Origin: Escherichia coli | GTDB lineage: Bacteria; Pseudomonadota; Gammaproteobacteria; Enterobacterales; Enterobacteriaceae | Length of the DNA stretch: 64,000 bases | Reading direction: 5' to 3' (one strand) | Assembly (NCBI RefSeq): GCF_016903815.1 | Contig: NZ_CP069973.1 | In this document: positions 1 to 64,000 of the stretch, in pieces | Layout: each line of letters begins with the position of its first letter | Numbering within the stretch: the stretch's first letter is position 1 | Notes under the pieces: model-generated | Seen by the model: only the letters and a program-made list of their open reading frames with translations | What the model was told of the DNA's origin: nothing | The model's database searches: none | Position numbers and translations under genes: made by a program

Positions 1-2220
1 TACCGCTTCTTCGGCTACGCTTTGCTCGTAACGCACTTTCTGATTGAGCTGACGCTGTTTACGACGCGGCTGAACCGGACGTACACGTTCTTCCTGTTCG
101 GTTTCCTGAACAGATTGCTCTTCAACATTCAGCGCCTTCGCTTCTTGTTGCGCCTGACGTTTATCATCGTTACGGCGGCGGCTACGTTCACGACGCGGCG
201 CTTGCTGCTCGTCGGTGGTACGTGCTTTTTCCGTTACCTCAGCCTGCTGACGGCTCTCACGCGTCTCGGCAGTCTGCTGCTGTGCCTGGCGACGATTACG
301 ACGGTTTTCTTCGCGATTATCGCTGCCTTCAGTACGTTCACTACGGGTGTCGCGGCGCTCATTACGGTCACGGCGGTTGTTCTGACGAGGCTTGCGACGA
401 TCCTGTTGACGTTCCGGTTTCGCTTCTGCTTTCGGTGCTGGTTGCTCGGCCGGTTTGGTTTCTTCACCACCGCTGAATAGCGCTTTCAGTGCGCCGAAGA
501 AGCGGCTCAACAACCCTGGTTGTGCAGGAGATGCTGGTGTTGCCGTTGCAGCTTTAGGTGCTGGGGCTACAACAGGGGCGGCAGGTTCAGCTGGGGTTGG
601 AGCTGGCGGCACATCCGGCATGGCAAAGGTTGCCAGCGCAGGTTGTTCAGGACGCTTACGTTCAGCGAACTCTTCTTCAGACGGCAGCGCCATCGCTTCT
701 TCATGCAGCTTCGGCAGCATGTAGCTTAAGGTTGGAGTTTCTTCCCCTTTACGCACGCGCAGCACATGGTAGTGCGGGGTTTCCATCTGATCGTTTGGCA
801 CAATCACACAGCGCACGCCGTCCTGACGAGTTTCAATCGCATTCACTGCAGAACGTTTTTCATTCAGCAGGTAAGACGCGATTGGCACAGGAACAATGGC
901 GTGAACTTCCTGAGTGTTCTCTTTCAGCGCTTCTTCTTCGATCAGACGCAGAATAGAGAGCGACAACGATTCGTTGTCACGCACGGTACCGGTACCGGAG
1001 CAGCGCGGGCAGACGTGATGGCTGGATTCACCCAGTGATGGGCTCAGACGCTGACGGGACATTTCCAGCAGGCCAAAGCGAGAAATATGGCTGATTTGAA
1101 TACGCGCCCGGTCCTGACGCACCGCTTCACGCAGACGGTTTTCTACCGCACGCTGGTGGCGTACTGGCGTCATGTCGATGAAGTCGATAACAATCAGGCC
1201 GCCGAGGTCACGCAGGCGCAGCTGACGAGCAATCTCATCGGCAGCTTCGAGGTTGGTGTTAAACGCGGTTTCTTCGATATCGCCGCCGCGGGTCGCGCGT
1301 GCGGAGTTGATGTCGATGGCGGTTAACGCTTCGGTGCTGTCGATAACAATGGAACCACCGGATGGCAGACGAACTTCACGCTGGAAGGCGGACTCAATCT
1401 GTGACTCGATCTGGTAGTGGCTGAACAGCGGGATCTCGCCGGTGTACAGTTTGATTTTGCTGCTGAAATCCGGGCGACCTAATGCAGCGATATGCTGGCG
1501 TGCCAGTTCGAGCACTTTCGGGTTATCGATAAGGATTTCGCCGATGTCCTGACGTAAGTAATCGCGGAATGCGCGAACGATTACGTTGCTCTCCTGATGA
1601 ATCAGGAACGGAGCTGGGCGGCTTTCAGCGGCTTTTTTGATGGCTTCCCAGTGTTTCAGACGGAAGCTTAAATCCCATTGCAGCGCCTCAGCAGATTTGC
1701 CGACGCCAGCGGTGCGCACGATAAGCCCCATGCCTTCCGGCAGTTCAAGGCTTGCCAGTGCTTCTTTTAATTCGGTACGGTCGTCGCCTTCGATACGACG
1801 AGAAATGCCACCCGCGCGCGGGTTGTTCGGCATCAGAACCAGATAGCTACCCGCCAGACTGATAAAGGTGGTTAATGCCGCGCCTTTGTTGCCGCGCTCT
1901 TCTTTATCGATCTGAACAATGACTTCCTGACCTTCACGCAACACATCTTTAATGTTGGGACGACCATGAGCACTGTAGTTAGCAGGGAAATATTCGCGGG
2001 CAATTTCTTTTAGTGGGAGGAAACCGTGACGTTCAGCGCCGTAATCAACAAAAGCAGCTTCCAGACTCGGTTCAATGCGGGTGATTTTACCTTTGTAGAT
2101 GTTTGCCTTTTTCTGCTCGTGCCCTGGACTTTCGATATCCAGGTCATACAGACGCTGCCCATCTACAAGGGCAACGCGCAACTCTTCCTGCTGAGTTGCG
2201 TTGATTAACATTCTTTTCAT
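1..2220 (-). CDS. rne: Ribonuclease E, N-terminal catalytic part (gene continues past the left window edge)
   Basis: Reverse complement of 2220 downward reads ATG AAA AGA ATG TTA ATC AAC GCA ACT CAG = [10 protein letters not shown]; Arg/Glu-rich repetitive coding further in explains the many short plus-strand shadow ORFs. Confidence 0.93.
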
Positions 2221-2792
2221 CGTAACTTACTCATTATTCTTACATTGACGACTAAGCTGCGGGCAAAGTAACGCCTTTCCGGGTGTGAACCGATGGCCTC
2301 GTGTCTAGTCGCGTCGCCAACCTCACGGTTATCGTCAGCTCAAAGAGGCGCAGAGTGTCGGTTGCCCGTTTTTCATGCGGAAAAACAGCGCAATTATCAA
2401 AGAAACAGACTGGGTATTACTCTCCAGAAATATTTCCATCTACCGGTAAGGACTGCAACCCGCAGCCCGCTAACTGCCTGAAAGATCAATACGTCTTACG
2501 CCATTGCTGCGTGGATGATCGGTCGGGCAAAATGGGTTATTCCGTAAAATTTCTTGTTTTAACAAGGATGGACACGGAAACGGCCTCATTATTCCACTGC
2601 AAGCCTTGTTATAGCAAGATGACTTTTACCATTTATCACCCGCTTACTCACAGTTTTTTCACTTCTTGCTGGTGATTGGTTTAATAACCATCAATAAAGT
2701 GATCACGTAGTGAAGTAATAAGGTGCAAAACTAAATATAAGCATAGAAAAATGAGTGGCGCGAATCCTGTTGACTAATTAGAATCGCCCACC
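2221..2792. promoter_or_regulatory. rne 5' leader and divergent rne/rluC promoter region
   Basis: 570-bp ORF-poor gap between divergent rne and rluC starts; a long structured autoregulatory rne leader is established for this locus. Confidence 0.5.
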
Positions 2793-3752
2793 ATGAAAAC
2801 AGAGACTCCATCCGTAAAAATTGTTGCTATCACCGCTGACGAAGCGGGGCAACGTATCGATAACTTTTTGCGTACCCAATTGAAAGGCGTACCAAAAAGT
2901 ATGATTTACCGTATTTTGCGTAAAGGCGAAGTGCGGGTGAACAAAAAACGTATTAAGCCTGAATATAAACTCGAAGCGGGTGATGAGGTGCGTATCCCAC
3001 CGGTTCGCGTTGCTGAACGGGAAGAAGAGGCGGTTTCGCCACATCTGCAAAAGGTGGCGGCGCTGGCGGACGTCATCTTATATGAAGATGACCATATCCT
3101 GGTGCTGAATAAACCTTCCGGTACGGCGGTACATGGCGGTAGTGGTTTAAGCTTCGGCGTTATCGAAGGTTTGCGGGCGTTGCGCCCGGAAGCGCGGTTC
3201 CTTGAACTGGTTCATCGTCTCGACCGGGACACTTCAGGTGTGTTGCTGGTAGCGAAAAAACGCTCGGCGTTGCGTTCTCTGCATGAGCAATTACGTGAAA
3301 AAGGGATGCAAAAAGATTACCTGGCGCTGGTGCGCGGTCAGTGGCAGTCGCATGTGAAGAGCGTTCAAGCGCCGTTATTGAAAAATATTCTGCAAAGCGG
3401 CGAACGTATCGTGCGTGTGAGTCAGGAAGGCAAACCGTCGGAAACACGCTTTAAAGTGGAAGAACGCTATGCTTTTGCCACCCTGGTGCGTTGTAGCCCG
3501 GTAACAGGGCGTACTCATCAGATCCGTGTTCATACACAGTATGCGGGTCATCCGATTGCCTTTGACGATCGCTACGGTGACCGTGAATTTGACAGACAGC
3601 TCACTGAAGCAGGCACGGGATTAAATCGCCTGTTCCTGCACGCTGCAGCGTTGAAGTTTACTCATCCGGGGACCGGTGAGGTGATGCGTATCGAAGCGCC
3701 GATGGATGAAGGTTTGAAGCGTTGTTTGCAAAAGCTGCGTAACGCGCGCTAA
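2793..3752 (+). CDS. rluC: 23S rRNA pseudouridine synthase RluC
   Basis: 319-aa ORF with RluA-family motifs (HRLDRDTSG), conserved position opposite rne. Confidence 0.93.
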   Translation: MKTETPSVKIVAITADEAGQRIDNFLRTQLKGVPKSMIYRILRKGEVRVNKKRIKPEYKLEAGDEVRIPPVRVAEREEEAVSPHLQKVAALADVILYEDDHILVLNKPSGTAVHGGSGLSFGVIEGLRALRPEARFLELVHRLDRDTSGVLLVAKKRSALRSLHEQLREKGMQKDYLALVRGQWQSHVKSVQAPLLKNILQSGERIVRVSQEGKPSETRFKVEERYAFATLVRCSPVTGRTHQIRVHTQYAGHPIAFDDRYGDREFDRQLTEAGTGLNRLFLHAAALKFTHPGTGEVMRIEAPMDEGLKRCLQKLRNAR

Positions 3753-3783
3753 TACAAGCATATAAACCTGATAATGGGCGGTT

Positions 3784-3856
3784 GGCCTGATAAGGCGTTT
3801 ACGCCGCATCAGGCCGCCAGCACCGATTGCCGGATGCGAAGTAACCGCATCCGGCG
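3784..3856. repeat. REP (repetitive extragenic palindromic) elements
   Basis: Imperfect palindromes ggcctgataaggcgtttacgccgcatcaggcc and gccggatgcgaagtaaccgcatccggcg. Confidence 0.6.
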
Positions 3857-3863
3857 CAAACAA

Positions 3864-4448
3864 CTATCCCATCAGCGGGTTTTTCCCTTCCCGACGTAAC
3901 ATCTGACACAGCGCGATTAGCGGTAAACCAACCAGCGTGTTAGGATCACGCCCCTCTAAACGCTCAAACAGCGTAATGCCAAATCCTTCACTCTTAAAGC
4001 TACCCGCGCAGTGCAGGGGATGCTCTTTACGCACGTAATTATCAATCTCCGCCTCGCTCAGGTGACGGAAATGGACGTCAAAAGGCTCCACTTCTGTTTG
4101 TAGATGCCCATTCGCCGAATTAAACAACGCCAGTCCAGTATAGAAGGTGACGATATTGCCGCTGGCTTTGCGTAATTGCAGACGGGCATTTTCTTCCGTT
4201 AACGGTTTACCGGTGATTTCGCCATCAAGAACACATACCTGGTCTGAACCAATAATTAAATGATCCGGATAACGTGACGCCAGAGATTGCGCTTTTTCTT
4301 GTGCCAGTCGAAGCACCAACTGTCGCGGTGATTCGTCGCTGCGTGGGGTTTCGTCGACCTCTGGTGCTGCACATTCAAAAGAGATTTGCAGTTTTTCCAG
4401 AAGAGCGCGACGCCAGGGCGAGGTGGAGGCTAAAATAAGTTTAGGCAT
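3864..4448 (-). CDS. yceF: Maf-like nucleotide pyrophosphatase YceF
   Basis: ORF 3864-4487; start placed at internal Met ([14 protein letters not shown]) giving 194 aa. Confidence 0.88.
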
Positions 4449-4634
4449 ATTTTTTTCCATCAGATATAGCGTATTGATGATAGCCATTTTAAACTATGCG
4501 CTTCGTTTTGCAGGTTGATGTTCGTTATCAGCACTGAACGAAAATAAAGCAGTAACCCGCAATGTGTGCGAATTATTGGCAAAAGGCAACCACAGGCTGC
4601 CTTTTTCTTTGACTCTATGACGTTACAAAGTTAA

Positions 4635-5168
<534 letters not shown>

Positions 5169-5207
5169 TTGGTGCTCCCCGTTGGATCGGGGATAAACCG
5201 TAATTGA

Positions 5208-5393
<186 letters not shown>

Positions 5394-5473
5394 TCACGCG
5401 TCTGCGTGATGAAGCTTAGTGAGGATTTTCCCCAGGCAACTGGGGAAAGACCAAACCGGGCGGCGACGATACC

Positions 5474-6544
5474 TTGACACGTCTAACCCTGGCGTTAGAT
5501 GTCATGGGAGGGGATTTTGGCCCTTCCGTGACAGTGCCTGCAGCATTGCAGGCACTGAATTCTAATTCGCAACTCACTCTTCTTTTAGTCGGCAATCCCG
5601 ACGCCATCACGCCATTGCTTGCTAAAGCTGACTTTGAACAACGTTCGCGTCTGCAGATTATTCCTGCGCAGTCAGTTATCGCCAGTGATGCCCGGCCTTC
5701 GCAAGCTATCCGCGCCAGTCGTGGGAGTTCAATGCGCGTGGCCCTGGAGCTGGTGAAAGAAGGTCGAGCGCAAGCCTGTGTCAGTGCCGGTAATACCGGG
5801 GCGCTGATGGGGCTGGCAAAATTATTACTCAAGCCCCTGGAGGGGATTGAGCGTCCGGCGCTGGTGACGGTATTACCGCATCAGCAAAAGGGCAAAACGG
5901 TGGTCCTCGATTTAGGGGCCAACGTCGATTGTGACAGCACAATGTTGGTGCAATTTGCCATTATGGGCTCAGTCCTGGCTGAAGAGGTGGTGGAAATTCC
6001 CAATCCTCGCGTGGCGTTGCTCAATATTGGTGAAGAAGAAGTAAAGGGTCTCGACAGTATTCGGGATGCCTCAGCGGTGCTTAAAACAATCCCTTCTATC
6101 AATTATATCGGCTATCTTGAAGCCAATGAGTTGTTAACTGGCAAGACAGATGTGCTGGTTTGTGACGGCTTTACAGGAAATGTCACATTAAAGACGATGG
6201 AAGGTGTTGTCAGGATGTTCCTTTCTCTGCTGAAATCTCAGGGTGAAGGGAAAAAACGGTCGTGGTGGCTACTGTTATTAAAGCGTTGGCTACAAAAGAG
6301 CCTGACGAGGCGATTCAGTCACCTCAACCCCGACCAGTATAACGGCGCCTGTCTGTTAGGATTGCGCGGCACGGTGATAAAAAGTCATGGTGCAGCCAAT
6401 CAGCGAGCTTTTGCGGTCGCGATTGAACAGGCAGTGCAGGCGGTGCAGCGACAAGTTCCTCAGCGAATTGCCGCTCGCCTGGAATCTGTATACCCAGCTG
6501 GTTTTGAGCTGCTGGACGGTGGCAAAAGCGGAACTCTGCGGTAG
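5474..6544 (+). CDS. plsX: Phosphate acyltransferase PlsX
   Basis: 356-aa ORF, PlsX family, first gene of fab cluster. Confidence 0.93.
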
Positions 6545-6611
6545 CAGGACGCTGCCAGCGAACTCGCAGTTTGCAAGTGACGGTATATAACCGAAAAGTG
6601 ACTGAGCGTAC

Positions 6612-7565
6612 ATGTATACGAAGATTATTGGTACTGGCAGCTATCTGCCCGAACAAGTGCGGACAAACGCCGATTTGGAAAAAATGGTGGACACCTCTGA
6701 CGAGTGGATTGTCACTCGTACCGGTATCCGCGAACGCCACATTGCCGCGCCAAACGAAACCGTTTCAACCATGGGCTTTGAAGCGGCGACACGCGCAATT
6801 GAGATGGCGGGCATTGAGAAAGACCAGATTGGCCTGATCGTTGTGGCAACGACTTCTGCTACGCACGCTTTCCCGAGCGCAGCTTGTCAGATTCAAAGCA
6901 TGCTGGGCATTAAAGGTTGCCCGGCATTTGACGTTGCAGCAGCCTGCGCAGGTTTCACCTATGCATTAAGCGTAGCCGATCAATACGTGAAATCTGGGGC
7001 GGTGAAGTATGCTCTGGTCGTCGGTTCCGATGTACTGGCGCGCACCTGCGATCCAACAGATCGTGGGACTATTATTATTTTTGGCGATGGCGCGGGCGCT
7101 GCGGTGCTGGCTGCCTCTGAAGAGCCGGGAATCATCTCCACCCATCTGCATGCCGACGGTAGCTATGGTGAGTTGCTGACGCTGCCTAATGCTGACCGTG
7201 TGAATCCAGAGAATTCAATTCATCTGACGATGGCGGGCAACGAAGTCTTCAAGGTTGCGGTAACAGAACTGGCGCACATCGTTGATGAGACGCTGACGGC
7301 GAATAATCTTGACCGTTCTCAACTGGACTGGCTGGTTCCGCATCAGGCTAACCTGCGTATTATCAGTGCAACGGCGAAAAAACTCGGCATGTCGATGGAC
7401 AATGTCGTGGTGACGCTGGATCGCCACGGTAATACCTCTGCGGCCTCTGTCCCGTGCGCTCTGGATGAAGCTGTACGCGACGGGCGCATTAAGCCGGGGC
7501 AGTTGGTTCTGCTTGAAGCCTTTGGCGGTGGATTCACCTGGGGCTCCGCGCTGGTTCGTTTCTAG
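6612..7565 (+). CDS. fabH: 3-oxoacyl-ACP synthase III
   Basis: 317-aa ORF; active-site Cys context AAACAGF. Confidence 0.95.
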
Positions 7566-7580
7566 GATAAGGATTAAAAC

Positions 7581-8510
7581 ATGACGCAATTTGCATTTGT
7601 GTTCCCTGGACAGGGTTCTCAAACCGTTGGAATGCTGGCTGATATGGCGGCGAGCTATCCAATTGTCGAAGAAACGTTTGCTGAAGCTTCTGCGGCGCTG
7701 GGCTACGACCTGTGGGCGCTGACCCAGCAGGGGCCAGCTGAAGAACTGAATAAAACCTGGCAAACCCAGCCAGCGCTGTTGACTGCATCTGTTGCGCTGT
7801 ACCGCGCATGGCAGCAGCAGGGCGGTAAAGCACCGGCATTGATGGCCGGTCACAGCCTGGGGGAATACTCCGCGCTGGTTTGCGCTGGTGTGATTGATTT
7901 CGCTGATGCGGTGCGTCTGGTTGAGATGCGCGGCAAGTTCATGCAAGAAGCCGTACCGGAAGGCACGGGCGCTATGGCGGCAATCATCGGTCTGGATGAT
8001 GCGTCTATTGCGAAAGCGTGTGAAGAAGCTGCAGAAGGTCAGGTCGTTTCTCCGGTAAACTTTAACTCTCCGGGACAGGTGGTTATTGCCGGTCATAAAG
8101 AAGCAGTTGAGCGTGCTGGCGCTGCCTGTAAAGCTGCGGGCGCAAAACGCGCTCTGCCGTTACCAGTGAGCGTACCGTCTCACTGTGCGCTGATGAAACC
8201 AGCAGCCGACAAACTGGCAGTAGAATTAGCGAAAATCACCTTTAACGCACCAACAGTTCCTGTTGTGAATAACGTTGATGTGAAATGCGAAACCAATGGT
8301 GATGCCATCCGTGACGCACTGGTACGTCAGTTGTATAACCCGGTTCAGTGGACGAAGTCTGTTGAATACATGGCAGCGCAAGGCGTAGAACATCTCTATG
8401 AAGTCGGCCCGGGCAAAGTGCTTACTGGCCTGACGAAACGCATTGTCGACACCCTGACCGCCTCGGCGCTGAACGAACCTTCAGCGATGGCAGCGGCGCT
8501 CGAGCTTTAA
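7581..8510 (+). CDS. fabD: Malonyl-CoA:ACP transacylase
   Basis: 309-aa ORF; GHSLGEYSA active-site motif. Confidence 0.95.
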   Translation: MTQFAFVFPGQGSQTVGMLADMAASYPIVEETFAEASAALGYDLWALTQQGPAEELNKTWQTQPALLTASVALYRAWQQQGGKAPALMAGHSLGEYSALVCAGVIDFADAVRLVEMRGKFMQEAVPEGTGAMAAIIGLDDASIAKACEEAAEGQVVSPVNFNSPGQVVIAGHKEAVERAGAACKAAGAKRALPLPVSVPSHCALMKPAADKLAVELAKITFNAPTVPVVNNVDVKCETNGDAIRDALVRQLYNPVQWTKSVEYMAAQGVEHLYEVGPGKVLTGLTKRIVDTLTASALNEPSAMAAALEL

Positions 8511-8522
8511 AAGAGGAAAATC

Positions 8523-9257
8523 ATGAGTTTTGAAGGAAAAATCGCACTGGTAACCGGTGCAAGCCGCGGAATTGGCCGCGCAATTGCTGAAACGCTCGCA
8601 GCCCGTGGCGCGAAAGTTATTGGCACTGCGACCAGTGAAAATGGCGCTCAGGCGATCAGTGATTATTTAGGTGCCAACGGCAAAGGTCTGATGTTGAATG
8701 TGACCGACCCGGCATCTATCGAATCTGTTCTGGAAAAAATTCGCGCAGAATTTGGTGAAGTGGATATCCTGGTCAATAATGCCGGTATCACTCGTGATAA
8801 CCTGTTAATGCGAATGAAAGATGAAGAGTGGAACGATATTATCGAAACCAACCTTTCATCTGTTTTCCGTCTGTCAAAAGCGGTAATGCGCGCTATGATG
8901 AAAAAGCGTCATGGTCGTATTATCACTATCGGTTCTGTGGTTGGTACCATGGGAAATGGCGGTCAGGCCAACTACGCTGCGGCGAAAGCGGGCTTGATCG
9001 GCTTCAGTAAATCACTGGCGCGCGAAGTTGCGTCACGCGGTATTACTGTAAACGTTGTTGCTCCGGGCTTTATTGAAACGGACATGACACGTGCGCTGAG
9101 CGATGACCAGCGTGCGGGTATCCTGGCGCAGGTTCCTGCGGGTCGCCTCGGCGGCGCACAGGAAATCGCCAACGCGGTTGCATTCCTGGCATCCGACGAA
9201 GCAGCTTACATCACGGGTGAAACTTTGCATGTGAACGGCGGGATGTACATGGTCTGA
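8523..9257 (+). CDS. fabG: 3-oxoacyl-ACP reductase
   Basis: 244-aa SDR; TGASRGIGRA NADP motif and YAAAKAG catalytic motif. Confidence 0.95.
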   Translation: MSFEGKIALVTGASRGIGRAIAETLAARGAKVIGTATSENGAQAISDYLGANGKGLMLNVTDPASIESVLEKIRAEFGEVDILVNNAGITRDNLLMRMKDEEWNDIIETNLSSVFRLSKAVMRAMMKKRHGRIITIGSVVGTMGNGGQANYAAAKAGLIGFSKSLAREVASRGITVNVVAPGFIETDMTRALSDDQRAGILAQVPAGRLGGAQEIANAVAFLASDEAAYITGETLHVNGGMYMV

Positions 9258-9467
9258 CCGCGATTTGCACAAAATGCTCATGTTGCGCGCAGTCTGCGTG
9301 GTTATGAGTAATAATTAGTGCAAAATGATTTGCGTTATTGGGGGGTAAGGCCTCAAAATAACGTAAAATCGTGGTAAGACCTGCCGGGATTTAGTTGCAA
9401 ATTTTTCAACATTTTATACACTACGAAAACCATCGCGAAAGCGAGTTTTGATAGGAAATTTAAGAGT

Positions 9468-9704
9468 ATGAGCACTATCGAAGAACGCGTTAAGAAAATT
9501 ATCGGCGAACAGCTGGGCGTTAAGCAGGAAGAAGTTACCAACAATGCTTCTTTCGTTGAAGACCTGGGCGCGGATTCTCTTGACACCGTTGAGCTGGTAA
9601 TGGCTCTGGAAGAAGAGTTTGATACTGAGATTCCGGACGAAGAAGCTGAGAAAATCACCACCGTTCAGGCTGCCATTGATTACATCAACGGCCACCAGGC
9701 GTAA
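9468..9704 (+). CDS. acpP: Acyl carrier protein
   Basis: 78-aa ORF with [12 protein letters not shown] phosphopantetheine-attachment motif. Confidence 0.96.
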
Positions 9705-9714
9705 GTGAACATCT

Positions 9715-9751
9715 CCAGGCGGTCGTTCGACCGCCTGAGTTTTATCTTTTT
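9715..9751 (+). terminator. Rho-independent terminator after acpP
   Basis: Hairpin ccaggcggtcg/cgaccgcctg followed by a T-rich run. Confidence 0.6.
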
Positions 9752-9761
9752 GTCCCACTAG

Positions 9762-11033
<1,272 letters not shown>

Positions 11034-11054
11034 GTTGTCATTTCCCACCCTTAT

Positions 11055-11080
11055 AAAAGGTCCGCTTGCGGGCCTTTTTT
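11055..11080. terminator. Rho-independent (bidirectional-looking) terminator after fabF
   Basis: aaaaggtccgcttgcgggcctttttt: GC stem flanked by an A-run and a T-run. Confidence 0.6.
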
Positions 11081-11081
11081 C

Positions 11082-11794
11082 TTGTGCACAGAAAACCCCC
11101 AGCTAGGCTGGGGGTTCCGGAAAGCTTTCAGCTTTAAGCCAGTTATTAAAACCCCTTTTGATTTGTTAAAACACCTTGCGGTCTGGCAACTGCAAGTGTC
11201 AAACAAGAAATCAAAAGGGGGTCCCAATGGGGAACGAAAAGAGCTTAGCGCACACCCGATGGAACTGTAAATATCACATAGTTTTTGCGCCAAAATACCG
11301 AAGACAGGTGTTCTACAGAGAGAAGCGTAGAGCAATAGGCAGTATTTTGAGAAAGCTGTGTGAGTGGAAAAGTGTACGGATTCTGGAAGCTGAATGCTGT
11401 GCAGATCATATCCATATGCTTGTGGAGATCCCGCCCAAAATGAGCGTATCCGGCTTTATGGGATATCTGAAAGGGAAAAGCAGTCTGATGCTTTACGAGC
11501 AGTTTGGTGATTTGAAATTCAAATACAGGAACAGGGAGTTCTGGTGCAGAGGGTACTACGTCGATACGGTGGGTAAGAACACGGCGAAGATACAGGATTA
11601 CATAAAGCACCAGCTTGAAGAGGATAAAATGGGAGAGCAGTTATCGATTCCCTATCCGGGCAGCCCGTTTACGGGCCGTAAGTAACGAAGTTGGATGCAA
11701 ATGTCAGATCGTGTGCGCCTGTTAGGGCGCGGCTGGTAAGAGAGCCTTATAGGCGCATTTGAAAAACCTCCGGCTATGCCGGAGGATATTTATT
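11082..11794 (+). mobile_element. IS200-type insertion sequence, copy 1
   Basis: 713-bp block identical to 27980-28692; left-end hairpin cccccagctaggctggggg; single Y1 transposase gene; absent from this intergenic site in E. coli K-12 as I recall it. Confidence 0.9.
11227..11685 (+). CDS. tnpA: IS200/IS605-family Y1 (HUH) transposase TnpA
   Basis: 152 aa from internal Met with RBS aaaggggg; HUH motif HIHMLVEIPP; ORF-track 5' extension judged non-coding. Confidence 0.9.
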   Translation: MGNEKSLAHTRWNCKYHIVFAPKYRRQVFYREKRRAIGSILRKLCEWKSVRILEAECCADHIHMLVEIPPKMSVSGFMGYLKGKSSLMLYEQFGDLKFKYRNREFWCRGYYVDTVGKNTAKIQDYIKHQLEEDKMGEQLSIPYPGSPFTGRK

Positions 11795-11863
11795 AGCTTT
11801 TATTCTGACTTGTTCCGTAGTGAACATGCTGCCACACTAACAATTCTCTGATAAGGAGCCGGT

Positions 11864-12673
11864 ATGTTCTTAATTAACGGTCATAAGCAGGAATCGCTGG
11901 CAGTAAGCGATCGGGCAACGCAGTTTGGTGATGGTTGTTTTACCACCGCCAGAGTTATCGACGGTAAAGTCAGTTTGTTATCGGCGCATATCCAGCGACT
12001 ACAGGATGCTTGTCAGCGGTTGATGATTTCCTGTGACTTCTGGCCTCAGCTTGAACTAGAGATGAAAACGCTGGCAGCAGAACAGCAAAATGGTGTGCTG
12101 AAAGTGGTGATCAGTCGCGGTAGTGGCGGGCGAGGATACAGCACATTGAACAGCGGACCGGCAACGCGGATTCTCTCCGTTACGGTTTATCCCGCACATT
12201 ACGACCGTTTGCGTAACGAGGGGATGACGTTGGCGCTAAGCCCGGTGCGGCTGGGGCGCAATCCTCATCTTGCAGGTATTAAACATCTTAATCGGCTTGA
12301 GCAAGTATTGATCCGCTCTCATCTTGAGCAGACAAACGCTGATGAGGCGCTGGTCCTTGACAGCGAAGGGTGGGTTACGGAATGCTGTGCGGCTAATTTG
12401 TTCTGGCGGAAGGGCAACGTAGTTTATACGCCGCGACTGGATCAGGCAGGTGTTAACGGCATTATGCGACAATTCTGTATCCGTTTACTGGCACAATCCT
12501 CTTATCAGCTTGTCGAAGTGCAAGCCTCGCTGGAGGAGGCGTTGCAGGCAGATGAGATGGTTATTTGTAATGCGTTAATGCCAGTGATACCCGTACGTGC
12601 CTGTGGCGATGTCTCCTTTTCGTCAGCAACGTTATATGAATATTTAGCCCCACTTTGTGAGCGCCCGAATTAG
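11864..12673 (+). CDS. pabC: Aminodeoxychorismate lyase
   Basis: 269-aa class IV aminotransferase-fold ORF, conserved position after fabF. Confidence 0.9.
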
Positions 12674-12675
12674 TC

Positions 12676-13698
12676 ATGAAAAAAGTGTTATTGATTATCT
12701 TGTTATTGCTGGTGGTACTGGGTATCGCCGCTGGTGTGGGCGTCTGGAAGGTTCGCCATCTTGCCGACAGCAAATTGCTTATCAAAGAAGAGACGATATT
12801 TACCCTGAAGCCAGGGACCGGACGTCTGGCGCTCGGTGAACAGCTTTATGCCGATAAGATCATCAATCGCCCACGGGTTTTCCAATGGCTGCTGCGTATC
12901 GAACCGGATCTTTCTCACTTTAAAGCCGGGACTTACCGCTTTACACCGCAGATGACCGTGCGCGAGATGCTGAAATTGCTGGAAAGCGGTAAAGAAGCAC
13001 AGTTCCCTCTGCGACTGGTAGAAGGGATGCGTCTGAGCGATTACCTCAAGCAATTGCGTGAGGCCCCGTATATCAAGCACACGCTGAGCGACGATAAGTA
13101 CGCCACCGTAGCGCAGGCACTTGAACTGGAAAACCCGGAGTGGATTGAAGGTTGGTTCTGGCCAGACACCTGGATGTATACCGCCAATACCACCGATGTC
13201 GCGTTACTCAAGCGAGCGCACAAGAAAATGGTGAAAGCGGTCGATAGCGCCTGGGAAGGGCGTGCGGACGGTCTGCCCTATAAAGATAAAAACCAGCTGG
13301 TGACGATGGCATCAATTATCGAAAAAGAAACCGCCGTTGCCAGTGAACGCGATCAGGTTGCCTCGGTATTTATCAACCGGTTACGCATTGGTATGCGCCT
13401 GCAGACCGACCCGACCGTGATTTACGGGATGGGAGAGCGTTATAATGGCAAACTTTCTCGTGCAGACCTGGAAACGCCGACAGCGTATAACACCTATACC
13501 ATTACCGGTTTGCCGCCAGGTGCAATAGCTACGCCGGGGGCGGATTCGCTGAAGGCTGCTGCGCATCCGGCAAAAACGCCGTATCTCTATTTTGTGGCCG
13601 ATGGTAAAGGTGGTCACACGTTTAATACCAATCTTGCCAGTCATAACAAGTCTGTGCAGGATTATCTGAAAGTGCTTAAGGAAAAAAATGCGCAGTAA
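12676..13698 (+). CDS. mltG: Endolytic murein transglycosylase MltG (YceG)
   Basis: 340-aa ORF with N-terminal TM segment, YceG family. Confidence 0.9.
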
Positions 13699-14329
13699 GT
13701 ATATCGTCATTGAGGGGCTGGAAGGCGCAGGCAAAACTACCGCGCGTAACGTGGTGGTTGAGACGCTCGAGCAACTGGGTATCCGCGACATGGTTTTCAC
13801 TCGGGAACCTGGCGGTACGCAACTTGCCGAAAAGTTAAGAAGCCTGGTACTGGATATCAAATCGGTAGGCGATGAAGTCATTACCGATAAAGCCGAAGTT
13901 CTGATGTTTTATGCCGCGCGCGTTCAACTGGTAGAAACGGTCATCAAACCTGCGCTGGCTAACGGCACCTGGGTGATTGGCGATCGCCACGATCTCTCCA
14001 CTCAGGCGTATCAGGGCGGCGGACGTGGTATTGACCAACATATGCTGGCAACACTGCGTGATGCTGTTCTCGGGGATTTTCGCCCCGACTTAACGCTCTA
14101 TCTCGATGTTACCCCGGAAGTTGGCTTAAAACGCGCGCGTGCGCGCGGCGAGCTGGATCGTATTGAGCAAGAGTCTTTCGATTTCTTTAATCGCACCCGC
14201 GCCCGCTATCTGGAACTGGCAGCACAAGATAAAAGCATTCATACCATTGATGCCACCCAGCCGCTGGAGTCCGTGATGGATGCAATCCGCACTACCGTGA
14301 CCAATTGGGTGAAGGAGTTGGACGCATGA
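13688..14329 (+). CDS. tmk: Thymidylate kinase
   Basis: 213-aa ORF; P-loop [10 protein letters not shown]. Confidence 0.95.
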
Positions 14330-15330
14330 GATGGTATCCATGGTTACGACCTGATTTCGAAAAACTGGTAGCCAGCTATCAGGCCGGAAGAGGTCACCAT
14401 GCGCTGCTCATTCAGGCGTTACCGGGCATGGGCGATGATGCTTTAATCTACGCCCTGAGCCGTTATTTACTCTGCCAACAACCGCAGGGCCACAAAAGTT
14501 GCGGTCACTGTCGTGGATGTCAGTTGATGCAGGCTGGCACGCATCCCGATTATTACACCCTGGCTCCCGAAAAAGGGAAAAATACGCTGGGCATTGATGC
14601 GGTACGTGAGGTCACTGAAAAACTGAATGAGCACGCCCGCTTAGGTGGTGCGAAAGTTGTCTGGGTAACCGATGCTGCCTTACTGACCGACGCCGCGGCT
14701 AACGCATTGCTGAAAACGCTTGAAGAGCCACCAGCAGAAACCTGGTTTTTCCTGGCTACCCGCGAGCCTGAACGTTTACTGGCAACATTACGTAGTCGTT
14801 GTCGGTTACATTACCTTGCGCCGCCGCCGGAACAGTACGCCGTGACCTGGCTTTCACGCGAAGTGACAATGTCACAGGATGCATTACTTGCCGCATTGCG
14901 CTTAAGCGCCGGTTCGCCTGGCGCGGCACTGGCGTTGTTTCAGGGAGATAACTGGCAGGCTCGTGAAACATTGTGTCAGGCGTTGGCATATAGCGTGCCA
15001 TCGGGCGACTGGTATTCGCTGCTAGCGGCCCTTAATCATGAACAAGCTCCGGCGCGTTTACACTGGCTGGCAACGTTGCTGATGGATGCGCTAAAACGCC
15101 ATCATGGCGCTGCGCAGGTGACCAATGTTGATGTGCCGGGACTGGTCGTCGAACTGGCAAACCATCTTTCTCCCTCGCGCCTGCAGGCTATACTGGGGGA
15201 TGTTTGCCACATTCGTGAACAGTTAATGTCTGTCACAGGCATCAACCGCGAGCTTCTCATCACCGATCTTTTACTGCGTATTGAGCATTACCTGCAACCG
15301 GGCGTTGTGCTACCGGTTCCTCATCTTTAA
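14326..15330 (+). CDS. holB: DNA polymerase III delta' subunit
   Basis: Start at internal Met ([14 protein letters not shown]) overlapping tmk stop; 334 aa. Confidence 0.9.
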
Positions 15331-15340
15331 GAGAGACATC

Positions 15341-16138
15341 ATGTTTTTAGTCGACTCACACTGCCATCTCGATGGTCTGGATTATGAATCTTTGCATAAG
15401 GACGTGGATGACGTTCTGGCGAAAGCCGCCGCACGCGATGTGAAATTTTGTCTGGCAGTCGCCACAACATTACCAGGTTATTTACATATGCGGGATCTGG
15501 TAGGCGAACGTGACAACGTCGTATTTTCTTGTGGCGTGCATCCACTCAACCAGAATGATCCCTACGATGTAGAAGATTTACGCCGTCTGGCGGCAGAAGA
15601 GGGTGTTGTAGCGCTGGGTGAAACCGGTCTGGATTATTATTACACACCGGAAACTAAAGTACGTCAGCAAGAGTCCTTCATTCATCATATCCAGATTGGT
15701 CGTGAACTGAACAAGCCGGTTATCGTCCATACCCGTGACGCCCGCGCCGATACGCTGGCAATTCTGCGCGAAGAAAAAGTGACGGATTGCGGTGGCGTAC
15801 TACACTGTTTTACAGAGGACAGAGAAACGGCGGGTAAATTACTGGATCTCGGATTTTACATCTCCTTTTCCGGCATTGTGACCTTCCGTAATGCGGAGCA
15901 ACTGCGCGATGCTGCGCGTTATGTCCCCCTGGATCGGTTACTGGTAGAAACTGACTCACCTTACCTTGCACCGGTTCCGCATCGAGGAAAAGAGAATCAA
16001 CCTGCGATGGTTCGTGACGTTGCAGAATACATGGCTGTGTTGAAAGGTGTTGCCGTTGAAGAACTGGCGCAGGTAACCACCGATAACTTCGCCCGTCTGT
16101 TTCACATCGACGCTTCCCGCCTTCAATCCATCCGTTGA
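15341..16138 (+). CDS. ycfH: TatD-family metal-dependent DNase YcfH
   Basis: Start at [11 protein letters not shown] (His-rich metal motif); 265 aa. Confidence 0.88.
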
Positions 16139-16432
16139 ATGAGTTTTTTTAAAGCTCGTAATTAATGGCTAAAACGAGTAAAGTTCACCGCCGAAAATTG
16201 GGCGGTGAATAACCACGTTTGAAATATTGTGACATATGTTTTGTCAAAATGTGCAACTTCTCCAATGATCTGAAGTTGAAACGTGATAGCCGTCAAACAA
16301 ATTGGCACTGAATTATTTTACTCTGTGTAATAAATAAAGGGCGCTTAGATGCCCTGTACACGGCGAGGCTCTCCCCCCTTGCCACGCGTGAGAACGTAAA
16401 AAAAGCACCCATACTCAGGAGCACTCTCAATT

Positions 16433-17866
16433 ATGTTTAAGAATGCATTTGCTAACCTGCAAAAGGTCGGTAAATCGCTGATGCTGCCGGTATCCGTACT
16501 GCCTATCGCAGGTATTCTGCTGGGCGTCGGTTCCGCGAATTTCAGCTGGCTGCCCGCCGTTGTATCGCATGTTATGGCAGAAGCAGGCGGTTCCGTCTTT
16601 GCAAACATGCCACTGATTTTTGCGATCGGTGTCGCCCTCGGCTTTACCAATAACGATGGCGTATCCGCGCTGGCCGCAGTTGTTGCCTATGGCATCATGG
16701 TTAAAACCATGGCCGTGGTTGCGCCACTGGTACTGCATTTACCTGCTGAAGAAATCGCCTCTAAACACCTGGCGGATACTGGCGTACTCGGAGGGATTAT
16801 CTCCGGTGCGATTGCAGCGTATATGTTTAACCGTTTCTACCGTATTAAGCTGCCTGAGTATCTTGGCTTCTTTGCCGGTAAACGCTTTGTGCCGATCATT
16901 TCTGGCCTGGCTGCCATCTTTACTGGCGTTGTGCTGTCCTTCATTTGGCCGCCGATTGGTTCTGCAATCCAGACCTTCTCTCAGTGGGCTGCTTACCAGA
17001 ACCCGGTAGTTGCGTTTGGCATTTACGGTTTCATCGAACGTTGCCTGGTACCGTTTGGTCTGCACCACATCTGGAACGTACCTTTCCAGATGCAAATTGG
17101 TGAATACACCAACGCAGCAGGTCAGGTTTTCCACGGCGACATTCCGCGTTATATGGCGGGTGACCCGACTGCGGGTAAACTGTCTGGTGGCTTCCTGTTC
17201 AAAATGTACGGTCTGCCAGCTGCCGCAATTGCTATCTGGCACTCTGCTAAACCAGAAAACCGCGCGAAAGTGGGCGGTATTATGATCTCCGCGGCGCTGA
17301 CCTCGTTCCTGACCGGTATCACCGAGCCGATCGAGTTCTCCTTCATGTTCGTTGCGCCGATCCTGTACATCATCCACGCGATTCTGGCAGGCCTGGCATT
17401 CCCAATCTGTATTCTTCTGGGGATGCGTGACGGTACGTCGTTCTCGCACGGTCTGATCGACTTCATCGTTCTGTCTGGTAACAGCAGCAAACTGTGGCTG
17501 TTCCCGATCGTCGGTATCGGTTATGCGATTGTTTACTACACCATCTTCCGCGTGCTGATTAAAGCACTGGATCTGAAAACGCCGGGTCGTGAAGACGCGA
17601 CTGAAGATGCAAAAGCGACAGGTACCAGCGAAATGGCACCGGCTCTGGTTGCTGCATTTGGTGGTAAAGAAAACATTACTAACCTCGACGCATGTATTAC
17701 CCGTCTGCGCGTCAGCGTTGCTGATGTGTCTAAAGTGGATCAGGCTGGCCTGAAGAAACTGGGCGCAGCGGGCGTAGTGGTTGCTGGTTCTGGTGTTCAG
17801 GCGATTTTCGGTACTAAATCCGATAACCTGAAAACCGAGATGGATGAGTACATCCGTAACCACTAA
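16433..17866 (+). CDS. ptsG: PTS glucose-specific EIICB component
   Basis: 477-aa ORF: multi-pass membrane domain plus C-terminal IIB domain (CITRLR). Confidence 0.95.
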
Positions 17867-17888
17867 TCCGTAAGACGTTGGGGAGACT

Positions 17889-17915
17889 AAGGCAGCCGGA
17901 TGGCTGCCTTTTTTA
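17889..17915 (+). terminator. Rho-independent terminator after ptsG
   Basis: aaggcagccggatggctgcctttttt. Confidence 0.7.
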
Positions 17916-17925
17916 CAGGTGTTAT

Positions 17926-20115
17926 TCAGAATTGATACGTGCCGGTAATGCTGAAATTACGCGGTGCGCCGTAGACGATAGAACCTTCCACGTTGGTATC
18001 GTAGGTTTTGTCGAACAGGTTATTGACGTTCCCCTGTAACGAGAAGTTTTTCGTCACCTGGTAGCGGGTGAAGAGATCCACCAGCGCGTAGCTACCTTGC
18101 TCGGCGCGGAAGGTGCCATACGGTGTCACGGTGTCGGTATACACGCGATTTTGCCAGTTAACACCACCGCCGACCGTCAACTCTGGCATGACAGGCAACC
18201 GGTAGCTGGTGAACATTTTAACCGTGGTGCGTGGCAGATTAGGATTAACGGCGTTTCCTTCGTTATCCTCTGCAATATAGCGTGTTGCGCCAAACGTCAG
18301 CTGCCAGTTGTCGGTAATTGCGCCGTTGAGTTCAAATTCCACACCTTTACTGACTGTCCCATCCACCGCTTTATAGGCGGTTTCGCCGTTGCTGCCGGGG
18401 ATAGGTGTACCGGTGGACTGAGCGACATTATCCTGCTCAATACGGAAGATGGCTAACGTGGTGATCAGACGGCTATTCATCCAGTCCGATTTCAGACCCA
18501 GCTCGTAGTTGTTACCGGTGATTGGAGCCAGATATTTGCCTGAACTGTCACGATCATTTTGCGGCTGGAAAATAGAGGTATAGCTGGCGTAGGTCGACCA
18601 GTTGTCATTGATGTCAAACACCAGACCAGCATAAGGCGTGGTGTGGTTTTTCTCCATGCTGTAAGTCAGCGTATCAACCCGCCAGTTGGTATATCGCGCG
18701 CCGAGGATCAGATGCAGCGGATCGGCAAGGGTGACACGAGTGGCAGCATATAACGATTTCATATGTGTGGTATCGTCCTGCGCCAGGCTCTGTGGTGACC
18801 AGTCGGTTTGTGGGAAATTGCCATTAAAGTTGTAGAAACTGCCAATTTCATCCGGGAAGATGTTTGCCCATGAACTGAAGTAACGATTGTTTTGTTTGCT
18901 GTAACTGCCACCAAACATTAGATTGTGCTGACGACCAAACAATTCATAACTACCGTCAGCAAACAAATCCAGCGCATCAACTTTACGTTTGCCGCTGTTC
19001 CAACCGGTGCCGCCGACATAATCAAAGCCAGGTCCATAATTACTGTATGGCCCAACCAGCATACCATCCGCTTTATTTACATAGGCATCGACATACATCA
19101 TTTTACTGTCAAATTCGACTTCGGAGTGGGTGGCATTCAGTGTCGCTTGCCAGGTATCAGCAAACCGCTGCTTGAGGGTCATAAAGACCTTGTTGATCTC
19201 TTTATCGTTATACGCCCAGTCAGGTGCGGTACTGCGTGCGCGATCGTAACTGTTGCTGCTGCCATCAGTATTCCAGCGCGGTAAACCGCCCCAGGTTGGG
19301 TTATTAACATCAATGCGCTGATATTCGTAACCGGCTGAAAGCGTCGTAAGATCGCCTAAATCAGCATCGACAATGCCGGAGAAGAAGGTCTTTTCACTGT
19401 TGTAGCGGTCCAGCCATGAGTCGTTATTCTGGTAGCCACCGACAATTCGCGCGCGGAATTTACCATCTTCGGTGAGTGGGCTTTGTAAATCCGCCACATA
19501 CCGTTCTTTGTTCCAGCTACCGTATTCCGCCGAGACATCGCCTTTAAATTCACGACTGGTCGCGTGTTTTCGAACCATATTAATTGCCGCAGATGGATTA
19601 CCCGTCCCGGTCATGAGTCCTGTCGCGCCACGCACTACTTCTACGCGTTCAAACAGTGCCATATCAGAAAGTGCGTCGCCCAGATTCCAGCGCGATTCAA
19701 AATAGGTGGGGATACCATCAACCATATAGTTATCGATCTGGAATCCGCGGGAATAATAAAGAGCACGATCGGAATCCGCCTGACTTTTGCTGATCCCCAG
19801 CGTGTTTTCCATCACTTCGCCCAGCGTTTGCAACTGCTGATCTTCCATCCGCTGCTGGCTAACAATAGTGACCGACTGAGGAATATCACGTTGAGTCATC
19901 TGCATTTTGGTTCCTGCAGAAGTAGACGTTACGCTGTAATCATTTTCGCCATCATCTGGAGCTGTGGCTGAACCCTCAACAATCACCGTTTCTTCAGTGG
20001 CTGGTGCAGCAAAAGCGGCAGAAGGTAATAGTGCCAGTACAATGCAACCGGCAAGTAGTGACGGTTTGGTGATGGCTTGATATTGATTATCCCTGTTAAA
20101 TTGTGTTGAAAGCAT
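17926..20115 (-). CDS. fhuE: TonB-dependent ferric coprogen/rhodotorulic acid receptor
   Basis: 729-aa ORF with signal peptide, plug domain and C-terminal beta-barrel ending in aromatic residue. Confidence 0.9.
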   Translation of the reverse strand: MLSTQFNRDNQYQAITKPSLLAGCIVLALLPSAAFAAPATEETVIVEGSATAPDDGENDYSVTSTSAGTKMQMTQRDIPQSVTIVSQQRMEDQQLQTLGEVMENTLGISKSQADSDRALYYSRGFQIDNYMVDGIPTYFESRWNLGDALSDMALFERVEVVRGATGLMTGTGNPSAAINMVRKHATSREFKGDVSAEYGSWNKERYVADLQSPLTEDGKFRARIVGGYQNNDSWLDRYNSEKTFFSGIVDADLGDLTTLSAGYEYQRIDVNNPTWGGLPRWNTDGSSNSYDRARSTAPDWAYNDKEINKVFMTLKQRFADTWQATLNATHSEVEFDSKMMYVDAYVNKADGMLVGPYSNYGPGFDYVGGTGWNSGKRKVDALDLFADGSYELFGRQHNLMFGGSYSKQNNRYFSSWANIFPDEIGSFYNFNGNFPQTDWSPQSLAQDDTTHMKSLYAATRVTLADPLHLILGARYTNWRVDTLTYSMEKNHTTPYAGLVFDINDNWSTYASYTSIFQPQNDRDSSGKYLAPITGNNYELGLKSDWMNSRLITTLAIFRIEQDNVAQSTGTPIPGSNGETAYKAVDGTVSKGVEFELNGAITDNWQLTFGATRYIAEDNEGNAVNPNLPRTTVKMFTSYRLPVMPELTVGGGVNWQNRVYTDTVTPYGTFRAEQGSYALVDLFTRYQVTKNFSLQGNVNNLFDKTYDTNVEGSIVYGAPRNFSITGTYQF

Positions 20116-20448
20116 TTGAAATCTCTAGGTTTATGTTGTCGTCAGGCTCATGCCGGAGGAGGGTGATGAGCGGTTATATTTAGTGTGCGAATAATTTTGC
20201 ATGTAAATGCAAATGAGAAATATACGCATTCATATTTGACGTGTAAACCAAACAGAGAATGTCTTTTCAGCGCATTCGCAGGCAGAAATGGGAATAATGG
20301 CGATATATACGGCAGCAAAACGATTTTTTGCTTAAGAAATCGTGAGTTAAGGTTGAAAGAGCAGGTTTAACTCGACCATACTCTATACTCGCAGTGTGGC
20401 GCGGCGTAGCATGGCGCAACGCATGGCTATTTGAAAAAGGAAAATGTC

Positions 20449-20808
20449 GTGGCAGAAGAAACTATATTCAGCAAAATTATTCGTCGTGAGATCCCCTCCG
20501 ATATCGTCTACCAGGATGATCTGGTAACGGCGTTTCGCGATATTTCGCCGCAAGCGCCAACGCATATTCTGATCATTCCGAATATCCTCATTCCGACTGT
20601 GAACGACGTGTCTGCTGAGCATGAGCAGGCGCTGGGACGCATGATCACCGTAGCGGCAAAAATTGCTGAGCAAGAAGGTATTGCCGAAGATGGCTATCGT
20701 CTGATCATGAACACCAACCGCCACGGCGGACAAGAGGTTTACCACATCCATATGCACTTGTTGGGTGGCCGTCCGCTGGGACCAATGCTGGCGCATAAAG
20801 GTCTGTAA
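20449..20808 (+). CDS. hinT: HIT-family purine nucleoside phosphoramidase
   Basis: GTG start giving [16 protein letters not shown]...; histidine triad HIHMHLLGG; 119 aa. Confidence 0.9.
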
Positions 20809-20810
20809 CG

Positions 20811-21188
20811 ATGAGAAAAGGATGCTTTGGGCTGGTGTCTCTGGCGTTGTTAGTGCTGGTGGGCTGTCGTTCACATCCGGAAATTCCGGTGAATGATGAG
20901 CAATCGCTGGTGATGGAGTCATCTTTATTGGCTGCGGGCATCAGTGCAGAAAAGCCCGTCCTTTCGACGTCTGATATTCAACCTTCAGCATCCTCAACGC
21001 TTTATAACGAAAGGCAAGAACCCGTTACCGTTCATTATCGTTTTTACTGGTATGACGCCAGAGGGCTGGAGATGCATCCTCTGGAAAGGCCACGCAGCGT
21101 TACCATTCCCGCACATTCGGCGGTAACGCTGTACGGCAGCGCCAATTTTCTGGGGGCGCACAAAGTCAGACTTTATCTATATTTGTAA
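20811..21188 (+). CDS. ycfL: Lipoprotein YcfL
   Basis: 125-aa ORF with lipobox LVGC. Confidence 0.85.
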   Translation: MRKGCFGLVSLALLVLVGCRSHPEIPVNDEQSLVMESSLLAAGISAEKPVLSTSDIQPSASSTLYNERQEPVTVHYRFYWYDARGLEMHPLERPRSVTIPAHSAVTLYGSANFLGAHKVRLYLYL

Positions 21189-21201
21189 GGGGTGAATCTT
21201 G

Positions 21202-21823
21202 ATGACAAAAATGAGTCGCTACGCCTTGATTACCGCGCTGGCGATGTTTCTCGCCGGGTGTGTGGGGCAACGTGAACCTGCGCCGGTAGAAGAAGTGAAA
21301 CCAGCGCCGGAACAACCAGCCGAGCCACAACAGCCTGTCCCCACAGTGCCATCGGTGCCGACAATACCGCAGCAGCCAGGCCCAATTGAGCACGAAGATC
21401 AAACTGCACCGCCTGCGCCGCATATTCGCCATTATGACTGGAATGGCGCAATGCAGCCGATGGTCAGTAAGATGCTTGGGGCTGACGGCGTGACTGCGGG
21501 TAGCGTCCTGCTGGTTGATAGCGTTAACAACCGTACTAACGGTTCGCTGAATGCCGCAGAAGCGACCGAAACGCTGCGAAATGCGCTGGCTAATAACGGT
21601 AAATTTACCCTGGTTTCCGCCCAGCAGCTGTCGATGGCTAAGCAACAGTTAGGTTTGTCGCCGCAGGACAGTTTAGGCACCCGTAGTAAAGCCATAGGCA
21701 TTGCCCGCAATGTCGGCGCTCATTACGTGCTGTACTCCAGCGCCTCTGGCAACGTTAACGCTCCGACCCTACAAATGCAGCTGATGCTGGTGCAGACGGG
21801 CGAAATTATCTGGTCAGGTAAAG

Positions 21824-21843
<20 letters not shown>
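21202..21843 (+). CDS. lpoB: Outer-membrane lipoprotein activator of PBP1B
   Basis: Lipobox LAGC, Pro-rich linker, 213 aa. Confidence 0.88.
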
Positions 21844-23684
<1,841 letters not shown>

Positions 23685-23706
23685 CCCTGGCTTATGTGAG
23701 GAAGCG

Positions 23707-24249
23707 ATGATTATCTATTTACACGGTTTTGACTCTAACAGTCCGGGTAACCACGAGAAAGTCTTACAATTGCAGTTTATTGACCCGGATGTACGCTTGA
23801 TAAGCTACAGTACGCGGCATCCGAAACATGATATGCAGCATCTGCTTAAAGAAGTGGACAAAATGTTGCAACTGAACGTTGACGAGCGTCCGCTAATTTG
23901 CGGCGTTGGTCTGGGCGGATACTGGGCAGAACGGATTGGTTTTCTTTGCGACATCCGCCAGGTGATCTTCAACCCTAATTTGTTCCCTTATGAGAACATG
24001 GAAGGCAAGATTGATCGCCCGGAAGAGTATGCCGATATTGCCACTAAGTGTGTGACCAACTTCCGCGAAAAGAATCGCGATCGTTGCCTGGTGATTTTGT
24101 CGCGTAATGATGAAGCGCTTAACAGCCAGCGGACATCTGAAGAGTTGCATCATTATTACGAGATTGTCTGGGACGAAGAGCAGACGCACAAATTTAAGAA
24201 TATCTCCCCGCATTTGCAGCGCATTAAAGCGTTCAAAACCCTCGGGTAA
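23707..24249 (+). CDS. ycfP: UPF0227 esterase-like protein YcfP
   Basis: Start at [10 protein letters not shown]; 180 aa. Confidence 0.85.
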
Positions 24250-24254
24250 ATGCC

Positions 24255-24385
<131 letters not shown>

Positions 24386-24648
24386 CTCCATACACACCTC
24401 ACTCTATATCACTCTCACAAATTCGCTCAAATAATAAACAACAAACTCTGTTTTTTGATCTCACCCGGTAAAGTCGCCTATCTTTTCAGCAACAAAACTT
24501 GATTAACATCAATTTTGGTATGACCAATGCACCATTCATGTTATTCTCATTAGCGAAGAACATTTTCATTGCTGTAACCTGTTGTTAATTAAGAGCCATG
24601 TTAATAACCATTAATTAACAATTGGTTAATAAATTTAAGGGGGTCACG

Positions 24649-25953
24649 TTGACTACGCCATTGAAAAAAATTGTGATTGTCGGCGGCGGTGCTGGTGGGC
24701 TGGAAATGGCAACACAGCTGGGGCATAAGCTGGGACGCAAGAAAAAAGCCAAAATTACGCTGGTCGATCGTAACCACAGCCACCTGTGGAAACCGCTGCT
24801 GCACGAAGTAGCGACTGGCTCGCTTGATGAAGGCGTCGATGCGTTGAGCTATCTGGCCCATGCGCGCAATCATGGTTTCCAGTTCCAGCTGGGTTCCGTC
24901 ATTGATATTGATCGTGAAGCGAAAACAATCACTATTGCAGAACTGCGCGACGAGAAAGGTGAACTGCTGGTTCCGGAACGTAAAATCGCCTATGACACTC
25001 TGGTAATGGCGCTGGGTAGCACCTCTAACGATTTCAATACACCAGGTGTCAAAGAGAACTGCATTTTCCTCGATAACCCGCACCAGGCGCGTCGCTTCCA
25101 CCAGGAGATGCTGAATCTGTTCCTGAAATACTCCGCCAACCTGGGCGCGAATGGCAAAGTGAACATTGCGATTGTCGGTGGCGGCGCGACGGGTGTAGAA
25201 CTCTCCGCTGAATTGCACAACGCGGTCAAGCAACTGCACAGCTACGGCTATAAAGGTCTGACCAACGAAGCCCTGAACGTAACGCTGGTAGAAGCGGGCG
25301 AACGTATTTTGCCTGCATTACCGCCACGTATCTCTGCTGCGGCCCATAATGAGTTAACGAAACTTGGCGTTCGCGTGCTGACGCAAACCATGGTCACCAG
25401 TGCTGATGAAGGCGGCCTGCATACTAAAGATGGCGAATATATTGAGGCTGATCTGATGGTGTGGGCAGCCGGGATCAAAGCGCCAGACTTCCTGAAAGAT
25501 ATCGGTGGTCTTGAAACCAACCGTATCAACCAGCTGGTGGTGGAACCGACGCTGCAAACCACTCGCGATCCAGACATTTACGCTATTGGCGATTGCGCGT
25601 CATGCCCGCGTCCGGAAGGGGGCTTTGTTCCGCCGCGCGCTCAGGCTGCACACCAGATGGCAACTTGCGCAATGAACAACATTCTGGCGCAGATGAATGG
25701 TAAGCCGCTGAAAAATTATCAGTATAAAGATCACGGTTCTCTGGTATCGCTGTCGAACTTCTCCACCGTCGGTAGCCTGATGGGTAACCTGACGCGCGGC
25801 TCAATGATGATTGAAGGACGAATTGCGCGCTTTGTATACATCTCGCTATACAGAATGCATCAGATTGCGCTGCATGGTTACTTTAAAACCGGATTAATGA
25901 TGCTGGTGGGGAGTATTAACCGCGTTATCCGTCCACGTTTGAAGTTGCATTAA
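24649..25953 (+). CDS. ndh: Type II NADH:quinone oxidoreductase (NDH-2)
   Basis: TTG start after RBS aagggggt; two GxGxxG FAD/NAD motifs; 434 aa. Confidence 0.92.
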
Positions 25954-25959
25954 TCGGCT

Positions 25960-26055
<96 letters not shown>

Positions 26056-26179
26056 CCTTCAGACTCCTCCGAATCCCTAAGTATTTCCAGCCATTCCCGC
26101 GCTTTTCATCTTCTGTCTGATAGCTGCTTTTCTCCTTCGCTTGCATGATTGGCATAACAGCAAAGAAGGAGGTGTTCCC

Positions 26180-26719
26180 GTGAATAAATCAATGTTGGCG
26201 GGTATGGGGATTGGTGTCGCAGCTGCGTTGGGCGTAGCGGCAGTGGCCAGTCTGAACGTGTTTGAACGTGGCCCGCAATACGCTCAGGTTGTTTCTGCAA
26301 CCCCAATCAAGGAAACGGTTAAAACACCGCGTCAGGAGTGTCGCAACGTCACAGTGACCCATCGTCGACCGGTGCAGGATGAAAATCGCATTACCGGGTC
26401 GGTGCTCGGCGCTGTTGCTGGCGGCGTGATAGGGCATCAGTTTGGCGGTGGTCGCGGTAAAGATGTCGCCACTGTTGTGGGGGCGCTGGGAGGTGGCTAT
26501 GCCGGTAACCAGATCCAGGGCTCTCTCCAGGAAAGCGATACTTACACGACTACGCAACAGCGTTGTAAAACGGTGTATGACAAGTCAGAAAAAATGCTCG
26601 GTTATGATGTGACCTATAAGATTGGCGATCAGCAGGGCAAAATCCGCATGGATCGCGATCCGGGTACGCAGATCCCGCTAGATAGTAACGGGCAACTGAT
26701 TTTGAATAACAAAGTATAA
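26180..26719 (+). CDS. ycfJ: Gly-rich outer-membrane protein YcfJ
   Basis: GTG start after RBS aggagg; 179 aa. Confidence 0.85.
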   Translation: MNKSMLAGMGIGVAAALGVAAVASLNVFERGPQYAQVVSATPIKETVKTPRQECRNVTVTHRRPVQDENRITGSVLGAVAGGVIGHQFGGGRGKDVATVVGALGGGYAGNQIQGSLQESDTYTTTQQRCKTVYDKSEKMLGYDVTYKIGDQQGKIRMDRDPGTQIPLDSNGQLILNNKV

Positions 26720-26740
26720 CAAGGCTGTACTCTGCAATTT

Positions 26741-26775
26741 GGCCCCTCATTCGCTCAGGCTGAGGGGCTTTTTTT
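26741..26775. terminator. Bidirectional rho-independent terminator between ycfJ and comR
   Basis: ggcccctcattcgctcaggctgaggggcttttttt. Confidence 0.7.
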
Positions 26776-26780
26776 GCGAC

Positions 26781-27413
26781 TTATTTCACCAGTTCGGGCC
26801 ATAAACGCAAAGTCGTTCCGGCAATCTGCATCAGTTTTTCCAGCGATGCACCTTCGCGTGCGCTGATCGACATCCCCTGAATAATACAATTAAGGAATTC
26901 AGCCAGATGCGTCACGTCACAGTGGGTCGGGATTTCCCCGCGCGCTTGTCGTTGACATAAAAACTGCTGCAAAGTGCGCTCTTGCATCGCATGGCGTGAT
27001 TTCAGCGTATTGGCGATATCTCCGGAATCCGGGGAGAGGGTGGTGCAGTTGTTGATCATAAAGCAGCCAGCCGGGGTGTCTTTGCTGGTAAAGCAGTTGG
27101 CGACGGCAGCAAAATAGTCAGCCAGCGCAGACTCCACGCTTTTCTCTTCACAAAACAGCTGTGCTTCATGCTTAGCGGCAAAACGATCGATATAGCGGTC
27201 GAGTACGGCGCGAAATAACCCCTCTTTGTTGGTAAATTCCGCGTATAGCGTGGGCGCTTTGGCTCCGGTCGCTTCGACGAGGTCCGCAAGAGAAGTCGCT
27301 TCATAACCGTGCTGCCAGAACAATTTCATGGCCTTATCAAGCGCGGCATCCCTGTCGAACACTTTTGGGCGGCCACGGCTTTTTTTTACACATTGTGTTG
27401 AGTCAGTTGCCAT
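26781..27413 (-). CDS. comR: TetR-family repressor ComR (YcfQ)
   Basis: Start at MATDSTQCVKKSRGRPK; TetR-type HTH; 210 aa. Confidence 0.88.
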   Translation of the reverse strand: MATDSTQCVKKSRGRPKVFDRDAALDKAMKLFWQHGYEATSLADLVEATGAKAPTLYAEFTNKEGLFRAVLDRYIDRFAAKHEAQLFCEEKSVESALADYFAAVANCFTSKDTPAGCFMINNCTTLSPDSGDIANTLKSRHAMQERTLQQFLCQRQARGEIPTHCDVTHLAEFLNCIIQGMSISAREGASLEKLMQIAGTTLRLWPELVK

Positions 27414-27653
27414 GATGCCGTTGTACCTGGTGACTGTGATTGAAAGGTTATTATAAAAATAATCACCTCCGTTCACCAGTCCACAAACCATAAAAATAAT
27501 TGCTTTCTATTTAACTGAAATTTAAAGATTTTTAAATTAATTAATGATTGTTATAAAAAATATCTTGTATGTGATCCAGATCACATCTATCATTTAGTTA
27601 TCGATCGTTAAGTAATTGTTTGCGACGTCATTCATCTGCATAAGGCCACTATT

Positions 27654-27911
27654 ATGAAAAACGTAAAAACCCTCATCGCTGCGGCGATTTTAAGCTCCAT
27701 GTCATTTGCCAGCTTTGCGGCTGTCGAAGTTCAGTCAACGCCAGAAGGCCAACAAAAAGTCGGTACTATCAGTGCTAACGCGGGGACAAATCTGGGATCG
27801 CTGGAAGAGCAGCTGGCGCAAAAAGCGGATGAGATGGGCGCAAAATCATTCCGTATTACTTCTGTAACCGGTCCAAATACCCTCCATGGAACAGCAGTAA
27901 TTTATAAATAA
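27654..27911 (+). CDS. bhsA: Multiple stress resistance protein BhsA (YcfR)
   Basis: 85-aa ORF with signal peptide, YdgH/BhsA family. Confidence 0.9.
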   Translation: MKNVKTLIAAAILSSMSFASFAAVEVQSTPEGQQKVGTISANAGTNLGSLEEQLAQKADEMGAKSFRITSVTGPNTLHGTAVIYK

Positions 27912-27950
27912 GCATTAACCCTCATTAATGCCTGCTACTGCTGATTTTTT

Positions 27951-27981
27951 CCCCGCGACATGCCGTGTCGCGGGGATTTTT
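27951..27981 (+). terminator. Rho-independent terminator after bhsA
   Basis: ccccgcgacatgccgtgtcgcggggattttt; IS200 copy 2 begins in its T-tail. Confidence 0.7.
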
Positions 27982-28692
27982 GTGCACAGAAAACCCCCAG
28001 CTAGGCTGGGGGTTCCGGAAAGCTTTCAGCTTTAAGCCAGTTATTAAAACCCCTTTTGATTTGTTAAAACACCTTGCGGTCTGGCAACTGCAAGTGTCAA
28101 ACAAGAAATCAAAAGGGGGTCCCAATGGGGAACGAAAAGAGCTTAGCGCACACCCGATGGAACTGTAAATATCACATAGTTTTTGCGCCAAAATACCGAA
28201 GACAGGTGTTCTACAGAGAGAAGCGTAGAGCAATAGGCAGTATTTTGAGAAAGCTGTGTGAGTGGAAAAGTGTACGGATTCTGGAAGCTGAATGCTGTGC
28301 AGATCATATCCATATGCTTGTGGAGATCCCGCCCAAAATGAGCGTATCCGGCTTTATGGGATATCTGAAAGGGAAAAGCAGTCTGATGCTTTACGAGCAG
28401 TTTGGTGATTTGAAATTCAAATACAGGAACAGGGAGTTCTGGTGCAGAGGGTACTACGTCGATACGGTGGGTAAGAACACGGCGAAGATACAGGATTACA
28501 TAAAGCACCAGCTTGAAGAGGATAAAATGGGAGAGCAGTTATCGATTCCCTATCCGGGCAGCCCGTTTACGGGCCGTAAGTAACGAAGTTGGATGCAAAT
28601 GTCAGATCGTGTGCGCCTGTTAGGGCGCGGCTGGTAAGAGAGCCTTATAGGCGCATTTGAAAAACCTCCGGCTATGCCGGAGGATATTTATT
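27980..28692 (+). mobile_element. IS200-type insertion sequence, copy 2
   Basis: Identical to 11082-11794 by eye, same orientation. Confidence 0.9.
28125..28583 (+). CDS. tnpA: IS200/IS605-family Y1 transposase TnpA
   Basis: Same 152-aa protein as copy 1. Confidence 0.9.
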   Translation: MGNEKSLAHTRWNCKYHIVFAPKYRRQVFYREKRRAIGSILRKLCEWKSVRILEAECCADHIHMLVEIPPKMSVSGFMGYLKGKSSLMLYEQFGDLKFKYRNREFWCRGYYVDTVGKNTAKIQDYIKHQLEEDKMGEQLSIPYPGSPFTGRK

Positions 28693-28704
28693 TTTATCCA
28701 GGAT

Positions 28705-29670
28705 TTACAGAGTTTGTGGGCTCACTTGATGACGGCGGACATCCACCGGCATCCCGGAACGGACATCCATCACATGTTGCATCACTTCAGCGTCAGTTTG
28801 TGCTGCATCTTTAAATGATTGCATTGCGCTATTCAGCGTAATTGGCAGCAGCTGCGGATCGTCATCAATCTTCTCTGACAGCGGCTGATGTACTTCAACC
28901 AGACGCGCACCGTTTGGTTCGGCAGAGACTTTTATCGGAGTGTTGATGATATTCACTTTGGTGCCTGGGGTGACCTGGCTAAAGAGTGTTTTGATATCGT
29001 CATCCCGCAGACGAATACAGCCAGAACTTACCCGCATGCCAATGCCGAAATCGGCGTTCGTACCATGAAGCAAATAAACGCCGCCATAGGCCGCCAGACG
29101 AATCGCATGATGGCCCATTGGGTTATCCGGTCCAGCCGGCACTACCGCAGGCAACTCAATTCCCTGTGCTTTATAACGGGCGCGGATGTTTGCCGTTGGC
29201 GTCCAGGTTGGGTTTGCTCGTTTGTCTGAAACGGTGGTCACCATTGTCGGTGTCAGCGTGTCACCACCCAACTGACCAATACCTATTGGATACACGGTTA
29301 CCGAATTTTTACCCGGCGGGTAGTAATAGAGACGCAGCTCCGCAATATTGATCACAATGCCTTCGCGCGGCGCATCTGGAAGTAGGGTTTGCAACGGGAT
29401 CGTTAACACGCTGCCCGCGCGCGGTACGTAAGGATCAACGCCGGGGTTAGCCTGTAACAGAGCGAGAAAGCCGACGTTATATTTTTTGGCGATGGCTTCC
29501 AGAGAACCACCGTCATTTTCCACCACATGAAATTTGTTTTCGCCAACCAGACGACTGCCCGCTGGCGGCAGCGGCCAGGTGTTGGCTTTTGCCGGTAGCG
29601 CCAGCGCCACGGCAGCGGCGAACGTAAAAAACGTTAGCCAGCGAGAAAAACGCGTTTTGATCATCACCAA
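28705..29670 (-). CDS. ldtC: L,D-transpeptidase LdtC (YcfS)
   Basis: 321-aa ORF: signal peptide, LysM-like region, YkuD domain with catalytic Cys (SSGCIRL). Confidence 0.9.
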   Translation of the reverse strand: MVMIKTRFSRWLTFFTFAAAVALALPAKANTWPLPPAGSRLVGENKFHVVENDGGSLEAIAKKYNVGFLALLQANPGVDPYVPRAGSVLTIPLQTLLPDAPREGIVINIAELRLYYYPPGKNSVTVYPIGIGQLGGDTLTPTMVTTVSDKRANPTWTPTANIRARYKAQGIELPAVVPAGPDNPMGHHAIRLAAYGGVYLLHGTNADFGIGMRVSSGCIRLRDDDIKTLFSQVTPGTKVNIINTPIKVSAEPNGARLVEVHQPLSEKIDDDPQLLPITLNSAMQSFKDAAQTDAEVMQHVMDVRSGMPVDVRRHQVSPQTL

Positions 29671-29810
29671 AAATCCATAATAAATATAAGGTTATTGTAA
29701 TAAACAGATAAGCCTGAATTATGGATGGTGACAGTGTCGGATAGTGCAGGGAAGTGCAAAGAATTTGTAAATGTTGCAGATGGGGGCGCAGAAACGCCCC
29801 CGATTTACCA

Positions 29811-32800
29811 TTAAGCGATGGCGTTCTCTTCCAGTTCACGCATAAACTGGCGTACCCATTCGATACGCGTTTTCCGCTCACTCAAATCCTGAATAAACTT
29901 CAGGCGCGTCGGACCATCAAGGCGGTAATGCTGCGGCTGTTTTTGCAGCAAACCAATCAACCAGGCCGGATCAACGTGATTCTTCTCGGCAAATTCGATC
30001 ACGCCGCCTTTCTCATTACCTTCCAGCTTCCTGATCCCCAGTTTCTGCGCTTGCTGGCGCAGACGGGCAATATCCAGCAGGGTACGCGCCGGATCCGGCA
30101 GCAGGCCGAAGCGATCGATAAGCTCAACTTTGATCTCTTCCAGTTCGTTTTCCGTTTTGGCGCTGGCAATACGTTTATAGAACGACAAACGCGTATTCAC
30201 GTCAGGAATGAAATCATCTGGCAATAGCGACGGCATCCGCAGCTCGACTTCTGTTTGCTGGCTGGTGAGATCTTCCAGCGACGGCTCGCGTCCGGCTTTC
30301 AGTGCATCGACGGCGTTTTCCAGCAACTCCATATACAGCGAGAAACCGATGGTTTCCATTGAGCCGCTTTGTTCTTCGCCAAGCAGTTCACCCGCGCCCC
30401 GAATCTCCAGATCGTGCGTTGCCAGCGCAAAACCTGCCCCGAGATCTTCCAGCGAGGCAATCGCTTCAAGACGTTTTTGTGCATCGGTAGTCATCGCTTT
30501 TGGATGCGGCGTCAGCAGCCATGCATATGCCTGATGATGCGAACGTCCGACGCGACCGCGTAACTGGTGCAGCTGCGCCAGACCGAAGTGATCCGCGCGT
30601 TCAATGATAATGGTGTTGGCTGTCGGGATGTCGATCCCGGTTTCGATAATGGTTGTACAAACCAGCACGTTGAAACGTTGATGATGGAAATCATTCATCA
30701 CCCGTTCCAGTTCGCGCTCGCGCATCTGCCCGTGACCGATGGCGATCCGCGCTTCTGGCACCAGTTCTGCCAGCCGTTCGGCGGCTTTCTGGATGTTTTC
30801 CACATCATTGTAGAGATAATAAACCTGTCCTCCGCGCAAAATTTCACGCAGGATCGCCTCCCGGACCACCAGACTGTCATACTCGCGGACAAACGTTTTG
30901 ACCGCCAGACGACGGGCGGGCGGCGTGGCAATAATCGACAGATCGCGCATTCCGCTCATCGCCATATTCAGCGTACGTGGGATCGGCGTAGCGGTAAGCG
31001 TCAGAATATCCACGTTCGCACGCATCGCTTTAATGCGCTCTTTATGACGCACCCCGAAGCGGTGTTCTTCATCGACAATCAGCAGGCCTAAATCTTTAAA
31101 CTTGACGTCACTTTGCAGCAGTTTGTGCGTACCGATCAGAATATCGATTTTCCCTTCCGCCACTTCCGCAAGGATTTGCGTCTGCTCTTTGGCGCTGCGG
31201 AAACGGGAGATCATTTCGATACGTACCGGCCAGTTGGCGAAACGGTCGCGGAAGTTGTCGTAATGCTGCTGCGCGAGAAGGGTGGTAGGCACCAGCACCG
31301 CCACCTGCTTGTGGTTATCTACTGCCAGGAAAGCGGCGCGCATCGCCACTTCTGTTTTACCAAAGCCAACATCGCCGCACACCAGACGATCCATTGCCAG
31401 CGGCTGACACATGTCGCTAAGTACCGCATTAATGGCCTGTGCCTGATCCGGCGTGGTTTCAAACGGGAAGCTGTCGCAGAACAACTGATACTGCTCGCGA
31501 TCGTGTTTAAACGCGAAGCCCTCTTTGGCGGCGCGTTGCGCGTAAATATCCAGTAATTCTGCCGCCACATCACGCACTTTTTCCGCCGCTTTCTGCCGCG
31601 CGCGTGACCACGCATCGCCGCCAAGTTTATGCAGCGGGGCGTTTTCTTCCGCGCCACCTGCGTAACGGCTAATCAGATGCAGTGACGACACCGGAACATA
31701 CAGTTTGGCGTCGTTGGCATAGGTGAGCATCAGGTACTCGCCAGTAATGCCGCCCGCTTCCAGCGTGGTCATTCCTGCATAACGACCGACACCGTGCTCC
31801 AGATGGACCACCGGCTGACCAATATGCAGCTCCGCGAGGTTACGGATCAGTGTATCGGGGTTGATGGCGCGGCGAGAATCCTGACGACGGCGGGCAACGC
31901 GTTCACCGAGCAGATCGCTTTCGCAGATCAGCGCCAGATTACGCACCGTATCGACAAAACCATGTTCGGCAGCGCCAATCATCAGATAACGCCCACGGTC
32001 GCTGGCTTCATCAAGACGCATAATGCGTTGAGGAGCAATTTTAATTCGCGCGAGCAGTTCACCCAGTGCTTCACGGCGACCTTCACTTTCTACCGAGAAC
32101 ACCACCGGACCGTCGAAAGACTCGAGGAACTTACGCAGCGCATCCAGCGGCGCTTTTTGTTGTGCCTGAACGGCCAGGTCTGGCAGTTTCTGGAAACCTA
32201 AATTGGCATTCGCTGCTTTTGTCGGTAAATGTTCAGTTTTTAGCTGCACACGCGGCCAGTTTTTCAGCTCTGAAAAGAGCTCGTCTACCCGCAGCCAGAG
32301 CGATTGTGGTGGCAACAGTGGACGCATCGGATCGACGCCGCGATTTTCAAAACGCGCCAGCGTGTCAGCCTGGAAACGTTCGGCACTGTTTTCCAGATCG
32401 CCAGTATTCACCAACAGCGTATTGGCAGGGAAATAACTGAACAGTGGCGGCAGCGGTTCGCTGAAGAATAGCGGCTGCCAGTACTCGATCCCGGCAGGTA
32501 ATGTGCCTTTACTCACTTGCTGATAAATATGTTCCGGATCGCGCTTCACTTCGAAGGTATCACGCCACTGGCTGCGGAACAGTTCAATTGCCGCTTTATC
32601 GGTCGGAAATTCGTGCGCGGGAAGCAGATTGATCTCTTCTACTTCCTCCAGCGTACGCTGGCTGTCGACGTCAAACACCCGCAGGCTGTCGATTTCATCA
32701 TCAAAGAAATCAAGACGATAAGGCAGCTCACTCCCCATCGGGAAGAGATCCAGCAACGCGCCGCGCGTGGCGTATTCGCCGTGCTCCATCACCTGGTCAA

Positions 32801-33257
32801 CATGGCGATAACCGGCGCTGTCCAGTTGGGTTCGTAATGCATCTCGTGACAGGCGCTGACCTTTTTTCATCACCAGCGCATGGCCGTGGAGAAAACTGTG
32901 CGGGCAAACGCGCTGCATAAGCGTATTCACCGGAACAATCAGTACGCCACGCTGCATCGTCGGTAGCTGGTAAAGGGTGGAAAGGCGCGAGGAGATAATG
33001 TCCTGATGAGGCGAAAAACTGTCGTAGGGAAGAGTTTCCCAGTCCGCCAGATTCATCACCATCTGGTCGGTAAACTGGCTAATTTCATCATGCAAACGCA
33101 GGGCATTTTGCATATCTGGTGCAATGAGTACCACCGGACCGGCGTGACGTTCGGCAATTTCCGCCACCAGCGTCGCGCAGGCAGCGCCAGTTAACTCGCC
33201 CAGCAGACGCTGCTCACCCGCTTTGACGGGCAGCGTATAACGATATTGTTCAGGCAT
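29811..33257 (-). CDS. mfd: Transcription-repair coupling factor
   Basis: Start at internal Met (MPEQYRYTLPV), 1148 aa; Walker A GDVGFGKTEVA and DEAD-like box. Confidence 0.93.
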   Translation of the reverse strand: MPEQYRYTLPVKAGEQRLLGELTGAACATLVAEIAERHAGPVVLIAPDMQNALRLHDEISQFTDQMVMNLADWETLPYDSFSPHQDIISSRLSTLYQLPTMQRGVLIVPVNTLMQRVCPHSFLHGHALVMKKGQRLSRDALRTQLDSAGYRHVDQVMEHGEYATRGALLDLFPMGSELPYRLDFFDDEIDSLRVFDVDSQRTLEEVEEINLLPAHEFPTDKAAIELFRSQWRDTFEVKRDPEHIYQQVSKGTLPAGIEYWQPLFFSEPLPPLFSYFPANTLLVNTGDLENSAERFQADTLARFENRGVDPMRPLLPPQSLWLRVDELFSELKNWPRVQLKTEHLPTKAANANLGFQKLPDLAVQAQQKAPLDALRKFLESFDGPVVFSVESEGRREALGELLARIKIAPQRIMRLDEASDRGRYLMIGAAEHGFVDTVRNLALICESDLLGERVARRRQDSRRAINPDTLIRNLAELHIGQPVVHLEHGVGRYAGMTTLEAGGITGEYLMLTYANDAKLYVPVSSLHLISRYAGGAEENAPLHKLGGDAWSRARQKAAEKVRDVAAELLDIYAQRAAKEGFAFKHDREQYQLFCDSFPFETTPDQAQAINAVLSDMCQPLAMDRLVCGDVGFGKTEVAMRAAFLAVDNHKQVAVLVPTTLLAQQHYDNFRDRFANWPVRIEMISRFRSAKEQTQILAEVAEGKIDILIGTHKLLQSDVKFKDLGLLIVDEEHRFGVRHKERIKAMRANVDILTLTATPIPRTLNMAMSGMRDLSIIATPPARRLAVKTFVREYDSLVVREAILREILRGGQVYYLYNDVENIQKAAERLAELVPEARIAIGHGQMRERELERVMNDFHHQRFNVLVCTTIIETGIDIPTANTIIIERADHFGLAQLHQLRGRVGRSHHQAYAWLLTPHPKAMTTDAQKRLEAIASLEDLGAGFALATHDLEIRGAGELLGEEQSGSMETIGFSLYMELLENAVDALKAGREPSLEDLTSQQTEVELRMPSLLPDDFIPDVNTRLSFYKRIASAKTENELEEIKVELIDRFGLLPDPARTLLDIARLRQQAQKLGIRKLEGNEKGGVIEFAEKNHVDPAWLIGLLQKQPQHYRLDGPTRLKFIQDLSERKTRIEWVRQFMRELEENAIA

Positions 33258-33384
33258 AACGGTTGTCAGATTCTCGTTAGGATATGCCTCAACATATGGG
33301 GGCATATCTCTGATAAGCAATGCTGTTCATTATCCGTAATCGACATGGTTTAGCAAATTGAATCGCCCCGGCTGGGGCGATGGC

Positions 33385-34458
33385 TTAGCGGGAGTAACTG
33401 ACGGCAGCGGGCAGTGAAGGCGGGGAGAACAACAGATCGCTGAATGCGCGCTGTGAAAGTTTTCTTACCAGCAAGCCCGCAACAGTACAGATGAACAAAC
33501 TGACAAAGGGGTAAACCATCAGGAGTGTCAGTTCGACTTGCGGCGACCAGCGTGCCGCGTTCATTGGCGCAAGCAGAGTTAAGCTGAATATCTCTACCAG
33601 AATGCGATGGGTGGTGTAGATAGCAATGGTGTTGGTGCCAATCACATTCAGCAGGCTGGTGGAGCGCATACCGAAACGTTGCTCGTATTGATAAAACAGC
33701 TTCATGATCACCACAATCGATACCAGCGACAACAGCAGCGAGATAGTAAACAACCAGGCACCGACCGCCAGAACGGTCAGCAAAGAAGCCATCAGCAGAT
33801 GGCGGCGCAACGGCACCTCTTTAACGTAGGTCATTAATGTTGCGCCAAACCATGCGCCAAGGCTGTAATAAGGCAAATTGCGGATCACACTGTTCATGCC
33901 CCACCACGGCGTGGGAACGAAATTAACCGCCACACTCATCAGTACAAACAAGGCGAATAGTGGCAGCGCCAGACGGCTAAAAATTTTACATACCACGAAA
34001 TAAACAATTAACGCATACAGATACCACAAACTGGTGCTGGCGGTGATCATCCCGTGCAGGAACTCACCGGTGGAATCGGCATACGCGGCATTGGAGGCAT
34101 TGCTTAAATCGCGCTCAGGTGCCAGCCACTGGTTCAGCGCACTTAACGCCAGCCACTGCACCACGCCCCAAAGCGCCAGCACCCAGAAGATGTTCCAGAT
34201 CCGTTTATCGAGACAATTTCCCCACGGTACGCTGTCGATATAGCGGCGAATCAAATAGCCGGATATAAAGAAAAAAACCGGCATACGAAAGGGTGCAAGG
34301 TAAAGATTGTAATAGATCCAGCATTTGCTCAGGACTTCCGATAACGGATGCTGAAAAGTGCTCAGATGCGGATAAAAGGTAATCACCGAGTGATAAATCA
34401 CTACCAGACAAATACATAATCCTTTGATCTGGTTAATCCATAGCTCTTTTTGTTTCAT
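33385..34458 (-). CDS. ycfT: Inner-membrane acyltransferase-family protein YcfT
   Basis: 357-aa polytopic membrane ORF. Confidence 0.85.
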   Translation of the reverse strand: MKQKELWINQIKGLCICLVVIYHSVITFYPHLSTFQHPLSEVLSKCWIYYNLYLAPFRMPVFFFISGYLIRRYIDSVPWGNCLDKRIWNIFWVLALWGVVQWLALSALNQWLAPERDLSNASNAAYADSTGEFLHGMITASTSLWYLYALIVYFVVCKIFSRLALPLFALFVLMSVAVNFVPTPWWGMNSVIRNLPYYSLGAWFGATLMTYVKEVPLRRHLLMASLLTVLAVGAWLFTISLLLSLVSIVVIMKLFYQYEQRFGMRSTSLLNVIGTNTIAIYTTHRILVEIFSLTLLAPMNAARWSPQVELTLLMVYPFVSLFICTVAGLLVRKLSQRAFSDLLFSPPSLPAAVSYSR

Positions 34459-34607
34459 CAGGACAACACGCTCTTTTTATTTAACATGCTGTTGATCCTG
34501 AGGGGCCAGTCGCGTGGTGTAATGCGTATCTGTCTGTATTTGGTTATTTTTCAGATAAAGATCAGGCCACAAGGCCAATGAGAAAATGAGGCCCTTTAGT
34601 CGATTGA

Positions 34608-37856
<3,249 letters not shown>

Positions 37857-37884
37857 AGGCAGTACATTAAAACAAGGAGCGGCA

Positions 37885-38796
37885 ATGTATTACGGGTTTG
37901 ATATTGGTGGAACAAAAATTGCGCTTGGCGTGTTTGATAGCGGTCGGCAGTTGCAGTGGGAAAAGCGGGTGCCGACACCGCGTGACAGCTATGACGCATT
38001 TTTAGATGCAGTGTGCGAGCTGGTGGCTGAAGCCGATAAGCGTTTTGGCTGTAAAGGTTCTGTCGGCATCGGTATTCCGGGAATGCCGGAAACAGAAGAT
38101 GGTACGCTGTATGCCGCCAATGTCCCCGCTGCCAGCGGTAAACCGCTGCGTGCCGACCTGAGCGCACGTCTTGATCGCGATGTCCGCCTTGATAACGATG
38201 CCAACTGTTTTGCCCTTTCAGAAGCCTGGGATGATGAATTTACTCAATATCCACTGGTGATGGGGTTGATTCTCGGCACCGGCGTTGGCGGCGGGCTGAT
38301 TTTCAACGGTAAACCAATTACCGGTAAAAGCTATATTACCGGCGAGTTTGGCCATATGCGTCTGCCGGTTGATGCGTTAACCATGATGGGGCTGGATTTC
38401 CCGTTACGCCGCTGCGGCTGTGGTCAGCATGGCTGCATTGAAAATTATCTGTCTGGTCGCGGTTTTGCGTGGCTGTATCAACACTATTATCATCAACCGT
38501 TGCAGGCTCCCGAAATTATTGCGCTTTATGATCAAGGCGATGAGCAGGCAAGGGCGCACGTTGAGCGTTATCTGGATTTATTAGCGGTTTGTCTGGGAAA
38601 TATCCTGACCATTGTTGACCCTGACCTGGTCGTCATTGGTGGTGGCTTATCGAATTTCCCGGCAATCACAACGCAACTGGCGGACAGGCTGCCTCGTCAT
38701 CTCTTACCTGTAGCTCGTGTTCCGCGCATTGAACGCGCGCGCCACGGTGATGCGGGAGGAATGCGTGGTGCGGCCTTCCTACATCTAACCGATTAA
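37885..38796 (+). CDS. nagK: N-acetyl-D-glucosamine kinase
   Basis: Start at [11 protein letters not shown]; ROK family; 303 aa. Confidence 0.9.
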
Positions 38797-38811
38797 ACAA
38801 CAGAGGTTGCT

Positions 38812-39633
38812 ATGCTGTCGCGTCGGGGTCATCGGTTAAGTCGTTTTCGTAAAAATAAACGCCGTCTGCGCGAGCGTTTGCGTCAGCGTATTTTTTTCAG
38901 AGATAAAGTGGTGCCGGAAGCAATGGAAAAACCAAGAGTACTCGTACTGACAGGGGCAGGTATTTCTGCGGAATCAGGTATTCGTACCTTTCGCGCCGCA
39001 GATGGCCTGTGGGAAGAACATCGGGTTGAAGATGTGGCAACGCCGGAAGGTTTCGATCGCGATCCTGAACTGGTGCAAGCGTTTTATAACGCCCGTCGCC
39101 GACAGCTGCAGCAGCCAGAAATTCAGCCTAACGCCGCGCATCTTGCGCTGGCTAAACTGCAAGACGCCCTCGGCGATCGCTTTTTGTTGGTGACGCAGAA
39201 TATCGACAACCTTCATGAGCGTGCCGGTAACACCAATGTTATTCATATGCATGGGGAACTGCTGAAAGTTCGTTGTTCACAAAGTGGTCAGGTTCTCGAC
39301 TGGACCGGAGACGTTACCCCAGAAGATAAATGCCATTGCTGCCAGTTCCCGGCACCCTTGCGACCGCACGTAGTGTGGTTTGGCGAAATGCCACTCGGCA
39401 TGGATGAAATTTATATGGCGTTGTCGATGGCCGATATTTTCATTGCCATTGGTACATCCGGGCATGTTTATCCGGCGGCTGGGTTTGTTCACGAAGCGAA
39501 ACTGCATGGCGCACACACCGTGGAACTGAATCTTGAACCAAGCCAGGTCGGTAATGAATTTGCCGAGAAATATTACGGCCCGGCAAGCCAGGTGGTGCCA
39601 GAGTTTGTTGAAAAGTTGCTGAAGGGCTTATAA
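38812..39633 (+). CDS. cobB: NAD-dependent protein deacylase (sirtuin)
   Basis: 273-aa Sir2-family ORF ([10 protein letters not shown], Zn Cys pairs). Confidence 0.9.
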
Positions 39634-39649
39634 AGCGGGAAGAATTGCC

Positions 39650-39750
39650 TGATGTGCTACGCTTATCAGGCCTACAAGGGGACGCAATTAATTGAATTTG
39701 CGGGTTTGTGGGCCGGATAAGGCGTTTACGCCGCCTCCGGCATAATAGAC
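39650..39750. repeat. REP elements
   Basis: gcctgatgtgctacgcttatcaggcctac and ggccggataaggcgtttacgccgcctccggc. Confidence 0.6.
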
Positions 39751-39769
39751 GCACACTTTACTGCCTCTT

Positions 39770-40555
39770 TTACCGTTTACTCGTCAATAACAACGCGGCA
39801 ATAAACGTACAGACACCAATTAGTCCTGCCCAGAGCGGCGATATTCTGGTAATCGCAAAGCTATTATCGATGTACAAACATAAAGCCTGATAACCCATAT
39901 TGGCAATAGTCATCGCCACTGCAAACTTTAATGCATAATTAAGGCGCGTCGTGTAGTAAAAAAATGCAGTAAAGACGATGAATGCAACTGCCCAGGCAAA
40001 AAGACCTAATATCGTGGTACTGCCGGGAGGATCATTCTCCTGCTGTTGTCCGGGATGCGGATAATATGTCAGTGGCGGCGTCGGTTGTTTTAATATCTGT
40101 GCTTGTAAAACAGCCAATGCATTATTGATTCCCTGATACCAGAGGTCCGCATGTAAATAAGCCTGAGTGTGATTTTCTACCAGAAGGCCGAGATGTTTAT
40201 CGTCCAGACCGCTTTCAACCTGGCCGTTGGTTATCATAATTAACCGTGGCTCGCGGGTGGTAAAAAGTAACAGGACGCTGCCTTTTACATCACTCAATGA
40301 AGATGACGCATGCGCCAGCATCGCTTTGCCATTTTGCCTGAAGCTTGCTTCATTAACGCCAGGTACAACCACGATAAACGGCGCAATCCCGGTTTGTTGG
40401 CGAAAAAGCTCGGCTTTATGCGCGATCTCTTCAGCATCCGGTACAGTACCTGTAACATCTGTAAAAAGAGTCTTCATTATTGGAATCAATGGATTACTGG
40501 TTGCCGTCAGAGGCAGGAGTATCAGTAAACTGAGCAATAATATGATTTTTTTCAT
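39770..40555 (-). CDS. ycfZ: Inner-membrane protein YcfZ
   Basis: 261-aa ORF with signal/TM segments. Confidence 0.8.
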
Positions 40556-41013
40556 GGGCGGGACTTCCGTTTCCTGCGTGTCTTTTTAGAGGAGGGCATA
40601 CTGATTAATAAACCGACGGAGATAAAAATAACGCCCATAATGCCGATAAACCCCCATTTAAAAAAATTAACCCACGGGTTATTTATCTCAGCCTTTTCAG
40701 GATGTCCTGGAGAATAATAAACATTAACTTTATCGCCTTCGCTGTCTTCATAAAAATCGCTGCCGATACTCGAATTGAAAATTAGCGTGTAATCAGGCGT
40801 CGGTCGAAAGGCAACGACGGGATACCACGAACCATTTTTACCCGTGCGATGAGAATGACTGGAGTGCCAGACGGTATCAACAATGACGCCTTCAGTATGA
40901 ATCGCGTCTTTGCTATAGGTGAACTGGTTATAAAAGACAACAACAGAAATGAGGATCAGTACCAGACCGATACCGAGGAATATACGAAAGAAAACTCTAC
41001 TGTCCTGACTCAT
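40552..41013 (-). CDS. ymfA: Inner-membrane protein YmfA
   Basis: Start at internal Met (MSQDSRVFF); 153 aa. Confidence 0.8.
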
Positions 41014-41070
41014 TAGCCACATCCTTGCTAAATAAAAAACGGGCGGTAATACCACCGCCCGCTTGCTGAA

Positions 41071-42117
41071 TTAACGTCCTGCTTTCAGCTTCTGATAATA
41101 CTCTTCATAAATGCTGCTGGCTGCGCCAACGTCATTCTGCCATTCACCATTTTTAATGGTTTCAGCATCCGGGTAGAGCGTTTTATCGTTCGCCACTTCC
41201 GGACTTAACAGCTTACGCGCCGCAAGGTTTGGCGTTGGATAACCGATAGTTTCTGCAACCTGTTTTGCCACATCCGGGCGCAGCAGGAAGTTGATCAATT
41301 TCAGCGCGCCTTCTTTGTTTTTGGCATTTGCCGGGATCGCCAGGCTGTCCATCCAGAAAATGCCGCCTTCTTTCGGCCACACCACATCAATTGGCGTACC
41401 CGCCTGGCGTGCAACGAAAGCAGAACCGTTCCAGATCATGCCGAGGTTAACTTCGCCTTCCATATACGGGTTAGCGGGGTTATCGGAGTTAAACGCCGCG
41501 ACGTTTGGCATCAGTTTTTTCAGCTCGTTGTATGCAGCTTCAATCTCTTTCGGATCGGTGGTGTTACCGGAGTAGCCCAGCTTACGCAGCGCCATCTGGA
41601 ACACTTCACGGGCATCGTCGGTCAGCAGCAGGCTGCCTTTGTACTCAGGTTTCCACAGATCGGCCCAGCTGGTAACGGATTTCGGATCCACCGCATCACC
41701 GTTAACGCCAATCGCCGTTGCACCCCAGATATACGGAATGGAATAGTCGTTATTCGGGTCAAACGGCTTGTTGAGCATGTCTGGATCGAGGTTGCTGAAA
41801 TTGCTTAACTTCGACTTGTCGATCTTCTGGATCATCCCTTCTTTACGCATTTTATCGACGTAATAGGTTGAAGGAACCACCAGGTCATAGGCACCGTCTT
41901 TGTACGTTTTCAGCTTCGCGTACATGGTTTCGTTCGACTCGTAAGTCGAATAGATAACCTTAATACCGGTTTCTTTGGTGAACTGTTCAAGCAGTCCTGG
42001 CGGCACGTACTCGGTCCAGTTGTAGAAATACAGCGTGTTGTTGTCATCGGCGTGAGCGGCGCTCATGCCCAGTGCCAGAGCACCCGCCGCGAGCAGGTGG
42101 CGTGACCATTTTTTCAT
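41071..42117 (-). CDS. potD: Spermidine/putrescine ABC transporter periplasmic binding protein
   Basis: 348-aa ORF with signal peptide. Confidence 0.93.
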   Translation of the reverse strand: MKKWSRHLLAAGALALGMSAAHADDNNTLYFYNWTEYVPPGLLEQFTKETGIKVIYSTYESNETMYAKLKTYKDGAYDLVVPSTYYVDKMRKEGMIQKIDKSKLSNFSNLDPDMLNKPFDPNNDYSIPYIWGATAIGVNGDAVDPKSVTSWADLWKPEYKGSLLLTDDAREVFQMALRKLGYSGNTTDPKEIEAAYNELKKLMPNVAAFNSDNPANPYMEGEVNLGMIWNGSAFVARQAGTPIDVVWPKEGGIFWMDSLAIPANAKNKEGALKLINFLLRPDVAKQVAETIGYPTPNLAARKLLSPEVANDKTLYPDAETIKNGEWQNDVGAASSIYEEYYQKLKAGR

Positions 42118-42908
42118 TTAACGTCCCCTGTGTTACCTTTCGTTTTATCACGAGCAATAAGCTGGCTGGCAATTACCATCACCAGCGACAGCACCAGTAA
42201 TATGGTTGCCAGCGCGTTAACTTCCGGCGATACGCCGACTTTGACCATCGAATAAATTTTTAACGGCAGAATTTCATAGCTTGGTCCGGTGACGAACGAA
42301 GAAACTACTACATCGTCCATCGACAGGGTAAAGCTTAACACCCAGCCCGCCGCTACCGCTGGCATTGCCAGTGGCAGAATGATTTTTCGCAGAATGGTAA
42401 ATTCGCTGGCACCGAGATCTTTCGCCGCTTCCAGCATTCGCACGTCAAAACCTTTCAGGCGCGAATACACCGTCACCACCACAAACGGCAGGCAGAAGGT
42501 GATATGCGAGAACAGCAGCGACCAGAAGCCAAGCTGAATACCCAGCAGCATAAACAGCACCAGCAGAGAAATCGCCATCACAATATCTGGCGACATCATC
42601 ACCACAAACAGCATTCCGCTAACGAACGGCTTACCGCGAAAGCGATAACGGTACAGCGCAACTGCAGTCAGTGAACCGATAAGCGTAGCAAACGTCGCTG
42701 AAAACACCGCCATCGTCAATGAATGCTGAGCTGCCTGCAACAGACTGTCGTTGTTCATCAGCAGGCTATACCATTTAGTGGTAAAACCCTGCCAGTTGAT
42801 GCCAAAGCGCGAGCTGTTGAACGAGTTCACAATCAAAATAATGATTGGAATATACAGGTACGCGTAGATAGCGGTCATAAAACCGCCGCGAAGCAGTCGA
42901 CCGATCAT
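42114..42908 (-). CDS. potC: Spermidine/putrescine ABC transporter permease
   Basis: 264-aa ORF; the upstream partner potB is not where expected. Confidence 0.93.
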   Translation of the reverse strand: MIGRLLRGGFMTAIYAYLYIPIIILIVNSFNSSRFGINWQGFTTKWYSLLMNNDSLLQAAQHSLTMAVFSATFATLIGSLTAVALYRYRFRGKPFVSGMLFVVMMSPDIVMAISLLVLFMLLGIQLGFWSLLFSHITFCLPFVVVTVYSRLKGFDVRMLEAAKDLGASEFTILRKIILPLAMPAVAAGWVLSFTLSMDDVVVSSFVTGPSYEILPLKIYSMVKVGVSPEVNALATILLVLSLVMVIASQLIARDKTKGNTGDVK

Positions 42909-43074
42909 TCGAGTTCCACCTTCTTATTCATAAGGTGGAGCACTTTCAGGATTTTGAATTTATTCAATTTTTTCCTTTCTCCAAAATCTCTCCAAAACGT
43001 TTCCCCAAAACTAGGCCACGCATTTTACAACACTTTTTTCCTGAGATGGTGACGGATATTCCATATGGTGTTTG
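42909..43074. other. Prophage left junction (attL-containing region) with a short potB-like 3' tail
   Basis: Only 166 bp separate the potC start from the integrase 3' end; minus strand has an ATG-less open frame of about 35 codons ending ...KVLHLMNKKVELE with TGA overlapping the potC ATG. Confidence 0.55.
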
Positions 43075-44193
43075 TCAAATAACCAACTTAACCCATTCCT
43101 GACCTCGAGTATCGTTATAGCGATCGGTGGTTGCCTGGACTTTATGTCCTAGTAATGTTTTTGTATCGATACCCTGTGCACGGTACAGCCGTTCTGATAG
43201 AGAGCGTTGTTCATGAAATGTTGGCGGAGTTTTTCCTGCTGGTGGAATTATCCCAGCCAGATCCCGTGCTTTGGCAAAGTAGTCGCTCAGGTTGTCTTTA
43301 CTCATCGGCTTCGGTTGTTTCTGGTGCCGACTATGGATTAGATATGGACTTAATATTCTGTCTCGGCACCCATCAATAACTTCTTTTAACGTTATCCCAA
43401 TGGCATCACAGCGTAGTGTAAGCGGTAACGCCAGACGCATTCCGGTTTTTCCCTGGGTGATATGCAAGTGTTCGTTCCACACATCTGAAAAACGCATGTG
43501 GCAAATGTCATCACGGCGCTGACCAGTAACAATCGCAAGAAGCATTGCGTTACGGATAAAGTGTTTTTCAGGCGTTGCATTGTAAATTTTTTGCCAGTCT
43601 TCCATGGTGAGCCTGGCTCTGGTTACTTTAGGGATCGGTTTACGGGTAGCCTCCGGAGGATTCCATCCAGGAGGAACTTCCCCTGCATGCTGTGCTTCTT
43701 TATAAATATCAACCCATAATCCACGATTTACTCTCGCTGTGCTGACCATGTCTTTATCCAGCCACTCATCCAGTATTAATGCAAAGTCTCTTACTTCCAG
43801 TTCTTTCAATGGGTGGTTTCCCAGACGGGAAACCAGGTATGCAGCCATTCGAGTTTTTTCTTTGTGAGTTGTAGCTGCAATATCTCCATTTTTCAGTCGC
43901 GTGTCCTGTATTTTCAGATATCGATCAACCCATGCCTTTAATCTGATACCCCGACGTTTTGTTGCTGACGGACTTTCATCAATTTTGCGCATGAAATATT
44001 CAGCTTCTGCTGCAGCTATTCGCTGATTGGCTGTGGAAGCGATTTTTTCTGCCTTACCTTTGTCTGTTCCGAGTCCGTGAAATTTTCCAGTCACAGGATT
44101 TTTATACTGGTAGTAAACTCTGCCAGTTCTGCGATCAAACTTTTCGTAAAGACCGGCTACGTCAGTGCTGTTTTTTCGTGGCCTCGGTGACAT
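43075..44193 (-). CDS. int: Lambda-family tyrosine integrase
   Basis: 372 aa; C-terminus HEQRSLSERLY...LGHKVQATTDRYNDTRGQEW matches the lambda Int catalytic R-H-R-Y region. Confidence 0.92.
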   Translation of the reverse strand: MSPRPRKNSTDVAGLYEKFDRRTGRVYYQYKNPVTGKFHGLGTDKGKAEKIASTANQRIAAAEAEYFMRKIDESPSATKRRGIRLKAWVDRYLKIQDTRLKNGDIAATTHKEKTRMAAYLVSRLGNHPLKELEVRDFALILDEWLDKDMVSTARVNRGLWVDIYKEAQHAGEVPPGWNPPEATRKPIPKVTRARLTMEDWQKIYNATPEKHFIRNAMLLAIVTGQRRDDICHMRFSDVWNEHLHITQGKTGMRLALPLTLRCDAIGITLKEVIDGCRDRILSPYLIHSRHQKQPKPMSKDNLSDYFAKARDLAGIIPPAGKTPPTFHEQRSLSERLYRAQGIDTKTLLGHKVQATTDRYNDTRGQEWVKLVI

Positions 44194-44428
44194 GAGTTAA
44201 AATCTCCTTCAGTGCATCATCATCGCCAGTATGAATTTCCGGCGCAATTCCCGTTTCACCAGGCCCAACAAATACTGCTCGGCGATCTATCAGCCAACGC
44301 CCACGAATTTTTTGTGGTCTTGGAACGATGTATCCTAGTTTTCCGTATTTCACCAGGGTAGTGTTTGTTATTGGGAGACTGAACCGTTTTGGTTTCCACT
44401 CGTCGAGCGTTATCAGGTACTGTTCGCT
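44162..44428 (-). CDS. xis: Excisionase
   Basis: Small ORF overlapping int start; lambda Xis-like pattern (LDEW...RW...P.P.K.GR.W). Confidence 0.7.
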   Translation of the reverse strand, partial: SEQYLITLDEWKPKRFSLPITNTTLVKYGKLGYIVPRPQKIRGRWLIDRRAVFVGPGETGIAPEIHTGDDDALKEILTHVTEATKKQH

Positions 44429-44492
44429 CATGGCTATCACTCCGGAACGCGCCAGTTGCAGAATATCAACGACAACTGGCGACGGTTGAACA

Positions 44493-46949
44493 TTAAAAAT
44501 CAGCCTGACTCGGGATCAGTTTTTGCCAGATAACTGAAACGTATTTTGCCTGGTAACGGGCGTCATCAAGTGCATTATGGCGCTCACCTTCGAATGGAAT
44601 AGCCGTTCTGGCATCGAAGTCTATGGCTTTCCCCAGCTCAACGATTGTGCGTACATCGCGATCGTTGTAGTAACGCCACGGGCAGGGGATCCCCTGCCGT
44701 TCGTATGAACGGCGCAAAATCGTGTTGTCGAAGTTGGCTCCATTTCCCCAGACCTGAACAAAAAATTCGCCGGAGTTTTCGTCGATAAATTCCCGCAATT
44801 GTAACAGTGCATCATCTAACGGGATTTCATCGGTCATAATGGCAGATTGCGCTTCGCGTGATTGCTTAAGCCACCATTTAATGGTGTCCCGATCAATGAC
44901 TCCGCCAGCAGTTTCCAGATCGATAGTCTTACTAAATTCCGGTCCCATATCTCCGGTTTGCGGATCGAAAAATATTGCACCTATTGAGATAATCGGGGCA
45001 TCTGGATTTTTTCCCATGGTTTCAAGGTCGATCATTAGATGGTCACACGTCCCGCTGGTGGATGTGCCTTTATGATGACCGTTCACCTTAACTGAGTGAT
45101 CTGTCGCCTCGCCAGTTTCACTATCGCTATCGTGATGCTGATTGCCGCCAGGGTTCTCCTTGTGTGGATGTTCAGTGCCTTCCATTTCCTCCGGATCATT
45201 TTCCTGAACTTCAACCTGATTCTCTTCATTGAATGTTTCCTGGTATGTTGCGTCGCCCATCACCGCGCCACAATCAGGGCAGTTGCCGCCGCCGGTCTGA
45301 CCGCAGGCGGTGCAGATCTTTTCCGGTTCCTGTTGCACTACTGGTTCAGGTTGTTTCGTTTCTGGCTCGTTTTGTAACGCATTTGGGCTGTTTTGTTCCG
45401 CTTTCTGGCCGTTCTGTTCCGTTTCTTGCTGGTTCTGGTTCACAGAATCGCGGGTTTCCATCCCCTTGACCCATTTCGGATCATTCGGGTCGCTAATCCC
45501 TGCAACAAATTCTCCGCGAGAGGCCGCAAGCAACTTATCGGCGTCAGGCTGGCTGATATTGGCTGCCTGCATAATTTTGTTTACTTCGTCAGCGGTAACT
45601 TTTACCTGATTAACCGGATCTATCTGTGCCTGAGTATCCAGCGATTGCGTGTCCTGGCGATGTTCAGTTGTATTCGGCTCCATTGCTTCAGTCGTTGCCT
45701 GTTCATCTGCCATTGCGTCAGACGGTTGTGATTTTTCCTCATTATTTTTTTCTTCTTCTGTTTCGCGTTCAGCAGCCAGTTCGCGGTTAACTTCTTCCAG
45801 GATATCTTTTTCCGGTGTATGTCGTGCAGCAGCGAGAGTTTCCTCGGTAGGGTTCTCGTGATCAGTTTCCGTCAAATAGGCGTTGATATACCCCTGAAGG
45901 CGTCCCGGGTAGTGATAAAATTCAGGGTGTGCGCTTCGGATAAGTGCAAAAATAGCGGCGCGGGAATAATCCAGGATACCCGGGATTGCGCGAAGTGCTG
46001 CGGACCATTCTTTGAACGGACTTTCTTTCTTCCGGACGACTTCTTTTGCGCGACGATAAACGCTGCCCGGAATTTCATAAATATTAAAATCCATCGGAAG
46101 TGTGGCCGCTGCAATCTCCACATCCAGCGTATCGAAGGTGTGTACTAAATTCGGATTGCGATCGGTTTTGTTCCCTCCACCGGCATTAGCACCGGAAGCC
46201 GTGCGGGTGATGCGTGAAACACGATTTCCTTTCATCCACTCTTTTGTCAGCAGACCGCGATCGGTGTAGTCAGCGCCCAGGTATGCTTCGAAAAAAGCAG
46301 TCATCAGTCCCAGGTCTGAATTACCAGGATTAGGGAAAACTTTGTCCGTGTCACGAACCAGTTTGTGGAGATCGCGAATTTCCAGCGGTTCGAGTTGCGC
46401 TGCTTTATTTGAGATGGCCAGCGCGGTAACGGCGGGAAGTTTTTCATCCTGTGCGTTATGTAATGTGCGCAGTTCGTCCCGCGAAACGTGTGTGATCGGT
46501 TTTTCGCTGCCGTGCTGTGCCAGCCATCGAACAGGCAGAATCTGACCTGAAACCGGCAGGAGCATGTTCTCCTCAATCTCAGCCATGTCTTCGCCGTTGA
46601 CGTTGGTATTGTCAGTGCTGGCTGGTTTATCCTGAACAGAGGGCGAGGGCGCGATAAGTACCATTGTGATACCATCTTCACCGCCCTTTTCGTATCGGTT
46701 GCAGAATTCGGTATCAAACACGCCTTCCGGAGGAAGGTCATTCACAACGGGTAAATGGACGCGAACAGGTTTTTTAAAATCCTCTTTGTCAAATCCGGCA
46801 TCGTCCATTGCGACAACACCGCGTGATATTGCAACCGATAATTTTTTTGCTGTGCGCCAGTAAAAACCGCCTTTAATTCCAAGACGTTTTCTGATTTTGT
46901 CATTTTTGGCTTCGTAATATAGTGCAATTTCTTCTTTATCAGTGCTCAT
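44493..46949 (-). CDS. Phage exonuclease with C-terminal DEDDh (DnaQ-like) 3'-5' exonuclease domain
   Basis: 818 aa; C-terminal motifs IDLETMG and HNALDDARY; long acidic low-complexity middle region; C-x2-C...C-x2-C zinc ribbon. Confidence 0.75.
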   Translation of the reverse strand: MSTDKEEIALYYEAKNDKIRKRLGIKGGFYWRTAKKLSVAISRGVVAMDDAGFDKEDFKKPVRVHLPVVNDLPPEGVFDTEFCNRYEKGGEDGITMVLIAPSPSVQDKPASTDNTNVNGEDMAEIEENMLLPVSGQILPVRWLAQHGSEKPITHVSRDELRTLHNAQDEKLPAVTALAISNKAAQLEPLEIRDLHKLVRDTDKVFPNPGNSDLGLMTAFFEAYLGADYTDRGLLTKEWMKGNRVSRITRTASGANAGGGNKTDRNPNLVHTFDTLDVEIAAATLPMDFNIYEIPGSVYRRAKEVVRKKESPFKEWSAALRAIPGILDYSRAAIFALIRSAHPEFYHYPGRLQGYINAYLTETDHENPTEETLAAARHTPEKDILEEVNRELAAERETEEEKNNEEKSQPSDAMADEQATTEAMEPNTTEHRQDTQSLDTQAQIDPVNQVKVTADEVNKIMQAANISQPDADKLLAASRGEFVAGISDPNDPKWVKGMETRDSVNQNQQETEQNGQKAEQNSPNALQNEPETKQPEPVVQQEPEKICTACGQTGGGNCPDCGAVMGDATYQETFNEENQVEVQENDPEEMEGTEHPHKENPGGNQHHDSDSETGEATDHSVKVNGHHKGTSTSGTCDHLMIDLETMGKNPDAPIISIGAIFFDPQTGDMGPEFSKTIDLETAGGVIDRDTIKWWLKQSREAQSAIMTDEIPLDDALLQLREFIDENSGEFFVQVWGNGANFDNTILRRSYERQGIPCPWRYYNDRDVRTIVELGKAIDFDARTAIPFEGERHNALDDARYQAKYVSVIWQKLIPSQADF

Positions 46950-47026
46950 TGATAAACCTCATTACAGATTTAAGGGTGAACAAATCCCTGCCATTGCTGG
47001 CATATAAAAATGAAACCGGATATTAA

Positions 47027-47236
47027 TTACGGTGCTGTTTTAAGCCCCGCCGGGATTTCGTTATTGTCCATGTGAATAACTTTATCGACCGGATAACAGT
47101 TGCCGGGAATTTTCTGTTCCGCTGCGGCAGCCATGCATTCTTTCATTGAGTTGTACATGCCGGTGATTGCATCAAGCGACTCACCAGTATTGAGATGTAC
47201 AGTCAGAATGAGTACGAATAATGTGTTCATCGCCAC
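47027..47236 (-). CDS. Small membrane protein, YdfD-like by position (putative host-killing/lysis protein)
   Basis: 69-aa ORF with N-terminal hydrophobic segment, immediately downstream of the DicB-like gene as ydfD is in Qin; identity not verified. Confidence 0.45.
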   Translation of the reverse strand: MAMNTLFVLILTVHLNTGESLDAITGMYNSMKECMAAAAEQKIPGNCYPVDKVIHMDNNEIPAGLKTAP

Positions 47237-47415
47237 TCTCCGAAAATACCGAGTTTAAGAAGGGCAATTCTGGAGAGTATGGAATTGTCATTCAGCAGGT
47301 AGGGTTCATATTTTCTCATATTGATTGCATCCTCGGTGAAATCCCTGTTACTGAGCAGAACACCAATATTAAAGCACCCGTCAGACGTATTAACGTTTGG
47401 TAGTGACGTTTCCAT
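47227..47415 (-). CDS. dicB: DicB-like cell-division inhibitor
   Basis: 62 aa; LPNVNTSDGCFNIGVLLSN..FTEDAIN.RK closely matches recalled E. coli DicB. Confidence 0.75.
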   Translation of the reverse strand: METSLPNVNTSDGCFNIGVLLSNRDFTEDAINMRKYEPYLLNDNSILSRIALLKLGIFGEWR

Positions 47416-47425
47416 TATCGCGTCC

Positions 47426-47983
47426 TCAACAATGAATTTTTAGCAATTGCTCCACAGTCATATTTTTAATTGCGCTCCGGTTTACAAGAGTCCATCCTTG
47501 TTTCTCCAGATAAAACCGGAAGGTATCCAGGGTGCAGACCATTGCGCCGTCAGGAACGGTTTCAGTGAATTTGATATTGCCGTGTTCGTCGAGACGGATA
47601 ACCAGGGTGCGTCCGTCCCCGTGAATCATTTTGTCGGGAGACGGGGCGTTATTCTGGCGCAGTTCTTCCTCCATGCGATCGAACTCAGCGATGTAGGCTT
47701 CTTTGAAAGTTGCGGCTTTTTTACCTGTGAACCCCATCACCAGGAAAACGAAGCCGTTTTTGGTGATTTGGTACATGGGGCGTTTTTCGCCTTTGGCGTC
47801 GGTGTAGGTAACGGGCGTAAAATTGCGCTCGTTAAAATCTTCAGAGCATTCTAGCGTTTCAATTTTGCGCAGAACGTCCTTGTGCATTTTGCGGAAGAAC
47901 TCTGCAACCGCAACAGACGTAGTGACAGCGCGACCATTTTCGATGGTTACGTCAGGGTGAGAAAGGGTAGGGATAGTAGCCAT
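47426..47983 (-). CDS. rha: Rha-family phage regulatory protein
   Basis: Start at internal ATG with RBS gagg (MATIPTLSHPDVTIENGRAVTTSVAVAEFFRKMHKDVLRKIE); the ORF-track 5' extension crosses a terminator-like hairpin. Confidence 0.7.
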   Translation of the reverse strand: MATIPTLSHPDVTIENGRAVTTSVAVAEFFRKMHKDVLRKIETLECSEDFNERNFTPVTYTDAKGEKRPMYQITKNGFVFLVMGFTGKKAATFKEAYIAEFDRMEEELRQNNAPSPDKMIHGDGRTLVIRLDEHGNIKFTETVPDGAMVCTLDTFRFYLEKQGWTLVNRSAIKNMTVEQLLKIHC

Positions 47984-48463
47984 AATGGCAGCCTCTTGGT
48001 TGAGTATTAATAACTCACCACCAAGGTTTTCCACGACCATAAGGGTGGTGAGGCGTACAGGGGTGGAAATACCGGTCAACCAAGAATCCGGCCAGCCTTG
48101 CAGCTGCCCTGCACGCCCCACCATAATCTGAATGTGGCTGTGCTTGACGCATAAAAAAACCGCCTGAGCGCGGTTATGCGCTTGATTGAATTCCGGGTTT
48201 CCACGCCCGGCACCCGTTTTATGAGGTGCAGGTGCACTATAATTCCACCCGTTCTGGTTTTCAATAGCTACATTCAACATTTTCTCTTACCTTTCATCAC
48301 CGAAGTGAACTTTGTTGATGCGGTGCCTGGTGCCTCCAGGTGACGTTAACCAGTTAACAATTAACGCCGGATACAGAGAATCCACCCATAACACTGTTTT
48401 TGGTTTTAACTGTTCCGCGTGCGCTTAGCCGCATTCACCGCATCACAAAATTCACTTTAAAAA

Positions 48464-48515
48464 GGGTGGCAGAGCAGTCACGGAGTAGAACTGATGCCAC
48501 CAAAGACTACACATG
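48464..48515 (-). ncRNA. dicF: DicF-like small RNA
   Basis: Minus-strand ggtggcatcagttctactccgtgactgctctgccaccc plus U-tail matches recalled DicF 3' two-thirds at about 34 of 38 nt; 5' end approximate. Confidence 0.6.
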
Positions 48516-48810
48516 GGTATTGTGGCGGGGCTGTCACTTAAGCGTATGGTCAACCTGACAACCCGGTGCATTTTCTGGAGCAATGGAGGAAACCCCAGCC
48601 ATACTTACCGCCGCGCCATTTCGCGGATTGCCACAACCGGAAGCGCACGATCGAATTAAATTTAACGACGACCTATACAGAGAGACTAACTTCGCCGGGC
48701 GCTTTCGTGTTATGCCCTGACTTTTCAGGGATATATCCTTTTTAGTAAACTGTCAGTGCCGGATTCTTATCCGTGTCCGGCGCACGCACTCTACCTCACC
48801 TGTGAATAAA

Positions 48811-49197
48811 TTAATGATTAATTGATATTTTGTTGTTTGATTCAACTTTCCCATCGGATGTGTGATGCTTTAAATCACAGGAATTAATACTGCTCGCTGT
48901 AAAATGATTTTCAAGGGGAGCTATTCGAATCCCTTTCTTTTTCATTAACAAGCCAAATCCTTTATTAATGATGTCCATTAATTCCAGGAAGTATTTTTCA
49001 TGTAAATCCTGGTTATCAGAGAGCTGCTTCTCTTCGTACAGACCGATAAAGGCACGACGCACGTTACCGGATATAGTATCGATGGTTTCTTTTTCTACGG
49101 TACTCAGGTCAAGAGTCGCCAGTTGAGAGCGAACCACATTCGATGCCATTTCCTGGAATGGTACTGGTAAATCTTTAAATTCCATCGTCAACCTCAT
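48811..49197 (-). CDS. Hypothetical protein, early-left operon
   Basis: 128-aa ORF whose start overlaps the stop of the upstream small gene; 3' half markedly AT-rich; no recognised motif. Confidence 0.55.
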   Translation of the reverse strand: MRLTMEFKDLPVPFQEMASNVVRSQLATLDLSTVEKETIDTISGNVRRAFIGLYEEKQLSDNQDLHEKYFLELMDIINKGFGLLMKKKGIRIAPLENHFTASSINSCDLKHHTSDGKVESNNKISINH

Positions 49198-49349
49198 CAG
49201 TCAGTGTTTCTGGTTAACCAGCGACGCGCGCCAGCTTCAGTTTGAAACGTTTTGCTTCTGGTATACGTCATCGCGGTAAACGTGCCGTCCTGGTTGGGAA
49301 ACACGCCGCATACCAGAGATTCGTTGTTGCCAAGATCGATAGTATCCAT
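49197..49349 (-). CDS. YdfA-like small protein
   Basis: Start placed at internal MDTIDLGNNESLV...TAMTYTRSKTF, which resembles recalled Qin YdfA; the ORF-track start at 49403 is also possible. Confidence 0.5.
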   Translation of the reverse strand: MDTIDLGNNESLVCGVFPNQDGTFTAMTYTRSKTFQTEAGARRWLTRNTD

Positions 49350-49403
49350 GCTGACCTCATTTCCCCTTAACGCCAGGGTAGCGGAACTGTTTGCTGAGAA
49401 CAC

Positions 49404-49555
49404 CGTGCGGTGTCTTGATGAGTAGAATTTAGAATAACCTAAGAATTATGGTCAAGCTTTTTGTGTAGAAAAACCTAAGTTTTTTGATGTAAAAAACACA
49501 AGCATTTGAAAGTTTGTGCTTTTTATTACAGAGAGTGGCGAAAAAAAAGGGAGGT
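49404..49555 (-). promoter_or_regulatory. Early-left promoter/operator region (PdicB analogue)
   Basis: 152-bp AT-rich gap with repeated aacctaag and ttgatg/ttgtgtag motifs. Confidence 0.4.
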
Positions 49556-49963
49556 TTATTTATTTGCGCTTCTTTTGCGAGCTTTGAGTAGTTCTTCAAA
49601 AAGTTTGTTGAAATTCTCAACTCGAGCACGCATCTCTGACAACAGAGCCTTTTGCTCTGACTCAGGCAGTGCGTCGAACAGTTGAAGCAACTCTTTTTGA
49701 TCTTCTGTCAGATTAACTGGCTGATTATCTGGGATCGGTTCGCCTGGTTGCTTATCTTCATCTCCAAAAAGAAGCCAAGTCGGCGAGCACTGAAGCGCCT
49801 GGCTCAGTGCGAATAATCTCTTCCCCGCTGGCTGTGTTTCATCTCTTTCCCATTGAGAAATTGTTACGTGAGCCACTTTGACCAGCTTACCTAATGCGGC
49901 CTGAGACAGTTTTAATTTTTTACGCCTGTATAAGAGGCGAGCACCGAAGGTTTCGTTTTTCAT
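49556..49963 (-). CDS. dicA: DicA-type HTH (XRE) prophage repressor
   Basis: 135 aa; LSQAALGKLVKVAHVTISQWERDETQPAGKRLFALSQALQCSPTWLLFGDEDKQP and MRARVENFNKLFEELLKARKR closely match recalled DicA. Confidence 0.85.
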   Translation of the reverse strand: MKNETFGARLLYRRKKLKLSQAALGKLVKVAHVTISQWERDETQPAGKRLFALSQALQCSPTWLLFGDEDKQPGEPIPDNQPVNLTEDQKELLQLFDALPESEQKALLSEMRARVENFNKLFEELLKARKRSANK

Positions 49964-50039
49964 ATTAGGTAATTCTAATTTTTCTTGACTTAGGTTTCTC
50001 TACGATCTAGTTTCCTTAGGAAAATCTAAGGAGTTCGAT
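49964..50039. promoter_or_regulatory. Divergent repressor/cro promoter-operator region
   Basis: 76-bp gap with repeated cttagg/cctaag half-sites (acttaggtttc, ccttaggaaaatctaagg). Confidence 0.5.
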
Positions 50040-50267
50040 ATGTTGAAAATTGATGCTATAGCGTTTTTTGGCAGCAAAACAAAGCTTGCCAATGCCGCAG
50101 GAGTTAGGCTGGCAAGCGTTGCTGCATGGGGGAAACTGGTTCCTGAAGGTCGCGCGATGCGTCTACAGGAGGCATCCGGCGGGGAACTTCAGTACGACCC
50201 CAAAGTTTATGACGAATATCGTAAGGCAAAGCGGGCGGGGCGGTTGAACAATGAAAATCACCCCTGA
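50040..50267 (+). CDS. dicC: Cro-like regulator (DicC/YdaS family)
   Basis: 75 aa; FGSKTKLANAAGVRLASV...LVPEGRAMRLQEASGGELQYDPKVYDEY matches YdaS/DicC. Confidence 0.8.
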   Translation: MLKIDAIAFFGSKTKLANAAGVRLASVAAWGKLVPEGRAMRLQEASGGELQYDPKVYDEYRKAKRAGRLNNENHP

Positions 50268-50802
50268 ACAGGTTTGTGAGGCTCTGGATGCCTGGGTATG
50301 TCGACCAGGAATGACACAGGAGCAAGCGACGATATTAATCACGGAAGCATTCTGGGCTCTGAAAGAACGCCCGAACATCGATGTTCAACGCGTCACGTTT
50401 AATGATGGCGAGGTTGATCAACGGGCGCTGGGCGTTAACCGGGTGAAGATATTCGAACGCTGGAAAGCTATCGACACCAGGGATAAGCGGAAAAAATTCA
50501 CGGCGCTGATTCCGGCAATTATGGAGGCTATCCGAATTAGTGATTTCAGGTTGTATCGTGAGATCAGTGATGGAAAAAGCATTACGTACATGATCGCCGG
50601 ATTAAACAAAGAATATGGCGATGTGGTGGAGTCCGGGCTGCTTTTTGCGGATCCAGCTGTTGTGGAACGTGAGACTGACGAGCTTATAGAAAAAGCTATT
50701 GCTTTCAAGCATGCGTATCGTCAGCAATATCAATATTACTTTGCAGATAAACAAATGTCTGCCAGGGGTTTGTATGAGTATCGATGCACTACGATGGGCT
50801 AA
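50251..50802 (+). CDS. YdaT-like protein (CII-position regulator/toxin family)
   Basis: 183 aa; KFTALIPAIMEAIRISDFRL resembles recalled YdaT; position after cro analogue. Confidence 0.6.
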   Translation: MKITPEQVCEALDAWVCRPGMTQEQATILITEAFWALKERPNIDVQRVTFNDGEVDQRALGVNRVKIFERWKAIDTRDKRKKFTALIPAIMEAIRISDFRLYREISDGKSITYMIAGLNKEYGDVVESGLLFADPAVVERETDELIEKAIAFKHAYRQQYQYYFADKQMSARGLYEYRCTTMG

Positions 50803-51814
50803 AAAGGTGAAAACCGGCAGTTCATCCAGTAAGTCTGTATTGACCTGGCTTGCTGATATGTGCGGTGCCGATTTGTGTGCATACCCGTCTGTATCTGCAC
50901 TGGCAGAAGTAACGGAACTGAACAAAAAGACTGTGCAGGACAGCTTACGACACCTGATGGAGATTGGGTTAATTGTTGATACCGGTGAGAGAAAAGGCAG
51001 AACAAAGCAAATTGTGGTGTACCGACTTATCGGTGTAGAAGAAAGTGTTGCCGAGCCTGAATACACCCAAAAACGGGAGTCTTTAAAGGTGGGTAAAATT
51101 GGTGCTGTTAATAAAAACAGTACCGAAAATGGTTATGTTTCAGCACAAAACAGACCCAAAAACGGAACTCTTAGCTGCATGGAAAATAACCAAAGACACC
51201 CAAATTTTCCATCAAAGACACCCAAAAACGGATCACGGAACCCAAAGGAACCCAAAGATCTAAACCCCACACATAACGCACGCGAGAGTGCTCCGACCAG
51301 TGAGCAGGAAGTTTTGTCGTTACAGGCAGCACCCCTTGTATTCCTGGATGGCCTGAGCGAACCCATCGGAAAATTTCCGATGACCGATAGCTGGTATCCG
51401 TCACGGGATTTTCGACGACGGGCTGCGTTGTGGGGGATGGCTTTGCCGGAGACAGAATTTACACCTGCTGAACTTGCCGCCTTCCGGGACTACTGGGCAG
51501 CGGAGGGGAAAGTGTTTACGCAGATTCAGTGGGAGCAGAAATTCGCCCGTCACGTAAATCACGTCAGGGCGCAGGTTAAACCAGTCAGCAAGGGGGTAAA
51601 CCATGCAGCAGCACCAGGTGGCACCGCATCACGGGCAGTTCAGGAAATTCGGGCAGCACGTGAGCAGTGGGAACGTGAAAACGGATTTATCAGCGACGGA
51701 AACGGTCTGGAAGCTGTGGGAACTCATGGGGGAGGTTTATTCGAACCGCTGGACCCAGAAGAACGGGGCCGCACCTTCGAAGCTCTGGATTGCACAGATT
51801 GGCGCGATGACTGA
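50774..51814 (+). CDS. Replication initiation protein (O-like; N-terminal HTH, DnaT-like C-terminal region)
   Basis: Start at ATG 50774 (MSIDALRWAKKV) with RBS; C-terminal YWAAEGKVFTQIQWEQKFARHVN resembles DnaT-type domain. Confidence 0.6.
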   Translation: MSIDALRWAKKVKTGSSSSKSVLTWLADMCGADLCAYPSVSALAEVTELNKKTVQDSLRHLMEIGLIVDTGERKGRTKQIVVYRLIGVEESVAEPEYTQKRESLKVGKIGAVNKNSTENGYVSAQNRPKNGTLSCMENNQRHPNFPSKTPKNGSRNPKEPKDLNPTHNARESAPTSEQEVLSLQAAPLVFLDGLSEPIGKFPMTDSWYPSRDFRRRAALWGMALPETEFTPAELAAFRDYWAAEGKVFTQIQWEQKFARHVNHVRAQVKPVSKGVNHAAAPGGTASRAVQEIRAAREQWERENGFISDGNGLEAVGTHGGGLFEPLDPEERGRTFEALDCTDWRDD

Positions 51815-52268
51815 GCAGCAAATCCGACAGGTCTGCCGCCAGTGCATGGACCGCTGCCGGGCGGGTGAAACATGGCCTCCGGACCTGGCTGAGTTTGTGG
51901 CGCTGATTTCAGAAAGCGGGGCCAATCCATTTGGCCTGACGGTGGATGCTGTGATGGAGGAGTACCGCCGCTGGCGTGATGAGTCCTGGCGATATGACGG
52001 AAGCGACAAATATCCGTGGCCTCAGCCTGTGCTGTACCACATCTGCCTCGAAATGCGTACCAGAGGGATTGAGCGCCAGATGACGCAGGGTGAGTTAAAA
52101 CGACTTGCAGAACGGCAACTGACGAAATGGGCAAAGCATGTTGGTAACGGGATGAGTGTTCCGCCAGTGCGACGACAACTGGAAGGGGCGAAACACCCGC
52201 AAGGGCCAACGCCAATTGAACGGCTGAAACAGGAATACGAACGCCGGAAGGCAGCTGGTTTTATTTGA
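51603..52268 (+). CDS. Lambda P-like replication protein (helicase loader family)
   Basis: LPPDLAEFVALI...VMEEYRRWRDESWRYDGSDKYPWP parallels lambda P (LPNVSELVDMVYEYCRKRGLYPDAESYPWK); start ambiguous because of the 212-nt overlap with the O-like gene. Confidence 0.55.
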   Translation: MQQHQVAPHHGQFRKFGQHVSSGNVKTDLSATETVWKLWELMGEVYSNRWTQKNGAAPSKLWIAQIGAMTEQQIRQVCRQCMDRCRAGETWPPDLAEFVALISESGANPFGLTVDAVMEEYRRWRDESWRYDGSDKYPWPQPVLYHICLEMRTRGIERQMTQGELKRLAERQLTKWAKHVGNGMSVPPVRRQLEGAKHPQGPTPIERLKQEYERRKAAGFI

Positions 52269-52283
52269 ATCTGAGAAACGATT

Positions 52284-53072
52284 TTGTCGGAGGAAATTTT
52301 AATGGAAACCGTATTTGACGCACTGAAAGCAATGGGAAAAGCCACATCGGTAGAACTGGCCGCGCGACTTGATATCAGTCGTGAAGAGGTTCTCAACGAG
52401 CTGTGGGAACTCAAAAGAAATGGCGTCGTTGATAAAACTGGTCACACCTGGTTTCTGGCTGGCGAAGGTGAATCCCGGGTAACCGAAGAGCGGCCAGTAA
52501 AATCTGAAGCACAGGATATGCTGACCGGGGAGGTCGAACAAAAAGTTACCGCAGACATGATGATTGAGTTTATCGGTCAGGATGGTGCTAAAACGTGTGA
52601 GGAACTGGCGGGTAAGTTCGGCGTCAGTACTCGCAAGGTTGCCTCCACGCTGGCGGTGGTAACCGCAACGGGGCGGCTGGCACGCGTTAATCAGAACGGT
52701 AAATTTCGTTACTGCATGCCGGGCGATAATTTACCAGCAGAGCCGAAAGCCGCGCTGGTAACGGAAAGTGATGGTAAGGCCTTTCCTCAGCCAGCAGGTG
52801 CTGCGTTACCAGTCCGGGAAGCCGCAACACAGGAAGAAATTAAAACAGAAACTGTGGCGGACATTGTGCAGCCGTTGCCATCGTTTACCGAAACGCAAGC
52901 AGATGAGCTGATTTTTCCGTCCCTTCGCAGGGCAAACCTGGCGCTGCGCAGGGCGAAAAGTGATGTTCAGAAGTGGGAGCGAGTCTGCGCCGCGCTGCGG
53001 GAGCTGAACAAGCACCGGGATATTGTTCGACAGATTAGTGATTCTTCCCGCCGTGTTGTATCGGAAAAGTGA
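52284..53072 (+). CDS. Hypothetical phage protein with two winged-helix-like segments
   Basis: 262-aa ORF; repeated [15 protein letters not shown] and [19 protein letters not shown]-like segments. Confidence 0.5.
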
Positions 53073-53087
53073 TTGCCGGAGGCGCTT

Positions 53088-53480
53088 ATGGCAAAAGTAT
53101 TTACACCAGAAGAGCGGGAAGAAGTGAAGGCGCGCATTGTGGAATTCGTGCGCCTGAGCGGACGAGAAACTTTTCGACAACTGGCAGATAAAACGGGTGT
53201 CAGTAAGACCGCTATTCGTCGTTTATCTGGTGCGCTTGCGGCCAGTGGTGATGTCTGGCTCTCTGGTTGCGGGGTATTTCCATCAGAGCAGGCGTATCGC
53301 GTATGGCGTAAGACACCGGAGAAGGCTGCTGACCCGACACTGATTCGAAAGTTACCTGACGGAGAAATACGTCGTTACAACAGACGGCAGAACATAATTT
53401 GTCGTGAGTGCCGCCAGAGCGAAGTCATGCAGCGTGTGCTGGCGTTCTATCGGGGAAACTTTCAGGAGGTGATGGAGTGA
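53088..53480 (+). CDS. Hypothetical HTH protein
   Basis: ATG 53088 preceded by ggagg; FRQLADKTGVSKTAIRRL HTH-like. Confidence 0.5.
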   Translation: MAKVFTPEEREEVKARIVEFVRLSGRETFRQLADKTGVSKTAIRRLSGALAASGDVWLSGCGVFPSEQAYRVWRKTPEKAADPTLIRKLPDGEIRRYNRRQNIICRECRQSEVMQRVLAFYRGNFQEVME

Positions 53481-53482
53481 GG

Positions 53483-53773
53483 GTGAGAGTTTATATTGCC
53501 GGTCCAATGACGGGATATGAAAATTTCAACCGTGAGGCGTTTCACAAGGCGGAAGAGGAACTGAAACGGGAAGGGCATACCGTCTTAAACCCGGCAGTAC
53601 TTCCGGACGGGCTGACACAGCCGCACTACATGGATATTTGCATGGCAATGATTCGTTGTGTGGATGCGATTTACATGCTGAATGGCTGGCAGCGGTCAGC
53701 GGGCGCTAAGGCAGAGCTGGCACTGGCGGAGAAACTGGGGCATGCGGTGATTTATCAGGAGGTGGCTCAATGA
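53483..53773 (+). CDS. DUF4406-like (nucleoside 2-deoxyribosyltransferase-like) protein
   Basis: GTG start after ggag; VRVYIAGPMTGYENFN...DAIYMLNGWQRSAGAKAELALA pattern. Confidence 0.55.
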   Translation: MRVYIAGPMTGYENFNREAFHKAEEELKREGHTVLNPAVLPDGLTQPHYMDICMAMIRCVDAIYMLNGWQRSAGAKAELALAEKLGHAVIYQEVAQ

Positions 53774-54231
53774 GAGAGGTTAACTATGAGGCGCTTCGTG
53801 AGGCAGCACAAAACTATCAGTCGACGCTGGCGTGGTATCAGGCTATCCCGGACAGCCCAAATGCTGAACGGGATTGTGATGCGGCTCTTGCTGCGTTTAA
53901 GCGTCACATCCGTCATCGGGAAGCGGATATTATCGCTGATTTGCTGGATGGACTGGAAGAAGCAAAATCACAACTCAACGAGCAGCGTGAGTATTACGAA
54001 GGCGTTATCTCTGATGGGAGTAAGCGTATTGCTGAACTGGAAGCGCGGGAAGTTCAATTACCGACTCGCTACGACCTTCGATATGGACACCCGATAAATG
54101 CAGATGAGCGACATGTCATGATACCTAAAGAAAATGGCAGTTGGCTTTACCTGATTGACCTAGAACACGCATTACGCGTCGCTGGCATTCGCATCAAAGG
54201 AGAGGAGCATGGAAATAAAACCAGAGGATGA
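53770..54231 (+). CDS. Hypothetical phage protein
   Basis: 153-aa ORF, overlapping stop/start with neighbours. Confidence 0.45.
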   Translation: MREVNYEALREAAQNYQSTLAWYQAIPDSPNAERDCDAALAAFKRHIRHREADIIADLLDGLEEAKSQLNEQREYYEGVISDGSKRIAELEAREVQLPTRYDLRYGHPINADERHVMIPKENGSWLYLIDLEHALRVAGIRIKGEEHGNKTRG

Positions 54232-54565
54232 GTTAAGCAATATCGTTTTATTTCCGGTAAAAGAGGATGACCCTCGTAATCAGGTTAATTTTCTTTATGA
54301 GTCATCGGAAAGACCATATTGTCATCACGCCTCTGTTCGGGTTGACGAAAAAGAGCGTCAGGTCCGCTGTAAAATCTGCGGTGCAGTTGTGGAGCCGTTT
54401 GACTGGATGCTCTCTGTGGCGAAAAGAGAAACCAGACTGGCAGATGATGTAAGGCTATTGCGCCAGGAGGAACAGGAAAGGCGGAAAAATATAGAAAAGT
54501 TAATTCAGATTGAGCGTAACGCGAAAGCGCGGATATGCAGGGCGACAAAATCCAGAACTGAATAA
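54209..54565 (+). CDS. Hypothetical zinc-ribbon-like protein
   Basis: 118-aa ORF with CHH...CKICG pattern. Confidence 0.4.
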   Translation: MEIKPEDELSNIVLFPVKEDDPRNQVNFLYESSERPYCHHASVRVDEKERQVRCKICGAVVEPFDWMLSVAKRETRLADDVRLLRQEEQERRKNIEKLIQIERNAKARICRATKSRTE

Positions 54566-54660
54566 TTAAATTTAGCACTGTTAAAAATTTTATCCTTAAC
54601 CGGAGGGATTTCTGCACCCTCAGAACATCAGGAGGCCGCCCGAAAGGGCGGTAATGAAAA

Positions 54661-55068
54661 ATGACTGAATTAACAAAAGAGCAATTAATCGAAGAAGCCA
54701 AATTAAAAATAGCGATTGCGAAATGCCACACGAATTCAGGGATGGCACGGGTAGAGGGTGAGTTATTCAAAATTGCACTGGCATCGCTAGAAGCGGAACC
54801 GATAGCGTGGAAATGCGGCGAAAACATAATCCTGTTTAATCCTGACACAGTTGAAGCATACGCAAAACGTGCGGAGATATCACCTAAACCACTATTCGCA
54901 GCTCCACCTGTGCCGGTTGTGTCTGAAGGACTGGTTAAAGCCGTGCGCTTCTATGAAAAGGTTAAGCGTGAAAATCCGCCAGTCGAAACCGGAGCATGGA
55001 AAGACGCTGTTGACTGGGTGCTCAAAGAGGCCTGCCAGGTTGTAAACACTGGCATCAAAGGAGACTGA
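54661..55068 (+). CDS. Hypothetical phage protein (shares N-terminal module with the 328-aa protein)
   Basis: 135-aa ORF; AAPPVPVVSE linker motif. Confidence 0.5.
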   Translation: MTELTKEQLIEEAKLKIAIAKCHTNSGMARVEGELFKIALASLEAEPIAWKCGENIILFNPDTVEAYAKRAEISPKPLFAAPPVPVVSEGLVKAVRFYEKVKRENPPVETGAWKDAVDWVLKEACQVVNTGIKGD

Positions 55069-55069
55069 T

Positions 55070-55435
55070 ATGGCACTGACGAAAAAACAACGTGCAGAAT
55101 TGCGCATGAAGTTTGGCGGTCGCTGTGCTTATTGCGGCTGTGAACTTGGCGAAAAGTGGCATGCAGACCATGTAAAACCGGTCATTCGTTTTAATGGAAA
55201 TATGCTTCACCAGGAACGTGACGATATATCCAACATGGTTCCGGCATGCCACCCATGCAATCTGCACAAGCATTGCAGTAGCCTGGAAGACTATCGGCGA
55301 ATTATCAGTGATGGTCGTCGTGAATTCCTTGCGTCCGGGAAAGGCAAAGCGCTGGTTCGTATGGGATTGGTTGAAATGAAATCTGACCCGGTTGTGTTCT
55401 GGTTTGAAAAATATCAAGAAGGGGCTACAGCATGA
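55070..55435 (+). CDS. HNH endonuclease
   Basis: 121 aa; CAYCGC...HADHVKP...N...CHPCNLHKH HNH motif. Confidence 0.8.
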   Translation: MALTKKQRAELRMKFGGRCAYCGCELGEKWHADHVKPVIRFNGNMLHQERDDISNMVPACHPCNLHKHCSSLEDYRRIISDGRREFLASGKGKALVRMGLVEMKSDPVVFWFEKYQEGATA

Positions 55436-56418
55436 CCACTATTACCAATAAGAAACAGTATCCCAGCGAGCAATATCTTAATGAGCTTATCACCAACATA
55501 GAGTTTGCTGCAAGGGCACCAGTTGAAGTCGTGAGCGCAATGGCAGCAGAGCTACAGAAGCGGCGCGAAGCTGATAGCGCAGAACCAGTTGCTTATATTT
55601 TCAAACATCCGGCCGGGAAATTATTCTGGGCTTTAACGGATGAAAGCAATAAAGAGCAAGCGGACGTTATTCCTGTTTATGCCGCCCCTCCAGTGCCAGT
55701 AGTATCTGAAGAAAAACCAATGCCTAACCCTCTTAAAATGTACGCGGTCGATGATGTTGCCGCTATTGCAGAGGTGAGAGGCTGGAATGCCTACCGCGCC
55801 GCCATGCTTCAGAGTCAGGGGGAAGGCAACCCTCATGTAACCCCGGCTCGCCTGCCTGGTGGTTTCACCATTGAGGATGCGAAGGTGTTACATGAAGACC
55901 TTGTACGTAGCCACATAAGCCAGGCTTTAAGTGGCGAAAAGATGAAAAAGAAAGATCGCGATGCTGATTTGCGCTGGATTCATGGCGTAATAGTTCAGGC
56001 CGCGTGGTTTGTAAAGGCATCACTGGAGCAGAATGCACTATCGGGCAACTCTCCGGTAATTCCTGGTGAGGTGTTGTCCGCAATCCGGGAGGTTGCCAGG
56101 ATTCGCGCCGATTTCGATGATTTTGACGGTGACAGGCGAGGTATCGGTGATTGTCTGGATGAGGCCGAGCAAGAGCTTATCGTTACCATTAACAAATATG
56201 CCAGTCAGTTGGCAGTAGAGCCGGTAGTACCTGATGACGTTCTGGAACAGACAGTAGCGTCGCCAGCGCTAGGTAACCAGGTTAGCGAATTAACAATGTG
56301 GGTTAAACGACTGGTCAGTCAACTGAAAAAAGCTCAGCCGGACTGCAAATTACCGGAGAAGGCGATGGATTACCTGAAACGAAATGGACTGATAAGCGTG
56401 GAGGATGTTTTACGATGA
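55432..56418 (+). CDS. Hypothetical phage protein
   Basis: 328-aa ORF; AAPPVPVVSE motif after an N-terminal module paralogous to 54661-55068. Confidence 0.5.
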   Translation: MTTITNKKQYPSEQYLNELITNIEFAARAPVEVVSAMAAELQKRREADSAEPVAYIFKHPAGKLFWALTDESNKEQADVIPVYAAPPVPVVSEEKPMPNPLKMYAVDDVAAIAEVRGWNAYRAAMLQSQGEGNPHVTPARLPGGFTIEDAKVLHEDLVRSHISQALSGEKMKKKDRDADLRWIHGVIVQAAWFVKASLEQNALSGNSPVIPGEVLSAIREVARIRADFDDFDGDRRGIGDCLDEAEQELIVTINKYASQLAVEPVVPDDVLEQTVASPALGNQVSELTMWVKRLVSQLKKAQPDCKLPEKAMDYLKRNGLISVEDVLR

Positions 56419-56538
56419 ATATTTAGACTAAAGAGTTTGTAACGCTATGTAAGTGATTTTTTCTGGTTTAGATATTTATATGTCCGGCCAAATTGAGGTG
56501 TGTTTAAATGTTATTGCACATTGATTGTAGGGGGAATA

Positions 56539-56718
56539 ATGAAAAACGCATTGCAGTTTTTGTTTGTTGCGTTCTGGTTGTTCGCATCATGTATGCCCAT
56601 CATCTTCACAGCAAGGTATATGGAAAAAATTGATGTTTTGATATTAATGTTTGGACATATAAATGCCCTTTTTTTAGGGGTGTTCATGGCGGTCATGTGC
56701 ATTGAATACTGGCGGTAA
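56539..56718 (+). CDS. Putative small membrane protein
   Basis: 59 aa from ATG 56539 with RBS aggggg; two hydrophobic segments; AT-rich context. Confidence 0.3.
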   Translation: MKNALQFLFVAFWLFASCMPIIFTARYMEKIDVLILMFGHINALFLGVFMAVMCIEYWR

Positions 56719-56799
56719 ATACAGCGAACGCCATTGGTTTAGTTGGATATTTACTGTGCCGGACAAAAACGGTTTGCGGGGAAATCTTAGTTAAGTAGA

Positions 56800-56976
56800 A
56801 TAACTGCGGGTGCTTGAGGCTATCTGTCTCAGGCATGAACACCAAAAGGCAGATAGAGAAAAGCCCCAGTTAACATTACGCGTCCTGCAAGACGCTTAAC
56901 ATTAATCTGAGGCCATATCTATGCGACACATAGAGATTAGCCTCTTACGGACCGAAAGGTCAAGGAGAAGCAGGCT
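56800..56976. promoter_or_regulatory. hok mRNA leader with mok-like upstream ORF and expected antisense Sok region
   Basis: 19-codon upstream ORF (ATG 56921) whose TGA overlaps the hok ATG; hairpin gcgtcctgcaagacgc; Sok position inferred, not observed. Confidence 0.35.
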
Positions 56977-57132
56977 ATGAAGCAGCAAAAGGCGATGTTA
57001 ATCGCCCTGATCGTCATCTGTTTAACCGTCATAGTGACGGCACTGGTAACGAGGAAAGACCTCTGCGAGGTACGAATCCGAACCGGCCAGACGGAGGTCG
57101 CTGTCTTCACAGCTTACGAACCTGAGGAGTAA
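56977..57132 (+). CDS. hok: Hok/Gef-family type I toxin
   Basis: Hand translation MKQQKAMLIALIVICLTVIVTALVTRKDLCEVRIRTGQTEVAVFTAYEPEE (51 aa), essentially the HokD/RelF sequence as recalled. Confidence 0.85.
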   Translation: MKQQKAMLIALIVICLTVIVTALVTRKDLCEVRIRTGQTEVAVFTAYEPEE

Positions 57133-57200
57133 GAGACCAGGCGAGGGAGAAATCCCTCGCCACCTCTGATGTGGCAGGCATCCTCAACGCACCCGCACTT

Positions 57201-57229
57201 AACCCGCTTCGGCGGGTTTTTGTTTTTAT
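57201..57229 (+). terminator. Rho-independent terminator after hok
   Basis: aacccgcttcggcgggtttttgtttttat. Confidence 0.75.
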
Positions 57230-57348
57230 TTTCAACGCATTTGAAGTTCTGGACGGTGCCGGAATAGAATCAAAAATACTTAAGTAGCGCGCAGGGATAA
57301 GAGGGATGGTCCCTTAAAGGGGAGAGCTAATTATCCGGAAGGATTCTG

Positions 57349-57600
57349 ATGATGAACATCGAAGAACTGCGTAAAATTTTTTGTGAAGATGGCCTCTATG
57401 CTGTGTGCGTTGAAAATGGAAATATTGTTAGCCATTACCGCATTGTGTGTTTGCAAAAAAATGGGGCTGCGTTAATTAATTTTGTGGATGCCCGAGTGAC
57501 GGACGGATTTATCTTGCACGACGGTGAGTTTGTCACTTCATTACAGGCATTGAAAGAGATCGGAATAAAAGCTGGCTTTTCTGCTTTTTCAGAAGAATAA
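57349..57600 (+). CDS. Hypothetical phage protein
   Basis: 83-aa ORF. Confidence 0.4.
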   Translation: MMNIEELRKIFCEDGLYAVCVENGNIVSHYRIVCLQKNGAALINFVDARVTDGFILHDGEFVTSLQALKEIGIKAGFSAFSEE

Positions 57601-57666
57601 ACTCATCTACAATCTTGCGCGGGGCTGAACTCCCGCTGAGTAACACCGTGCCACCGGAGAAAACCG

Positions 57667-57945
57667 ATGGCACGCAACGCAAAATATTACAATCATGATA
57701 ATTCGACCGTTCTTGCCCACACGCACGAGCGGTATTCTCATGCATTTAAGTCAGACTGGTACCAGCATCCCCCATGCACTGAAGAACAGGCCGAGTGGCT
57801 AATTCAGTGCTACCGCAGACACGGATACGAGATTAAGAAAGCCCTCAGCCTCGATTATCGTCACTGGATAATCTCCGTCAGGCTCCCTTACTCCGAACGG
57901 CCACCGCGTCCGTCCCGCACATTCCAGCAACGCATCTGGAGGTAA
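57667..57945 (+). CDS. Hypothetical phage protein
   Basis: 92-aa ORF abutting the DUF968 gene. Confidence 0.4.
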   Translation: MARNAKYYNHDNSTVLAHTHERYSHAFKSDWYQHPPCTEEQAEWLIQCYRRHGYEIKKALSLDYRHWIISVRLPYSERPPRPSRTFQQRIWR

Positions 57946-57946
57946 C

Positions 57947-59005
57947 GTGCGGGTATTACTTCGACCTGTTCTGGTACCGGAACTTGGGCTGGTGGTGCTA
58001 AAACCGGGCCGTGAATCCATGCCGGTATTCCACAATACCCGGGTACTGGTGGAGCCGGAACCGAAAAGCATGCGTAATCTGTCGTCCGGGGTCGTTCCTG
58101 CCGTTCGCCAGCCGCTGGCGGAGGATAAATCATTACTGCCATTTTTCAGCGACGAACGAGTGATTCGTGCTGCTGGTGGCGCTGGCGCATTGTCTGACTG
58201 GTTACTGCGCCATGTTAAATCCTGCCAGTGGCCACACGGCGATTATCACCACAGTGAAACCGTCATTCACCGTTATGGTACCGGCGCAATGGTGTTGTGC
58301 TGGCACTGCGACAACCAGCTGCGCGACCAGACCTCCGAATCACTCGGGCAACTTGCTCACCAAAACCTGTCTGCATGGATGATTGACGTCATACGCCATG
58401 CAATGAATGGCTCGCAGGAACGGGAATTATCGCTGGCTGAATTATCCTGGTGGGCGGTCCGCAATCAGGTGGCGGACGCGCTACCGGAAGCGGTATTACG
58501 TCGTTCGCTGGGGTTGCGTGCGGAAAAAATCCGCTCAATGTACCGTGAAAGCGACATCGTACCGGGAGAGCAGACCGCCACCAGCATACTGAAACAGCGC
58601 ACAAAAAATCTTGCGCCGCTGCCTCACGCCCACCAGCAACAGAACCCACCACAGGAAAAGACGGTGGTCAGCATTGCCGTTGATCCGGAATCTCCGGCTC
58701 AGTATCTCCAGCGCCAGAAACCACAACGGGAAGAGATGCCTGTATACACGCGCTGGGTAAAAACGCAGAAATGCATGACGTGTGGCAATCAGGCAGATGA
58801 TCCGCATCACATCATTGGTCATGGACTGGGAGGGATGGGAACAAAGGCTGACGATTTGTTTGTTATTCCGCTGTGTCGTAAATGCCATAACGAACTACAC
58901 GCCGGGGTAAAAGATTTTGAAGAAAAACACGGTAGTCAGTTGTTGTTGCTGATTCGTTTTTTAATGCACGCGAGAAATTCGGGTGTTCTGAAGTGGAAAG
59001 CATAA
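57947..59005 (+). CDS. DUF968-family phage protein
   Basis: C-terminal Cys/His cluster CMTCGNQADDPHHIIGHG...PLCRKCHNELH; position before rusA/Q as in Qin (ydfU); true start may be an internal Met. Confidence 0.6.
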   Translation: MRVLLRPVLVPELGLVVLKPGRESMPVFHNTRVLVEPEPKSMRNLSSGVVPAVRQPLAEDKSLLPFFSDERVIRAAGGAGALSDWLLRHVKSCQWPHGDYHHSETVIHRYGTGAMVLCWHCDNQLRDQTSESLGQLAHQNLSAWMIDVIRHAMNGSQERELSLAELSWWAVRNQVADALPEAVLRRSLGLRAEKIRSMYRESDIVPGEQTATSILKQRTKNLAPLPHAHQQQNPPQEKTVVSIAVDPESPAQYLQRQKPQREEMPVYTRWVKTQKCMTCGNQADDPHHIIGHGLGGMGTKADDLFVIPLCRKCHNELHAGVKDFEEKHGSQLLLLIRFLMHARNSGVLKWKA

Positions 59006-59374
59006 ATGACCGAACGCATAGAATTTGTTTTGCCTTACTCGCCGACGGTGAACACTTACTGGCGACGCCGTGGCAGCACATATTTTGTATCAAAAGCCGG
59101 GGAGCGTTATCGCCGGGCAGTGGCGCTTATTGTTCGCCAGCAGCGACTGAAATTAAGCCTGTCCGGACGGCTGGCAATAAAAATTATTGCAGAGCCACCG
59201 GATAAGCGTCGTCGTGACCTGGACAATATTCTGAAAGCACCACTGGATGCGCTGACGCACGCGGGGTTGTTAATGGACGATGAGCAGTTTGATGAAATCA
59301 ATATTGTACGTGGCCAGCCAGTATCTGGTGGACGGCTGGAGATAAGAATTACAGAGGTGGGTGTGCATGAATAA
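59006..59374 (+). CDS. rusA: Holliday-junction resolvase RusA
   Basis: 122 aa; PDKRRRDLDNILKAPLDALTHAG and GGRLEIRITEVG match RusA. Confidence 0.88.
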   Translation: MTERIEFVLPYSPTVNTYWRRRGSTYFVSKAGERYRRAVALIVRQQRLKLSLSGRLAIKIIAEPPDKRRRDLDNILKAPLDALTHAGLLMDDEQFDEINIVRGQPVSGGRLEIRITEVGVHE

Positions 59375-60056
59375 CCAGTATTTACAGTTTGTTCGTGAGC
59401 AACTCATGATTGCCACTGCAGATCTCAGTGGGTCGACAAAATGCCAGCTGGAAGCCTGGCAGGAAAATGCCCTGTTCGATACAGGGCGTTACAGACGCAA
59501 AAAAATTCGTTACCGCGATGAGGTAACCGGAAAAATGATCACGCGGGATAATCCCCCGATCCAGGGTAAACAATCACTGGCGAAAGGCTCATCAATTGCG
59601 CTGGTCAGTCCTGTTGAGTTTGCAACATCATCGTGGCGGCGTGCTGTTCTGGAACTGGAAGAACATCAGAAGGCGTGGTTGTTGTGGTGTTATGGCGGAA
59701 ACATTTGCTGGGAGCATCAGATCGCGATAACGCAGTGGGGGTGGAGTGAATTTAAAACTCAGTCCGGCTCCAGAAAAATTGCAGTGAAAACGCTGGAGCG
59801 TGTGAAGAAGTTGATCTGGCTGGCGGCACAGGATGTCAGAGGATGGGTTACCGGGTGTGAGGTCTACCAGAGACAGGAGCTTGCCAGACTGTGTGGAGTT
59901 AAGCCTGATAACTGGAGCCATAATTATGCGAACTACTGGCGTGAGATGTGCGATATTTTTAAGCGCCTCGATAGAGAATCCTTGATTTGCTCCGTGAAAA
60001 TAAGAGCGCAACAAAAAGCGACCTTTTCACGACGAGATATTGCAAAAGTCAATTAA
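59367..60056 (+). CDS. Putative late-gene antiterminator (Q-like)
   Basis: 229 aa, overlapping rusA stop, directly upstream of a tR'-like terminator and the lysis genes; assigned by position. Confidence 0.5.
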   Translation: MNNQYLQFVREQLMIATADLSGSTKCQLEAWQENALFDTGRYRRKKIRYRDEVTGKMITRDNPPIQGKQSLAKGSSIALVSPVEFATSSWRRAVLELEEHQKAWLLWCYGGNICWEHQIAITQWGWSEFKTQSGSRKIAVKTLERVKKLIWLAAQDVRGWVTGCEVYQRQELARLCGVKPDNWSHNYANYWREMCDIFKRLDRESLICSVKIRAQQKATFSRRDIAKVN

Positions 60057-60117
60057 ATCGCGTATGTTTCGTATAAATCTGATATTTTGCCGATTTTGTA
60101 CGTGATGGCAAAGTAAG

Positions 60118-60146
60118 AAAAAACCACCGCCAGGTGGTTTTTTTTA
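60118..60146 (+). terminator. tR'-like rho-independent terminator downstream of Q
   Basis: gaaaaaaaccaccgccaggtggttttttttat. Confidence 0.75.
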
Positions 60147-60268
60147 TGTCCGAAAATCGCGTCAGTACAGTAAACGCGCTGGTGGTTGCGAATACGGGTC
60201 TTTCAGCTTGCCGGCTTTTTCGACAAGAGTTATTGGTATGTCACGTTAACCGGAAAAGGGAAAAAGAC

Positions 60269-60466
60269 ATGCTAAAACAGCAGGATATGACAGAAGCCGC
60301 CAGAGTGGTGTTTAATGAATTAAGCGTTACCGACCCGGCGACAGTCAGGGAGATTGCACAGAATACTTACCTTTCACGCGAACGCTGCCAGTTAATACTG
60401 ACCCAGCTTGTTATGGCGGGTCTGGCAGACTATCAGTTTGGTTGTTACAGACACCTTCAGTCCTGA
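60269..60466 (+). CDS. Hypothetical small protein
   Basis: 65 aa from ATG 60269 (MLKQQDMTEAARVV...) with RBS aaggg; stop lies inside a terminator hairpin. Confidence 0.35.
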   Translation: MLKQQDMTEAARVVFNELSVTDPATVREIAQNTYLSRERCQLILTQLVMAGLADYQFGCYRHLQS

Positions 60467-60478
60467 AGGCTTTTTTAT
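60454..60478 (+). terminator. Rho-independent terminator
   Basis: ccttcagtcctgaaggcttttttattt. Confidence 0.6.
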
Positions 60479-60835
60479 TTGTGGTAAATGGGCGGCTGGT
60501 GGGTGTGGTGGTTGTTGCTTTCCCGTTGCTGAAAAAGAAAACGCCAGACTGTTAGCCGGGTATCAGTTAGCGGGAGAAATTTTTAAATACTTCACAATTC
60601 AGGCGGTTGACTGTTGTCTGGTTTGCGGGGAGTTTGTTAAAAGAAACTGGCATGGTGAATCCCCCTGTGCGGAGGGGCAATCAGCGAGTAGGTATATGGG
60701 ATAATCGCGGATTCAGGTGCTGGTACTGAATTCACCGGGAGGCACCCGGCACCATGCAATGGCACATAGCGCCACTCTCCAGCCCCTCTCCGGAGGGGCT
60801 GTTTATATTGATTTTGTCAGATGTGAGTAAACTCC

Positions 60836-61171
60836 TTATGGACTTTGTTGTTTTAGCCCATAAGGACATATTTGCAGAGTGCAACGATTATTAAAGCATT
60901 CATTCAATACGTTATCTGTATTTGTAGGGCATTCCTGGCTGTTTTTGATTAAATTCCAGAATGTTTTATTGAATGGTACTACGTTGTAAATGGTTACAGG
61001 TAGCACTTTGTTATTGAGCATGATACCTGTGTGAGTCAGTGTAAATATACTTTCAGGAGGTAAGAAAGCATCCGATTGATACCAGATTATTAATTTTATT
61101 TTACTCCATATGACTGAAAAAGATATTCCGCATGATGGCTGGATAACTGTATCAATCACAATCCACTTCAT
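60836..61171 (-). CDS. Hypothetical protein in AT-rich island (antisense to the late operon)
   Basis: 111-aa ORF open despite AT-rich (stop-codon-prone) sequence; four Cys in the C-terminal third; AT-rich upstream region. Confidence 0.4.
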
Positions 61172-61416
61172 TTAGTTTCCTTGTTTATGCCTTGCTGGTG
61201 ATGTTCTGAAAAGTATAAATGATATTTTTGATTGTAAACCATAGAGCAGAATTATTTTTCTGATGTTGTTTATTGTTTATTTAAATGCAGGGTGGTTTAT
61301 ATCTCGTCTTGTAGTTTATCCATGCATATCTGCTTGATGATGAGGTTTTTATTTAAGGTATGGTTTTGTGTTTTTTCTGTATTACATGTCAGGTATTTTA
61401 AAGAATCATTTTTCAG

Positions 61417-61620
61417 ATGGTGGAAAGAACCATGGCATTTAAACACTATGATGTTGTCAGGGCGGCGTCGCCGTCAGATCTTGCGGAAAAGCTGACACAT
61501 AAACTGAAAGAGGGCTGGCAGCCGTTTGGTAGTCCGGTGGCCATAACCCCTTATACCCTGATGCAGGCGATTGCAGCAGAAGGTGATGTGGTGGTCAGTG
61601 GTGCAACTGAGCCGGAGTGA
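61417..61620 (+). CDS. Hypothetical small protein
   Basis: 67-aa ORF; stop overlaps the next small ORF start (GTGA). Confidence 0.4.
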   Translation: MVERTMAFKHYDVVRAASPSDLAEKLTHKLKEGWQPFGSPVAITPYTLMQAIAAEGDVVVSGATEPE

Positions 61621-61778
61621 TACTACGTCATCGTACTGGCCCGGCATTCCAGGCCATAAAAGACGGTCTGGCAGTGGGACTAAATGCACTGACGCTGACG
61701 GATATTACCAAAAATGCAACGTATGGCGTTGAGATAGAAAGTCTGGTGCTGGAGATAAATGCACCGGCATCATCATAA
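61617..61778 (+). CDS. Hypothetical small protein (translationally coupled)
   Basis: Hand-translated 53-codon frame from GTG 61617; below the ORF-track cutoff. Confidence 0.25.
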
Positions 61779-61927
61779 AAAGTGAGCCAGTCAAATGGAA
61801 GGTATCGTTAAACTCACCGGTAGTGTCAGTGGGTCGTCTGAGACGCCTGCATGAGTTATCAGAGCCATCAGTACTTAACTGGTGGCTTTTTTATTGTTGT
61901 CAGCTTCCGGATAACGGGAGACGGGGT

Positions 61928-62143
61928 ATGTACCAGATGGAAAAAATCACAACAGGTGTGTCATACACCACGTCAGCGGTGGGAACGGGCTACTGGTTCC
62001 TGCAGTTGCTGGACAGGGTTTCCCCGTCTCAGTGGGCGGCAATAGGCGTGCTGGGGAGTCTGCTGTTTGGGCTGCTGACATATCTGACTAACCTGTATTT
62101 CAAAATCAAAGAGGACCGGCGTAAGGCGGCGCGGGGAGAGTAA
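61928..62143 (+). CDS. S: Class II pinholin, phage 21 S-type
   Basis: [51 protein letters not shown] closely matches recalled S21; dual start motif M-Y-Q-M at 61928/61937. Confidence 0.88.
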
Positions 62144-62147
62144 AGTG

Positions 62148-63038
62148 ATGAATAAAAAATATGAACTGGTTGTTAAGGGGATAAATAATTACGGGGATAA
62201 GGTTACTGTTACTGTGAAGTCGGAAGGTGACGGGCAAGCGTCGCTGTTGTTGCCAGATGTGGCGATTAGTCTTGACCGTACTGAAGGTGCCACGCTGGAG
62301 TTTTACGAAGCTGAGGCGAAAAAGCAGGCGAAGCAGTTTTTCATGGATGTTGCTGCCGGGTTATGTGAATGGAACGAACCGTTGCCGGAAAAGCGCCCCG
62401 TAATTTTAGAGGCGCAGGATGTGTTGATAACCTACAAAGGAAAGCTACCGGGAAGAATTACTTGTTCTCTGAAGATGCCGCCGTCAACACTGCGGTCAGA
62501 AAAAGATGATGTTGAATCACGTATTGAAAAACTGGAGAGCTACGTCGTTGAGCTGAATAAGAAATGGTCGATATTGGTGCCTTCTGGCGATGAAAAGCAG
62601 TTTGCTGCGTTTGACGATTATTGTCGGAAAGTGATGAGCAGAAATCTCGCAGAGTGTTTCAGTATTCATAATGATAATTTCAGTGACCCGGAATGGGAGT
62701 GTAACCGGCCATCCTTTGTTGTATCCGGTGATGCTGGGAAAATAACCATCTCAGAAAATGGGAAAGTAACACCTCCATCGCACCAGCACAGTGAGGAGCT
62801 CATTGAATTTGCCATTGATTACCTGAAGAACAATAAAAAGCAGGGGCTGATGAAGCGCGTTGGCCGTTGCATGGGATATCTTCAGGTAGCCGCTGAGATT
62901 GAAGCGCTGGCCAGTGGTGCTGATAAGGATGCAATTGTGCGGGAGGCTCTTCTTCGTGATTTTAATACTCCACCCTTTAAAAAAGTGCCGGCTTACTGGC
63001 TTCATCCGGGGCTGACTTATCTTAAAGTGCGTATTTAG
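62148..63038 (+). CDS. Hypothetical 296-aa protein inserted between holin and endolysin
   Basis: ATG 62148 five nt after the holin stop with RBS ggggagag; no recognised catalytic motif. Confidence 0.6.
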   Translation: MNKKYELVVKGINNYGDKVTVTVKSEGDGQASLLLPDVAISLDRTEGATLEFYEAEAKKQAKQFFMDVAAGLCEWNEPLPEKRPVILEAQDVLITYKGKLPGRITCSLKMPPSTLRSEKDDVESRIEKLESYVVELNKKWSILVPSGDEKQFAAFDDYCRKVMSRNLAECFSIHNDNFSDPEWECNRPSFVVSGDAGKITISENGKVTPPSHQHSEELIEFAIDYLKNNKKQGLMKRVGRCMGYLQVAAEIEALASGADKDAIVREALLRDFNTPPFKKVPAYWLHPGLTYLKVRI

Positions 63039-63074
63039 TGGGCCAGGGACAGCGGCTGAATATTTAATATATCC

Positions 63075-63608
63075 ATGAACACCAAAATCAAATACGGCCT
63101 GTCGGCTGCCGTTCTGGCGCTGATTGCCGCTGGTGCGCCTGCGCCTGACATTCTCGACCAGTTTCTGGATGAAAAGGAAGGCAACCACACCACGGCATAC
63201 CGTGATGGTGCAGGTATCTGGACCATCTGCCGTGGTGCCATCATGGTGGATGGCAAACCTGTCGTTCCGGGCATGAAGTTGTCGAAGGAAAAATGCGACC
63301 AGGTTAACGCCATTGAGCGTGATAAAGCGCTGGCGTGGGTGGAGAAAAACATCAGAGTGCCGCTGACCGAACCCCAGAAAGCGGGGATCGCGTCATTCTG
63401 TCCGTACAACATTGGTCCCGGTAAGTGTTTCCCGTCGACGTTTTACAGACGAATTAATGCTGGTGATCGAAAAGGTGCCTGCGAAGCGATTCGCTGGTGG
63501 ATTAAGGACGGTGGCAGAGACTGCCGTATTCGTTCAAACAACTGTTACGGTCAGGTATCCCGTCGTGACCAGGAGAGCGCGCTGGCGTGCTGGGGTATCG
63601 ACAGATAA
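63075..63608 (+). CDS. R: SAR endolysin (T4-type lysozyme, GH24)
   Basis: Gly/Ala-rich N-terminal SAR segment; catalytic E-x8-D-x5-T (EGNHTTAYRDGAGIWT). Confidence 0.88.
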   Translation: MNTKIKYGLSAAVLALIAAGAPAPDILDQFLDEKEGNHTTAYRDGAGIWTICRGAIMVDGKPVVPGMKLSKEKCDQVNAIERDKALAWVEKNIRVPLTEPQKAGIASFCPYNIGPGKCFPSTFYRRINAGDRKGACEAIRWWIKDGGRDCRIRSNNCYGQVSRRDQESALACWGIDR

Positions 63609-63765
63609 GCAGAATATTTTGCTGAAAAATGAGGAATGGCCACGCGGGCGGATAACACGAAATCCTGCGAACTGGCGAAACGTAAGTGAATAAAAGTAAA
63701 AACCCCGTTTGTTGGCACCAAGCGAGGTTTTGTGTTTCTGACCTTGAGTAAGGCAAGGGAGAACA

Positions 63766-63947
63766 TGGCGAAGTGTAAACGAATTCTGTTGAGGTTGACT
63801 ATGAAAAATGGCCTTGAACTGAAAGCGCCTGTAACTGATGACATCAGCAGAGCACTGGCTTTTGCCATTAAGTGGGTGGCGGTCGGTGTTGCTGTGTCCC
63901 CGATGCTGTATGGGCTGGCAAAACTGGTCATTGCGTTGAAATCGTGA
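63766..63947 (+). CDS. Putative small membrane protein downstream of endolysin
   Basis: 59 aa from ATG 63766; C-terminal hydrophobic segment; does not look like Rz/Rz1. Confidence 0.3.
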
Positions 63948-64000
63948 AGGGAGGATTAAGCATGTCAGACAAACTCATAACGCTGGCGAAGATCCTCTGT

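Follow-up and report, generated by a model that had tools for sequence, protein, structure and literature searches.

The window, i.e. the whole 64-kb stretch of Escherichia coli DNA that was analysed, carries a Qin-like lambdoid prophage, and the dicBF-type leftward early operon of this prophage is home to a small gene for a protein of 124 amino acids. The first-pass annotation of the sequence had placed this gene between a YdfA-like gene and the DicF small RNA. This position is confirmed by the DUF1391 annotation given by PGAP to the upstream gene, and by the match of the downstream element to Rfam family RF00039. The features of the locus, all on the minus strand, are as follows.

49556-49963, minus strand: DicA-like HTH repressor gene (ORF listing and PGAP).
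49426..49455, minus strand: predicted sigma-70-like promoter TTGACC-18-TAAATT, in the gap separating the DicA-like repressor gene from ydfA (consensus scan).
49197..49349, minus strand: ydfA, DUF1391 family, 50 aa, here the first gene of the operon (PGAP; phrog_751, E=4.5e-35).
49195..49197, minus strand: upstream in-frame ATG of a 128-aa version, its A shared with the ydfA stop TGA (49197-49199).
49192..49195, minus strand: Shine-Dalgarno motif GAGG, 6 nt 5′ of the ATG at 49185 (sequence).
48811..49185, minus strand: 124-aa CDS, MEFKDLP...ISINH, most likely the true extent of the gene, with the stop codon TAA at 48811-48813 (PGAP, phrog_6937, 80/80 loci).
49027..49185, minus strand: N-terminal module, codons 1-53, 44.7% GC (shared N-terminus, PHROG matches, AF2).
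48811..49026, minus strand: C-terminal module, codons 54-124 and stop, 32.9% GC (composition, distribution, dN/dS, AF2).
48779..48800, minus strand: right-hand cassette boundary, conserved box GGTGAGGTAGAGTGCGTGCGCC, 10 nt 3′ of the stop.
48464..48515, minus strand: DicF sRNA (Rfam RF00039, 61.1 bits; gathering score 48).

The PGAP annotation of ydfA was taken from an identical locus. The TTGACC-18-TAAATT site is the sole promoter-like site found by the consensus scan on the minus strand from the repressor gene to the end of the ORF, and is presumed to be the DicA-repressed early-left (dicBF) promoter. About 300 nt of non-coding DNA separate the 124-aa ORF from DicF on the same strand, and past DicF follow an isrK/C4-RNA and Rha-family module, dicB, and genes for a DUF1482 protein and a RecE-type exonuclease. 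The plus strand bears divergent genes of the Cro-like, YdaT-like and replication O/P-like kinds. The counterpart operon of K-12 is ydfA-ydfB-ydfC-dicF-dicB-ydfD, with a promoter under DicA/DicC repression and, at DicF, a terminator that transcription has to read through before it arrives at dicB (PMC5069750). Comparison with K-12 Qin also agreed with the first-pass annotation in that ydfB and ydfC occupy the equivalent place there.

Two in-frame ATG codons are available for this gene. The upstream one, chosen at first, gives a 128-aa ORF (48811..49197, minus strand), and its overlap with the ydfA stop had been taken as a sign of coupled translation. The ATG-initiated frame exists as described, but the second ATG, at 49185, is favoured as the start of the gene. 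The PGAP CDS of a 100%-identical locus starts there and encodes 124 aa (WP_000394557.1), every matching PHROG profile skips the first four residues of the 128-aa version and starts at MEFKDLP, and the spacing of GAGG to the second ATG is appropriate. Moreover, loci L002, L003, L007 and L013, in which the gene is preceded by ydfC or IS1, have an in-frame stop codon 6 codons upstream and no other ATG, and retain the arrangement GAGG-N6/7-ATGGAATTT; GAGG is kept whether ydfA or ydfC precedes the gene, and distant homologues have it too. Together, these observations make 49185 the most likely start and indicate that the overlap with ydfA is incidental: TGATG arises secondarily from the context of the ydfA stop, and the co-directional gene really begins 11 nt after the ydfA stop. 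Synthesis of a 128-aa protein from 49197, coupled to ydfA by termination and reinitiation at the TGATG overlap, is extremely unlikely. The ATG at 49195-49197 is indeed in frame, with one base in common with the ydfA stop, and the TGATG arrangement is kept wherever ydfA is the upstream gene. However, this ATG is absent in the ydfC and IS1 contexts, and the four extra residues are absent from every homologue.

The gene is an additional cassette and not a substitute for ydfB or ydfC, as its position had first suggested. It shows no homology to either gene: BLASTP gave no alignment with YdfB of K-12 (42 aa) and only E=1.6 over 14 residues with YdfC (72 aa), which rules out a YdfB or YdfC homologue. 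Indeed, all coexist in prophages of O157:H7 and other strains, in the order ydfA-ydfB-ydfC-this gene-DicF-dicB. Among 80 IMG/VR loci with a gene of the 124-aa type, it follows ydfA in 56 and ydfC in 24. K-12 Qin lacks the gene, and ydfC there runs straight into the conserved box GGTGAGGTGGAGTGCGTGCGCC; this box starts 10 nt 3′ of the stop in the window, as in 66 of the 80 IMG/VR loci, and homology to K-12 Qin resumes at this point and extends into the DicF precursor. Presence/absence polymorphism, clean boundaries and deviant composition (33% GC in the 3′ half, against 50%) are features expected of a moron. An own promoter and terminator were not, however, recognised in the cassette: the minus strand holds no further promoter-like site from 49426 to the end of the ORF, and a pattern scan found no terminator-like site at either ORF end. 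An antisense gene or promoter within the AT-rich half was also considered and rejected, this half containing only a 52-aa plus-strand ORF and a weak 9/12 promoter-like match, neither of them supported by relatives.

The part of the gene encoding the C-terminal module was detected in 735 of 5,426 complete E. coli genomes (∼13%), nearly at full length in 543 of them. A longer query of 751 nt, spanning ydfA and the ORF, matched 3,863 of the 5,426 genomes, 462 of them over at least 80% of its length; most of these matches cover ydfA only, as judged from a spread sample. The identical protein occurs on at least 1000 contigs, and hundreds of E. coli genomes have an annotated protein that equals it exactly or nearly so.

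There is little doubt that 48811-49185 (minus strand) is a genuine protein-coding gene, both modules of which are under purifying selection. The ORF is intact in 80 of 80 IMG/VR loci (82-100% identity), and every one of the 33 distinct alleles has a length of 372 nt, without indels or stop codons. Values of omega were 0.14 for codons 1-53, 0.25 for codons 54-94 and 0.22 for codons 95-124 (0.23 overall), as obtained by pooled Nei-Gojobori estimation from 171 pairs with a divergence above 8%, pairs that are not independent and for which recombination was ignored; individual allele pairs agree with the pooled values. The possibility that the ORF is a frameshifted remnant, raised initially, is excluded by this strict conservation of the frame and by an omega of about 0.2.

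The first-pass annotation had described the gene as composite, with an ordinary 5′ half and an AT-rich 3′ half. This is borne out by the 124-aa frame: nucleotides 1-159 have 44.7% GC (GC3 43%) and nucleotides 160-375 have 32.9% GC (GC3 35%), with the best single composition change point at nt 177. The 3′ half lies within the lowest 0.7% of all 190-nt windows of the 64-kb stretch, the mean GC content of which is 50.2%. Alignment of related early-left regions located breaks of homology inside the ORF, at positions that depend on the allele compared. Relative to the 133-aa allele of L005, DNA identity is 93-100% up to nt ∼150 and then drops to 33-63%, corresponding to a break at codon ∼53, and high identity to the PPompW allele of L013 breaks at nt ∼130-150, again at codon ∼53. 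The stretch of high identity ends directly after codon 7 in the comparison with the ECOR29 allele of L006, at codon ∼100-106 with the 106-aa alleles of L003 and L010, and only beyond the stop codon with L008.

A gradient in synonymous divergence points in the same direction. Among the 33 unique alleles, dS climbs from 0.21 (codons 1-53) to 0.38 (codons 54-94) and 0.75 (codons 95-124), as expected if recombination repeatedly homogenises the 5′ part and if the 3′ parts are older and have separate histories. AT-richness is a property of this particular C-terminal module: all its alleles have 31-37% GC, against 40-47% GC for alternative C-terminal modules in a sample of alternative alleles inspected locus by locus. 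The step in composition coincides with the recombination junction at codon 53. The gene is thus a two-module mosaic with its junction at codon ∼53, and the homology break with L005, the dS gradient and the module-specific AT-richness agree with the earlier suggestion of a fused or acquired segment in that the two halves have separate histories. We have high confidence in this description of the gene and its mosaic structure as a whole.

The N-terminal module, beginning with MEFKDLP, is shared far more widely than the complete protein. The 124-aa protein matches phrog_6937 over positions 1-124 of 124 (E=1.5e-76, 255 bits), and its matches to phrog_1363, phrog_2151, phrog_9419 and phrog_33007 are restricted to the first 51-64 residues. 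An exhaustive HMMER profile search over 1.84 billion representatives yielded 54 clusters at 50% identity, of which 48 combine the N-terminal module with unrelated C-termini of 31-208 aa; a few fragments aside, the 54 clusters match profile positions 1 to ∼50-65 only, and several of the alternative C-termini constitute PHROG families of their own. Residues L6, P7, Q11, A14 and F46 are invariant in the alignments, and M1, K4, D5, L49 and Y50 nearly so. The window gene displays this residue signature at the very N-terminus of its product, as do the other members of the N-module superfamily. In L017, MEFKDLP is encoded by different codons (TTC, CTC, CCC), which locates the constraint at the level of the protein and argues against N-terminal conservation as a pure nucleotide-level signal.

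Members of the superfamily also have their genomic slot in common, a repressor-proximal position in a leftward early operon, in the window as well as in L002-L017. The module gene is the first after the repressor gene in L015, follows the DUF1391 gene in L016, and lies inside the repressor-proximal block in L017. Even the most diverged homologues are still found directly 3′ of the repressor gene, ydfA or ydfC, and in Stx phages the module gene is located inside the early-left block of recombination genes. In one cluster (P0163), the N-terminal module forms an in-frame fusion with a YdfC-like protein, reflecting the adjacency of ydfC and the module gene. The four sister families share the first ∼50-60 residues with the 124-aa protein (MEFKDLP..Q..A....F..LY), together with its two helices and the same operon slot; examples are the 133-aa type of WP_001339605.1, the 135-aa type of PPompW and phage Evi, and the 147-aa type of Stx phages (VT2phi_272, PA2). 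Their C-terminal halves differ in sequence, length and GC content (40-47% as against 33% here), and none of these families has been functionally characterised.

The C-terminal module is much more narrowly distributed. The same exhaustive HMMER search of 1.84 billion representatives revealed no relatives of it outside its own family, and 50,697 phage genome records contained no copy of the module or of the full-length gene; tblastn matches in these records, in PPompW prophage records, phage Evi and Stx phages, cover residues 1-59 only. Within the family, the module features an extensive invariant core (K64, Y65, F66, L67, L69, M70, D71, I72, I73, G76, G78, L79, L80, M81, K84, G85, I86, R87, P90, N93, F95, I100 and N101), followed in the protein alignment by a variable stretch at about residues 102-119 and by a conserved C-terminal ISINH. 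The module contains a hydrophobic helix at about residues 60-83, and its conserved core spans residues 64-101; the variable tail is predicted to be disordered and could be weakly constrained.

With an alignment of 55 sequences including trimmed N-terminal modules, AF2 reached a mean pLDDT of 73 (87-92 for residues 1-50, 68-79 for residues 51-90, and below 50 for most of the tail from about residue 97), compared with 56.6 for 13 near-identical homologues, and the gain from the added N-module relatives concerned the N-terminal module only. The predicted elements are a short N-terminal turn, a helix at residues 8-23, a second helix from residue 32 and a disordered tail, and the N-terminal module is thus modelled as a conserved helical hairpin. 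The second helix breaks at residues 54-60 in the 13-sequence model but continues to residue 83 in the 55-sequence model. Residues 64-81 are very hydrophobic, and would consequently have to be buried against the hairpin or within an oligomer.

Neither the structural model nor the sequence resembles a protein of known function. Comparison of the AF2 model with folds of known function returned no significant structural match, and the best hit of a sequence profile search against the PDB (CSF-1, E=0.095) was judged to be due to chance. The best independent E-value against Pfam-A was 0.04 for the protein, and 0 of 23 variants had a match at E≤0.001; no NCBIfam family matched, and no defence model of PADLOC-DB 2.0 at E≤1 for the 124-aa protein. 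Domain searches detected no enzymatic or DNA-binding domain in it, and neither a signal peptide nor a membrane segment is visible in its sequence. Full-length homologues do exist, all of them functionally uncharacterised; a full-length homologue of known function, which would have refuted the first-pass reading, was not found. The window gene is itself a full-length member, without any difference, of the family represented by phrog_6937 and by WP_000394557.1 and WP_000394532.1. It is therefore already catalogued, as a RefSeq hypothetical protein and as phrog_6937, with no function, domain model, structure or literature found for it. Publications on the accessions of the gene, on DUF1391 and on the dicBF operon assign no function to the 124-aa gene; ydfA, ydfB and ydfC are described as functionally uncharacterised, and the 124-aa gene is not mentioned (PMC5069750).

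Comparison with better known systems provides some orientation. YdfB and YdfC of K-12 Qin are, like the 124-aa protein, small and encoded in the same stretch between ydfA and DicF, and differ from it in sequence. DicB, Kil/KilR, and Ral, Gam and cIII of phage lambda are short, mostly helical and non-enzymatic proteins that are encoded in repressor-controlled leftward operons and bind host proteins. The genes for DicB and KilR lie a few genes downstream in the loci studied here, and no similarity of the 124-aa protein in sequence or fold to any solved structure or viral model was detected. To our knowledge, a conserved N-terminal part combined with a variable C-terminal part is not a feature of DicB, Kil/KilR, cIII, Ral or Gam. 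Such an architecture is characteristic of polymorphic toxins (CdiA-CT/Rhs) and of the internal proteins of phage T4, in which a shared N-terminal part (a targeting sequence in T4) is joined to hypervariable C-terminal cargo. The likeness consists in the invariant N-terminus, the recombining C-termini and, often, a small variable neighbour gene. Unlike in those systems, the gene studied here lies in a context of neither secretion nor packaging, domains of toxins or immunity proteins are absent, and the neighbour gene is convergent, not co-directional, and missing in the window. The resemblance is one of architecture only.

On these grounds we tentatively propose, as the best explanation we can offer although with less than even confidence, that the gene encodes an accessory factor in host takeover or in inter-phage or anti-defence conflict, and not a core phage function. 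Its expression would probably occur only upon release of the DicA-type repressor, together with that of the host-directed DicF and DicB, since no separate promoter-like site was found on the strand, although the scan detects consensus matches only and an internal or lysogen-active promoter is conceivable. The product, being small and helical, with no catalytic or DNA-binding signature and no visible membrane segment, would most likely be a soluble protein acting stoichiometrically by binding another protein. The invariant N-terminal module could serve for folding and self-association, or for docking to a conserved partner, and the exchangeable C-terminal module, with the helix at residues 60-83, the variable tail and ISINH, could confer target specificity. 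The diversity of C-terminal modules argues against a core regulatory role and for an accessory one in conflicts. Host takeover or exclusion, as suggested in the first-pass annotation, is plausible from the genomic context. Swapping of modules can, however, also be a by-product of neighbouring cassette insertions, and not of selection for new specificities.

Alternatively, the gene could be an inert passenger, its N-terminal part being an ancestral remnant and its C-terminal "modules" mere read-in after insertion of neighbouring cassettes, all of it hitch-hiking in mostly defective prophages. Breakpoints do occur inside the ORF, some cassettes cut it to 106-110 aa, IS1 insertions are found beside or within the gene, many frameshifted or fused variants are present in the protein database (P0050, P0062, P0064, P0068, P0074), and the C-terminal module does not occur in the phage genome records searched. 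Nevertheless, this explanation is very unlikely given an omega of 0.22-0.25 in the C-terminal module, tail included, the lack of any indel in 33 alleles despite dS values of up to 0.75, the intact ORF in all 80 loci, and the strong conservation of the core at residues 64-101 and of the ISINH end. A regulatory function internal to the phage is also unlikely. The protein would in this case modulate the DicA/DicC-type switch, the Rha/antirepressor module or its own operon, e.g. by read-through of the DicF terminator, and both the invariant first or second place of the gene after the repressor gene in diverged prophages and the presence of an operon terminator at DicF, ahead of dicB (PMC5069750), are in keeping with it. 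The protein, however, has no HTH or other nucleic-acid-binding domain; it is slightly acidic by residue count and devoid of an arginine-rich motif of the N type, so that an N-like antiterminator can be dismissed. Neither the absence of the gene from K-12 Qin nor the many unrelated C-termini would be expected of a housekeeping regulator.

The conserved N-terminus with its many unrelated C-termini could also be that of a polymorphic effector/partner cassette, in which the N-terminal module carries exchangeable toxic or inhibitory C-terminal modules and a convergent gene provides a neutraliser made by the lysogen, the window copy then being an orphan. A convergent small gene does overlap or abut the 3′ end in L003, L005, L006, L008, L009, L010 and L013-L016, the two loci of each pair, L003/L010 and L013/L014, share both allele type and partner, and lineages of the 124-aa type differ in their partner: none at ≥94% identity, a 148-aa partner with two TM segments in six of the loci at 85% identity, and a 73-aa partner in one locus at 84% identity. 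The same observation can be turned around, as one type of C-terminal module is found with three partner states, which linkage by descent fits better than cognate pairing. Moreover, the window allele and those of 66 of the 80 loci, with the box 10 nt after the stop, leave no room for a partner, yet they are under purifying selection. Neither the 23 variants nor the partners showed a toxin, immunity or defence domain, with the exception of a weak SLATT-like match in partners (E=0.002). Of the hallmarks of toxin-immunity systems, exchangeable C-termini are thus present, and a cognate adjacent partner and a recognisable toxin domain are not. We consider this explanation decidedly unlikely for the gene in the window. 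The broader idea that MEFKDLP genes form a polymorphic effector system also appears quite unlikely. In such a system, the conserved N-terminal part would act as a docking or oligomerisation domain that delivers interchangeable C-terminal modules to targets in the host or in rival phages upon derepression, and many alleles would be paired with a cognate convergent gene that the lysogen expresses. If true, it would define an arms-race locus beside the immunity region, with a share of complete E. coli genomes of up to ∼70%, a figure that counts genomes matching the query of ydfA plus the ORF, mostly over ydfA only.

On present evidence, the 124-aa gene is an ordinary mosaic accessory gene of a lambdoid prophage, and the architecture of its slot is a useful lead that will not surprise a phage genomicist. 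The dicBF operon is well known for cryptic-prophage genes that act on the host, with DicF affecting ftsZ mRNA and metabolism and DicB affecting cell division and phage receptors, and one further small gene of this operon now emerges as encoding a modular protein maintained by selection. Its N-terminal module marks a fixed hypervariable slot beside the immunity region in many enterobacterial prophages, and the natural domain swaps with many C-terminal modules represent a test set for the function of this slot, for which host takeover, counter-defence and exclusion are candidates.

Many related prophages carry a small gene convergent with the MEFKDLP gene (the mosaic gene between ydfA and DicF), abutting or overlapping its 3′ end; the window has no convergent small gene at this position. 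These genes, of 66–148 aa, belong to several unrelated types, each classed by PHROG as of unknown function, and were located as follows (L numbers are related prophage loci, each with its own coordinates), all on the strand opposite to the MEFKDLP gene:

L003:3394-3669, convergent small gene
L005:3064-3342, convergent small gene
L006:3093-3293, convergent small gene
L008:1795-2241, minus strand, convergent small gene of 148 aa
L009:1706-1927, convergent small gene
L010:1640-2077, convergent small gene
L013:3386-3619, convergent small gene
L015:4271-4507, convergent small gene
L016:4628-4837, convergent small gene

They look like independently expressed cassettes occupying a hypervariable slot upstream of DicF. 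The 148-aa gene adjoins a MEFKDLP allele approximately 85% identical to that of the window, at L008 and also at L088-L090 and L095-L097. Its product, a member of phrog_6315, appears from its sequence to have two hydrophobic, possibly transmembrane, segments, and matches weakly (E=0.002) the SLATT effector of a PADLOC DRT model. The protein is a candidate effector of defence or abortive infection carried by the prophage.

IS1 was found at two loci:

L007:1756-2453, IS1 immediately upstream of the MEFKDLP gene, between ydfC and the MEFKDLP start
L011:1664-2361, IS1 inside the MEFKDLP gene, truncating it at about codon 89

In the 149-aa database protein P0163, a YdfC-like N-terminal part is joined in frame to the MEFKDLP module (residues 91-142). 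This fusion probably arose through loss of the ydfC stop, and is consistent with the gene order ydfC, then MEFKDLP gene.

Some related prophages also have type II toxin-antitoxin pairs between the repressor gene and ydfA (RelB/RelE-ParE types, and HigB with an HTH partner):

L009:428-906, toxin-antitoxin pair
L011:428-906, toxin-antitoxin pair
L016:2899-3563, toxin-antitoxin pair

This interval is a further variable slot beside the start of the same operon.

In the window, the region downstream of DicF comprises:

48311-48394 (L001:5057-5140), minus strand, 84-nt pseudogene fragment "DicB, incomplete" (PGAP), directly after DicF and ahead of the Rha module
47426-48280, minus strand, 284-aa "Rha family" ORF (PGAP)
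48041-48229, minus strand, C4 antisense RNA and isrK RNA region (RF01695, 78 bits; RF01394, 69 bits)
47227-47415, intact dicB, after the Rha gene

Since both RNAs lie within the 5′ third of the ORF as delimited by PGAP, and Rha/antirepressor-type profiles match only from residue ~111 onward, its long start was probably over-called. The C4/isrK/Rha region, which K-12 Qin lacks, looks like an insertion, between DicF and dicB, of an antirepressor module of either the P1 immI type (c4-icd-ant) or the Salmonella isrK-anrP type. The presence of a dicB fragment before this module and of intact dicB after the Rha gene suggests that it entered at the DicF-dicB junction, leaving a short duplication or remnant.

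Follow-up and report, generated by a model that had tools for sequence, protein, structure and literature searches.

A DicA-type repressor gene in an Escherichia coli lambdoid prophage is flanked on both sides by repeats containing the word cctaag or cttagg, and the locus raises the question of whether these repeats are the operators of an immunity switch. The initial annotation of this DNA had likened them to OR/OL operator sets, with one repressor controlling both the promoter of the cro-like gene and an early-left promoter of the dicB type. The answer reached here, for a window of 64 kb (the whole stretch of DNA that was analysed), is that the repeats belong to five sites of the form TTAGG-N4-TCTAA, and that these sites are very probably the operators of a P22/Qin-type immunity switch. 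The architecture and logic of such a switch are already known from Qin and P22. What is new, judging from the sequence, is the allele or specificity, with the distinct operator letters C-TTAGR…YCTAA-G.

Genes of the Immunity Region and the Prophage

The repressor gene (49556..49963, minus strand) encodes a protein of 135 amino acids with an N-terminal HTH_3 domain, which shares 63% identity over 131 amino acids with the DicA of K-12. Residues 2–69 match the N-terminal-domain structures of the P22 C2 repressor (1adr, 2r1j and 3jxb) with an E value of 1e-21 in phmmer. A Pfam-type domain search of the 135-aa protein returned HTH_3 as the sole domain, with no match to a Peptidase_S24 or RecA-cleavage domain. 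The C-terminal part is conserved as NFNKLFEELL, as in DicA-type repressors. It is short and helical, whereas P22 C2 carries a self-cleaving S24 domain, and SOS cleavage of the present repressor is therefore not expected. The K-12 DicA is likewise without the Ala-Gly cleavage bond (PMC10448788). Repression by DicA is relieved in K-12 by an antirepressor, the Rem protein (PMC10448788). A homolog of the Qin Rem is encoded at 57349..57597 (plus strand; 93% identity over 83 amino acids by tblastn), beside hokD as in Qin, and it offers a possible route for inactivating a non-cleavable repressor.

The divergent gene, dicC (50040..50267, plus strand), is separated from dicA by 76 bp and encodes a Cro-type protein of 75 amino acids. 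This protein matches Pfam P22_Cro at 2.5e-13 and is 84% identical to the DicC of K-12. The order of genes leftward, 3′ of dicA, is ydfA/DUF1391, a 128-aa ORF, DicF, an isrK/C4/Rha block, dicB, a DUF1482 gene, an exonuclease, xis and int. The leftward operon opens with ydfA (49197..49349, minus strand; DUF1391 at 1.9e-27), whose RefSeq start is at 49349 and not at 49403. The gap downstream of the repressor gene, given previously as 49404–49555, keeps its right boundary and is extended on the left to an intergenic space of 49350–49555. Further along the operon are the gene of the DicF sRNA (48464..48515, minus strand; Rfam RF00039, 61 bits, E 6e-11), a Rha-family protein within the isrK/C4/Rha block (47426–48280) and the RefSeq-annotated cell-division inhibitor gene dicB (47227..47415, minus strand; Pfam DicB at 1.3e-32).

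E. coli chromosomes such as NZ_CP103521 match the window at 100% identity, and in them the prophage integrase adjoins potC. Of 5,426 complete E. coli genomes, about 750 (about 14%) carry the dicA allele at an identity of at least 95%, among them O157:H7, O55:H7, O145 and O111 strains. The allele is also found in the PPompW prophages deposited with Stx2a phages (LC5678xx records).

The Repeated Unit in the Two Gaps

A cctaag-type motif is repeated in both gaps, as had been claimed, and the four strings on which the claim was based are all present: acttaggtttc at 49988–49998, ccttaggaaaatctaagg at 50015–50032, ataacctaagaatt at 49435–49448 and aaaacctaagtttttt at 49470–49485. Of six copies of the hexamer CCTAAG/CTTAGG in the 64-kb window, four lie inside the two gaps (228 bp), two per gap. 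The hexamer is under-represented window-wide, with 6 copies observed against 17 expected from shuffles. The repeats are real, but the hexamer is only a half-site of a 14-bp imperfect palindrome, TTAGG-N4-TCTAA, which is the actual repeat unit and is present at five sites. As a candidate unit the hexamer was rejected because it is rarer than expected and misses one site, whereas the 14-mer palindrome covers all copies. The count of copies had to be revised in the same way. The two halves of the one palindrome at 50015–50032 had been counted as two copies, and the dicA-proximal copy at 49965–49978 had been overlooked because it reads ATTAGG and not CTTAGG. When every 5-N4-5 word in the gaps was enumerated without bias, TTAGG-N4-TCTAA and its one-base shifts again came out on top.

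Allowing at most one mismatch, the 14-mer has five matches in the 64-kb window, and all five fall inside the two gaps that flank dicA. There are no mismatches at 49965–49978 and 50016–50029 on the plus strand or at 49429–49442 on the minus strand, and one mismatch each at 49990–50003 (plus) and 49465–49478 (minus). Three of the sites lie between dicA and dicC and two lie 3′ of dicA over the leftward promoter, with both sets reading TTAGG…TCTAA in the direction away from the repressor gene. The centres of the right-hand sites are 25 and 26 bp apart, while the two left-hand sites are separated by 36 bp centre to centre (about 3.4 helical turns). The central 4 bp of the five sites are A/T at 19 of 20 positions.

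The gaps are AT-rich (33% G+C), and in promoter regions short words rich in A and T are readily repeated. Direct repeats with just two copies, moreover, are often due to chance. The similarity could on these grounds be a matter of chance in AT-rich intergenic DNA, or the functionless remains of duplication. Dinucleotide-preserving shuffles of the two gaps, however, gave 0.047 sites on average and 3 at most, and 0 of 20,000 such local shuffles reached five. No other site with at most one mismatch exists in the 64 kb. The sites also stay in place while their flanks diverge, and they covary with helices of the proteins, as described below. Shuffles, column conservation and helix covariation together effectively refute an origin by chance or as leftovers, the probability of which is negligible.

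At a threshold of two mismatches, there were 22 matches in the whole window against 35 expected, which is no enrichment and no halo of weak sites. The sole additional match of this kind nearby, with two mismatches, is located at 49920–49933 within the dicA coding sequence. Elsewhere in the prophage, too, this threshold brought up no convincing further operator. A full-text literature search for the exact 14-mer found no paper describing the operators of the present allele.

Probable Right-Hand Operators and the Predicted dicA and dicC Promoters

The site nearest to dicC, O_R1 (50016..50029, plus strand), has the sequence TTAGGAAAATCTAA and matches the 14-mer at the position of the K-12 operator Oc, of which it is the equivalent. 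A nearly perfect palindrome of 20 bp, TCCTTAGGAAAATCTAAGGA (50013–50032), has this site as its core. The predicted promoter of dicC, equivalent to PR, is located at 49985..50013 on the plus strand, with a −35 element TTGACT (49985–49990), a spacer of 17 nucleotides and a −10 element TAGTTT (50008–50013). Its start site is predicted near 50020 by homology to the K-12 promoter TTGACT-17-TATCTT, for which the dicC start site has been mapped by 5′RACE (PMC3441716). O_R1 spans this predicted start site and extends into the Shine–Dalgarno sequence of dicC. The middle site, O_R2 (49990..50003, plus strand; TTAGGTTTCTCTAC), is the equivalent of the Qin Om and departs from the 14-mer by a single change, A14 to C. 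It lies within the spacer of the predicted dicC promoter and touches the −35 element. O_R2 is conserved at all loci with the present type of repressor and is a good match to the 14-mer, whereas its K-12 equivalent is degenerate.

The third site, O_R3 (49965..49978, plus strand; TTAGGTAATTCTAA), is a zero-mismatch 14-mer and the equivalent of the Qin Oa and the P22 OR3. Its end is separated from the dicA ATG by 1 nt, and the site includes a candidate −10 element, TAGAAT (49972..49977, minus strand), of a dicA maintenance promoter that has been read from the sequence. There is no Shine–Dalgarno sequence upstream of the ATG at 49963, and the dicA mRNA would, if this −10 is used, be leaderless or carry a leader of 1–3 nt. 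In the P22 record, the 5′ end of the PRM transcript is 4 nt upstream of the c2 ATG. A consensus promoter scan called neither the dicA promoter nor the dicC promoter, with its weak −10 TAGTTT; the assignment of both relies on homology to K-12 and P22.

The centres of O_R3, O_R2 and O_R1 are 8.5, 33.5 and 59.5 bp from the repressor ATG. This is similar to P22, in which OR3, OR2 and OR1 are centred about 9.5, 34.5 and 57.5 bp from the c2 ATG and OR3 abuts that ATG in the annotation of the P22 record. In K-12, Oa is centred about 9 bp and Oc about 59 bp from the start codon of dicA. A 6-bp gap that appeared before Oc in a MAFFT alignment of the right gap with K-12 was an artefact; the true offset is 1 bp, and the distance from Oc to the ATG is identical. 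Three tandem imperfect palindromes thus lie between the repressor and cro genes and, on the promoter predictions, overlap the divergent promoters, as in an OR region of the P22 type.

Strong binding of DicA need not be expected at every copy, because in K-12 DicA did not bind in vivo to Oa or Om when these were cloned by themselves (stated in PMC3441716 as data not shown). By extension, only the C-flanked copies O_R1, O_R2, O_L1 and O_L2 might be DicA operators, with O_R3 conserved mainly as the −10 region of dicA and/or as a DicC site. O_R3 has A/T flanks, against C/G at the other four sites, and carries no class-specific flank in any allele examined (aa|t or at|ct). Its central ATTA is nearly invariant across specificity classes, as would suit a promoter element (TAGAAT/TAGCAT), and strong DicC binding has been found by ChIP at the dicA–dicC intergenic region (PMC11430063). 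Nonetheless, O_R3 is a zero-mismatch copy of the 14-mer, and the P22 OR3, in the same place, is annotated as a true repressor site. Positions 5 and 10 of O_R3 also change with the class of repressor and Cro (TTAGA..CCTAA versus TTAGC..GCTAA), which would be needless in a pure promoter element. The restriction of DicA to the four C-flanked sites is a doubtful possibility, though one to be taken seriously, and O_R3, with its A/T flanks, may by itself not serve as a site for DicA. The reading of all five sites as operators of the switch is kept in what follows.

Probable Left-Hand Operators and the Predicted Leftward Promoter

The promoter scan predicted a leftward promoter, equivalent to dicBp and PL, at 49426..49455 on the minus strand, with a −35 element TTGACC (49455–49450), a spacer of 18 nucleotides and a −10 element TAAATT (49431–49426). 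The promoter is conserved at related loci and resembles both the K-12 dicBp and the annotated PL of P22. O_L1 (49429..49442, minus strand; TTAGGTTATTCTAA), a zero-mismatch 14-mer, is situated between the −35 and −10 elements and overlaps the first 3 nt of the latter. The placement of an operator inside the leftward promoter is shared with Qin: the K-12 dicBp is built as TTGACC-N6-TTAGTCATGGCTAA-TCT and the promoter in the window as TTGACC-N7-site-ATT. The same build is seen in P22, where PL/OL1 is TTGACC-N6-TTAAGAAGTCTTAA-ATT. O_L2 (49465..49478, minus strand; TTAGGTTTTTCTAC) shows the same A14-to-C departure as O_R2 and is located just upstream of the −35 element. A third left-hand operator was sought in 49350–49555 at up to two mismatches and only these two sites were found, unlike the OL1–3 of P22; other dicA alleles likewise have two. 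Between dicA and this promoter, a hairpin followed by a U-run is found at 49490..49525 (minus strand; minimum free energy −11 kcal/mol, z −3.3, with 0 of 200 shuffles as stable). It is likely the intrinsic terminator of dicA, separating the gene from the leftward promoter.

The comparison with OR/OL operator sets holds in that the five sites overlap the predicted rightward and leftward promoters where the operators of Qin and P22 sit, but the arrangement is three plus two and not a pair of symmetric triplets. The control of both the cro-side and the dicB-type promoter by one repressor is in turn supported by homology to the K-12 system, which has been studied experimentally. For K-12 Qin, an analogy with lambda PR and PL has been drawn for repeats resembling operators, which are found at dicBp and, as Oc, Om and Oa, in the dicA–dicC gap (PMC10448788, which cites Bejar et al. 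1988 and Yun et al. 2012). Genetic evidence in K-12 shows that DicA recognizes Oc (TTGTTAGTCATAACTAACAA) in vivo, and this binding is lost when one A in the CTAA half of Oc is replaced by C; dicC is repressed and dicA activated by DicA (PMC3441716). Deletion of dicA derepresses dicBp 22-fold in K-12 (PMC10448788). The strongest ChIP-seq signal of DicC is at the dic locus, where sites have been inferred on either side of dicA, with the palindrome TT(A/C/T)G…C(G/A/T)AA (PMC11430063).

Comparison with Qin and P22

Judged by its genes and repeats, the locus has the features of a Qin-type DicA/DicC/dicBF module, namely the repressor, a divergent dicC, a ydfA-DicF-dicB operon and inverted-repeat operators. 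The gene order, dicC <- -> dicA -> ydfA … DicF, dicB, is that of Qin, as are the 135-aa repressor lacking a cleavage domain and the TTAG…CTAA core of the operators. The leftward operon nevertheless differs from that of Qin by an extra isrK/C4/Rha module. The prophage itself is apparently largely intact, with int, xis and replication genes, and lies beside potC and not at the Qin locus.

A further difference from Qin is in the operator letters. The operators of the window read C-TTAGR…YCTAA-G whereas those of K-12 read G-TTAGY…RCTAA-C, and the proteins show matched changes, SQA/AHVT in the window against TQR/SHVS in K-12. None of the K-12 sites is within one mismatch of the window consensus; they differ at positions 5 and 10 of the 14-mer and at the flanks. 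The locus therefore represents a different allele or specificity, and not a copy of Qin.

With P22 the locus shares a repressor N-terminal domain closely homologous to that of C2, three right-hand sites and 5-N4-5 operators with an A/T-rich centre. The P22 repressor recognizes an 18-bp site, contacting positions 2–7 and 12–17, and it prefers A/T steps in the uncontacted centre at positions 8–11. The sites of the window fit this geometry, including the A/T centre at positions 8–11. They differ from those of P22 in the half-site, which is TTAGR in the window and TTAAG in P22, and the leftward operon encodes DicF and DicB in place of antitermination functions of the N type.

The Proposed Switch

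The steps of the switch are set out by homology. For binding, the order of occupancy, the activation of dicA and the start points of the promoters, they are inferred from Qin and P22. A dimer of the DicA-type repressor would occupy each site through a helix-turn-helix like that of P22 C2, with one monomer per TTAGR half-site and the A/T-rich central 4 bp uncontacted. In the lysogen, DicA dimers would be present on O_R1 and O_R2 and on O_L1 and O_L2. Repressor on O_R1, at the start site, and on O_R2, in the spacer, would exclude RNA polymerase from the dicC promoter. From the same two sites, it would probably also stimulate the weak, nearly leaderless promoter of dicA. Occupation of O_L1 and O_L2 would turn off the promoter of the ydfA-orf-DicF-(isrK/C4/rha)-dicB-DUF1482 operon and keep the inhibitors of cell division silent.

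O_R3 overlaps the candidate −10 element of dicA, and its occupation, by an excess of DicA or more likely by DicC, would turn dicA off. DicC is expected to recognize the same sites with the opposite order of preference, which would result in a bistable switch. Once DicA is inactivated, DicC would be made, would prefer O_R3 and would shut off dicA. An antirepressor such as the Rem homolog is a likelier route to this inactivation than cleavage. Pairwise cooperativity in the style of lambda cannot be assumed, because there are two left-hand sites with a spacing of 36 bp against 23–26 bp in the right-hand set. Since DicA is without the C-terminal oligomerisation/peptidase domain of P22 C2, both cooperativity and activation are uncertain.

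The exact coordinates of the probable operators and predicted promoters are now available for an allele that probably controls DicF and DicB and is carried by about 14% of complete E. coli genomes. Their value is mainly for annotation, and the understanding of how such switches work is unchanged. The allele has its own operator letters, which helps in predicting which co-resident prophages cross-repress. The alleles also provide a natural series of matched repressor and operator variants for studying specificity in the P22 C2 fold.

Conservation and Covariation across Related Loci

Two sets of related loci were used. About 80 loci from IMG/VR, all with the same recognition helix, were usable for footprinting and not for covariation, and the covariation set consisted of alleles from E. 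coli genomes and phage records. In the left gap (43 distinct sequences), identity to the window is 97.9% in the columns of the operator cores and 80.1% in the remaining columns. Invariant columns there number 13 of 20 in the cores and 16 of 132 elsewhere. In the right gap (21 distinct sequences), invariant columns make up 24 of 30 core positions and 13 of 35 non-operator positions. At the most diverged loci, where the repressor is 75–86% identical and the terminator and flanks are unrelated, the sites are still in place.

The letters of the operators change together with the recognition elements of the proteins. A third helix starting with AHVT is found with TTAGR…YCTAA in the window, in the related locus L077, in BL21, in strain E1, in O111:H2 and in the Stenotrophomonas phage BUCT708. 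The repressor of BUCT708 is only 59% identical overall, yet it carries AHVT and this operator form. The helix SHVS is found with TTAGY…RCTAA, in the K-12 and O145 alleles. At the second helix, TQR goes with a G flanking TTAG and SQA, the type of the window, with a C. It is because the operators of the SQA type have this C that the repeats were first seen as cttagg/cctaag. The BL21 Qin-like, E1, O111:H2 and BUCT708 alleles resemble the window in the recognition helix VAHVTISQWE and in the purine at operator position 5. They differ from it in having TQR at helix 2 and operators of the form G-TTAGR…YCTAA-C, whereas the window has SQA and the inverse C/G flanks. DicC sorts alike at its own recognition helix (LASLYSWKG versus LASVAAW-G). 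The variable operator positions are, in P22 numbering, 2/17 and 7/12, at the edges of the contacted range 2–7/12–17. The Cronobacter phage phiES15, with 52% identity and a different helix, has the palindrome ACTAAC-N4-GTTAGT and is not placeable in a scheme of three classes. The existence, clustering, positions, conservation and covariation of the sites are direct observations, as is the homology of the proteins.

Covariation also bears on whether a host factor, and not the prophage repressor, recognizes the sites. The candidates for such a factor would be YjdC, a reported regulator of DicA targets when DicA is absent, or H-NS/Cnu acting on AT-rich DNA. Cnu–H-NS antagonises DicA binding at the homologous region of K-12 (PMC3441716), and the base composition of the gaps would suit these proteins. 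A fixed host protein would not, however, produce operator letters that covary with the DicA and DicC helices of prophages within one host species, and the palindromic 5-N4-5 geometry fits the fold of P22 C2. Recognition by a host factor is accordingly very improbable, and the sites are taken to be those of the prophage proteins.

It has been considered, finally, whether the covariation defines at least three DicA immunity specificities, generated by two interchangeable elements of base read-out. One element would be residue 22 in P22 numbering, an Arg or Ala where helix 2 begins, reading the outermost of the contacted bases, G or C at operator position 2/17. The other would consist of residues 31 and 34 in helix 3 (Ala/Thr or Ser/Ser), reading the innermost of these bases, a purine or pyrimidine at position 7/12. 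DicC would discriminate at the inner position only. This proposal is plausible but tentative, and is given not quite an even chance. If it is true, heteroimmunity to both K-12 Qin (class I) and the BL21 type (class II) would be expected of the allele of the window (class III, with SQA, AHVT and C-TTAGR). Several prophages carrying dicBF could then share one genome with none repressing another, while DicC could still allow cross-talk between elements of classes II and III.

Probable Operator Sites and Operator Classes

The operators predicted around the DicA-type repressor gene dicA follow the consensus TTAGG-N4-TCTAA, and one copy in each set departs from it. In both cases this is the second site, O_R2 (49990-50003) in the gap between dicA and the divergent Cro-type gene dicC, and O_L2 (49465-49478) at the leftward promoter. 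The departure is identical in the two, the final A being replaced by C (TCTAC), and it is kept in nearly all close relatives. O_R2 and O_L2 may be selected weaker sites, like OR2 and OL2 of lambda.

Comparison of dicA alleles (loci L087-L090, L083 and L001) sorts the DicA-type repressors into at least three classes by operator: G-TTAGY, G-TTAGR and C-TTAGR. These classes match residues of the repressor in helix 2 (TQR/SQA) and helix 3 (SHVS/AHVT). The DicC proteins would distinguish only the inner operator position.

The dicA Start Region

In the stretch 49963-49978, O_R3 lies 1 nt from the dicA start codon, which is preceded by no Shine–Dalgarno sequence, and a candidate -10 element, TAGAAT, is found 8 nt upstream of the codon. 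This arrangement suggests that the repressor mRNA is leaderless or near-leaderless. The c2 gene of P22 is alike, as the annotated 5′ end of its PRM transcript is 4 nt before the ATG.

The Leftward Operon and the Rem Homolog

A minus-strand block of the leftward operon (47426-48394), located between DicF and dicB, comprises a Rha-family/Ash ORF (48280..47426) together with isrK (48153-48229, Rfam) and the C4 antisense RNA (48041-48128). Just upstream of these, RefSeq calls a truncated dicB fragment (about 48311-48394, minus strand). The block resembles an insertion, into a dicBF operon, of a c4/antirepressor module of the P1 immI type, and would therefore be under the DicA-controlled promoter.

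In the Qin prophage of K-12, Rem is an antirepressor of DicA. The window encodes a homolog (57349-57597, plus strand; 93% identity over 83 aa) that matches no Pfam family. A hok/sok locus, with its sok RNA at 56808-56979, lies immediately upstream of this gene.

Other Elements

The prophage integrase gene (43075-44193) directly adjoins potC (42114-42908), and the leftmost 43 kb of the window belongs to the chromosome, with the rne 5′ UTR, SraB and the fab, mfd, lol and pot genes. In an 818-aa minus-strand ORF (44493-46949), a long middle part, acidic and of low complexity, separates an N-terminal Exonuc_VIII region from a C-terminal Rv2179c-like 3′-5′ exonuclease domain. Two exactly identical 713-bp IS200-like elements (11082-11794 and 27980-28692; Y1_Tnp transposase, Pfam 5e-38) are present, and each also matches Rfam STnc490.

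Follow-up and report, generated by a model that had tools for sequence, protein, structure and literature searches.

A 212-nt Out-of-Frame Overlap Between the Replication Initiator and Helicase Loader Genes of a Rac-like Escherichia coli Prophage: A Probable Conserved Dual-Coding Arrangement

In a Rac-like lambdoid prophage of E. coli, the end of the replication initiator gene and the beginning of the P-like helicase loader gene share 212 nt, and comparison across related loci indicates that this overlap is probably a real, old, dual-coding arrangement in which the loader starts at ATG 51603. In the window, i.e., the whole stretch of 64,000 nt that was analysed, the frame of the initiator (O frame) runs to the TGA at 51812–51814 and the frame of the loader (P frame) extends from ATG 51603 to the TGA at 52266–52268. 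Both limits were found in the ORF list as well as in the raw sequence, so that the overlap at 51603–51814 stands as the initial annotation had described it. P codons begin one base after O codons and, thus, the third position of each P codon coincides with the first position of an O codon. The open frames of the window alone are not beyond chance, since the P frame stayed open in 91% of trials in which the O protein was kept fixed and its codons were resampled, and the O frame stayed open to its own stop in 30% of trials in the reciprocal design, with the P protein fixed. A shuffle test of O-frame openness, conditioned on the observed stop, was weakly significant (Fisher p ~0.01). Therefore, the significance of the overlap derives entirely from the comparison across loci.

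Genomic Context and the Two Replication Genes

The region is 100% identical to the corresponding region of E. coli strain 7/2 and of further strains. The gene order runs from a CI-like repressor (minus strand) through Cro-like and YdaT-like genes to the initiator and the loader, followed by DUF1627, DUF977, DUF4406, and ead/Ea22-like genes. The coordinates of the features discussed here are collected in Table 1.

Table 1. Features of the initiator–loader region, with positions in the window.
Feature	Position	Strand	Description	Basis
Replication initiator gene ("O-like")	50774..51814	+	346 aa; HTH_36 aa 36–67, linker, DnaT-like domain aa 201–267, and 79-aa C-terminal tail	ORF list, Pfam, PGAP
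P-like helicase loader gene	51603..52268	+	221 aa as proposed; PGAP: 51807–52268 only, 153 aa	Pfam, lambda P match, homologues
Iteron-like direct repeats, core ACCCAAA(AACGG)	51060..51256	+	Inside initiator gene; candidate origin of replication	
Shine–Dalgarno (SD) site of P-like gene, AAGGGGGT	51590..51597	+	5 nt before ATG	
Overlap part B	51603..51710	+	O frame: conserved helix RAVQEIRAAREQWERE; P frame: polar, predicted-disordered leader (aa 1–~28) and start of helix 1	
Overlap part C	51711..51814	+	P frame: conserved start of domain II, WKLWELMGEVYSNRWTQKNGAAPSKLWIAQIG; O frame: disordered Gly/Asp/Glu-rich acidic tail ending at TGA 51812–51814	
P codon 42 ATG	51726..51728	+	PGAP start in Salmonella, Klebsiella, and Citrobacter (180–181 aa); more likely an internal Met of helix 1	
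P codon 69 ATG	51807..51809	+	PGAP start in E. coli; forms ATGACTGA with the O stop; not conserved as a start	

The initiator most likely starts at ATG 50774, and the start and end assigned by PGAP in the identical region of strain 7/2 fall at the same coordinates. A Pfam scan of this protein returned a DnaT domain (PF17948, aa 201–267, 61.5 bits against a cut-off of 25, E=6.5e-17) and an HTH_36 match (E=3e-4) only, and the PF04492 Phage_rep_O domain was not found. Thus, the label "O-like" given in the initial annotation is correct as regards function and position but not as regards family, which is HTH_36 plus DnaT-like and not Pfam Phage_rep_O; a relative with the same tail, L102, does carry Phage_rep_O (E=7e-27). 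The initiator gene also contains repeats, of which three are about 24 nt long and others are shorter, and these are considered a candidate origin of replication because ori-lambda sits inside gene O.

The C-terminal tail of the initiator comprises a predicted helix, RAVQEIRAAREQWERE (O aa 287–302, nt 51632–51679), with a pLDDT of about 86 in an AF2 model of a tail–linker–loader fusion. The remainder of the tail is predicted to be disordered, with a pLDDT below 40 for the acidic part, and over part C the O-frame composition is 14% Gly, 14% Asp, 10% Glu, and 1% Lys. The end of the tail, LDCTDW, resembles the C-termini of lambda O (LDLTNTDW) and of the HK639 O-like protein (LDFNNTDW), a likeness that carries no weight because its Trp depends on a synonymous P Ile codon and is itself replaced in many relatives.

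The loader scores 59.3 bits for PF06992 (Phage_lambda_P), where the cut-off is 26 (E=5e-16), with aa 55–188 aligning to profile positions 27–161 of 162. Identity to lambda P is about 19%, and phmmer aligned the loader with the solved lambda P structure 8v9t over aa 72–193 (E=0.0035). Binding and loading of DnaB is the putative role of the protein. The AF2 model of the loader (mean pLDDT 77) predicts a disordered segment at aa 1–26 (pLDDT <50), helices over aa 29–181, and a C-terminal helix at aa 204–217; the first helix, aa 29–46, is modelled with a pLDDT of about 85. This predicted layout of flexible N-terminus, helical domains II and III, and C-terminal helix is comparable with that of lambda P as regards domain definitions (PMC12661323). 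Full-length homologues of 212–223 aa occur in many genera, and the best-conserved part of the N-terminal half, as seen among homologues of 42–91% identity, is the block MGEIYSNRWTxKNGAxPSxLWIAQIG at aa 42–68.

Conservation of the Junction Across Genomes

The stretch 51300–52300 was matched in 1,252 of 5,426 complete E. coli genomes, 1,248 of them with a query coverage of at least 80%. Among 57 distinct close variants (88–100% identity), all except one keep a P frame of 220 or 221 aa that overlaps the O frame by 209 or 212 nt. The deep comparisons were drawn from a scan of species representatives, with one genome per bacterial species, which yielded 28 loci in Escherichia, Citrobacter, Klebsiella, Pluralibacter, Phytobacter, Kluyvera, Leclercia, Pectobacterium, Prodigiosinella, Erwinia, Dryocola, Serratia, Rouxiella, Yersinia, Samsonia, Limnobaculum, and other genera. 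The overlap of the 22 intact loci, from 22 Enterobacterales species, measures 149–227 nt, typically 212–215 nt, with a constant frame offset, and the damaged loci of the scan comprise one with a frame switch inside the overlap (L101) and two that are truncated (L112 and L113).

The same junction is found in Citrobacter phage Chris1, where the overlap is 215 nt, and in the Vibrio phages D62 and 199E37-1, with overlaps of 212 and 194 nt and P proteins about 30% identical. A scan of viral contigs returned only near-identical loci of the E. coli type (93–100%), which were used for the counts of substitutions among close relatives, and when the 79-aa tail was used by itself as the query for homologues, nine E. 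coli fragments came back and nothing further. As expected of dual coding, both frames are open and stand in the same frame relation across diverged relatives, in about 25 species as well as in the Vibrio phages. Both frames are open in the intact relatives, with protein-level conservation in the P frame beginning upstream of ATG 51726, and the genuine, maintained overlap that was among its suggestions is upheld by the constant frame relation in about 25 other species.

Selection in Both Frames

The phase-specific pattern of variability flips from an O signature to a P signature near 51700. In part B of the overlap, the deep comparison shows the O-frame signature, with O third positions being the most variable, and this signature covers the motif SRAVQQIRAAREQWER. 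In this part, third bases at O fourfold sites, which are the second bases of P codons, are A in 46% and G in 10% of cases, compared with 22% and 34% in the initiator upstream. The skew is present in 23 of 24 loci and continues beyond +33 nt from the loader start. Paired per-locus Wilcoxon tests gave p=3e-7 for the excess of A and p=2e-7 for the deficit of G; the pooled value (p ~4e-25) is inflated because the loci are related, so that the per-locus tests are safer, although they reduce the problem of kinship without removing it. The skew at P second bases accounts for the richness of the P leader in Gln, Ser, Thr, Asn, and Pro. Moreover, among close relatives only 1 of 36 sites that are non-synonymous in both frames varies in part B, against 39 of 134 and 31 of 150 in the flanking single-coding DNA.

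In part C, the codon-phase signature is dominated by the P frame. Third bases at P fourfold sites, here the first bases of O codons, are G in 48% and T in 11% of cases, compared with 30% and 23% in P-only DNA. Of 24 loci, 23 show the excess of G (Wilcoxon p=8e-7, with 3e-5 for the deficit of T), and the pooled value of p ~7e-13 is subject to the same inflation by relatedness. This skew is the usual first-position bias of coding DNA plus avoidance of stop codons. Rare P codons that place Glu in the O frame are favoured, Ser being encoded by TCG in 10 of 12 cases (expected fraction 0.15) and Lys by AAG in 19 of 22 (expected fraction 0.34). Thus, selection in each frame of the shared stretch is recorded by the phase signatures, the fourfold-site composition, and the Glu-favouring codons. 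According to the AF2 predictions, the O helix RAVQEIRAAREQWERE overlies the polar leader of P, and the first helices of P domain II overlie the acidic tail of O. Therefore, the ordered, conserved element of each protein would lie over a disordered stretch of the other.

Start of the Loader Gene and Alternative Explanations

The start of the loader is placed at ATG 51603 with good confidence on comparative grounds. Each locus has an ATG 31–42 codons upstream of P codon 42, preceded at 5–9 nt by an SD-like motif, which occupies the homologous position in all the diverse loci and in 57 of 57 close variants. The usual motif of the relatives is GGAGGT, formed by the O-frame Gly-Gly codons GGA GGT, and that of the window is AAGGGGGT. 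The duplex energy with the anti-SD at 51603 is -11.8 kcal/mol in the window and averages -8.7 kcal/mol over 25 loci, against a background with a mean of -2.7 and a 1st percentile of -9.7 kcal/mol; the mean energies at codons 42 and 69 are -4.7 and -4.3 kcal/mol, respectively. In six loci (L103, L104, L105, L106, L107, and L110) the upstream ATG is the sole ATG, GTG, or TTG between the SD and the W-x-x-W motif, codon 42 and the codon preceding it excepted, and in L105 it is the sole start codon in the open P frame. Conservation of the P leader (aa 1 to about 28) extends to its composition but not to its sequence. Further along, but still upstream of codon 42, Ala36, Trp37, Leu39, and Trp40 are conserved, with Ala written in all four of its codons and Leu in five, and this synonymous variation points, therefore, to selection at the protein level in the P frame. 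No mRNA hairpin that could hide the loader start, and so point to coupling with translation of the initiator, was detected, since the folding energies are not below those of shuffled sequences (z ~0) and no pairing is common to the loci.

The initial annotation had offered two internal codons as the true start of P, and both GTG 51675 (codon 25) and ATG 51726 (codon 42) do exist in frame; as the sole start, however, neither holds, given that GTG 51675 is not conserved and that codon 42 faces the difficulties that follow. Initiation at ATG 51726 alone, which would leave 41 upstream P codons untranslated and open by accident and would still give an overlap of 89 nt, is unlikely, despite several points in its favour: ATG occupies codon 42 in 23 of 25 loci and serves PGAP as the start in several genera, a weak SD-like TGGGA lies 6–7 nt upstream, the leader lacks conserved sequence, and the upstream P frame stays open in most resamplings of O codons, so that openness alone is weak evidence for translation. 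Against it stand the far stronger, conserved SD at the upstream ATG, the conserved Ala-Trp-x-Leu-Trp upstream of codon 42 with its synonymous variation in the Ala and Leu codons, the A-rich and G-poor O fourfold sites across the whole leader, including those beyond +33 nt, and the presence of CTG at codon 42 of L105 and of Vibrio phage D62, both of which are left with the upstream ATG alone. Furthermore, Met42 appears to be internal because the predicted helix spans aa 29–46, which puts codon 42 in mid-helix. Use of both 51603 and 51726, giving long and short loader isoforms, would refine rather than compete with the dual-coding explanation, and it is a possibility held with considerable doubt. 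Both ATGs are conserved, each with some SD-like sequence, and both lengths occur in public annotations, but the SD at codon 42 lies within the top 20% of the background and is not distinctive, a hydrophobic residue is structurally expected at this codon (Ile in the corresponding column of lambda P), and the product would be deprived of half of helix 1. A further in-frame ATG, at 51807 (P codon 69), runs into the O stop as ATGACTGA, and a loader starting there, with an overlap of 8 nt, would correspond to the PGAP annotation in all inspected E. coli records and to a geometry like the usual ATGA-type coupling in lambda. This is extremely unlikely. Such a start would delete the most conserved block of the family, aa 42–68, and it is ruled out because this block shows a clean P-frame codon-phase pattern with saturated third positions; in addition, the Pfam homology begins at aa 55. 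The ordinary coupling by ATGA or by 1–8 nt is not what the loci display either, since codon 69, which adjoins the O stop in the window, is replaced in 9 of 25 loci by CTG, TTG, TTC, TGC, CTC, or CTA, none of them counted as a start.

The remaining alternatives concern the integrity of the two genes and the way in which they are read. A sequencing or assembly indel, or a pseudogene, might have extended the initiator frame into the loader gene, as the initial annotation had considered for the O C-terminus, and damage of this kind does occur in the relatives L101, L112, and L113 and in one of the 57 close variants. However, hundreds of independent complete genomes share the identical junction (1,248 of 5,426 for E. 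coli), the other 56 close variants are intact, and the arrangement is kept across genera, in about 25 other species and in Vibrio phages with saturated synonymous sites. The suggestion is consequently rejected, its probability being negligible. Programmed ribosomal frameshifting, which would yield an initiator–loader fusion protein, might be invoked because the frames overlap over 212 nt and because some database proteins join both Pfam domains (e.g., P0119, with PF06992 and PF17948), and yet it is very unlikely, since the frames stand in a +1 relation and the loader possesses a start site of its own that is strong and conserved. Passage from O to P needs a shift of +1 (or -2) and not the common -1, whereas programmed frameshift sites are defined by a -1 relation with a slippery heptamer and a stimulatory element. 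In the sequence, inspected by eye, the O stop context (GAC TGA G) gives no opportunity for re-pairing. Fusion entries are rare, each an isolated and mostly unnamed prediction, and indels explain them more simply.

Comparison with Known Systems

The component families are already known, and so are overlapping genes in phages. The lambda O–P module has the same gene order and roles as the dual-coding pair described here, its loader belongs to the same Phage_lambda_P family, and candidate iterons lie inside the initiator gene of the window, as ori lies inside gene O of lambda. In lambda, the C-terminal part of the initiator recruits the loader. The differences lie in the junction, which in lambda is an overlap of 4 nt (ATGA) and here amounts to about 70 out-of-frame codons, and in the initiator family, which is Phage_rep_O in lambda and HTH_36 plus DnaT-like in the window. 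HK639, in which an initiator is again paired with a P-family loader, likewise has an ordinary 4-nt ATGA junction, unlike the window. Systems of the phiV10/epsilon15 type resemble the window in their initiator, where an HTH, a repeat linker, and a DnaT-like domain are followed directly downstream by a PF06992 loader, but they differ in having a 4-nt junction and the N-terminal region of the loader in non-overlapping DNA, and about 25 aa follow the DnaT domain of their initiator, which lacks the helix-plus-acidic tail. Since lambda, HK639, and phiV10 all have the 4-nt ATGA junction, the long overlap marks one subfamily of loaders.

Classical out-of-frame overlapping phage genes include A/B/K and D/E of phiX174 and Rz/Rz1 of lambda, and disordered or compositionally biased segments are commonly reported in overlapping regions, as here. 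The present case shares with them the encoding of two proteins by one stretch of DNA in different frames. It differs in that it is a terminal overlap of two old, widespread, interacting genes instead of a small novel embedded gene, and in that neither partner is confined to the overlap. In double-stranded DNA phages, to our knowledge, it is uncommon for two old, interacting genes to overlap out of frame over a long, conserved stretch.

Loaders of the VdhL type, from Vibrionaceae and Vibrio phages, weakly resemble lambda P and adjoin a conserved upstream lambda-O-like gene (PMC11087808). The Vibrio phages D62 and 199E37-1 have the two-gene junction seen in the window. An overlap of the O-like gene and the loader is not mentioned in that study, in which the word "overlap" does not occur. 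Moreover, no description of an initiator–loader overlap of about 200 nt was found in the searched literature, which covered few subscription journals and included the lambda P structure paper (PMC12661323). Thus, a conserved out-of-frame overlap of about 200 nt between initiator and loader, with the tail of the former embedded in the gene of the latter, appears to be undescribed.

Shared Initiator Tail and Proposed Mechanism

The initiators are not homologous to each other upstream of the loader SD and become alignable from about the SD onward. According to Pfam scans of the ORFs upstream of the loader in the retrieved loci, the tail is joined to HTH_36 plus DnaT (the window, L096, and L103), to DnaT with other N-termini, to DUF1376 plus DnaT (L005), to DUF1376 alone (L105), to Phage_rep_O (L102), and to a domain like the C-terminal one of lambda O (L108 and Vibrio phage 199E37-1), and it is also found on proteins that lack a Pfam match (L104, L106, L110, L114, and L115). 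At least five initiator architectures have this common tail of about 70 residues because it is encoded inside the P gene and, therefore, the exchanged unit is the loader gene including its 5' end, into which whichever initiator lies upstream reads.

In the proposed mechanism, the 3' end of the initiator gene would contain the ribosome-binding site (51590–51597) and ATG 51603 that belong to the loader, while the initiator continues in the other frame to its TGA, so that ribosomes would read the same 212 nt in two frames. Translation of the loader would begin independently at its own accessible site and not via frameshifting. The C-terminal tail of the initiator may act as a loader-docking element, and the overlap may keep the two interacting partners as a single unit that recombination does not split during the shuffling of phage modules. 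The AF2 fusion model, in which the tail was joined to the loader through a GGGGS x6 linker, with a paired alignment of 22 loci, showed the tail helix and the disorder of the acidic part, in a design that cannot show contacts. As for the loader, its leader would occupy the position of the disordered domain I of lambda P. A flexible N-terminal segment before domain II is shared with that protein, whose domain I (residues 1–29) is probably a disordered N-terminal lasso that folds onto DnaB (PMC12661323).

It is tentatively proposed that the tail is a portable adaptor for this loader subfamily or for its complex with DnaB, and that the overlap is an evolved device that keeps both surfaces genetically inseparable. 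If so, an origin-binding protein that recombines just upstream of the loader ribosome-binding site would automatically gain the matching docking peptide, which would explain the occurrence of one tail on at least five unrelated architectures. Docking of the tail to the loader would also allow origin-binding domains to be swapped without breaking the interaction between initiator and loader. In any case, the overlap offers a natural system in which to study how structured and disordered segments interleave so that two proteins fit one sequence.

Consequences for Public Annotation

Public records disagree on the length of the loader. In E. coli, PGAP gives 153 aa from ATG 51807, and for Salmonella, Klebsiella, and Citrobacter it begins at the codon equivalent to ATG 51726, which yields 180–181 aa; phage authors give 136–140 aa, and older GenBank records and metagenome gene calls give 212–223 aa. 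The long form is, thus, already present in some database records, and the ORF itself is not unseen. If the loader starts at ATG 51603, the placement of its start by PGAP and phage authors at codon 42, codon 69, or later would be a systematic annotation error, and the E. coli model of PGAP would lose 68 residues, namely the leader together with the block of domain II that is conserved best. The misannotated loader would then be found in more than 1,200 complete E. coli genomes, which often carry it in several copies, as well as in many other Enterobacterales and Vibrio phages.

Annotation of the loader and initiator genes

The loader gene (P-like, Phage_lambda_P family) is systematically under-annotated, both in the window and in the equivalent genes of the compared loci L001, L003–L006 and L116. 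The annotated product measures 153 aa in E. coli under the NCBI pipeline PGAP and 180–181 aa in other genera, while the phage records PPompW and Chris1 give 136–140 aa. In Vibrio phage D62 the loader carries the label "hypothetical protein", and its annotated start lies 333 nt too late. As for the initiator (O-like) gene, an open TTG start for a longer ORF is present upstream, and the YdaT-like gene that precedes it overlaps the proposed start, ATG 50774, by 29 nt; this ATG was adopted from PGAP and from homologues.

Features of the initiator–loader module and its surroundings
Feature	Position or locus	Remark
YdaT-like gene	50251-50802	upstream of initiator
TTG start codon	50699	longer initiator ORF
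Iteron-like direct repeats	51060-51256	within initiator gene, between HTH and DnaT-like domain
Initiator extreme C-terminus	51785-51811	LDCTDWRDD
Loader as annotated	51807-52268	start too late
Damaged module copies	L101; L112; L113	Leclercia adecarboxylata NCTC13032; Citrobacter sp. On2M; Ca. Symbiopectobacterium

Repeats and C-terminus of the initiator

The repeats inside the initiator gene comprise three copies of about 24 nt with the core ACCCAAAAACGG, besides the shorter copies CAAAGACACCCAAA and GGAACCCAAA. Since ori-lambda sits within gene O, this region is, by analogy, probably the phage origin and is proposed here as a candidate. The initiator of phiV10 contains a similar repeated region, recognizable at the protein level (NG..PKNG).

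Lambda O and the O-like protein of HK639 end in sequences (LDLTNTDWIYGVDL and LDFNNTDWAYGVIR, respectively) that resemble the extreme C-terminus of the initiator; neither of these two proteins overlaps its own loader. In most relatives this end retains an aromatic residue within acidic surroundings. The likeness could reflect a common docking motif, or it could be a coincidence, because the Trp hangs on a synonymous codon of P.

Damaged copies and apparent fusions

Among the damaged modules, the Leclercia copy has a reading frame that passes from P to O within the overlap, which indicates an indel, and the loader frames of the other two are truncated. Among 57 close E. coli-type variants, one has a premature stop at codon 75. 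In the database proteins P0084, P0103, P0119, P0032 and P0095, the loader domain is joined to DnaT, DUF1376 or DUF1627 domains; such fusions are probably indels or gene-calling artefacts that involve either the overlap or the downstream junction.

Distribution and stray matches

Carrying E. coli genomes hold a median of one module copy and up to six, and O157:H7-type strains typically hold 3–5, so that several near-identical initiator–loader pairs are found in one cell. A loader fragment on a 560-bp contig of Vibrio sinaloensis DSM 21326 (L099) shares 74% identity with the E. coli loader, whereas genuine Vibrio phage loaders are only about 30% identical to it; the fragment appears to stem from contamination or from a very recent transfer. 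A similar case is "Actinobacillus phage vB_Apl-pPE4", with 89% nucleotide identity to the E. coli module.

Follow-up and report, generated by a model that had tools for sequence, protein, structure and literature searches.

The DUF4406 gene studied here encodes a 98-residue prophage protein for which a fold of the nucleoside 2-deoxyribosyltransferase (NDT) superfamily was confirmed at the level of the predicted structure. Its conserved residues give, in our judgement, an even chance that the protein is a catalytically active minimal N-glycosidase with Glu80/Tyr6 chemistry, in which Ser74 would bind the 5'-phosphate of a nucleoside or deoxynucleoside monophosphate (NMP or dNMP). Databases already list both this exact protein and its family, to which no function is assigned. 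The features discussed below are collected in Table 1; the window is the whole stretch of 64,000 nucleotides of Escherichia coli DNA that was analysed.

The DUF4406 protein is encoded by a plus-strand open reading frame with its TGA at 53771–53773. The translation of this frame, which runs MRVRVYIAGPMTGYENFNREAF...GWQRSAGAKAELALAEKLGHAVIYQEVAQ, was matched to Pfam DUF4406; the 98-residue product starts MRVRVYIAGPMTG, ends YQEVAQ, and is identical to RefSeq WP_001266130.1, a 98-residue 'DUF4406 domain-containing protein'. In-frame GTG codons were found at 53477 and 53483. A reading of this DNA from sequence alone (the sequence-only reading) had placed a GTG start in the preceding stop region, at 53483. 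Its wording was right, as the start codon shares bases, within GTGA, with the stop codon of the DUF977 gene before it, but the coordinate was 6 nt too far downstream, GTG 53483 being 3 nt past that stop. The PGAP annotation of E. coli strain 7/2 starts the gene at 53477. Comparison of 78 IMG/VR loci also favours 53477 over 53483, because the first GTG was kept in all E. coli-type loci (L013–L063) and the second was replaced by GTC in 10 and by GTA in 2 close relatives. Gene calls gave the 98-residue form for at least 1000 contigs, compared with 11 for the 96-residue form. Both GTG codons are produced by a 6-nt tandem duplication, which adds Arg-Val to the N-terminus; the duplication is recognised because short-form relatives read GTGAGG(G/A)TTTAT, without the extra 6 nt, and the long form was also found among relatives. 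The longest open reading frame, starting at GTG 53408 and coding for 121 residues, was rejected; it shares 73 nt with the DUF977 gene, and its N-terminus was found in no homolog. Pairwise dN/dS values against 59 distinct relatives were 0.08–0.2, showing that the DUF4406 gene is a functional coding gene under purifying selection.

Table 1. Coordinates of the DUF4406 gene, its predicted active-site codons and the neighbouring features in the window.
Feature	Coordinates	Strand	Evidence or remark
Integrase-sized ORF, marks left end of prophage	43075-44193	-	Size only
Exonuclease ORF, marks left end of prophage	44493-46949	-	
DUF977 gene, winged-HTH-like N-terminus	53088..53480	+	Pfam PF06163, E 2.4e-41; PHROG 142; PGAP start
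AGGAGG, Shine-Dalgarno-like, 7 nt 5' of GTG 53477, within 3' end of DUF977 gene	53464..53469	+	Read from sequence
GTGA overlap, DUF4406 GTG start sharing bases with DUF977 TGA (53478-53480)	53477..53480	+	Read from sequence
6-nt tandem duplication GTGAGG GTGAGA, yielding both in-frame GTGs	53477..53488	+	Sequence and relatives
DUF4406 gene, 98 aa	53477..53773	+	Pfam PF14359, PGAP annotation, AF2 model, fold matches, dN/dS
Tyr6 codon, aligned with the triad Tyr of the NDT superfamily (DNPH1 Y24)	53492..53494	+	Y 130, F 16 of 147
Cys55 codon, aligned with the triad Asp/Asn (DNPH1 D80; Asn in TbNDT; DmtZ Asn77)	53639..53641	+	
Ser74 codon, 6 residues before Glu80, aligned with the phosphate-binding Ser (DNPH1 S98, BcmB, BlsM)	53696..53698	+	147/147
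Glu80 codon, predicted nucleophile, aligned with DNPH1 E104 and the motif Glu of NDT, BcmB and BlsM	53714..53716	+	145/147
Ead/Ea22-like gene, ATG overlapping the DUF4406 stop (ATGA 53770-53773)	53770..54231	+	

Assignment to DUF4406, which the sequence-only reading had proposed, was borne out by a match to PF14359 over the full domain (129.7 bits, E 5.7e-38, cut-off 22), in which residues 4–93 correspond to profile positions 2–91 of 91. The family signature Y-I-A-G-P-M-[TS]-G, N-R-x2-F, N-P-A-x-L-P-x-G-L, Y-M and G-W-x2-S-x-G-A-x2-E, taken from an alignment of 70 homologs and counts over 147, was present. PHROG 355, named 'nucleoside 2-deoxyribosyltransferase', was matched with E 3e-48. Sub-threshold Pfam matches were to the related families DUF1937, DUF7768 and Nuc_deoxyrib_tr (PF05014), the last with 14.4 bits, below its gathering score of 28.8. 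No NCBIfam model matched the product, a single-sequence search with it against PDB sequences gave no match, and PADLOC returned no defence family at E<=0.01, retron and Thoeris NDT/TIR-like effectors included.

The DNA was 100% identical to many E. coli chromosomes, and of 5426 complete E. coli genomes, 1209 (about 22%) carried a copy at 80% identity or more. At E<=1e-3, the family numbered 12,253 representatives of clusters formed at 50% identity, and 526 phage records contained it. A literature search for DUF4406, PF14359, WP_001266130 and DUF1937 gave passing mentions only and no functional study. Fused domains were sought in ten longer homologs of 239–358 residues, in which only DUF4406 was found; their extensions are uninformative or gene-calling artefacts. 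ZoeJ gp54 and MD8 gp42 carry extra sequence without a Pfam match. Arthrobacter phage Kepler gp54, Lizalica gp27 and Gordonia phage Nadeem gp65 are deposited under the names 'deoxycytidylate deaminase', 'MazG-like pyrophosphatase' and 'hydrolase'; such records were rejected as DUF4406 fusions, being single-domain DUF4406 proteins with names that are annotation noise. The biochemically characterised DmtZ of Gordonia phage Ghobes (gp53, L105:42692-43177) is likewise deposited as 'deoxyuridine triphosphatase'; all of these names are inconsistent or wrong.

The prophage in the second part of the window is lambdoid and Rac/Qin-like, and its early rightward operon contains the gene. Along this operon, P is followed by DUF1627, DUF977, DUF4406 and the Ea22-like gene, with hokD, RusA and Q further on, so that the gene stands between P and Q in the nin-equivalent interval, in agreement with the nin region named in the sequence-only reading. 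An identical prophage of E. coli 7/2, annotated by PGAP, carries in its left part an exonuclease, dicB, a Rha-family regulator, a cI-like repressor, Cro and YdaT; it continues with a DnaT-like O, P, DUF1627, DUF977, DUF4406, the Ea22-like gene and an HNH endonuclease, and its right part holds hokD, rem, DUF968, RusA and Q. In a simple consensus scan, no promoter-like or terminator-like site was found beside the DUF4406 gene, the nearest being at 52243–52259, about 1.2 kb upstream. The HNH endonuclease open reading frame of the same operon (55070–55435, plus strand) gave weak PADLOC matches to PtuB of Septu (E 2.8e-8), which probably represent generic HNH similarity. In Salmonella, Edwardsiella and some E. 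coli-type prophages, the gene directly or nearly directly 3' of DUF4406 was often DUF4752, another uncharacterised small early gene.

Rfam searches placed DicF and sok in positions matching the prophage. On the minus strand of the immunity-left region, a C4 antisense RNA (48041–48128), isrK (48153–48229) and DicF (48464–48515) were found, the first two inside an open reading frame (47426–48280) that is the counterpart of the Rha-family regulator of E. coli 7/2. On the plus strand, the sok antitoxin RNA (56808–56979) adjoins hokD and the STnc100 sRNA (60621–60810) lies just 3' of Q. The rne 5' UTR element (2245–2581, minus strand) and the SraB sRNA (4442–4610, plus strand) identify the left part of the window as E. 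coli chromosome in the neighbourhood of rne. Two plus-strand STnc490 sRNA matches in the chromosomal part (11094–11217 and 27992–28115), both of 146.1 bits and about 17 kb apart, suggest a repeated element.

The gene preceding DUF4406 had been described as coding for a helix-turn-helix (HTH) protein to which DUF4406 is translationally coupled. The description as an HTH protein is plausible, as the DUF977 product gave sub-threshold matches to many HTH families over residues 15–60 and weak matches to Lrp/AsnC proteins in the PDB; the name of its PHROG family is 'Ren-like exclusion protein'. The stop/start overlap is real and conserved. A 4-nt NTGA overlap was also found in Salmonella (ATGA, after DUF977), in Edwardsiella (GTGA, after an unrelated protein of 129 residues) and in Vibrio (GTGA, after an unknown protein), and ATGA and GTGA overlaps recurred among the IMG/VR relatives. 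This geometry allows translational coupling of DUF4406 with the upstream gene. DUF977 was the upstream neighbour only in Escherichia/Salmonella-type prophages, and in other lineages a DnaB-like helicase, a Dam-like methylase or a 72-residue protein stood 5' of DUF4406. Because the same 4-nt overlap occurs with differing upstream genes, the geometry reflects phage gene packing and not a functional pairing with the HTH protein.

To describe the fold, an AF2 model was built on 70 diverse homologs (pLDDT 94.8, pTM 0.87). The predicted elements were beta1 (residues 4–8), alpha1 (15–31), beta2 (35–37), alpha2 (48–59), beta3 (64–67), alpha3 (75–87) and beta4 (90–93), which form a four-stranded, Rossmann-like alpha/beta domain of minimal NDT-superfamily type. 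When the model was compared with the PDB by Foldseek, NDTs came first (2a0k, E 3e-5, TMq 0.75; then 6qai and 8pqt), followed by MilB, DNPH1 and BcmB. A HMMER profile of the 70 homologs found the Trypanosoma brucei NDT among PDB sequences with E 3e-4, and the N-glycosidases BcmB, BlsM and MilB with E 0.3, 0.45 and 2, respectively. These results uphold the NDT-related fold that the sequence-only reading had suggested. Many phage 'NDT' and DUF4406 models were found among the BFVD viral models, with TM scores of 0.8–0.94. TIR NADases were also among the structural neighbours, the closest fold matches being NDT, MilB and DUF1937. The chain ends after beta4 at residue 98, and the matched structures have 125–165 residues; the C-terminal strand and extension of the NDT superfamily are absent from the model. 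In NDTs, a C-terminal extension from the partner subunit completes the active site.

Conservation was counted by column in a set of 147 homologs that were each less than 62% identical to the query. In addition to the residues in Table 1, F22 (147/147), G9 (146/147), Y51 (143/147) and M58 (141/147) were invariant or nearly so, followed by W71 (137/147) and N18 (133/147). Position 12 was T or S in 139 homologs (T in 91, S in 48), and position 19 was R or K in 132 (R in 121, K in 11). The Cys55 column held C in 101, D in 20, A in 8, T in 8 and G in 5 homologs, that is, Cys in 69% and Asp in 14%. In HMMER alignments, S74-x-G76-A77-x-x-E80 was aligned to S-P-G-T-H-[IV]-E of the CMP N-glycosidases BcmB and BlsM, and the nucleoside-specific TbNDT and LmNDT read D-C-G-T-A-F-E over the stretch from S74 to E80.

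A weak hhalign alignment (E 0.05) placed Y6, C55, S74 and E80 on Y24, D80, S98 and E104 of human DNPH1. The numbering of the DNPH1 sequence used agrees with that of the published enzyme, whose catalytic triad consists of Y24, D80 and E104; the covalent intermediate is formed by E104, and the 5'-phosphate is coordinated jointly by S98 and S128' (PMC10603095). NDTs hold the 5'-OH by Asp or Asn and the monophosphate hydrolases have small uncharged residues there, and the middle residue of the triad is Asn in TbPDT and DmtZ (PMC12884076). A second weak hhalign alignment, to DmtZ (E 0.15), matched C55 with Asn77, S74 with a Thr and E80 with Glu103. Thus, three weak, independent alignments (TbNDT, DNPH1 and DmtZ) agree in putting C55 at the acid position. 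Judged by these alignments, the Glu nucleophile and the orienting Tyr of the NDT superfamily both appear to be present, the third member of the triad, Asp or Asn, appears to be replaced by Cys55, and the Asp that binds the nucleoside 5'-OH in the PF05014 NDTs appears to be replaced by the invariant Ser74.

In the proposed mechanism, Tyr6 would orient Glu80 for attack on C1' of a (deoxy)ribose 5'-phosphate, and the base would leave as a covalent glycosyl-enzyme intermediate forms, in the manner of DNPH1, MilB and DmtZ. Activity as an N-glycosidase on (deoxy)nucleoside 5'-monophosphates is favoured because Ser74 stands where true NDTs have Asp. The 5'-phosphate would be held by Ser74, with probable help from Thr/Ser12 and Arg19 of the beta1–alpha1 region, and the substrate would then be a nucleoside monophosphate and not a nucleoside. 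Phospho(deoxy)ribosyl transfer is a possible alternative activity. With Cys in place of the acid, acid catalysis may be absent or different. We speculate that the family loop N-P-A-x-L-P-x-G-L-x3-Y-M, between beta2 and alpha2, may take over base or lid functions. A role as a nucleotide-modifying or nucleotide-binding factor, as given in the sequence-only reading, is suspected from the residues and the fold, and a speculative role for the enzyme would be to adjust or clean the nucleotide pool in early phage replication. A more specific proposal, which we regard as doubtful, is that these proteins form a distinct minimal clade of the NDT superfamily with a Tyr-Cys-Glu centre and no C-terminal lid, hydrolysing a specific NMP that is non-canonical, damaged or defence-made and acting as a pool sanitiser or counter-defence factor. 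If this were true, about one E. coli strain in five would carry such a factor.

The same evidence has to be weighed for other functions. A genuine nucleoside 2-deoxyribosyltransferase, which swaps bases between deoxynucleosides for salvage, is what the name of PHROG 355 and the annotation of many phage homologs, SEA-PHAGES records included, imply, and such enzymes are the best fold and sequence matches in the PDB and have the triad Tyr and Glu in common with DUF4406. We nevertheless consider this function quite unlikely. The PF05014 score is only half of its cut-off, the Asp that holds the 5'-OH in NDTs corresponds to an invariant Ser, the C-terminal third of NDTs is absent (98 residues versus 137–165), and the names themselves are homology-derived and inconsistent, with hydrolase, MazG-like and dCMP deaminase used for one family. 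Given that Ser replaces the 5'-OH-binding Asp and Cys replaces the acid, the label 'nucleoside 2-deoxyribosyltransferase' is probably inaccurate for DUF4406.

The lack of the usual acid Asp and of the C-terminal active-site extension could also point away from catalysis altogether. The protein is very small, it is encoded among accessory early genes with variable neighbours, and its structural neighbours include TIR-like proteins, all of which would suit a non-catalytic nucleotide binder acting as a sponge or a sensor, or serving as a decoy by pairing with NDT/TIR-like effectors of the host, for example those of retrons and Thoeris, and blocking them. Near-invariant Glu, Tyr and Ser residues that are catalytic in relatives are more typical of an enzyme, however, no PADLOC model was matched and no partner gene was conserved across the family; we rate the binder as unlikely. 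A glycohydrolase that needs no acid catalysis would retain the Glu and dispense with the acid, as in the Glu-only chemistry of TIR proteins, and would act on NMN, NAD+-type or other cationic-base nucleotides. Where the triad acid would stand, 86% of homologs indeed had Cys, Ala, Thr or Gly while the Glu was kept, TIR NADases are structural neighbours, and Ser74 would suit the phosphate of NMN. This function is purely inferential, the closest folds were those of NDT, MilB and DUF1937 rather than TIR, and no locus examined had a context of NAD metabolism, and we hold it to be very unlikely.

In the phage loci examined, which covered Klebsiella phage phiKO2, Vibrio phage Her, Arthrobacter, Gordonia, Mycobacterium and Rhodococcus phages and Pseudomonas phage MD8, DUF4406 was always located within early, replication or nucleotide-metabolism modules. 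No partner gene was conserved across the family among these phages, and no link to NAD metabolism was seen in any locus. Distant homologs from metagenomes added nothing on gene context, their contigs being short and without annotation. Dam-like genes stood directly 5' of DUF4406 in the loci of two relatives (L088 and L091), a methylase stood directly 3' of it in Gordonia phage Nadeem (gp66), and methylases were also found near it in Kepler, phiKO2 (L097, Gp52), ReqiDocB7 (L102, gene036) and a Brachyspira prophage (PMC8845278). This recurrence of DNA (adenine) methylase genes is anecdotal and may be a coincidence of early-region location. Two BFVD neighbours with 33–41% identity, A0A6J5LQ71 (216 residues) and A0A6J5S4N9 (462 residues), are named 'dATP/dGTP diphosphohydrolase N-terminal domain-containing protein' (DUF5664), an assignment by name only. 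The DUF5664 domain converts dNTPs to dNMPs. Going by these database names, the two proteins may be DUF4406-DUF5664 fusions and would then give a Rosetta-stone hint at a dNMP substrate.

As it stands, the gene matters little, being a routine member of a catalogued family that is identical to a RefSeq protein and present in hundreds of E. coli genomes. The family is large, with more than 500 sequenced phages, and is named inconsistently as NDT, hydrolase, MazG-like or dCMP deaminase, and a functional assignment for one member could name many phage genes and correct their annotations. The residue pattern described here is a modest addition in the form of a concrete, testable prediction.

When compared with known systems, the protein did not differ from Pfam DUF4406 and WP_001266130.1; the sequence is identical and all family-invariant residues are present. 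DUF1937, represented by PA1492 of P. aeruginosa (1t1j, 125 residues), is a structural neighbour that forms a separate Pfam family and is also uncharacterised in function. The NDTs (PF05014; T. brucei 2a0k, L. mexicana 6qai and C. thermalis 8pqt), which gave the best PDB matches in both sequence and Foldseek searches, have the Y-I-A-G-P motif and the Glu in common with DUF4406. DmtZ of Gordonia phage Ghobes, a dAMP hydrolase and deoxyribose-5-phosphate transferase (PMC12884076), is like DUF4406 a phage-encoded member of the NDT superfamily, and it acts on a dNMP. However, it has 161 residues and is tied to Z-genome (PurZ0) biosynthesis, which is lacking in the prophage studied. DmtZ was considered as a characterised DUF4406 member and rejected, as it is not DUF4406 by Pfam.

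The 2'-deoxynucleoside 5'-phosphate N-hydrolase DNPH1/Rcl (8qhr, 2khz) has the catalytic D80 where DUF4406 has Cys55. Its helical extension provides S128' from the partner subunit, and DUF4406, which is about 45 residues shorter, is without this extension; sequence similarity between the two was not significant on its own. MilB, BcmB and BlsM, which are CMP or hydroxymethyl-CMP N-glycosidases of about 160 residues, have extra C-terminal elements, matched DUF4406 with E values between 0.3 and 2, and showed no counterpart of its NPA-LP-GL-x3-YM loop in the alignments. BcmB, BlsM and DNPH1 are like DUF4406 in having a Ser six residues before the Glu.

Follow-up and report, generated by a model that had tools for sequence, protein, structure and literature searches.

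Two accessory proteins of an Escherichia coli lambdoid prophage as probable cassette mosaics sharing a proline-rich junction

Two genes of an Escherichia coli lambdoid prophage, here referred to as A and B, probably belong to one very large family of accessory proteins of lambdoid prophages, in which each was assembled independently from interchangeable cassettes that are exchanged at conserved junctions. A and B have in common a start motif, M-T-x-[ILF]-T, a set of frame residues, AEP-[IV]-A-[WY] ... P-[LV]-[FY], and the identical decapeptide AAPPVPVVSE. The mosaicism of the Ea22/DUF551-type family and of lambdoid phages is already established, and the arrangement A-HNH-B is an ordinary further example of it; the undescribed detail is the recurrent proline-rich junction. 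A full-text literature search with the string PPVPVV returned no papers, and no description of the proline-rich linker and its framed mini-domain was found in the searchable literature.

The window, i.e. the whole stretch of 64,000 nucleotides that was analysed, is an E. coli lambdoid (Rac/Qin-like) prophage in which the genes follow the order cI/cro, YdaT, DnaT-like, P, DUF1627, DUF977, DUF4406, Ead/Ea22-like, a 118-aa zinc-ribbon ORF, A, HNH, B, hokD, rem, DUF968, RusA and Q. A reading of the DNA letters alone (hereafter the sequence-only reading) had placed ORFs of 135 and 328 aa on either side of an HNH endonuclease gene, and these coordinates are confirmed, with all three ORFs on the plus strand. 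Its assignment to the nin region is positionally right because of the gene order: A, HNH and B occupy a nin-like position in a rightward operon, with the replication genes on one side and RusA and Q on the other. The genes of this region meet at ATGA stop/start overlaps. The last codons of A, AAA GGA GAC TGA, include the hexamer AAGGAG, positioned as a putative ribosome-binding site for the HNH gene, and the HNH stop codon is the TGA inside the ATGAC start of B. The RefSeq annotation of B covers the last 204 aa only, with a start at 55804. The features to which the text refers are the following.

54661..55068, plus strand: gene A, putative mosaic accessory protein of 135 aa, matching phrog_660 positions 3-143 of 193
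54661..54792, plus strand: A cassette N1, aa 1-44, a predicted helical hairpin whose end is the family junction ..IALASLEA
54793..54897, plus strand: A cassette M2, aa 45-79, AEPIAW ... PKPLF, a predicted strand-strand-helix-strand mini-domain
54898..54927, plus strand: A linker AAPPVPVVSE, aa 80-89, nucleotide lineage GCAGCTCCACCTGTGCCGGTTGTGTCTGAA, predicted to be flexible (low pLDDT)
54928..55068, plus strand: A C-terminal two-helix domain, aa 90-135, and stop codon
55070..55435, plus strand: HNH endonuclease gene, 121 aa, an optional stand-alone cassette with precise bounds
55432..56418, plus strand: gene B, putative mosaic accessory protein of 328 aa
55432..55578, plus strand: B cassette N1, aa 1-49, a distinct N-terminal type (..AAELQKRREADS)
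55579..55680, plus strand: B cassette M2, aa 50-83, AEPVAYIFKHPAGKLFWALTDESNKEQADVIPVY
55681..55710, plus strand: B linker AAPPVPVVSE, aa 84-93, nucleotide lineage GCCGCCCCTCCAGTGCCAGTAGTATCTGAA
55711..56271, plus strand: B internal cassettes, aa 94-280, comprising EKPMPNPL..GWNAYRAAMLQS, a central helical part and the near-invariant block IPGEVLSAIREVARIRADFDDFDGDRRGIGDCLDEAEQEL
56272..56418, plus strand: B tail cassette, aa 281-328, ..ELTMWVKRLVSQLKK..NGLISVEDVLR

The best-matching complete E. coli genomes are 100% identical over the 2.3-kb A-HNH-B region, and 127 complete E. coli genomes carry it at a coverage of at least 80%. Two genes upstream of A lies the Ead/Ea22-like ORF of 153 aa (54231 being its last position and 53770 its first), which matches Pfam PF13935 with E=6.3e-12 and 46.7 bits (cut-off 27). 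No further family members besides A and B were found in the window, and the Rfam matches near A/HNH/B consist of sok/hokD downstream and nothing else. The cassettes of A and B are also found in Shiga-toxin phages such as ArgO145, where they lie in the early-left exo-xis/ea region.

The resemblance between A and B is narrow. AAPPVPVVSE does occur in both proteins with synonymously differing DNA, as the sequence-only reading had noticed: 7 of the 10 codons differ, every change is a synonymous third-position change, and 23 of 30 nucleotides are identical. The two linker-coding strings that it quoted are found at 54901-54927 and 55684-55710, with one occurrence apiece. Identical nucleotide runs shared by gene A and gene B reach 10 nt at most, which excludes a DNA repeat between them; this and the exclusively synonymous codon differences of the linker bear out the view that the pair is not a recent duplication. 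At the protein level, the BLASTP alignment of A against B is confined to A 45-89 and B 50-93 (28.5 bits, E=4e-5). Permutation tests locate the signal within this segment. The ~35 residues ahead of the linker score z=1.8, with 127 of 2000 shuffles equal or better, and the same residues together with the linker score z=9.9, a value that none of 2000 shuffles reaches. The pairwise significance comes almost wholly from the decapeptide. The C-terminal parts are unrelated (z=-1.2), as had been proposed, and no relationship is detectable between the first residues of the two proteins (A aa 1-44 against B aa 1-49, z=-0.5). The idea of a shared N-terminal module of about 90 aa is overstated: the first 44-49 residues lack detectable similarity and the next ~35 share frame residues only.

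Profile methods lead to the same place. An iterative HMM search seeded with B aa 1-50 recovered its own tight subtype and never reached the A N-terminus. A leave-out profile was built from 20 other mini-domain cassettes, with the A and B types excluded, and assigns 13 bits to A and 13 bits to B; none of 1000 full shuffles reaches this score. When the interiors alone are shuffled and the frame residues kept, 13 bits are reached in 396 of 1000 cases for A and in 86 of 1000 for B, and the profile signal therefore sits in the frame residues and not in the interiors. By the profile and the interior shuffles, the mini-domain interiors of A and B have no detectable similarity beyond these frame residues. 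Homology over the whole N-terminal 90 aa is rejected on the combined results of BLASTP, permutation, iterative HMM search and leave-out profile with interior shuffles. A comparison of the A and B family alignments by hhalign gave a probability of 99.6, which was discounted as non-independent because both alignments hold mosaic relatives carrying each other's cassettes.

The wider family makes sense of this pattern. Against the PHROG collection A matches phrog_660 (E=9.5e-51, profile positions 3-143 of 193) and phrog_60 (E=1.6e-14), and B matches phrog_6847 with aa 1-97 (E=2.3e-55) and phrog_60 (E=8.3e-15), both A and B entering the phrog_60 profile at position 116; all three are phage protein families of unknown function. 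The tail of B, aa 281-328, matches phrog_660 at profile positions 146-193 (E=2.3e-29), and the same tail cassette ends the 187-aa relatives of A. The search for homologues of A gave 1645 matches in which its parts are reused in many combinations. A aa 1-124 joined to a 60-residue tail that matches the B tail makes up the 187-aa proteins (e.g. P0018); the N-terminal part of A is joined to DUF551 in P0086 and to an 'Eaa' tail in P0099 (at least 1000 contigs); P0039 joins an Ead/Ea22 N-terminus to the C-terminal part of A; and P0054, P0057 and P0088 correspond to A with an unrelated mini-domain swapped in, including a CxxC...CxxC zinc-ribbon version. Homologues of B number at least 7972, mostly with DUF551 C-termini, and among them the six cassettes of B are swapped independently, every combination being seen. 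Some distant relatives hold two or three tandem 'EPVAx...PxY-xPPxP' mini-domains per protein.

Family membership can be captured by a working definition that combines a start and frame, M-[TA]-x-[ILF]-T followed by ..EP-[IV]-[AG]-[WYF] ... [LVI]-[YF], with a linker, [AST][AT]PP[VA]P[VL][VT][PS][ED], present once per protein. A and B each carry the start, frame and linker elements; homology of the mini-domain interiors was not found between family members. Relatives of A and B are annotated as Eaa/EaA, Ea22 or DUF551. The Pfam model Ead_Ea22 (PF13935) leaves A and B unmatched, as do all Pfam models at E<=1, and DUF551 (PF04448) is absent from both, although DUF551 is present in many close homologues with the same N-terminal cassettes.

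Among the 240 closest homologues, 129 have the linker, one copy each, as AAPPVPVVPE in 66 cases and as AAPPVPVVSE in 23, with further variants; when viral contigs were scanned with degenerate codons, 91 such stretches came up. The sequence-only reading had suggested a search for the linker motif across phage proteomes, and these searches return a recurrent conserved motif. In phage contigs AAPPVPVV[SP]E is encoded by 11 distinct 30-mers that fall into at least three nucleotide lineages, namely the B-type GCCGCCCCTCCAGTGCCAGTAGTA.., a second type GCCGCTCC[CA]CCCGTTCCAGTAGTACCGGAA and the A-type GCAGCTCCACCTGTGCCGGTTGTGTCTGAA. One peptide written in this many ways agrees with the earlier proposal of purifying selection, and the decapeptide is held by selection at the protein level across several nucleotide lineages. 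The linker stands behind at least six mutually unrelated upstream cassettes and ahead of at least four downstream ones. It can hardly be credited that the match between A and B is a chance coincidence of low-complexity, Pro/Val-rich sequence. The motif is simple in composition (8 of its 10 residues are A, P or V), and the similarity around it is weak by statistical tests, but composition leads one to expect only ~8e-8 identical 10-mers, the shuffles of segment and linker never attain the observed score, and the peptide recurs at one architectural position in hundreds of relatives. The sequence-only reading had named similarity limited to the linker as the result that would tell against it. Pairwise this is nearly what is seen, and family-wide the linker is still a genuine conserved element and not low-complexity noise; judging from its distribution it is a conserved inter-cassette junction.

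The nucleotide sequences around the linker suggest where cassettes join. Among 51 de-duplicated segments, nucleotide identity between the two commonest upstream types is bounded exactly at the 5' edge of the linker. Recombinant combinations make up 7 of the 51, and the association of the alleles changes from the upstream to the downstream type between nt 0-6, 15-27 and 27-56, i.e. with breakpoints inside the linker and in the ~30 nt after it; Fisher p-values for these breakpoints are to be read as indicative, their significance being overstated since phage contigs are not phylogenetically independent. Within each lineage, the linker-coding DNA is the place where cassettes join. Such a breakpoint pattern is equally expected from random recombination combined with selection for in-frame inter-domain joins and from a recombination hotspot. 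The upstream junction ALASLEAEP behaves likewise, with 14 nucleotide versions and various cassettes behind it. The two linker copies of the window share runs of no more than 7 nt inside the linker, and because of this scant DNA identity they cannot recombine with each other.

A picture of family proteins as short interchangeable cassettes, arranged like beads on a string, would accommodate these observations. In such proteins a conserved frame around a hypervariable mini-domain would be formed by ..AEP-[IV]-A-[WY] upstream and by P-[LV]-[FY] followed by AAPPVPVV[S/P]E, and the decapeptide would double as the junction to whichever cassette comes after it. The junction-coding DNA may serve as the crossover site for in-frame exchange of cassettes between co-resident or co-infecting lambdoid phages, by Red/Rad52-type or host homologous recombination, and the proline-rich peptide may keep separately folding units apart as a flexible or extended spacer. 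A-HNH-B would be one combination among such assemblies. The notion that an N-terminal module common to both proteins carries different C-termini fits the family in its general architecture, but the shared unit is a junction that frames dissimilar interiors.

A further, more tentative reading is that the junction peptides might be built-in, in-frame joints that recombine often and generate a combinatorial library of host-interaction cassettes. Among the joints would be the ATGAC start, ..LASLEAEP-VAW, ..PLY-AAPPVPVVPE and ..GWNACR-AMLQ. The proline-rich peptide might be retained because it has an additional function: it could, for instance, be an extended spacer, cause an EF-P-dependent pause in translation between folding units, or offer a common partner a short docking motif.

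Could A and B instead be the products of an in-place tandem duplication, followed by long divergence during which purifying selection spared the linker alone? The two genes are adjacent on the same strand, they have the start motif M-T-x-[ILF]-T in common, the order of predicted secondary-structure elements matches over the first ~85 residues, and the identical decapeptide is saturated at synonymous sites, all of which such a history would explain. We nevertheless regard it as quite improbable. The cassettes and linker lineages circulate separately in many phages and in other combinations, the N1 cassette of B belongs to a tight type of its own that iterative search does not connect to that of A, the cassette interiors lack similarity beyond the frame residues, and other prophages carry a single 187-aa gene (A plus the B tail) at the locus. 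Old paralogy within the genome, as originally suggested, is accordingly a poorer description of A and B than mosaics formed by cassette exchange among lambdoid phages.

Among characterised proteins, the nearest relatives of A and B come from lambda and Shiga-toxin phages: the Ea22 proteins, which are encoded in the exo-xis region and are likewise mosaic lambdoid early accessory proteins. Ea22 genes are mosaic, with a conserved N-terminal part and swapped C-terminal domains, one variant having DUF551 (PMC10834534, PMC7093339), and Ea22 proteins favour lysogeny (PMC10834534, PMC7093339). Unlike Ea22, A and B have neither a PF13935 match nor a long predicted coiled coil, and they sit in a nin-like region of the rightward operon. 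DUF551 has been described as a portable domain (PMC10834534). Among the proteins with DUF551 (PF04448), such as YfdS of prophage CPS-53, and those labelled 'Eaa/EaA', the close relatives P0086, P0099 and P0124 share N-terminal cassettes and the linker with A and B, whereas the C-terminus of A is a two-helix domain and that of B the ..ISVEDVLR tail. Published work shows efficient recombination of diverged DNA by lambda Red, and for lambdoid phages it has been proposed that modules are exchanged through short conserved sequences at their flanks (PMC2327257 and work cited there). The situation described here resembles this modular evolution in that short conserved sequences flank divergent exchanged units. 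It differs in that the units are sub-genic, in-frame stretches of 35-80 residues and not genes or gene blocks, and in that the junction is conserved as a peptide over several nucleotide lineages.

The analysis provides a sequence-level picture of how lambdoid prophages may diversify small accessory proteins by in-frame, sub-genic cassette exchange. It reveals neither a new kind of system nor a function. The very abundant, unnamed junction motif could be used to parse thousands of annotations of the 'hypothetical', Eaa, Ea22 and DUF551 kinds into cassettes.

Structure prediction was another of the checks that had been suggested. AlphaFold2 models have a mean pLDDT of 71.5 for A and of 50.7 for B, the latter model being too weak for a fold search. 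For both N-termini the predicted order is helix, helix, strand, strand, (helix), strand and a low-confidence linker; the alignment used for B includes mosaic relatives, which may bias its predicted N-terminal topology towards that of A. The linker lies between folded units and is predicted to be flexible on account of its low pLDDT. Neither A nor B has a match in Pfam, NCBIfam, PADLOC or the sequences of the PDB. The A model finds no match among PDB folds (best E=0.8), and among viral predicted structures it matches uncharacterised phage proteins only (best E=8e-5). By analogy with Ea22, A and B are probably early accessory proteins whose variable cassettes would engage host or phage targets and affect development.

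The origin of the arrangement can be approached from other E. coli prophages, in which the slot between the Ead/Ea22-like gene and hok is taken by a single 187-aa gene. Window positions 54659-55035 and 56273-56418 are 95-96% identical to this gene, and the 1237 bp in between (55036-56272) stand where the 187-aa gene has 43 bp; the block holds the HNH gene, preceded by the last 11 codons of A and followed by B aa 1-280. Gene A is equivalent to the initial two thirds of the 187-aa form, the last 48 residues of B are equivalent to its tail, and because both match one gene, A and the B tail are the two ends of a commonly continuous architecture. One might conclude that A and B are the halves of a gene of the 187-aa type that was split by the entry of a 1.24-kb block, made up of an end with stop codon and ribosome-binding site, HNH itself and 280 codons from another gene of the family, possibly through HNH homing. 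This seems unlikely, albeit with some evidence on its side: the replacement of 43 bp by 55036-56272 with 95-96% identity on both sides, the coverage of phrog_660 by A plus the B tail, the presence or absence of HNH at a precise site in otherwise similar loci, and a scar in a related phage where an N1 cassette is joined to the last 14 HNH residues. However, the bounds of the HNH cassette are those of the gene and not those of the 1.24-kb block, the 135-aa form with the end ..QVVNTGIKGD is widespread and occurs with several alternative mini-domains, tail-bearing B-like genes exist independently, Yersinia homologues of HNH lie among unrelated nin genes, and a double crossover in shared cassettes suffices without any insertion. 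The arrangement would be most simply explained by such a double crossover. The 135-aa form and tail-bearing B-like genes each circulate on their own, and A and B were, as far as their sequences tell, assembled from this circulating pool and not duplicated in place.

The HNH gene itself is an unrelated, optional cassette that fits precisely into the space from a stop codon to an ATGAC start. It matches Pfam PF01844 (E=1.8e-7, 31.7 bits, cut-off 21.4) and phrog_2118 (E=1e-56), and its translation shows the motif residues CxxC...H-x-D-H...N...CxxC. Nearly all of 700 homologues, from across the Enterobacterales, are stand-alone proteins of ~120 aa, which rules out that A and HNH are parts of a split fusion, an idea raised by the 301 positions of phrog_2118. 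Identity with ArgO145 begins at the HNH ATG and ends at the ATGAC of the next gene. ArgO145 has the order DUF4014-HNH-family gene, and L103 has DUF4014-family gene with clean junctions and no HNH. The gene displays the presence/absence polymorphism at a precise site that is looked for in a free-standing homing endonuclease gene; its flanks differ completely between carriers, which is unlike co-conversion. An obligate pairing of HNH with a family gene is ruled out by Yersinia prophages, where HNH is found among unrelated nin genes, and a Klebsiella prophage has the order Ead_Ea22-HNH-DUF551.

The 328-aa accessory gene downstream of the HNH endonuclease gene (gene B, 55432-56418, plus strand) probably begins well ahead of its annotated start. 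RefSeq/PGAP records only the C-terminal 204 residues, from Met125 (55804), and leaves the 372 nt immediately 5' of that position (55432-55803) without annotation. Translation probably starts further 5' than annotated, since the reading frame is already open from 55432, the ATG at that position overlaps the HNH stop codon in an ATGA, and residues 1-97 of the longer product match the PHROG phage protein family phrog_6847 (profile match, E=2.3e-55).

The HNH cassette carries no stop codon of its own; its reading frame is closed by the TGA contained in the ATGAC with which the next family gene starts, both in the window (55432-55436) and in L001 (6316-6320). An 'MT' start is near-universal in the family to which B and the 135-aa gene upstream of HNH (gene A) belong, and it may thus be constrained by doubling as the stop of the upstream gene. 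At the other end of the HNH gene, A terminates in ..IKGD, its last codons being AAA GGA GAC and the stop TGA (region 55057-55072), so that an AAGGAG lies inside them, a few nucleotides 5' of the HNH start. A Klebsiella Ead_Ea22 gene 5' of HNH ends in the same manner, with ..VEGE before the stop. Ea22 proteins have been described as bearing a 'K/RGE terminal motif of unknown significance' (PMC7093339); the arrangement at the end of A offers a candidate explanation, namely that the motif could be what results when the following gene's ribosome-binding site is translated.

Phage vB_EcoS-689R5 has an ORF that contains the end of HNH:

L005 4385-4552, 55-aa ORF annotated as 'EaA protein'

Its N-terminal cassette, ending ..ALASLEAEP, runs without a gap into the final 14 residues of HNH (VVFWFEKYQEGATA, then stop). 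The fusion resembles the scar of a recombination event at the EP/V junction, in which most of the HNH gene was deleted.

Other architectures also occur among relatives. In the more distant relatives P0498, P0429 and P0408, a single protein has the 'EPVAx...PxY' mini-domain two or three times in tandem, with proline-rich linkers in between, which suggests that this mini-domain folds on its own and can be repeated as a unit. P0127 (392 aa, from an ENA contig) joins residues 1-205 of B to a C-terminal segment with Pfam PF25137; the fusion may be a real chimera formed where a prophage ends, or else an artefact of assembly.

The genes are flanked by the following features:

54209-54565, 118-aa ORF upstream of A, with a CxxC...CxxC zinc-ribbon signature
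56808-56979, full-length match to the sok antitoxin RNA (106.7 bits, E=3e-24), at the hokD locus that lies shortly after B
57141-57222, weak isrK-like match (25.7 bits, under the gathering score of 50)

The 118-aa ORF matches phrog_1621 (E=3.4e-55) and, weakly and under the cut-off, the TFIIB Zn_Ribbon (E=1.6e-4); in other prophages its position is held instead by a DUF4014 gene. The 108-nt intergenic region 5' of A has a fold z of -2.2, and the stretch 54630-54663 that leads into A comprises:

54630-54635, AGGAGG
54635-54652, 7-bp hairpin with a GAAA loop
54661, ATG of A, 3' of both

With the hairpin folded, the distance between the ribosome-binding site and the A start codon would shrink to about 8 nt. 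In the Shiga-toxin phage ArgO145 the gene that follows the same element is not A but DUF4014.

What the first reader, a model, noticed from the sequence alone, without database searches (positions are those of the whole stretch)
56800..57230. hok/sok-type type I toxin-antitoxin locus inside the prophage nin region
A 51-codon gene below the ORF-track cutoff encodes a near-canonical Hok/HokD peptide. It is preceded by a 19-codon leader ORF whose stop overlaps the hok start (mok-like coupling) and followed by a strong terminator. The antisense Sok RNA is expected opposite the leader but I did not locate its promoter. Unlike several K-12 chromosomal hok loci, no IS element or obvious mutation is visible.
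Basis: partly seen in the sequence, partly recalled or inferred. Interest (0 to 1): 0.4.

Follow-up and report, generated by a model that had tools for sequence, protein, structure and literature searches.

The report
Intact hokD/sok toxin-antitoxin in prophage

Summary

- **Toxin gene.** Window 56977-57132 (+) encodes a 51-aa peptide identical to K-12 HokD (Pfam HOK_GEF, E 1.2e-23).
- **Leader.** Rfam RF01794 matches 56808-56979 at 106.7 bits, on the hok-sense strand.
- **Leader ORF.** A 19-codon ORF (56921-56980) starts at the conserved mok position and stops at a TGA overlapping the hok ATG.
- **Fold-back.** The 5' tac box (56808-56819) pairs with a 3' fbi box (57182-57194) in the minimum-energy fold. 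An intrinsic terminator follows.
- **Antitoxin.** It has TTGACC-18 nt-TAATCT hexamers and its own terminator, and is co-linear with the annotated sokW of phage 933W.
- **K-12 comparison.** K-12 hokD matches only from about 56963 onward; relBE replaces its leader.
- **How common it is.** Identical DNA occurs in many E. coli genomes, annotated hokD.

Among relatives with the same Hok protein, the mok start sits 56, 57 or 58 nt upstream of hok. All three reading frames therefore occur. The hairpin top around the mok AUG, which is complementary to the 5' tail of Sok, is hypervariable.

Function was not tested. This is a known system of low interest.

The parts
56774..56801 (+). Putative weak hok promoter: -35 TTGCGG (56774-56779), 16-nt spacer, -10 TAGAAT (56796-56801). 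It places the transcript start at about 56808.
   Evidence: Read. The TAGAAT aligns with TAGAAT of 933W and TATGAT of the R1-type locus. It falls below the threshold of the consensus scan, so it is inferred by homology.
56808..57224 (+). Predicted full-length hok mRNA, about 415 nt.
   Evidence: The Rfam model starts at 56808 and the terminator ends the transcript. Fold is -169.8 kcal/mol, z = -7.5. The ends are not mapped experimentally.
56808..56819 (+). tac box (5' end, GGGUGCUUGAGG).
   Evidence: Pairs with 57182-57194 in the minimum-energy fold. 99.4% of cells are paired across 56 related leaders.
56861..56867 (+). ucb box (AAGCCCC), the alternative partner of tac after 3' trimming. In the full-length fold this region pairs with the mok Shine-Dalgarno region.
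   Evidence: Rfam consensus structure and constrained folds.
56909..56944 (+). Sok-target hairpin (GAGGC...GCCUC). It carries the mok Shine-Dalgarno (GAGG, 56909-56912) and the mok AUG. Its top (56914-56935) is hypervariable among relatives.
   Evidence: Rfam structure. The hairpin is kept in all 15 sequence variants, and column entropy peaks here.
56921..56980 (+). mok-like leader ORF: 19 codons plus a TGA that overlaps the hok ATG.
   Evidence: Its start is homologous to the annotated mokW start.
56964..56967 (+). hok Shine-Dalgarno (GGAG), lying inside the leader ORF.
   Evidence: Read. The block CAAGGAGAAG.AGGC.ATGAA is conserved through to the R1-type locus.
56977..57132 (+). hokD-type toxin gene, 51 aa.
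57182..57194 (+). fbi box (CCUCAACGCACCC), the fold-back partner of tac.
57201..57228 (+). Intrinsic terminator of the hok mRNA.
56934..56963 (-). Putative Sok promoter: -35 TTGACC (56963-56958), 18-nt spacer, -10 TAATCT (56939-56934).
   Evidence: Read. The position is homologous to the hexamers upstream of the annotated sokW. It was not detected by the consensus scan.
56859..56927 (-). Predicted Sok antisense RNA, about 70 nt: a 5' single-stranded tail, a long hairpin and a U-rich tail. It is complementary to the mok Shine-Dalgarno and AUG.
   Evidence: Coordinates transferred from the sokW annotation of AF125520. Fold is -29.5 kcal/mol, z = -5.6.

Best explanation
The locus is a complete hok/sok-type type I toxin-antitoxin module (HokD allele) carried in the nin-equivalent region of a lambdoid prophage. 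The mechanism below is inferred from sequence anatomy plus the R1 and hokW-sokW paradigms.

1. A weak promoter makes a stable hok mRNA of about 415 nt. Its 5' tac box is locked to the 3' fbi box, so the full-length RNA is neither translated nor bound by Sok.
2. Slow 3' trimming removes fbi and the terminator.
3. The 5' end can then pair with ucb instead. This releases the hairpin that carries the mok Shine-Dalgarno and AUG.
4. Ribosomes that start at the mok AUG read 19 codons straight across the hok Shine-Dalgarno. They terminate on the UGA overlapping the hok AUG, which allows hok to be translated by coupling or reinitiation.
5. Hok inserts into the inner membrane and kills or lyses the cell.
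6. A convergent promoter inside the leader makes an unstable Sok RNA of about 70 nt. Sok pairs with the mok initiation region, blocks mok (and therefore hok) translation, and marks the duplex for cleavage.
7. Toxin therefore appears only when Sok synthesis stops, for example on loss of the prophage or on prophage induction.

Shown here: every sequence element, their homology to annotated relatives, and the energetics of the two folds. Inferred: transcription, processing, coupling, toxicity in this host, and the biological role.
For: - **Toxin.** Identical to K-12 HokD and a strong Pfam/PHROG member.
- **Leader.** Matches Rfam RF01794 at 106.7 bits against a gathering score of 59.
- **Fold switch.** tac:fbi pairs in the minimum-energy fold at -169.8 kcal/mol, against -157.2 when tac:ucb is forced. 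After removing 57182-57224 the two states are within 0.9 kcal/mol (-141.2 vs -140.3). An R1-type control also folds 5' end to 3' end.
- **Compensation against R1.** The R1-type locus has tac GGCGCUU with fbi AAGCGCC. Here tac is GGGUGCUU with fbi (A)ACGCACCC.
- **Conservation.** 97.8% of cells are paired across 56 related transcripts, against 34-43% when partners are slid.
- **Sok.** Its coordinates are co-linear with annotated sokW, and it folds as a tail plus terminator hairpin.
- **Experimental relative.** hokW-sokW has 91.6% DNA identity and 47 of 51 residues identical. [quoted passage not shown]
- **The short mok should work.** In R1, mok must be translated up to the hok Shine-Dalgarno, but stop codons after the hok start have no effect (PMC9841398, section 18).
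- **The short form is not a one-off.** It occurs in 19 of 83 loci and 7 distinct leaders. The 501 bp around the locus (56760-57260) are at least 99% identical in 228 E. coli records.
Against: - There are no expression or toxicity data for this allele.
- Neither promoter passes a simple sigma-70 consensus scan.
- The unconstrained minimum-energy fold of the trimmed RNA keeps a 5' local hairpin rather than tac:ucb.
- Close relatives vary too little to give real covariation for tac:fbi: 8 of 12 pairs never vary and none changes on both sides.
- Chromosomal hok/sok loci tested earlier did not mediate post-segregational killing (cited in bioRxiv 10.1101/2025.08.07.668861).
- A 19-codon mok ending on the hok AUG has not itself been tested.
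Confidence: 0.85

Rival explanations
1. The locus is structurally intact but functionally silent: a hitch-hiking relic. Its toxin is never released at physiological levels, as reported for several chromosomal hok/sok loci.
For: Earlier work found that chromosomal hokA, hokB and hokC loci neither mediate post-segregational killing nor respond to rifampicin (cited in bioRxiv 10.1101/2025.08.07.668861). Leaderless or IS-disrupted hokD copies are common: 6 of 83 loci here, plus K-12. That suggests inactivation is tolerated or even favoured. The promoter hexamers are weak by consensus.
Against: All regulatory boxes are retained and pair as expected. The Hok protein is invariant by selection of the sample, but synonymous sites and structured leader helices are also almost invariant. 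The closely related hokW-sokW is active at its native prophage copy number (PMC8621323).
Confidence: 0.15
2. The short leader ORF is a frameshifted, disabled mok. Hok cannot be translated, so the locus is a pseudo-toxin-antitoxin system that keeps only Sok.
For: In the canonical R1 arrangement mok is 70 codons and overlaps hok (PMC9841398). Most relatives (54 of 83) have a 70-codon in-frame form. The window form differs from that majority form by a net 1-nt loss, made up of two indels.
Against: R1 genetics shows that only translation up to the hok Shine-Dalgarno is needed, and that stop codons after the hok start are harmless (PMC9841398, section 18). Here the ORF covers the whole hok Shine-Dalgarno and ends on the hok AUG. 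All three frames occur among loci with the same Hok, so the downstream mok frame is evidently unconstrained. The variant recurs in 7 distinct leaders.
Confidence: 0.07

Closest known systems
hokW-sokW (with mokW) of Stx2 phage 933W / Sakai prophage Sp5
   Same: DNA is 91.6% identical over 401 nt and 47 of 51 Hok residues match. It has the same tac, mok start, Sok position and fbi. [quoted passage not shown]
   Different: mokW is 57 nt upstream and in frame with hokW, giving a 70-aa N-extended Hok. Here the start is 56 nt upstream and the ORF stops at the hok AUG. The hairpin top and the Sok 5' tail sequence differ. 933W lacks the 57201-57218 terminator hairpin downstream of fbi. hokW sits near the right end of the phage genome, not in the nin region.
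K-12 hokD (relF) in cryptic prophage Qin
   Same: Identical coding sequence, 3' UTR, fbi and terminator, with the same downstream neighbour rem.
   Different: The K-12 copy matches only from about window 56963 onward. Its hok promoter, tac, ucb, mok start, Sok gene and Sok -10 are all replaced by relB-relE, leaving only the last base or so of the Sok -35. The window carries the complete arrangement.
hok/sok (parB) of plasmid R1
   Same: Same architecture and almost the same geometry. In R1 the mok AUG is at +116 and the hok AUG at +174 (PMC9841398); here they are at +114 and +170. Conserved blocks are GCUUGAGGC, AGCCCC, GAGGC, UAGCCUCUUAC and CAAGGAGAAG. Both fold 5' end to 3' end.
   Different: Hok is only 45% identical. 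R1 mok is 70 codons, out of frame and overlapping hok. R1 is plasmid-borne with a proven post-segregational killing role.
K-12 hokC/mokC/sokC (gef)
   Same: A chromosomal hok family locus with annotated mok and Sok, and the mok start 57 nt upstream of hok.
   Different: mokC is in frame with hokC. An IS186 lies just downstream in K-12.

Membership tests
[quoted passage not shown] | Small (about 50 aa) Hok/Gef membrane toxin ORF (Pfam PF01848). | tested here: met
   82.9 bits against a cutoff of 22, E 1.2e-23. PHROG 251 at 2.8e-33. Identical to K-12 HokD.
[quoted passage not shown] | Conserved structured hok mRNA leader (Rfam RF01794). | tested here: met
   106.7 bits against a gathering score of 59, full model 1-157, at 56808-56979 on the hok strand.
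[quoted passage not shown] | 5' tac box and 3' fbi box forming a fold-back that closes the full-length mRNA. | tested here: met
   Paired in the minimum-energy fold and 12.6 kcal/mol better than the alternative. 99.4% of cells are paired in 56 relatives, though the pairs are mostly invariant. The difference from the R1-type locus is compensated. This is in silico only.
[quoted passage not shown] | mok leader ORF with its own Shine-Dalgarno, whose translation runs across the hok Shine-Dalgarno (translational coupling). | tested here: met
   GAGG at 56909-56912 and ATG at 56921; 19 codons cover the hok Shine-Dalgarno and stop at the hok AUG. The form differs from R1 (70 codons, overlapping). Coupling itself was not tested.
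[quoted passage not shown] | cis-antisense Sok gene opposite the mok initiation region, with its own promoter and terminator. | tested here: met
   TTGACC-18 nt-TAATCT on the minus strand; the 56927-56859 RNA folds as a tail plus terminator hairpin; co-linear with annotated sokW. Presence of the sequence features only.
[quoted passage not shown] | Unstable Sok against stable hok mRNA, 3' processing to an active truncated mRNA, and RNase III cleavage of the duplex. | not testable with these tools
   Needs northern blots or rifampicin chase. Only the energetics of the trimmed RNA were computed.
[quoted passage not shown] | Toxicity of the peptide and its neutralisation by Sok. | not testable with these tools
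   Shown for HokW, which is 92% identical (PMC8621323). Not shown for this locus.
K-12-type relBE-hokD operon arrangement | hokD directly downstream of relE, without its own leader or Sok. | tested here: not met
   The window keeps 155 nt of leader where K-12 has relE sequence. No relBE lies nearby.
Lambdoid prophage nin-region cargo | Located between the replication genes and the Q antiterminator, on the early-right strand. | tested here: met
   The annotation of the identical sequence reads Cro/CI, YdaT, DnaT-like, P..., HNH, hokD, rem, DUF968, RusA, Q, all on the + strand.

The most novel reading that the evidence does not exclude
Within the HokD/HokW clade of prophage hok/sok modules, evolution leaves the toxin and the fold-back machinery fixed. 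It diversifies two things.

1. **The hairpin top around the mok AUG.** This is complementary to the 5' recognition tail of Sok. Diversity here could make co-resident prophage modules mutually orthogonal.
2. **The length of the leader.** The mok reading frame is free to be in-frame (an N-extended Hok), overlapping, or a minimal 19-codon upstream ORF, as here.

On this reading the window would carry the minimal form of mok, showing that mok acts purely as a ribosome-delivery device.
Probability: 0.35. Interest if true: 0.4.

Novelty: already known. Interest (0 to 1): 0.15.

Why it matters
For annotation, the point is modest. RefSeq labels only the hokD CDS in this sequence. The locus also holds a Sok antitoxin gene, a 19-codon mok-like ORF and the full set of regulatory boxes. 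It is therefore a complete toxin-antitoxin module, unlike the K-12 reference hokD.

Biologically, such modules can stabilise prophages, help lysis on induction (as shown for hokW-sokW), or interfere with other phages. The frame plasticity of mok and the hypervariable Sok-recognition hairpin are small, testable points about how many copies of one toxin-antitoxin family might coexist in a genome without cross-talk.

Tried and rejected
- **Consensus promoter scan.** It found neither the hok nor the Sok promoter. Both were placed by homology instead.
- **Rfam scan at a permissive E-value.** Only weak, sub-threshold hits (isrK, rsmX, P9) appeared on the 3' terminator region. I treated these as generic terminator-hairpin resemblance.
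- **Covariation on 56 close relatives.** Pairing is conserved (97.8%), but only 6 pairs change on both sides and none of these is in tac:fbi. This gives conservation, not proof of structure. The R1 comparison supplies the compensatory difference.
- **Unconstrained fold of the 3'-trimmed RNA.** It did not adopt tac:ucb. Constrained folding shows that state is only 0.9 kcal/mol above the minimum.
- **The 59-aa ORF upstream and Rem.** Pfam and PHROG gave no functional assignment for either.
- **Second hok copy in the window.** None found.
- **The 19-codon ORF as a disabling frameshift.** I considered this and rejected it on the R1 mutational data (PMC9841398) and its recurrence in several distinct leaders.

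Full report
**1. What is there**

The window is E. coli chromosome, with the rne 5' UTR and SraB at 2-5 kb. A lambdoid prophage occupies roughly the last 17 kb. The 501 bp around the finding are 100% identical to many complete E. coli genomes, where the only annotated feature is 'hokD: type I toxin-antitoxin system toxin HokD'.

In one such genome the neighbourhood reads: Rha, DicB fragment, HTH repressor, Cro/CI, YdaT, DnaT-like, P, several small genes, HNH, hokD, rem, DUF968, RusA, Q, holin, lysozyme, terminase. The gene therefore lies between the replication genes and Q, on the early-right strand.

**2. The observation**

- The ORF at 56977-57132 encodes MKQQKAMLIALIVICLTVIVTALVTRKDLCEVRIRTGQTEVAVFTAYEPEE.
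- It matches Pfam HOK_GEF at 82.9 bits, E 1.2e-23, and PHROG 251 at 2.8e-33.
- The 19-codon ORF runs from 56921 to 56980 and ends in a TGA that overlaps the hok ATG.
- A terminator stem at 57201-57218 with a T-run follows.
- There is one hok copy in the window.

**3. RNA elements**

Rfam RF01794 ('sok') matches 56808-56979 at 106.7 bits against a gathering score of 59. The match is on the hok strand. It begins with GGGUGCUUGAGG and ends at the hok AUG, so as built the model describes the hok leader rather than the antisense RNA.

Folding 56808-57224 gives -169.8 kcal/mol, z = -7.5. Nucleotides 1-12 (tac, 56808-56819) pair with 57182-57194 (fbi, CCUCAACGCACCC).

- Forcing the alternative tac:ucb pairing (ucb = AAGCCCC, 56861-56867) costs 12.6 kcal/mol in the full-length RNA.
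- The same pairing costs only 0.9 kcal/mol once 57182-57224 are removed.
- That is the switch expected from the R1 model. An R1-type plasmid locus used as a control also folds 5' end to 3' end.
- Its tac/fbi pair (GGCGCUU / AAGCGCC) differs from the one here (GGGUGCUU / ACGCACCC) in a compensated way.

**4. Sok**

On the minus strand, TTGACC (56963-56958), an 18-nt spacer and TAATCT (56939-56934) precede a predicted start near 56927. The 933W record annotates sokW, mokW and hokW. Transferring sokW through the alignment gives window 56927-56859, the mokW start gives 56921, and the hokW start gives 56977.

The 71-nt RNA folds as a free 5' tail, a long hairpin and a U-rich end at -29.5 kcal/mol, z = -5.6. 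It covers the mok Shine-Dalgarno (GAGG, 56909-56912) and the mok AUG.

**5. Relation to K-12**

K-12 hokD in prophage Qin matches the window from about 56963 to beyond rem, with only three mismatches, all downstream of the hok stop codon. Upstream of that point it has relE-relB instead. The K-12 copy thus lacks the promoter, tac, ucb, mok start, Sok gene and Sok -10. The window has the complete form.

**6. Relatives**

Related sequence occurs in 4,937 of 5,426 complete E. coli genomes (median 2 places per genome, up to 9), in 110 phage records and in 593 plasmid records. The closest studied relative is hokW-sokW of Sp5/933W, with 91.6% DNA identity. [quoted passage not shown] A recent survey reports that hok is enriched in prophages (bioRxiv 10.1101/2025.08.07.668861).

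**7. The mok question**

I examined 80 IMG/VR prophage loci encoding the identical Hok protein, together with 933W, a Rac-type phage and the window (83 loci in all).

| mok ATG to hok ATG | Reading frame | Loci | Distinct leaders |
|---|---|---|---|
| 57 nt | in frame, 70-aa extended Hok (as mokW and K-12 mokC) | 54 | 43 |
| 56 nt | 19-codon ORF (the window form) | 19 | 7 |
| 58 nt | R1-like overlapping frame | 4 | 4 |
| no leader | relBE junction or an IS insertion | 6 | 3 |

All three frames therefore occur next to one unchanged toxin. This agrees with R1 genetics: mok must be translated up to the hok Shine-Dalgarno, and stop codons beyond the hok start are harmless (PMC9841398). The 19-codon ORF is thus best read as a minimal but sufficient mok, not a defect.

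**8. Variation pattern**

Across 56 distinct transcripts, column entropy is about 0-0.05 bit in the hok coding region. It peaks at 0.72 bit at 56918-56934, the top of the hairpin that carries the mok AUG and is complementary to the 5' tail of Sok. Fifteen sequence variants exist and all keep the hairpin, at -10 to -15 kcal/mol.

In the four genomes that contributed two or three loci, the co-resident copies carry different variants. That sample is too small to test against chance. The pattern suggests, but does not show, selection for Sok specificity.

**9. Verdict**

The finding is real and correctly interpreted. It is a complete member of a well-known family, and identical copies are already annotated as hokD in public genomes. 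Function in this host is inferred, not shown.

Noticed in passing
window 56914-56935 (and the same columns in L004-L084): The top of the hairpin that carries the mok AUG, complementary to the 5' tail of Sok, is hypervariable. There are 15 variants among 56 leaders that flank an identical Hok, and all keep the hairpin. Co-resident prophages in 4 genomes carry different variants. This may be a specificity determinant.
   Followed up: partly
L005-L084 versus window 56921-56977: The mok start lies 56, 57 or 58 nt upstream of hok in different relatives, so mok is a 19-codon ORF, an in-frame 70-aa extended Hok, or a 68-aa overlapping ORF. The frame shifts come from indels in the hairpin top and in the Sok promoter spacer.
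   Followed up: yes
L012 341-1500, L056; L050, L061, L065, L080; L002: Leaderless hokD copies fall into two classes. One has relBE upstream, as in K-12. The other has an IS with a 362-aa transposase. Both join the hok Shine-Dalgarno at the same point (...ACAGGAGAAG), inside the Sok -35.
   Followed up: partly
window 56539-56718 (+): An unannotated 59-aa ORF (MKNALQFLFVAFWLF...) looks like a two-helix membrane peptide. It has a GGGGG Shine-Dalgarno and sits in a 37% GC stretch just upstream of hok. It is kept open at 93-100% identity in 13 other prophage loci and has no Pfam or PHROG match.
   Followed up: partly
window 56808-56979: The Rfam family RF01794, named 'sok antitoxin', matches the hok-sense strand and ends at the hok AUG. 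A hit therefore marks the hok leader, and the strand reported is opposite to that of the real Sok RNA.
   Followed up: yes
window 57115-57118: hok codon 47 is UAC followed by G (UACG). A-to-I recoding of Tyr to Cys has been reported for the hokD mRNA (bioRxiv 10.1101/2025.08.07.668861); that UACG is the TadA target motif is my own recollection, not checked here.
   Followed up: no
window 48041-48515 (-), 60621-60810 (+), 11094-11217 and 27992-28115 (+): Other Rfam hits in the window: C4 antisense RNA, isrK and DicF in the prophage immunity region; STnc100 near Q; and two identical STnc490 copies 16.9 kb apart in the chromosomal part.
   Followed up: no
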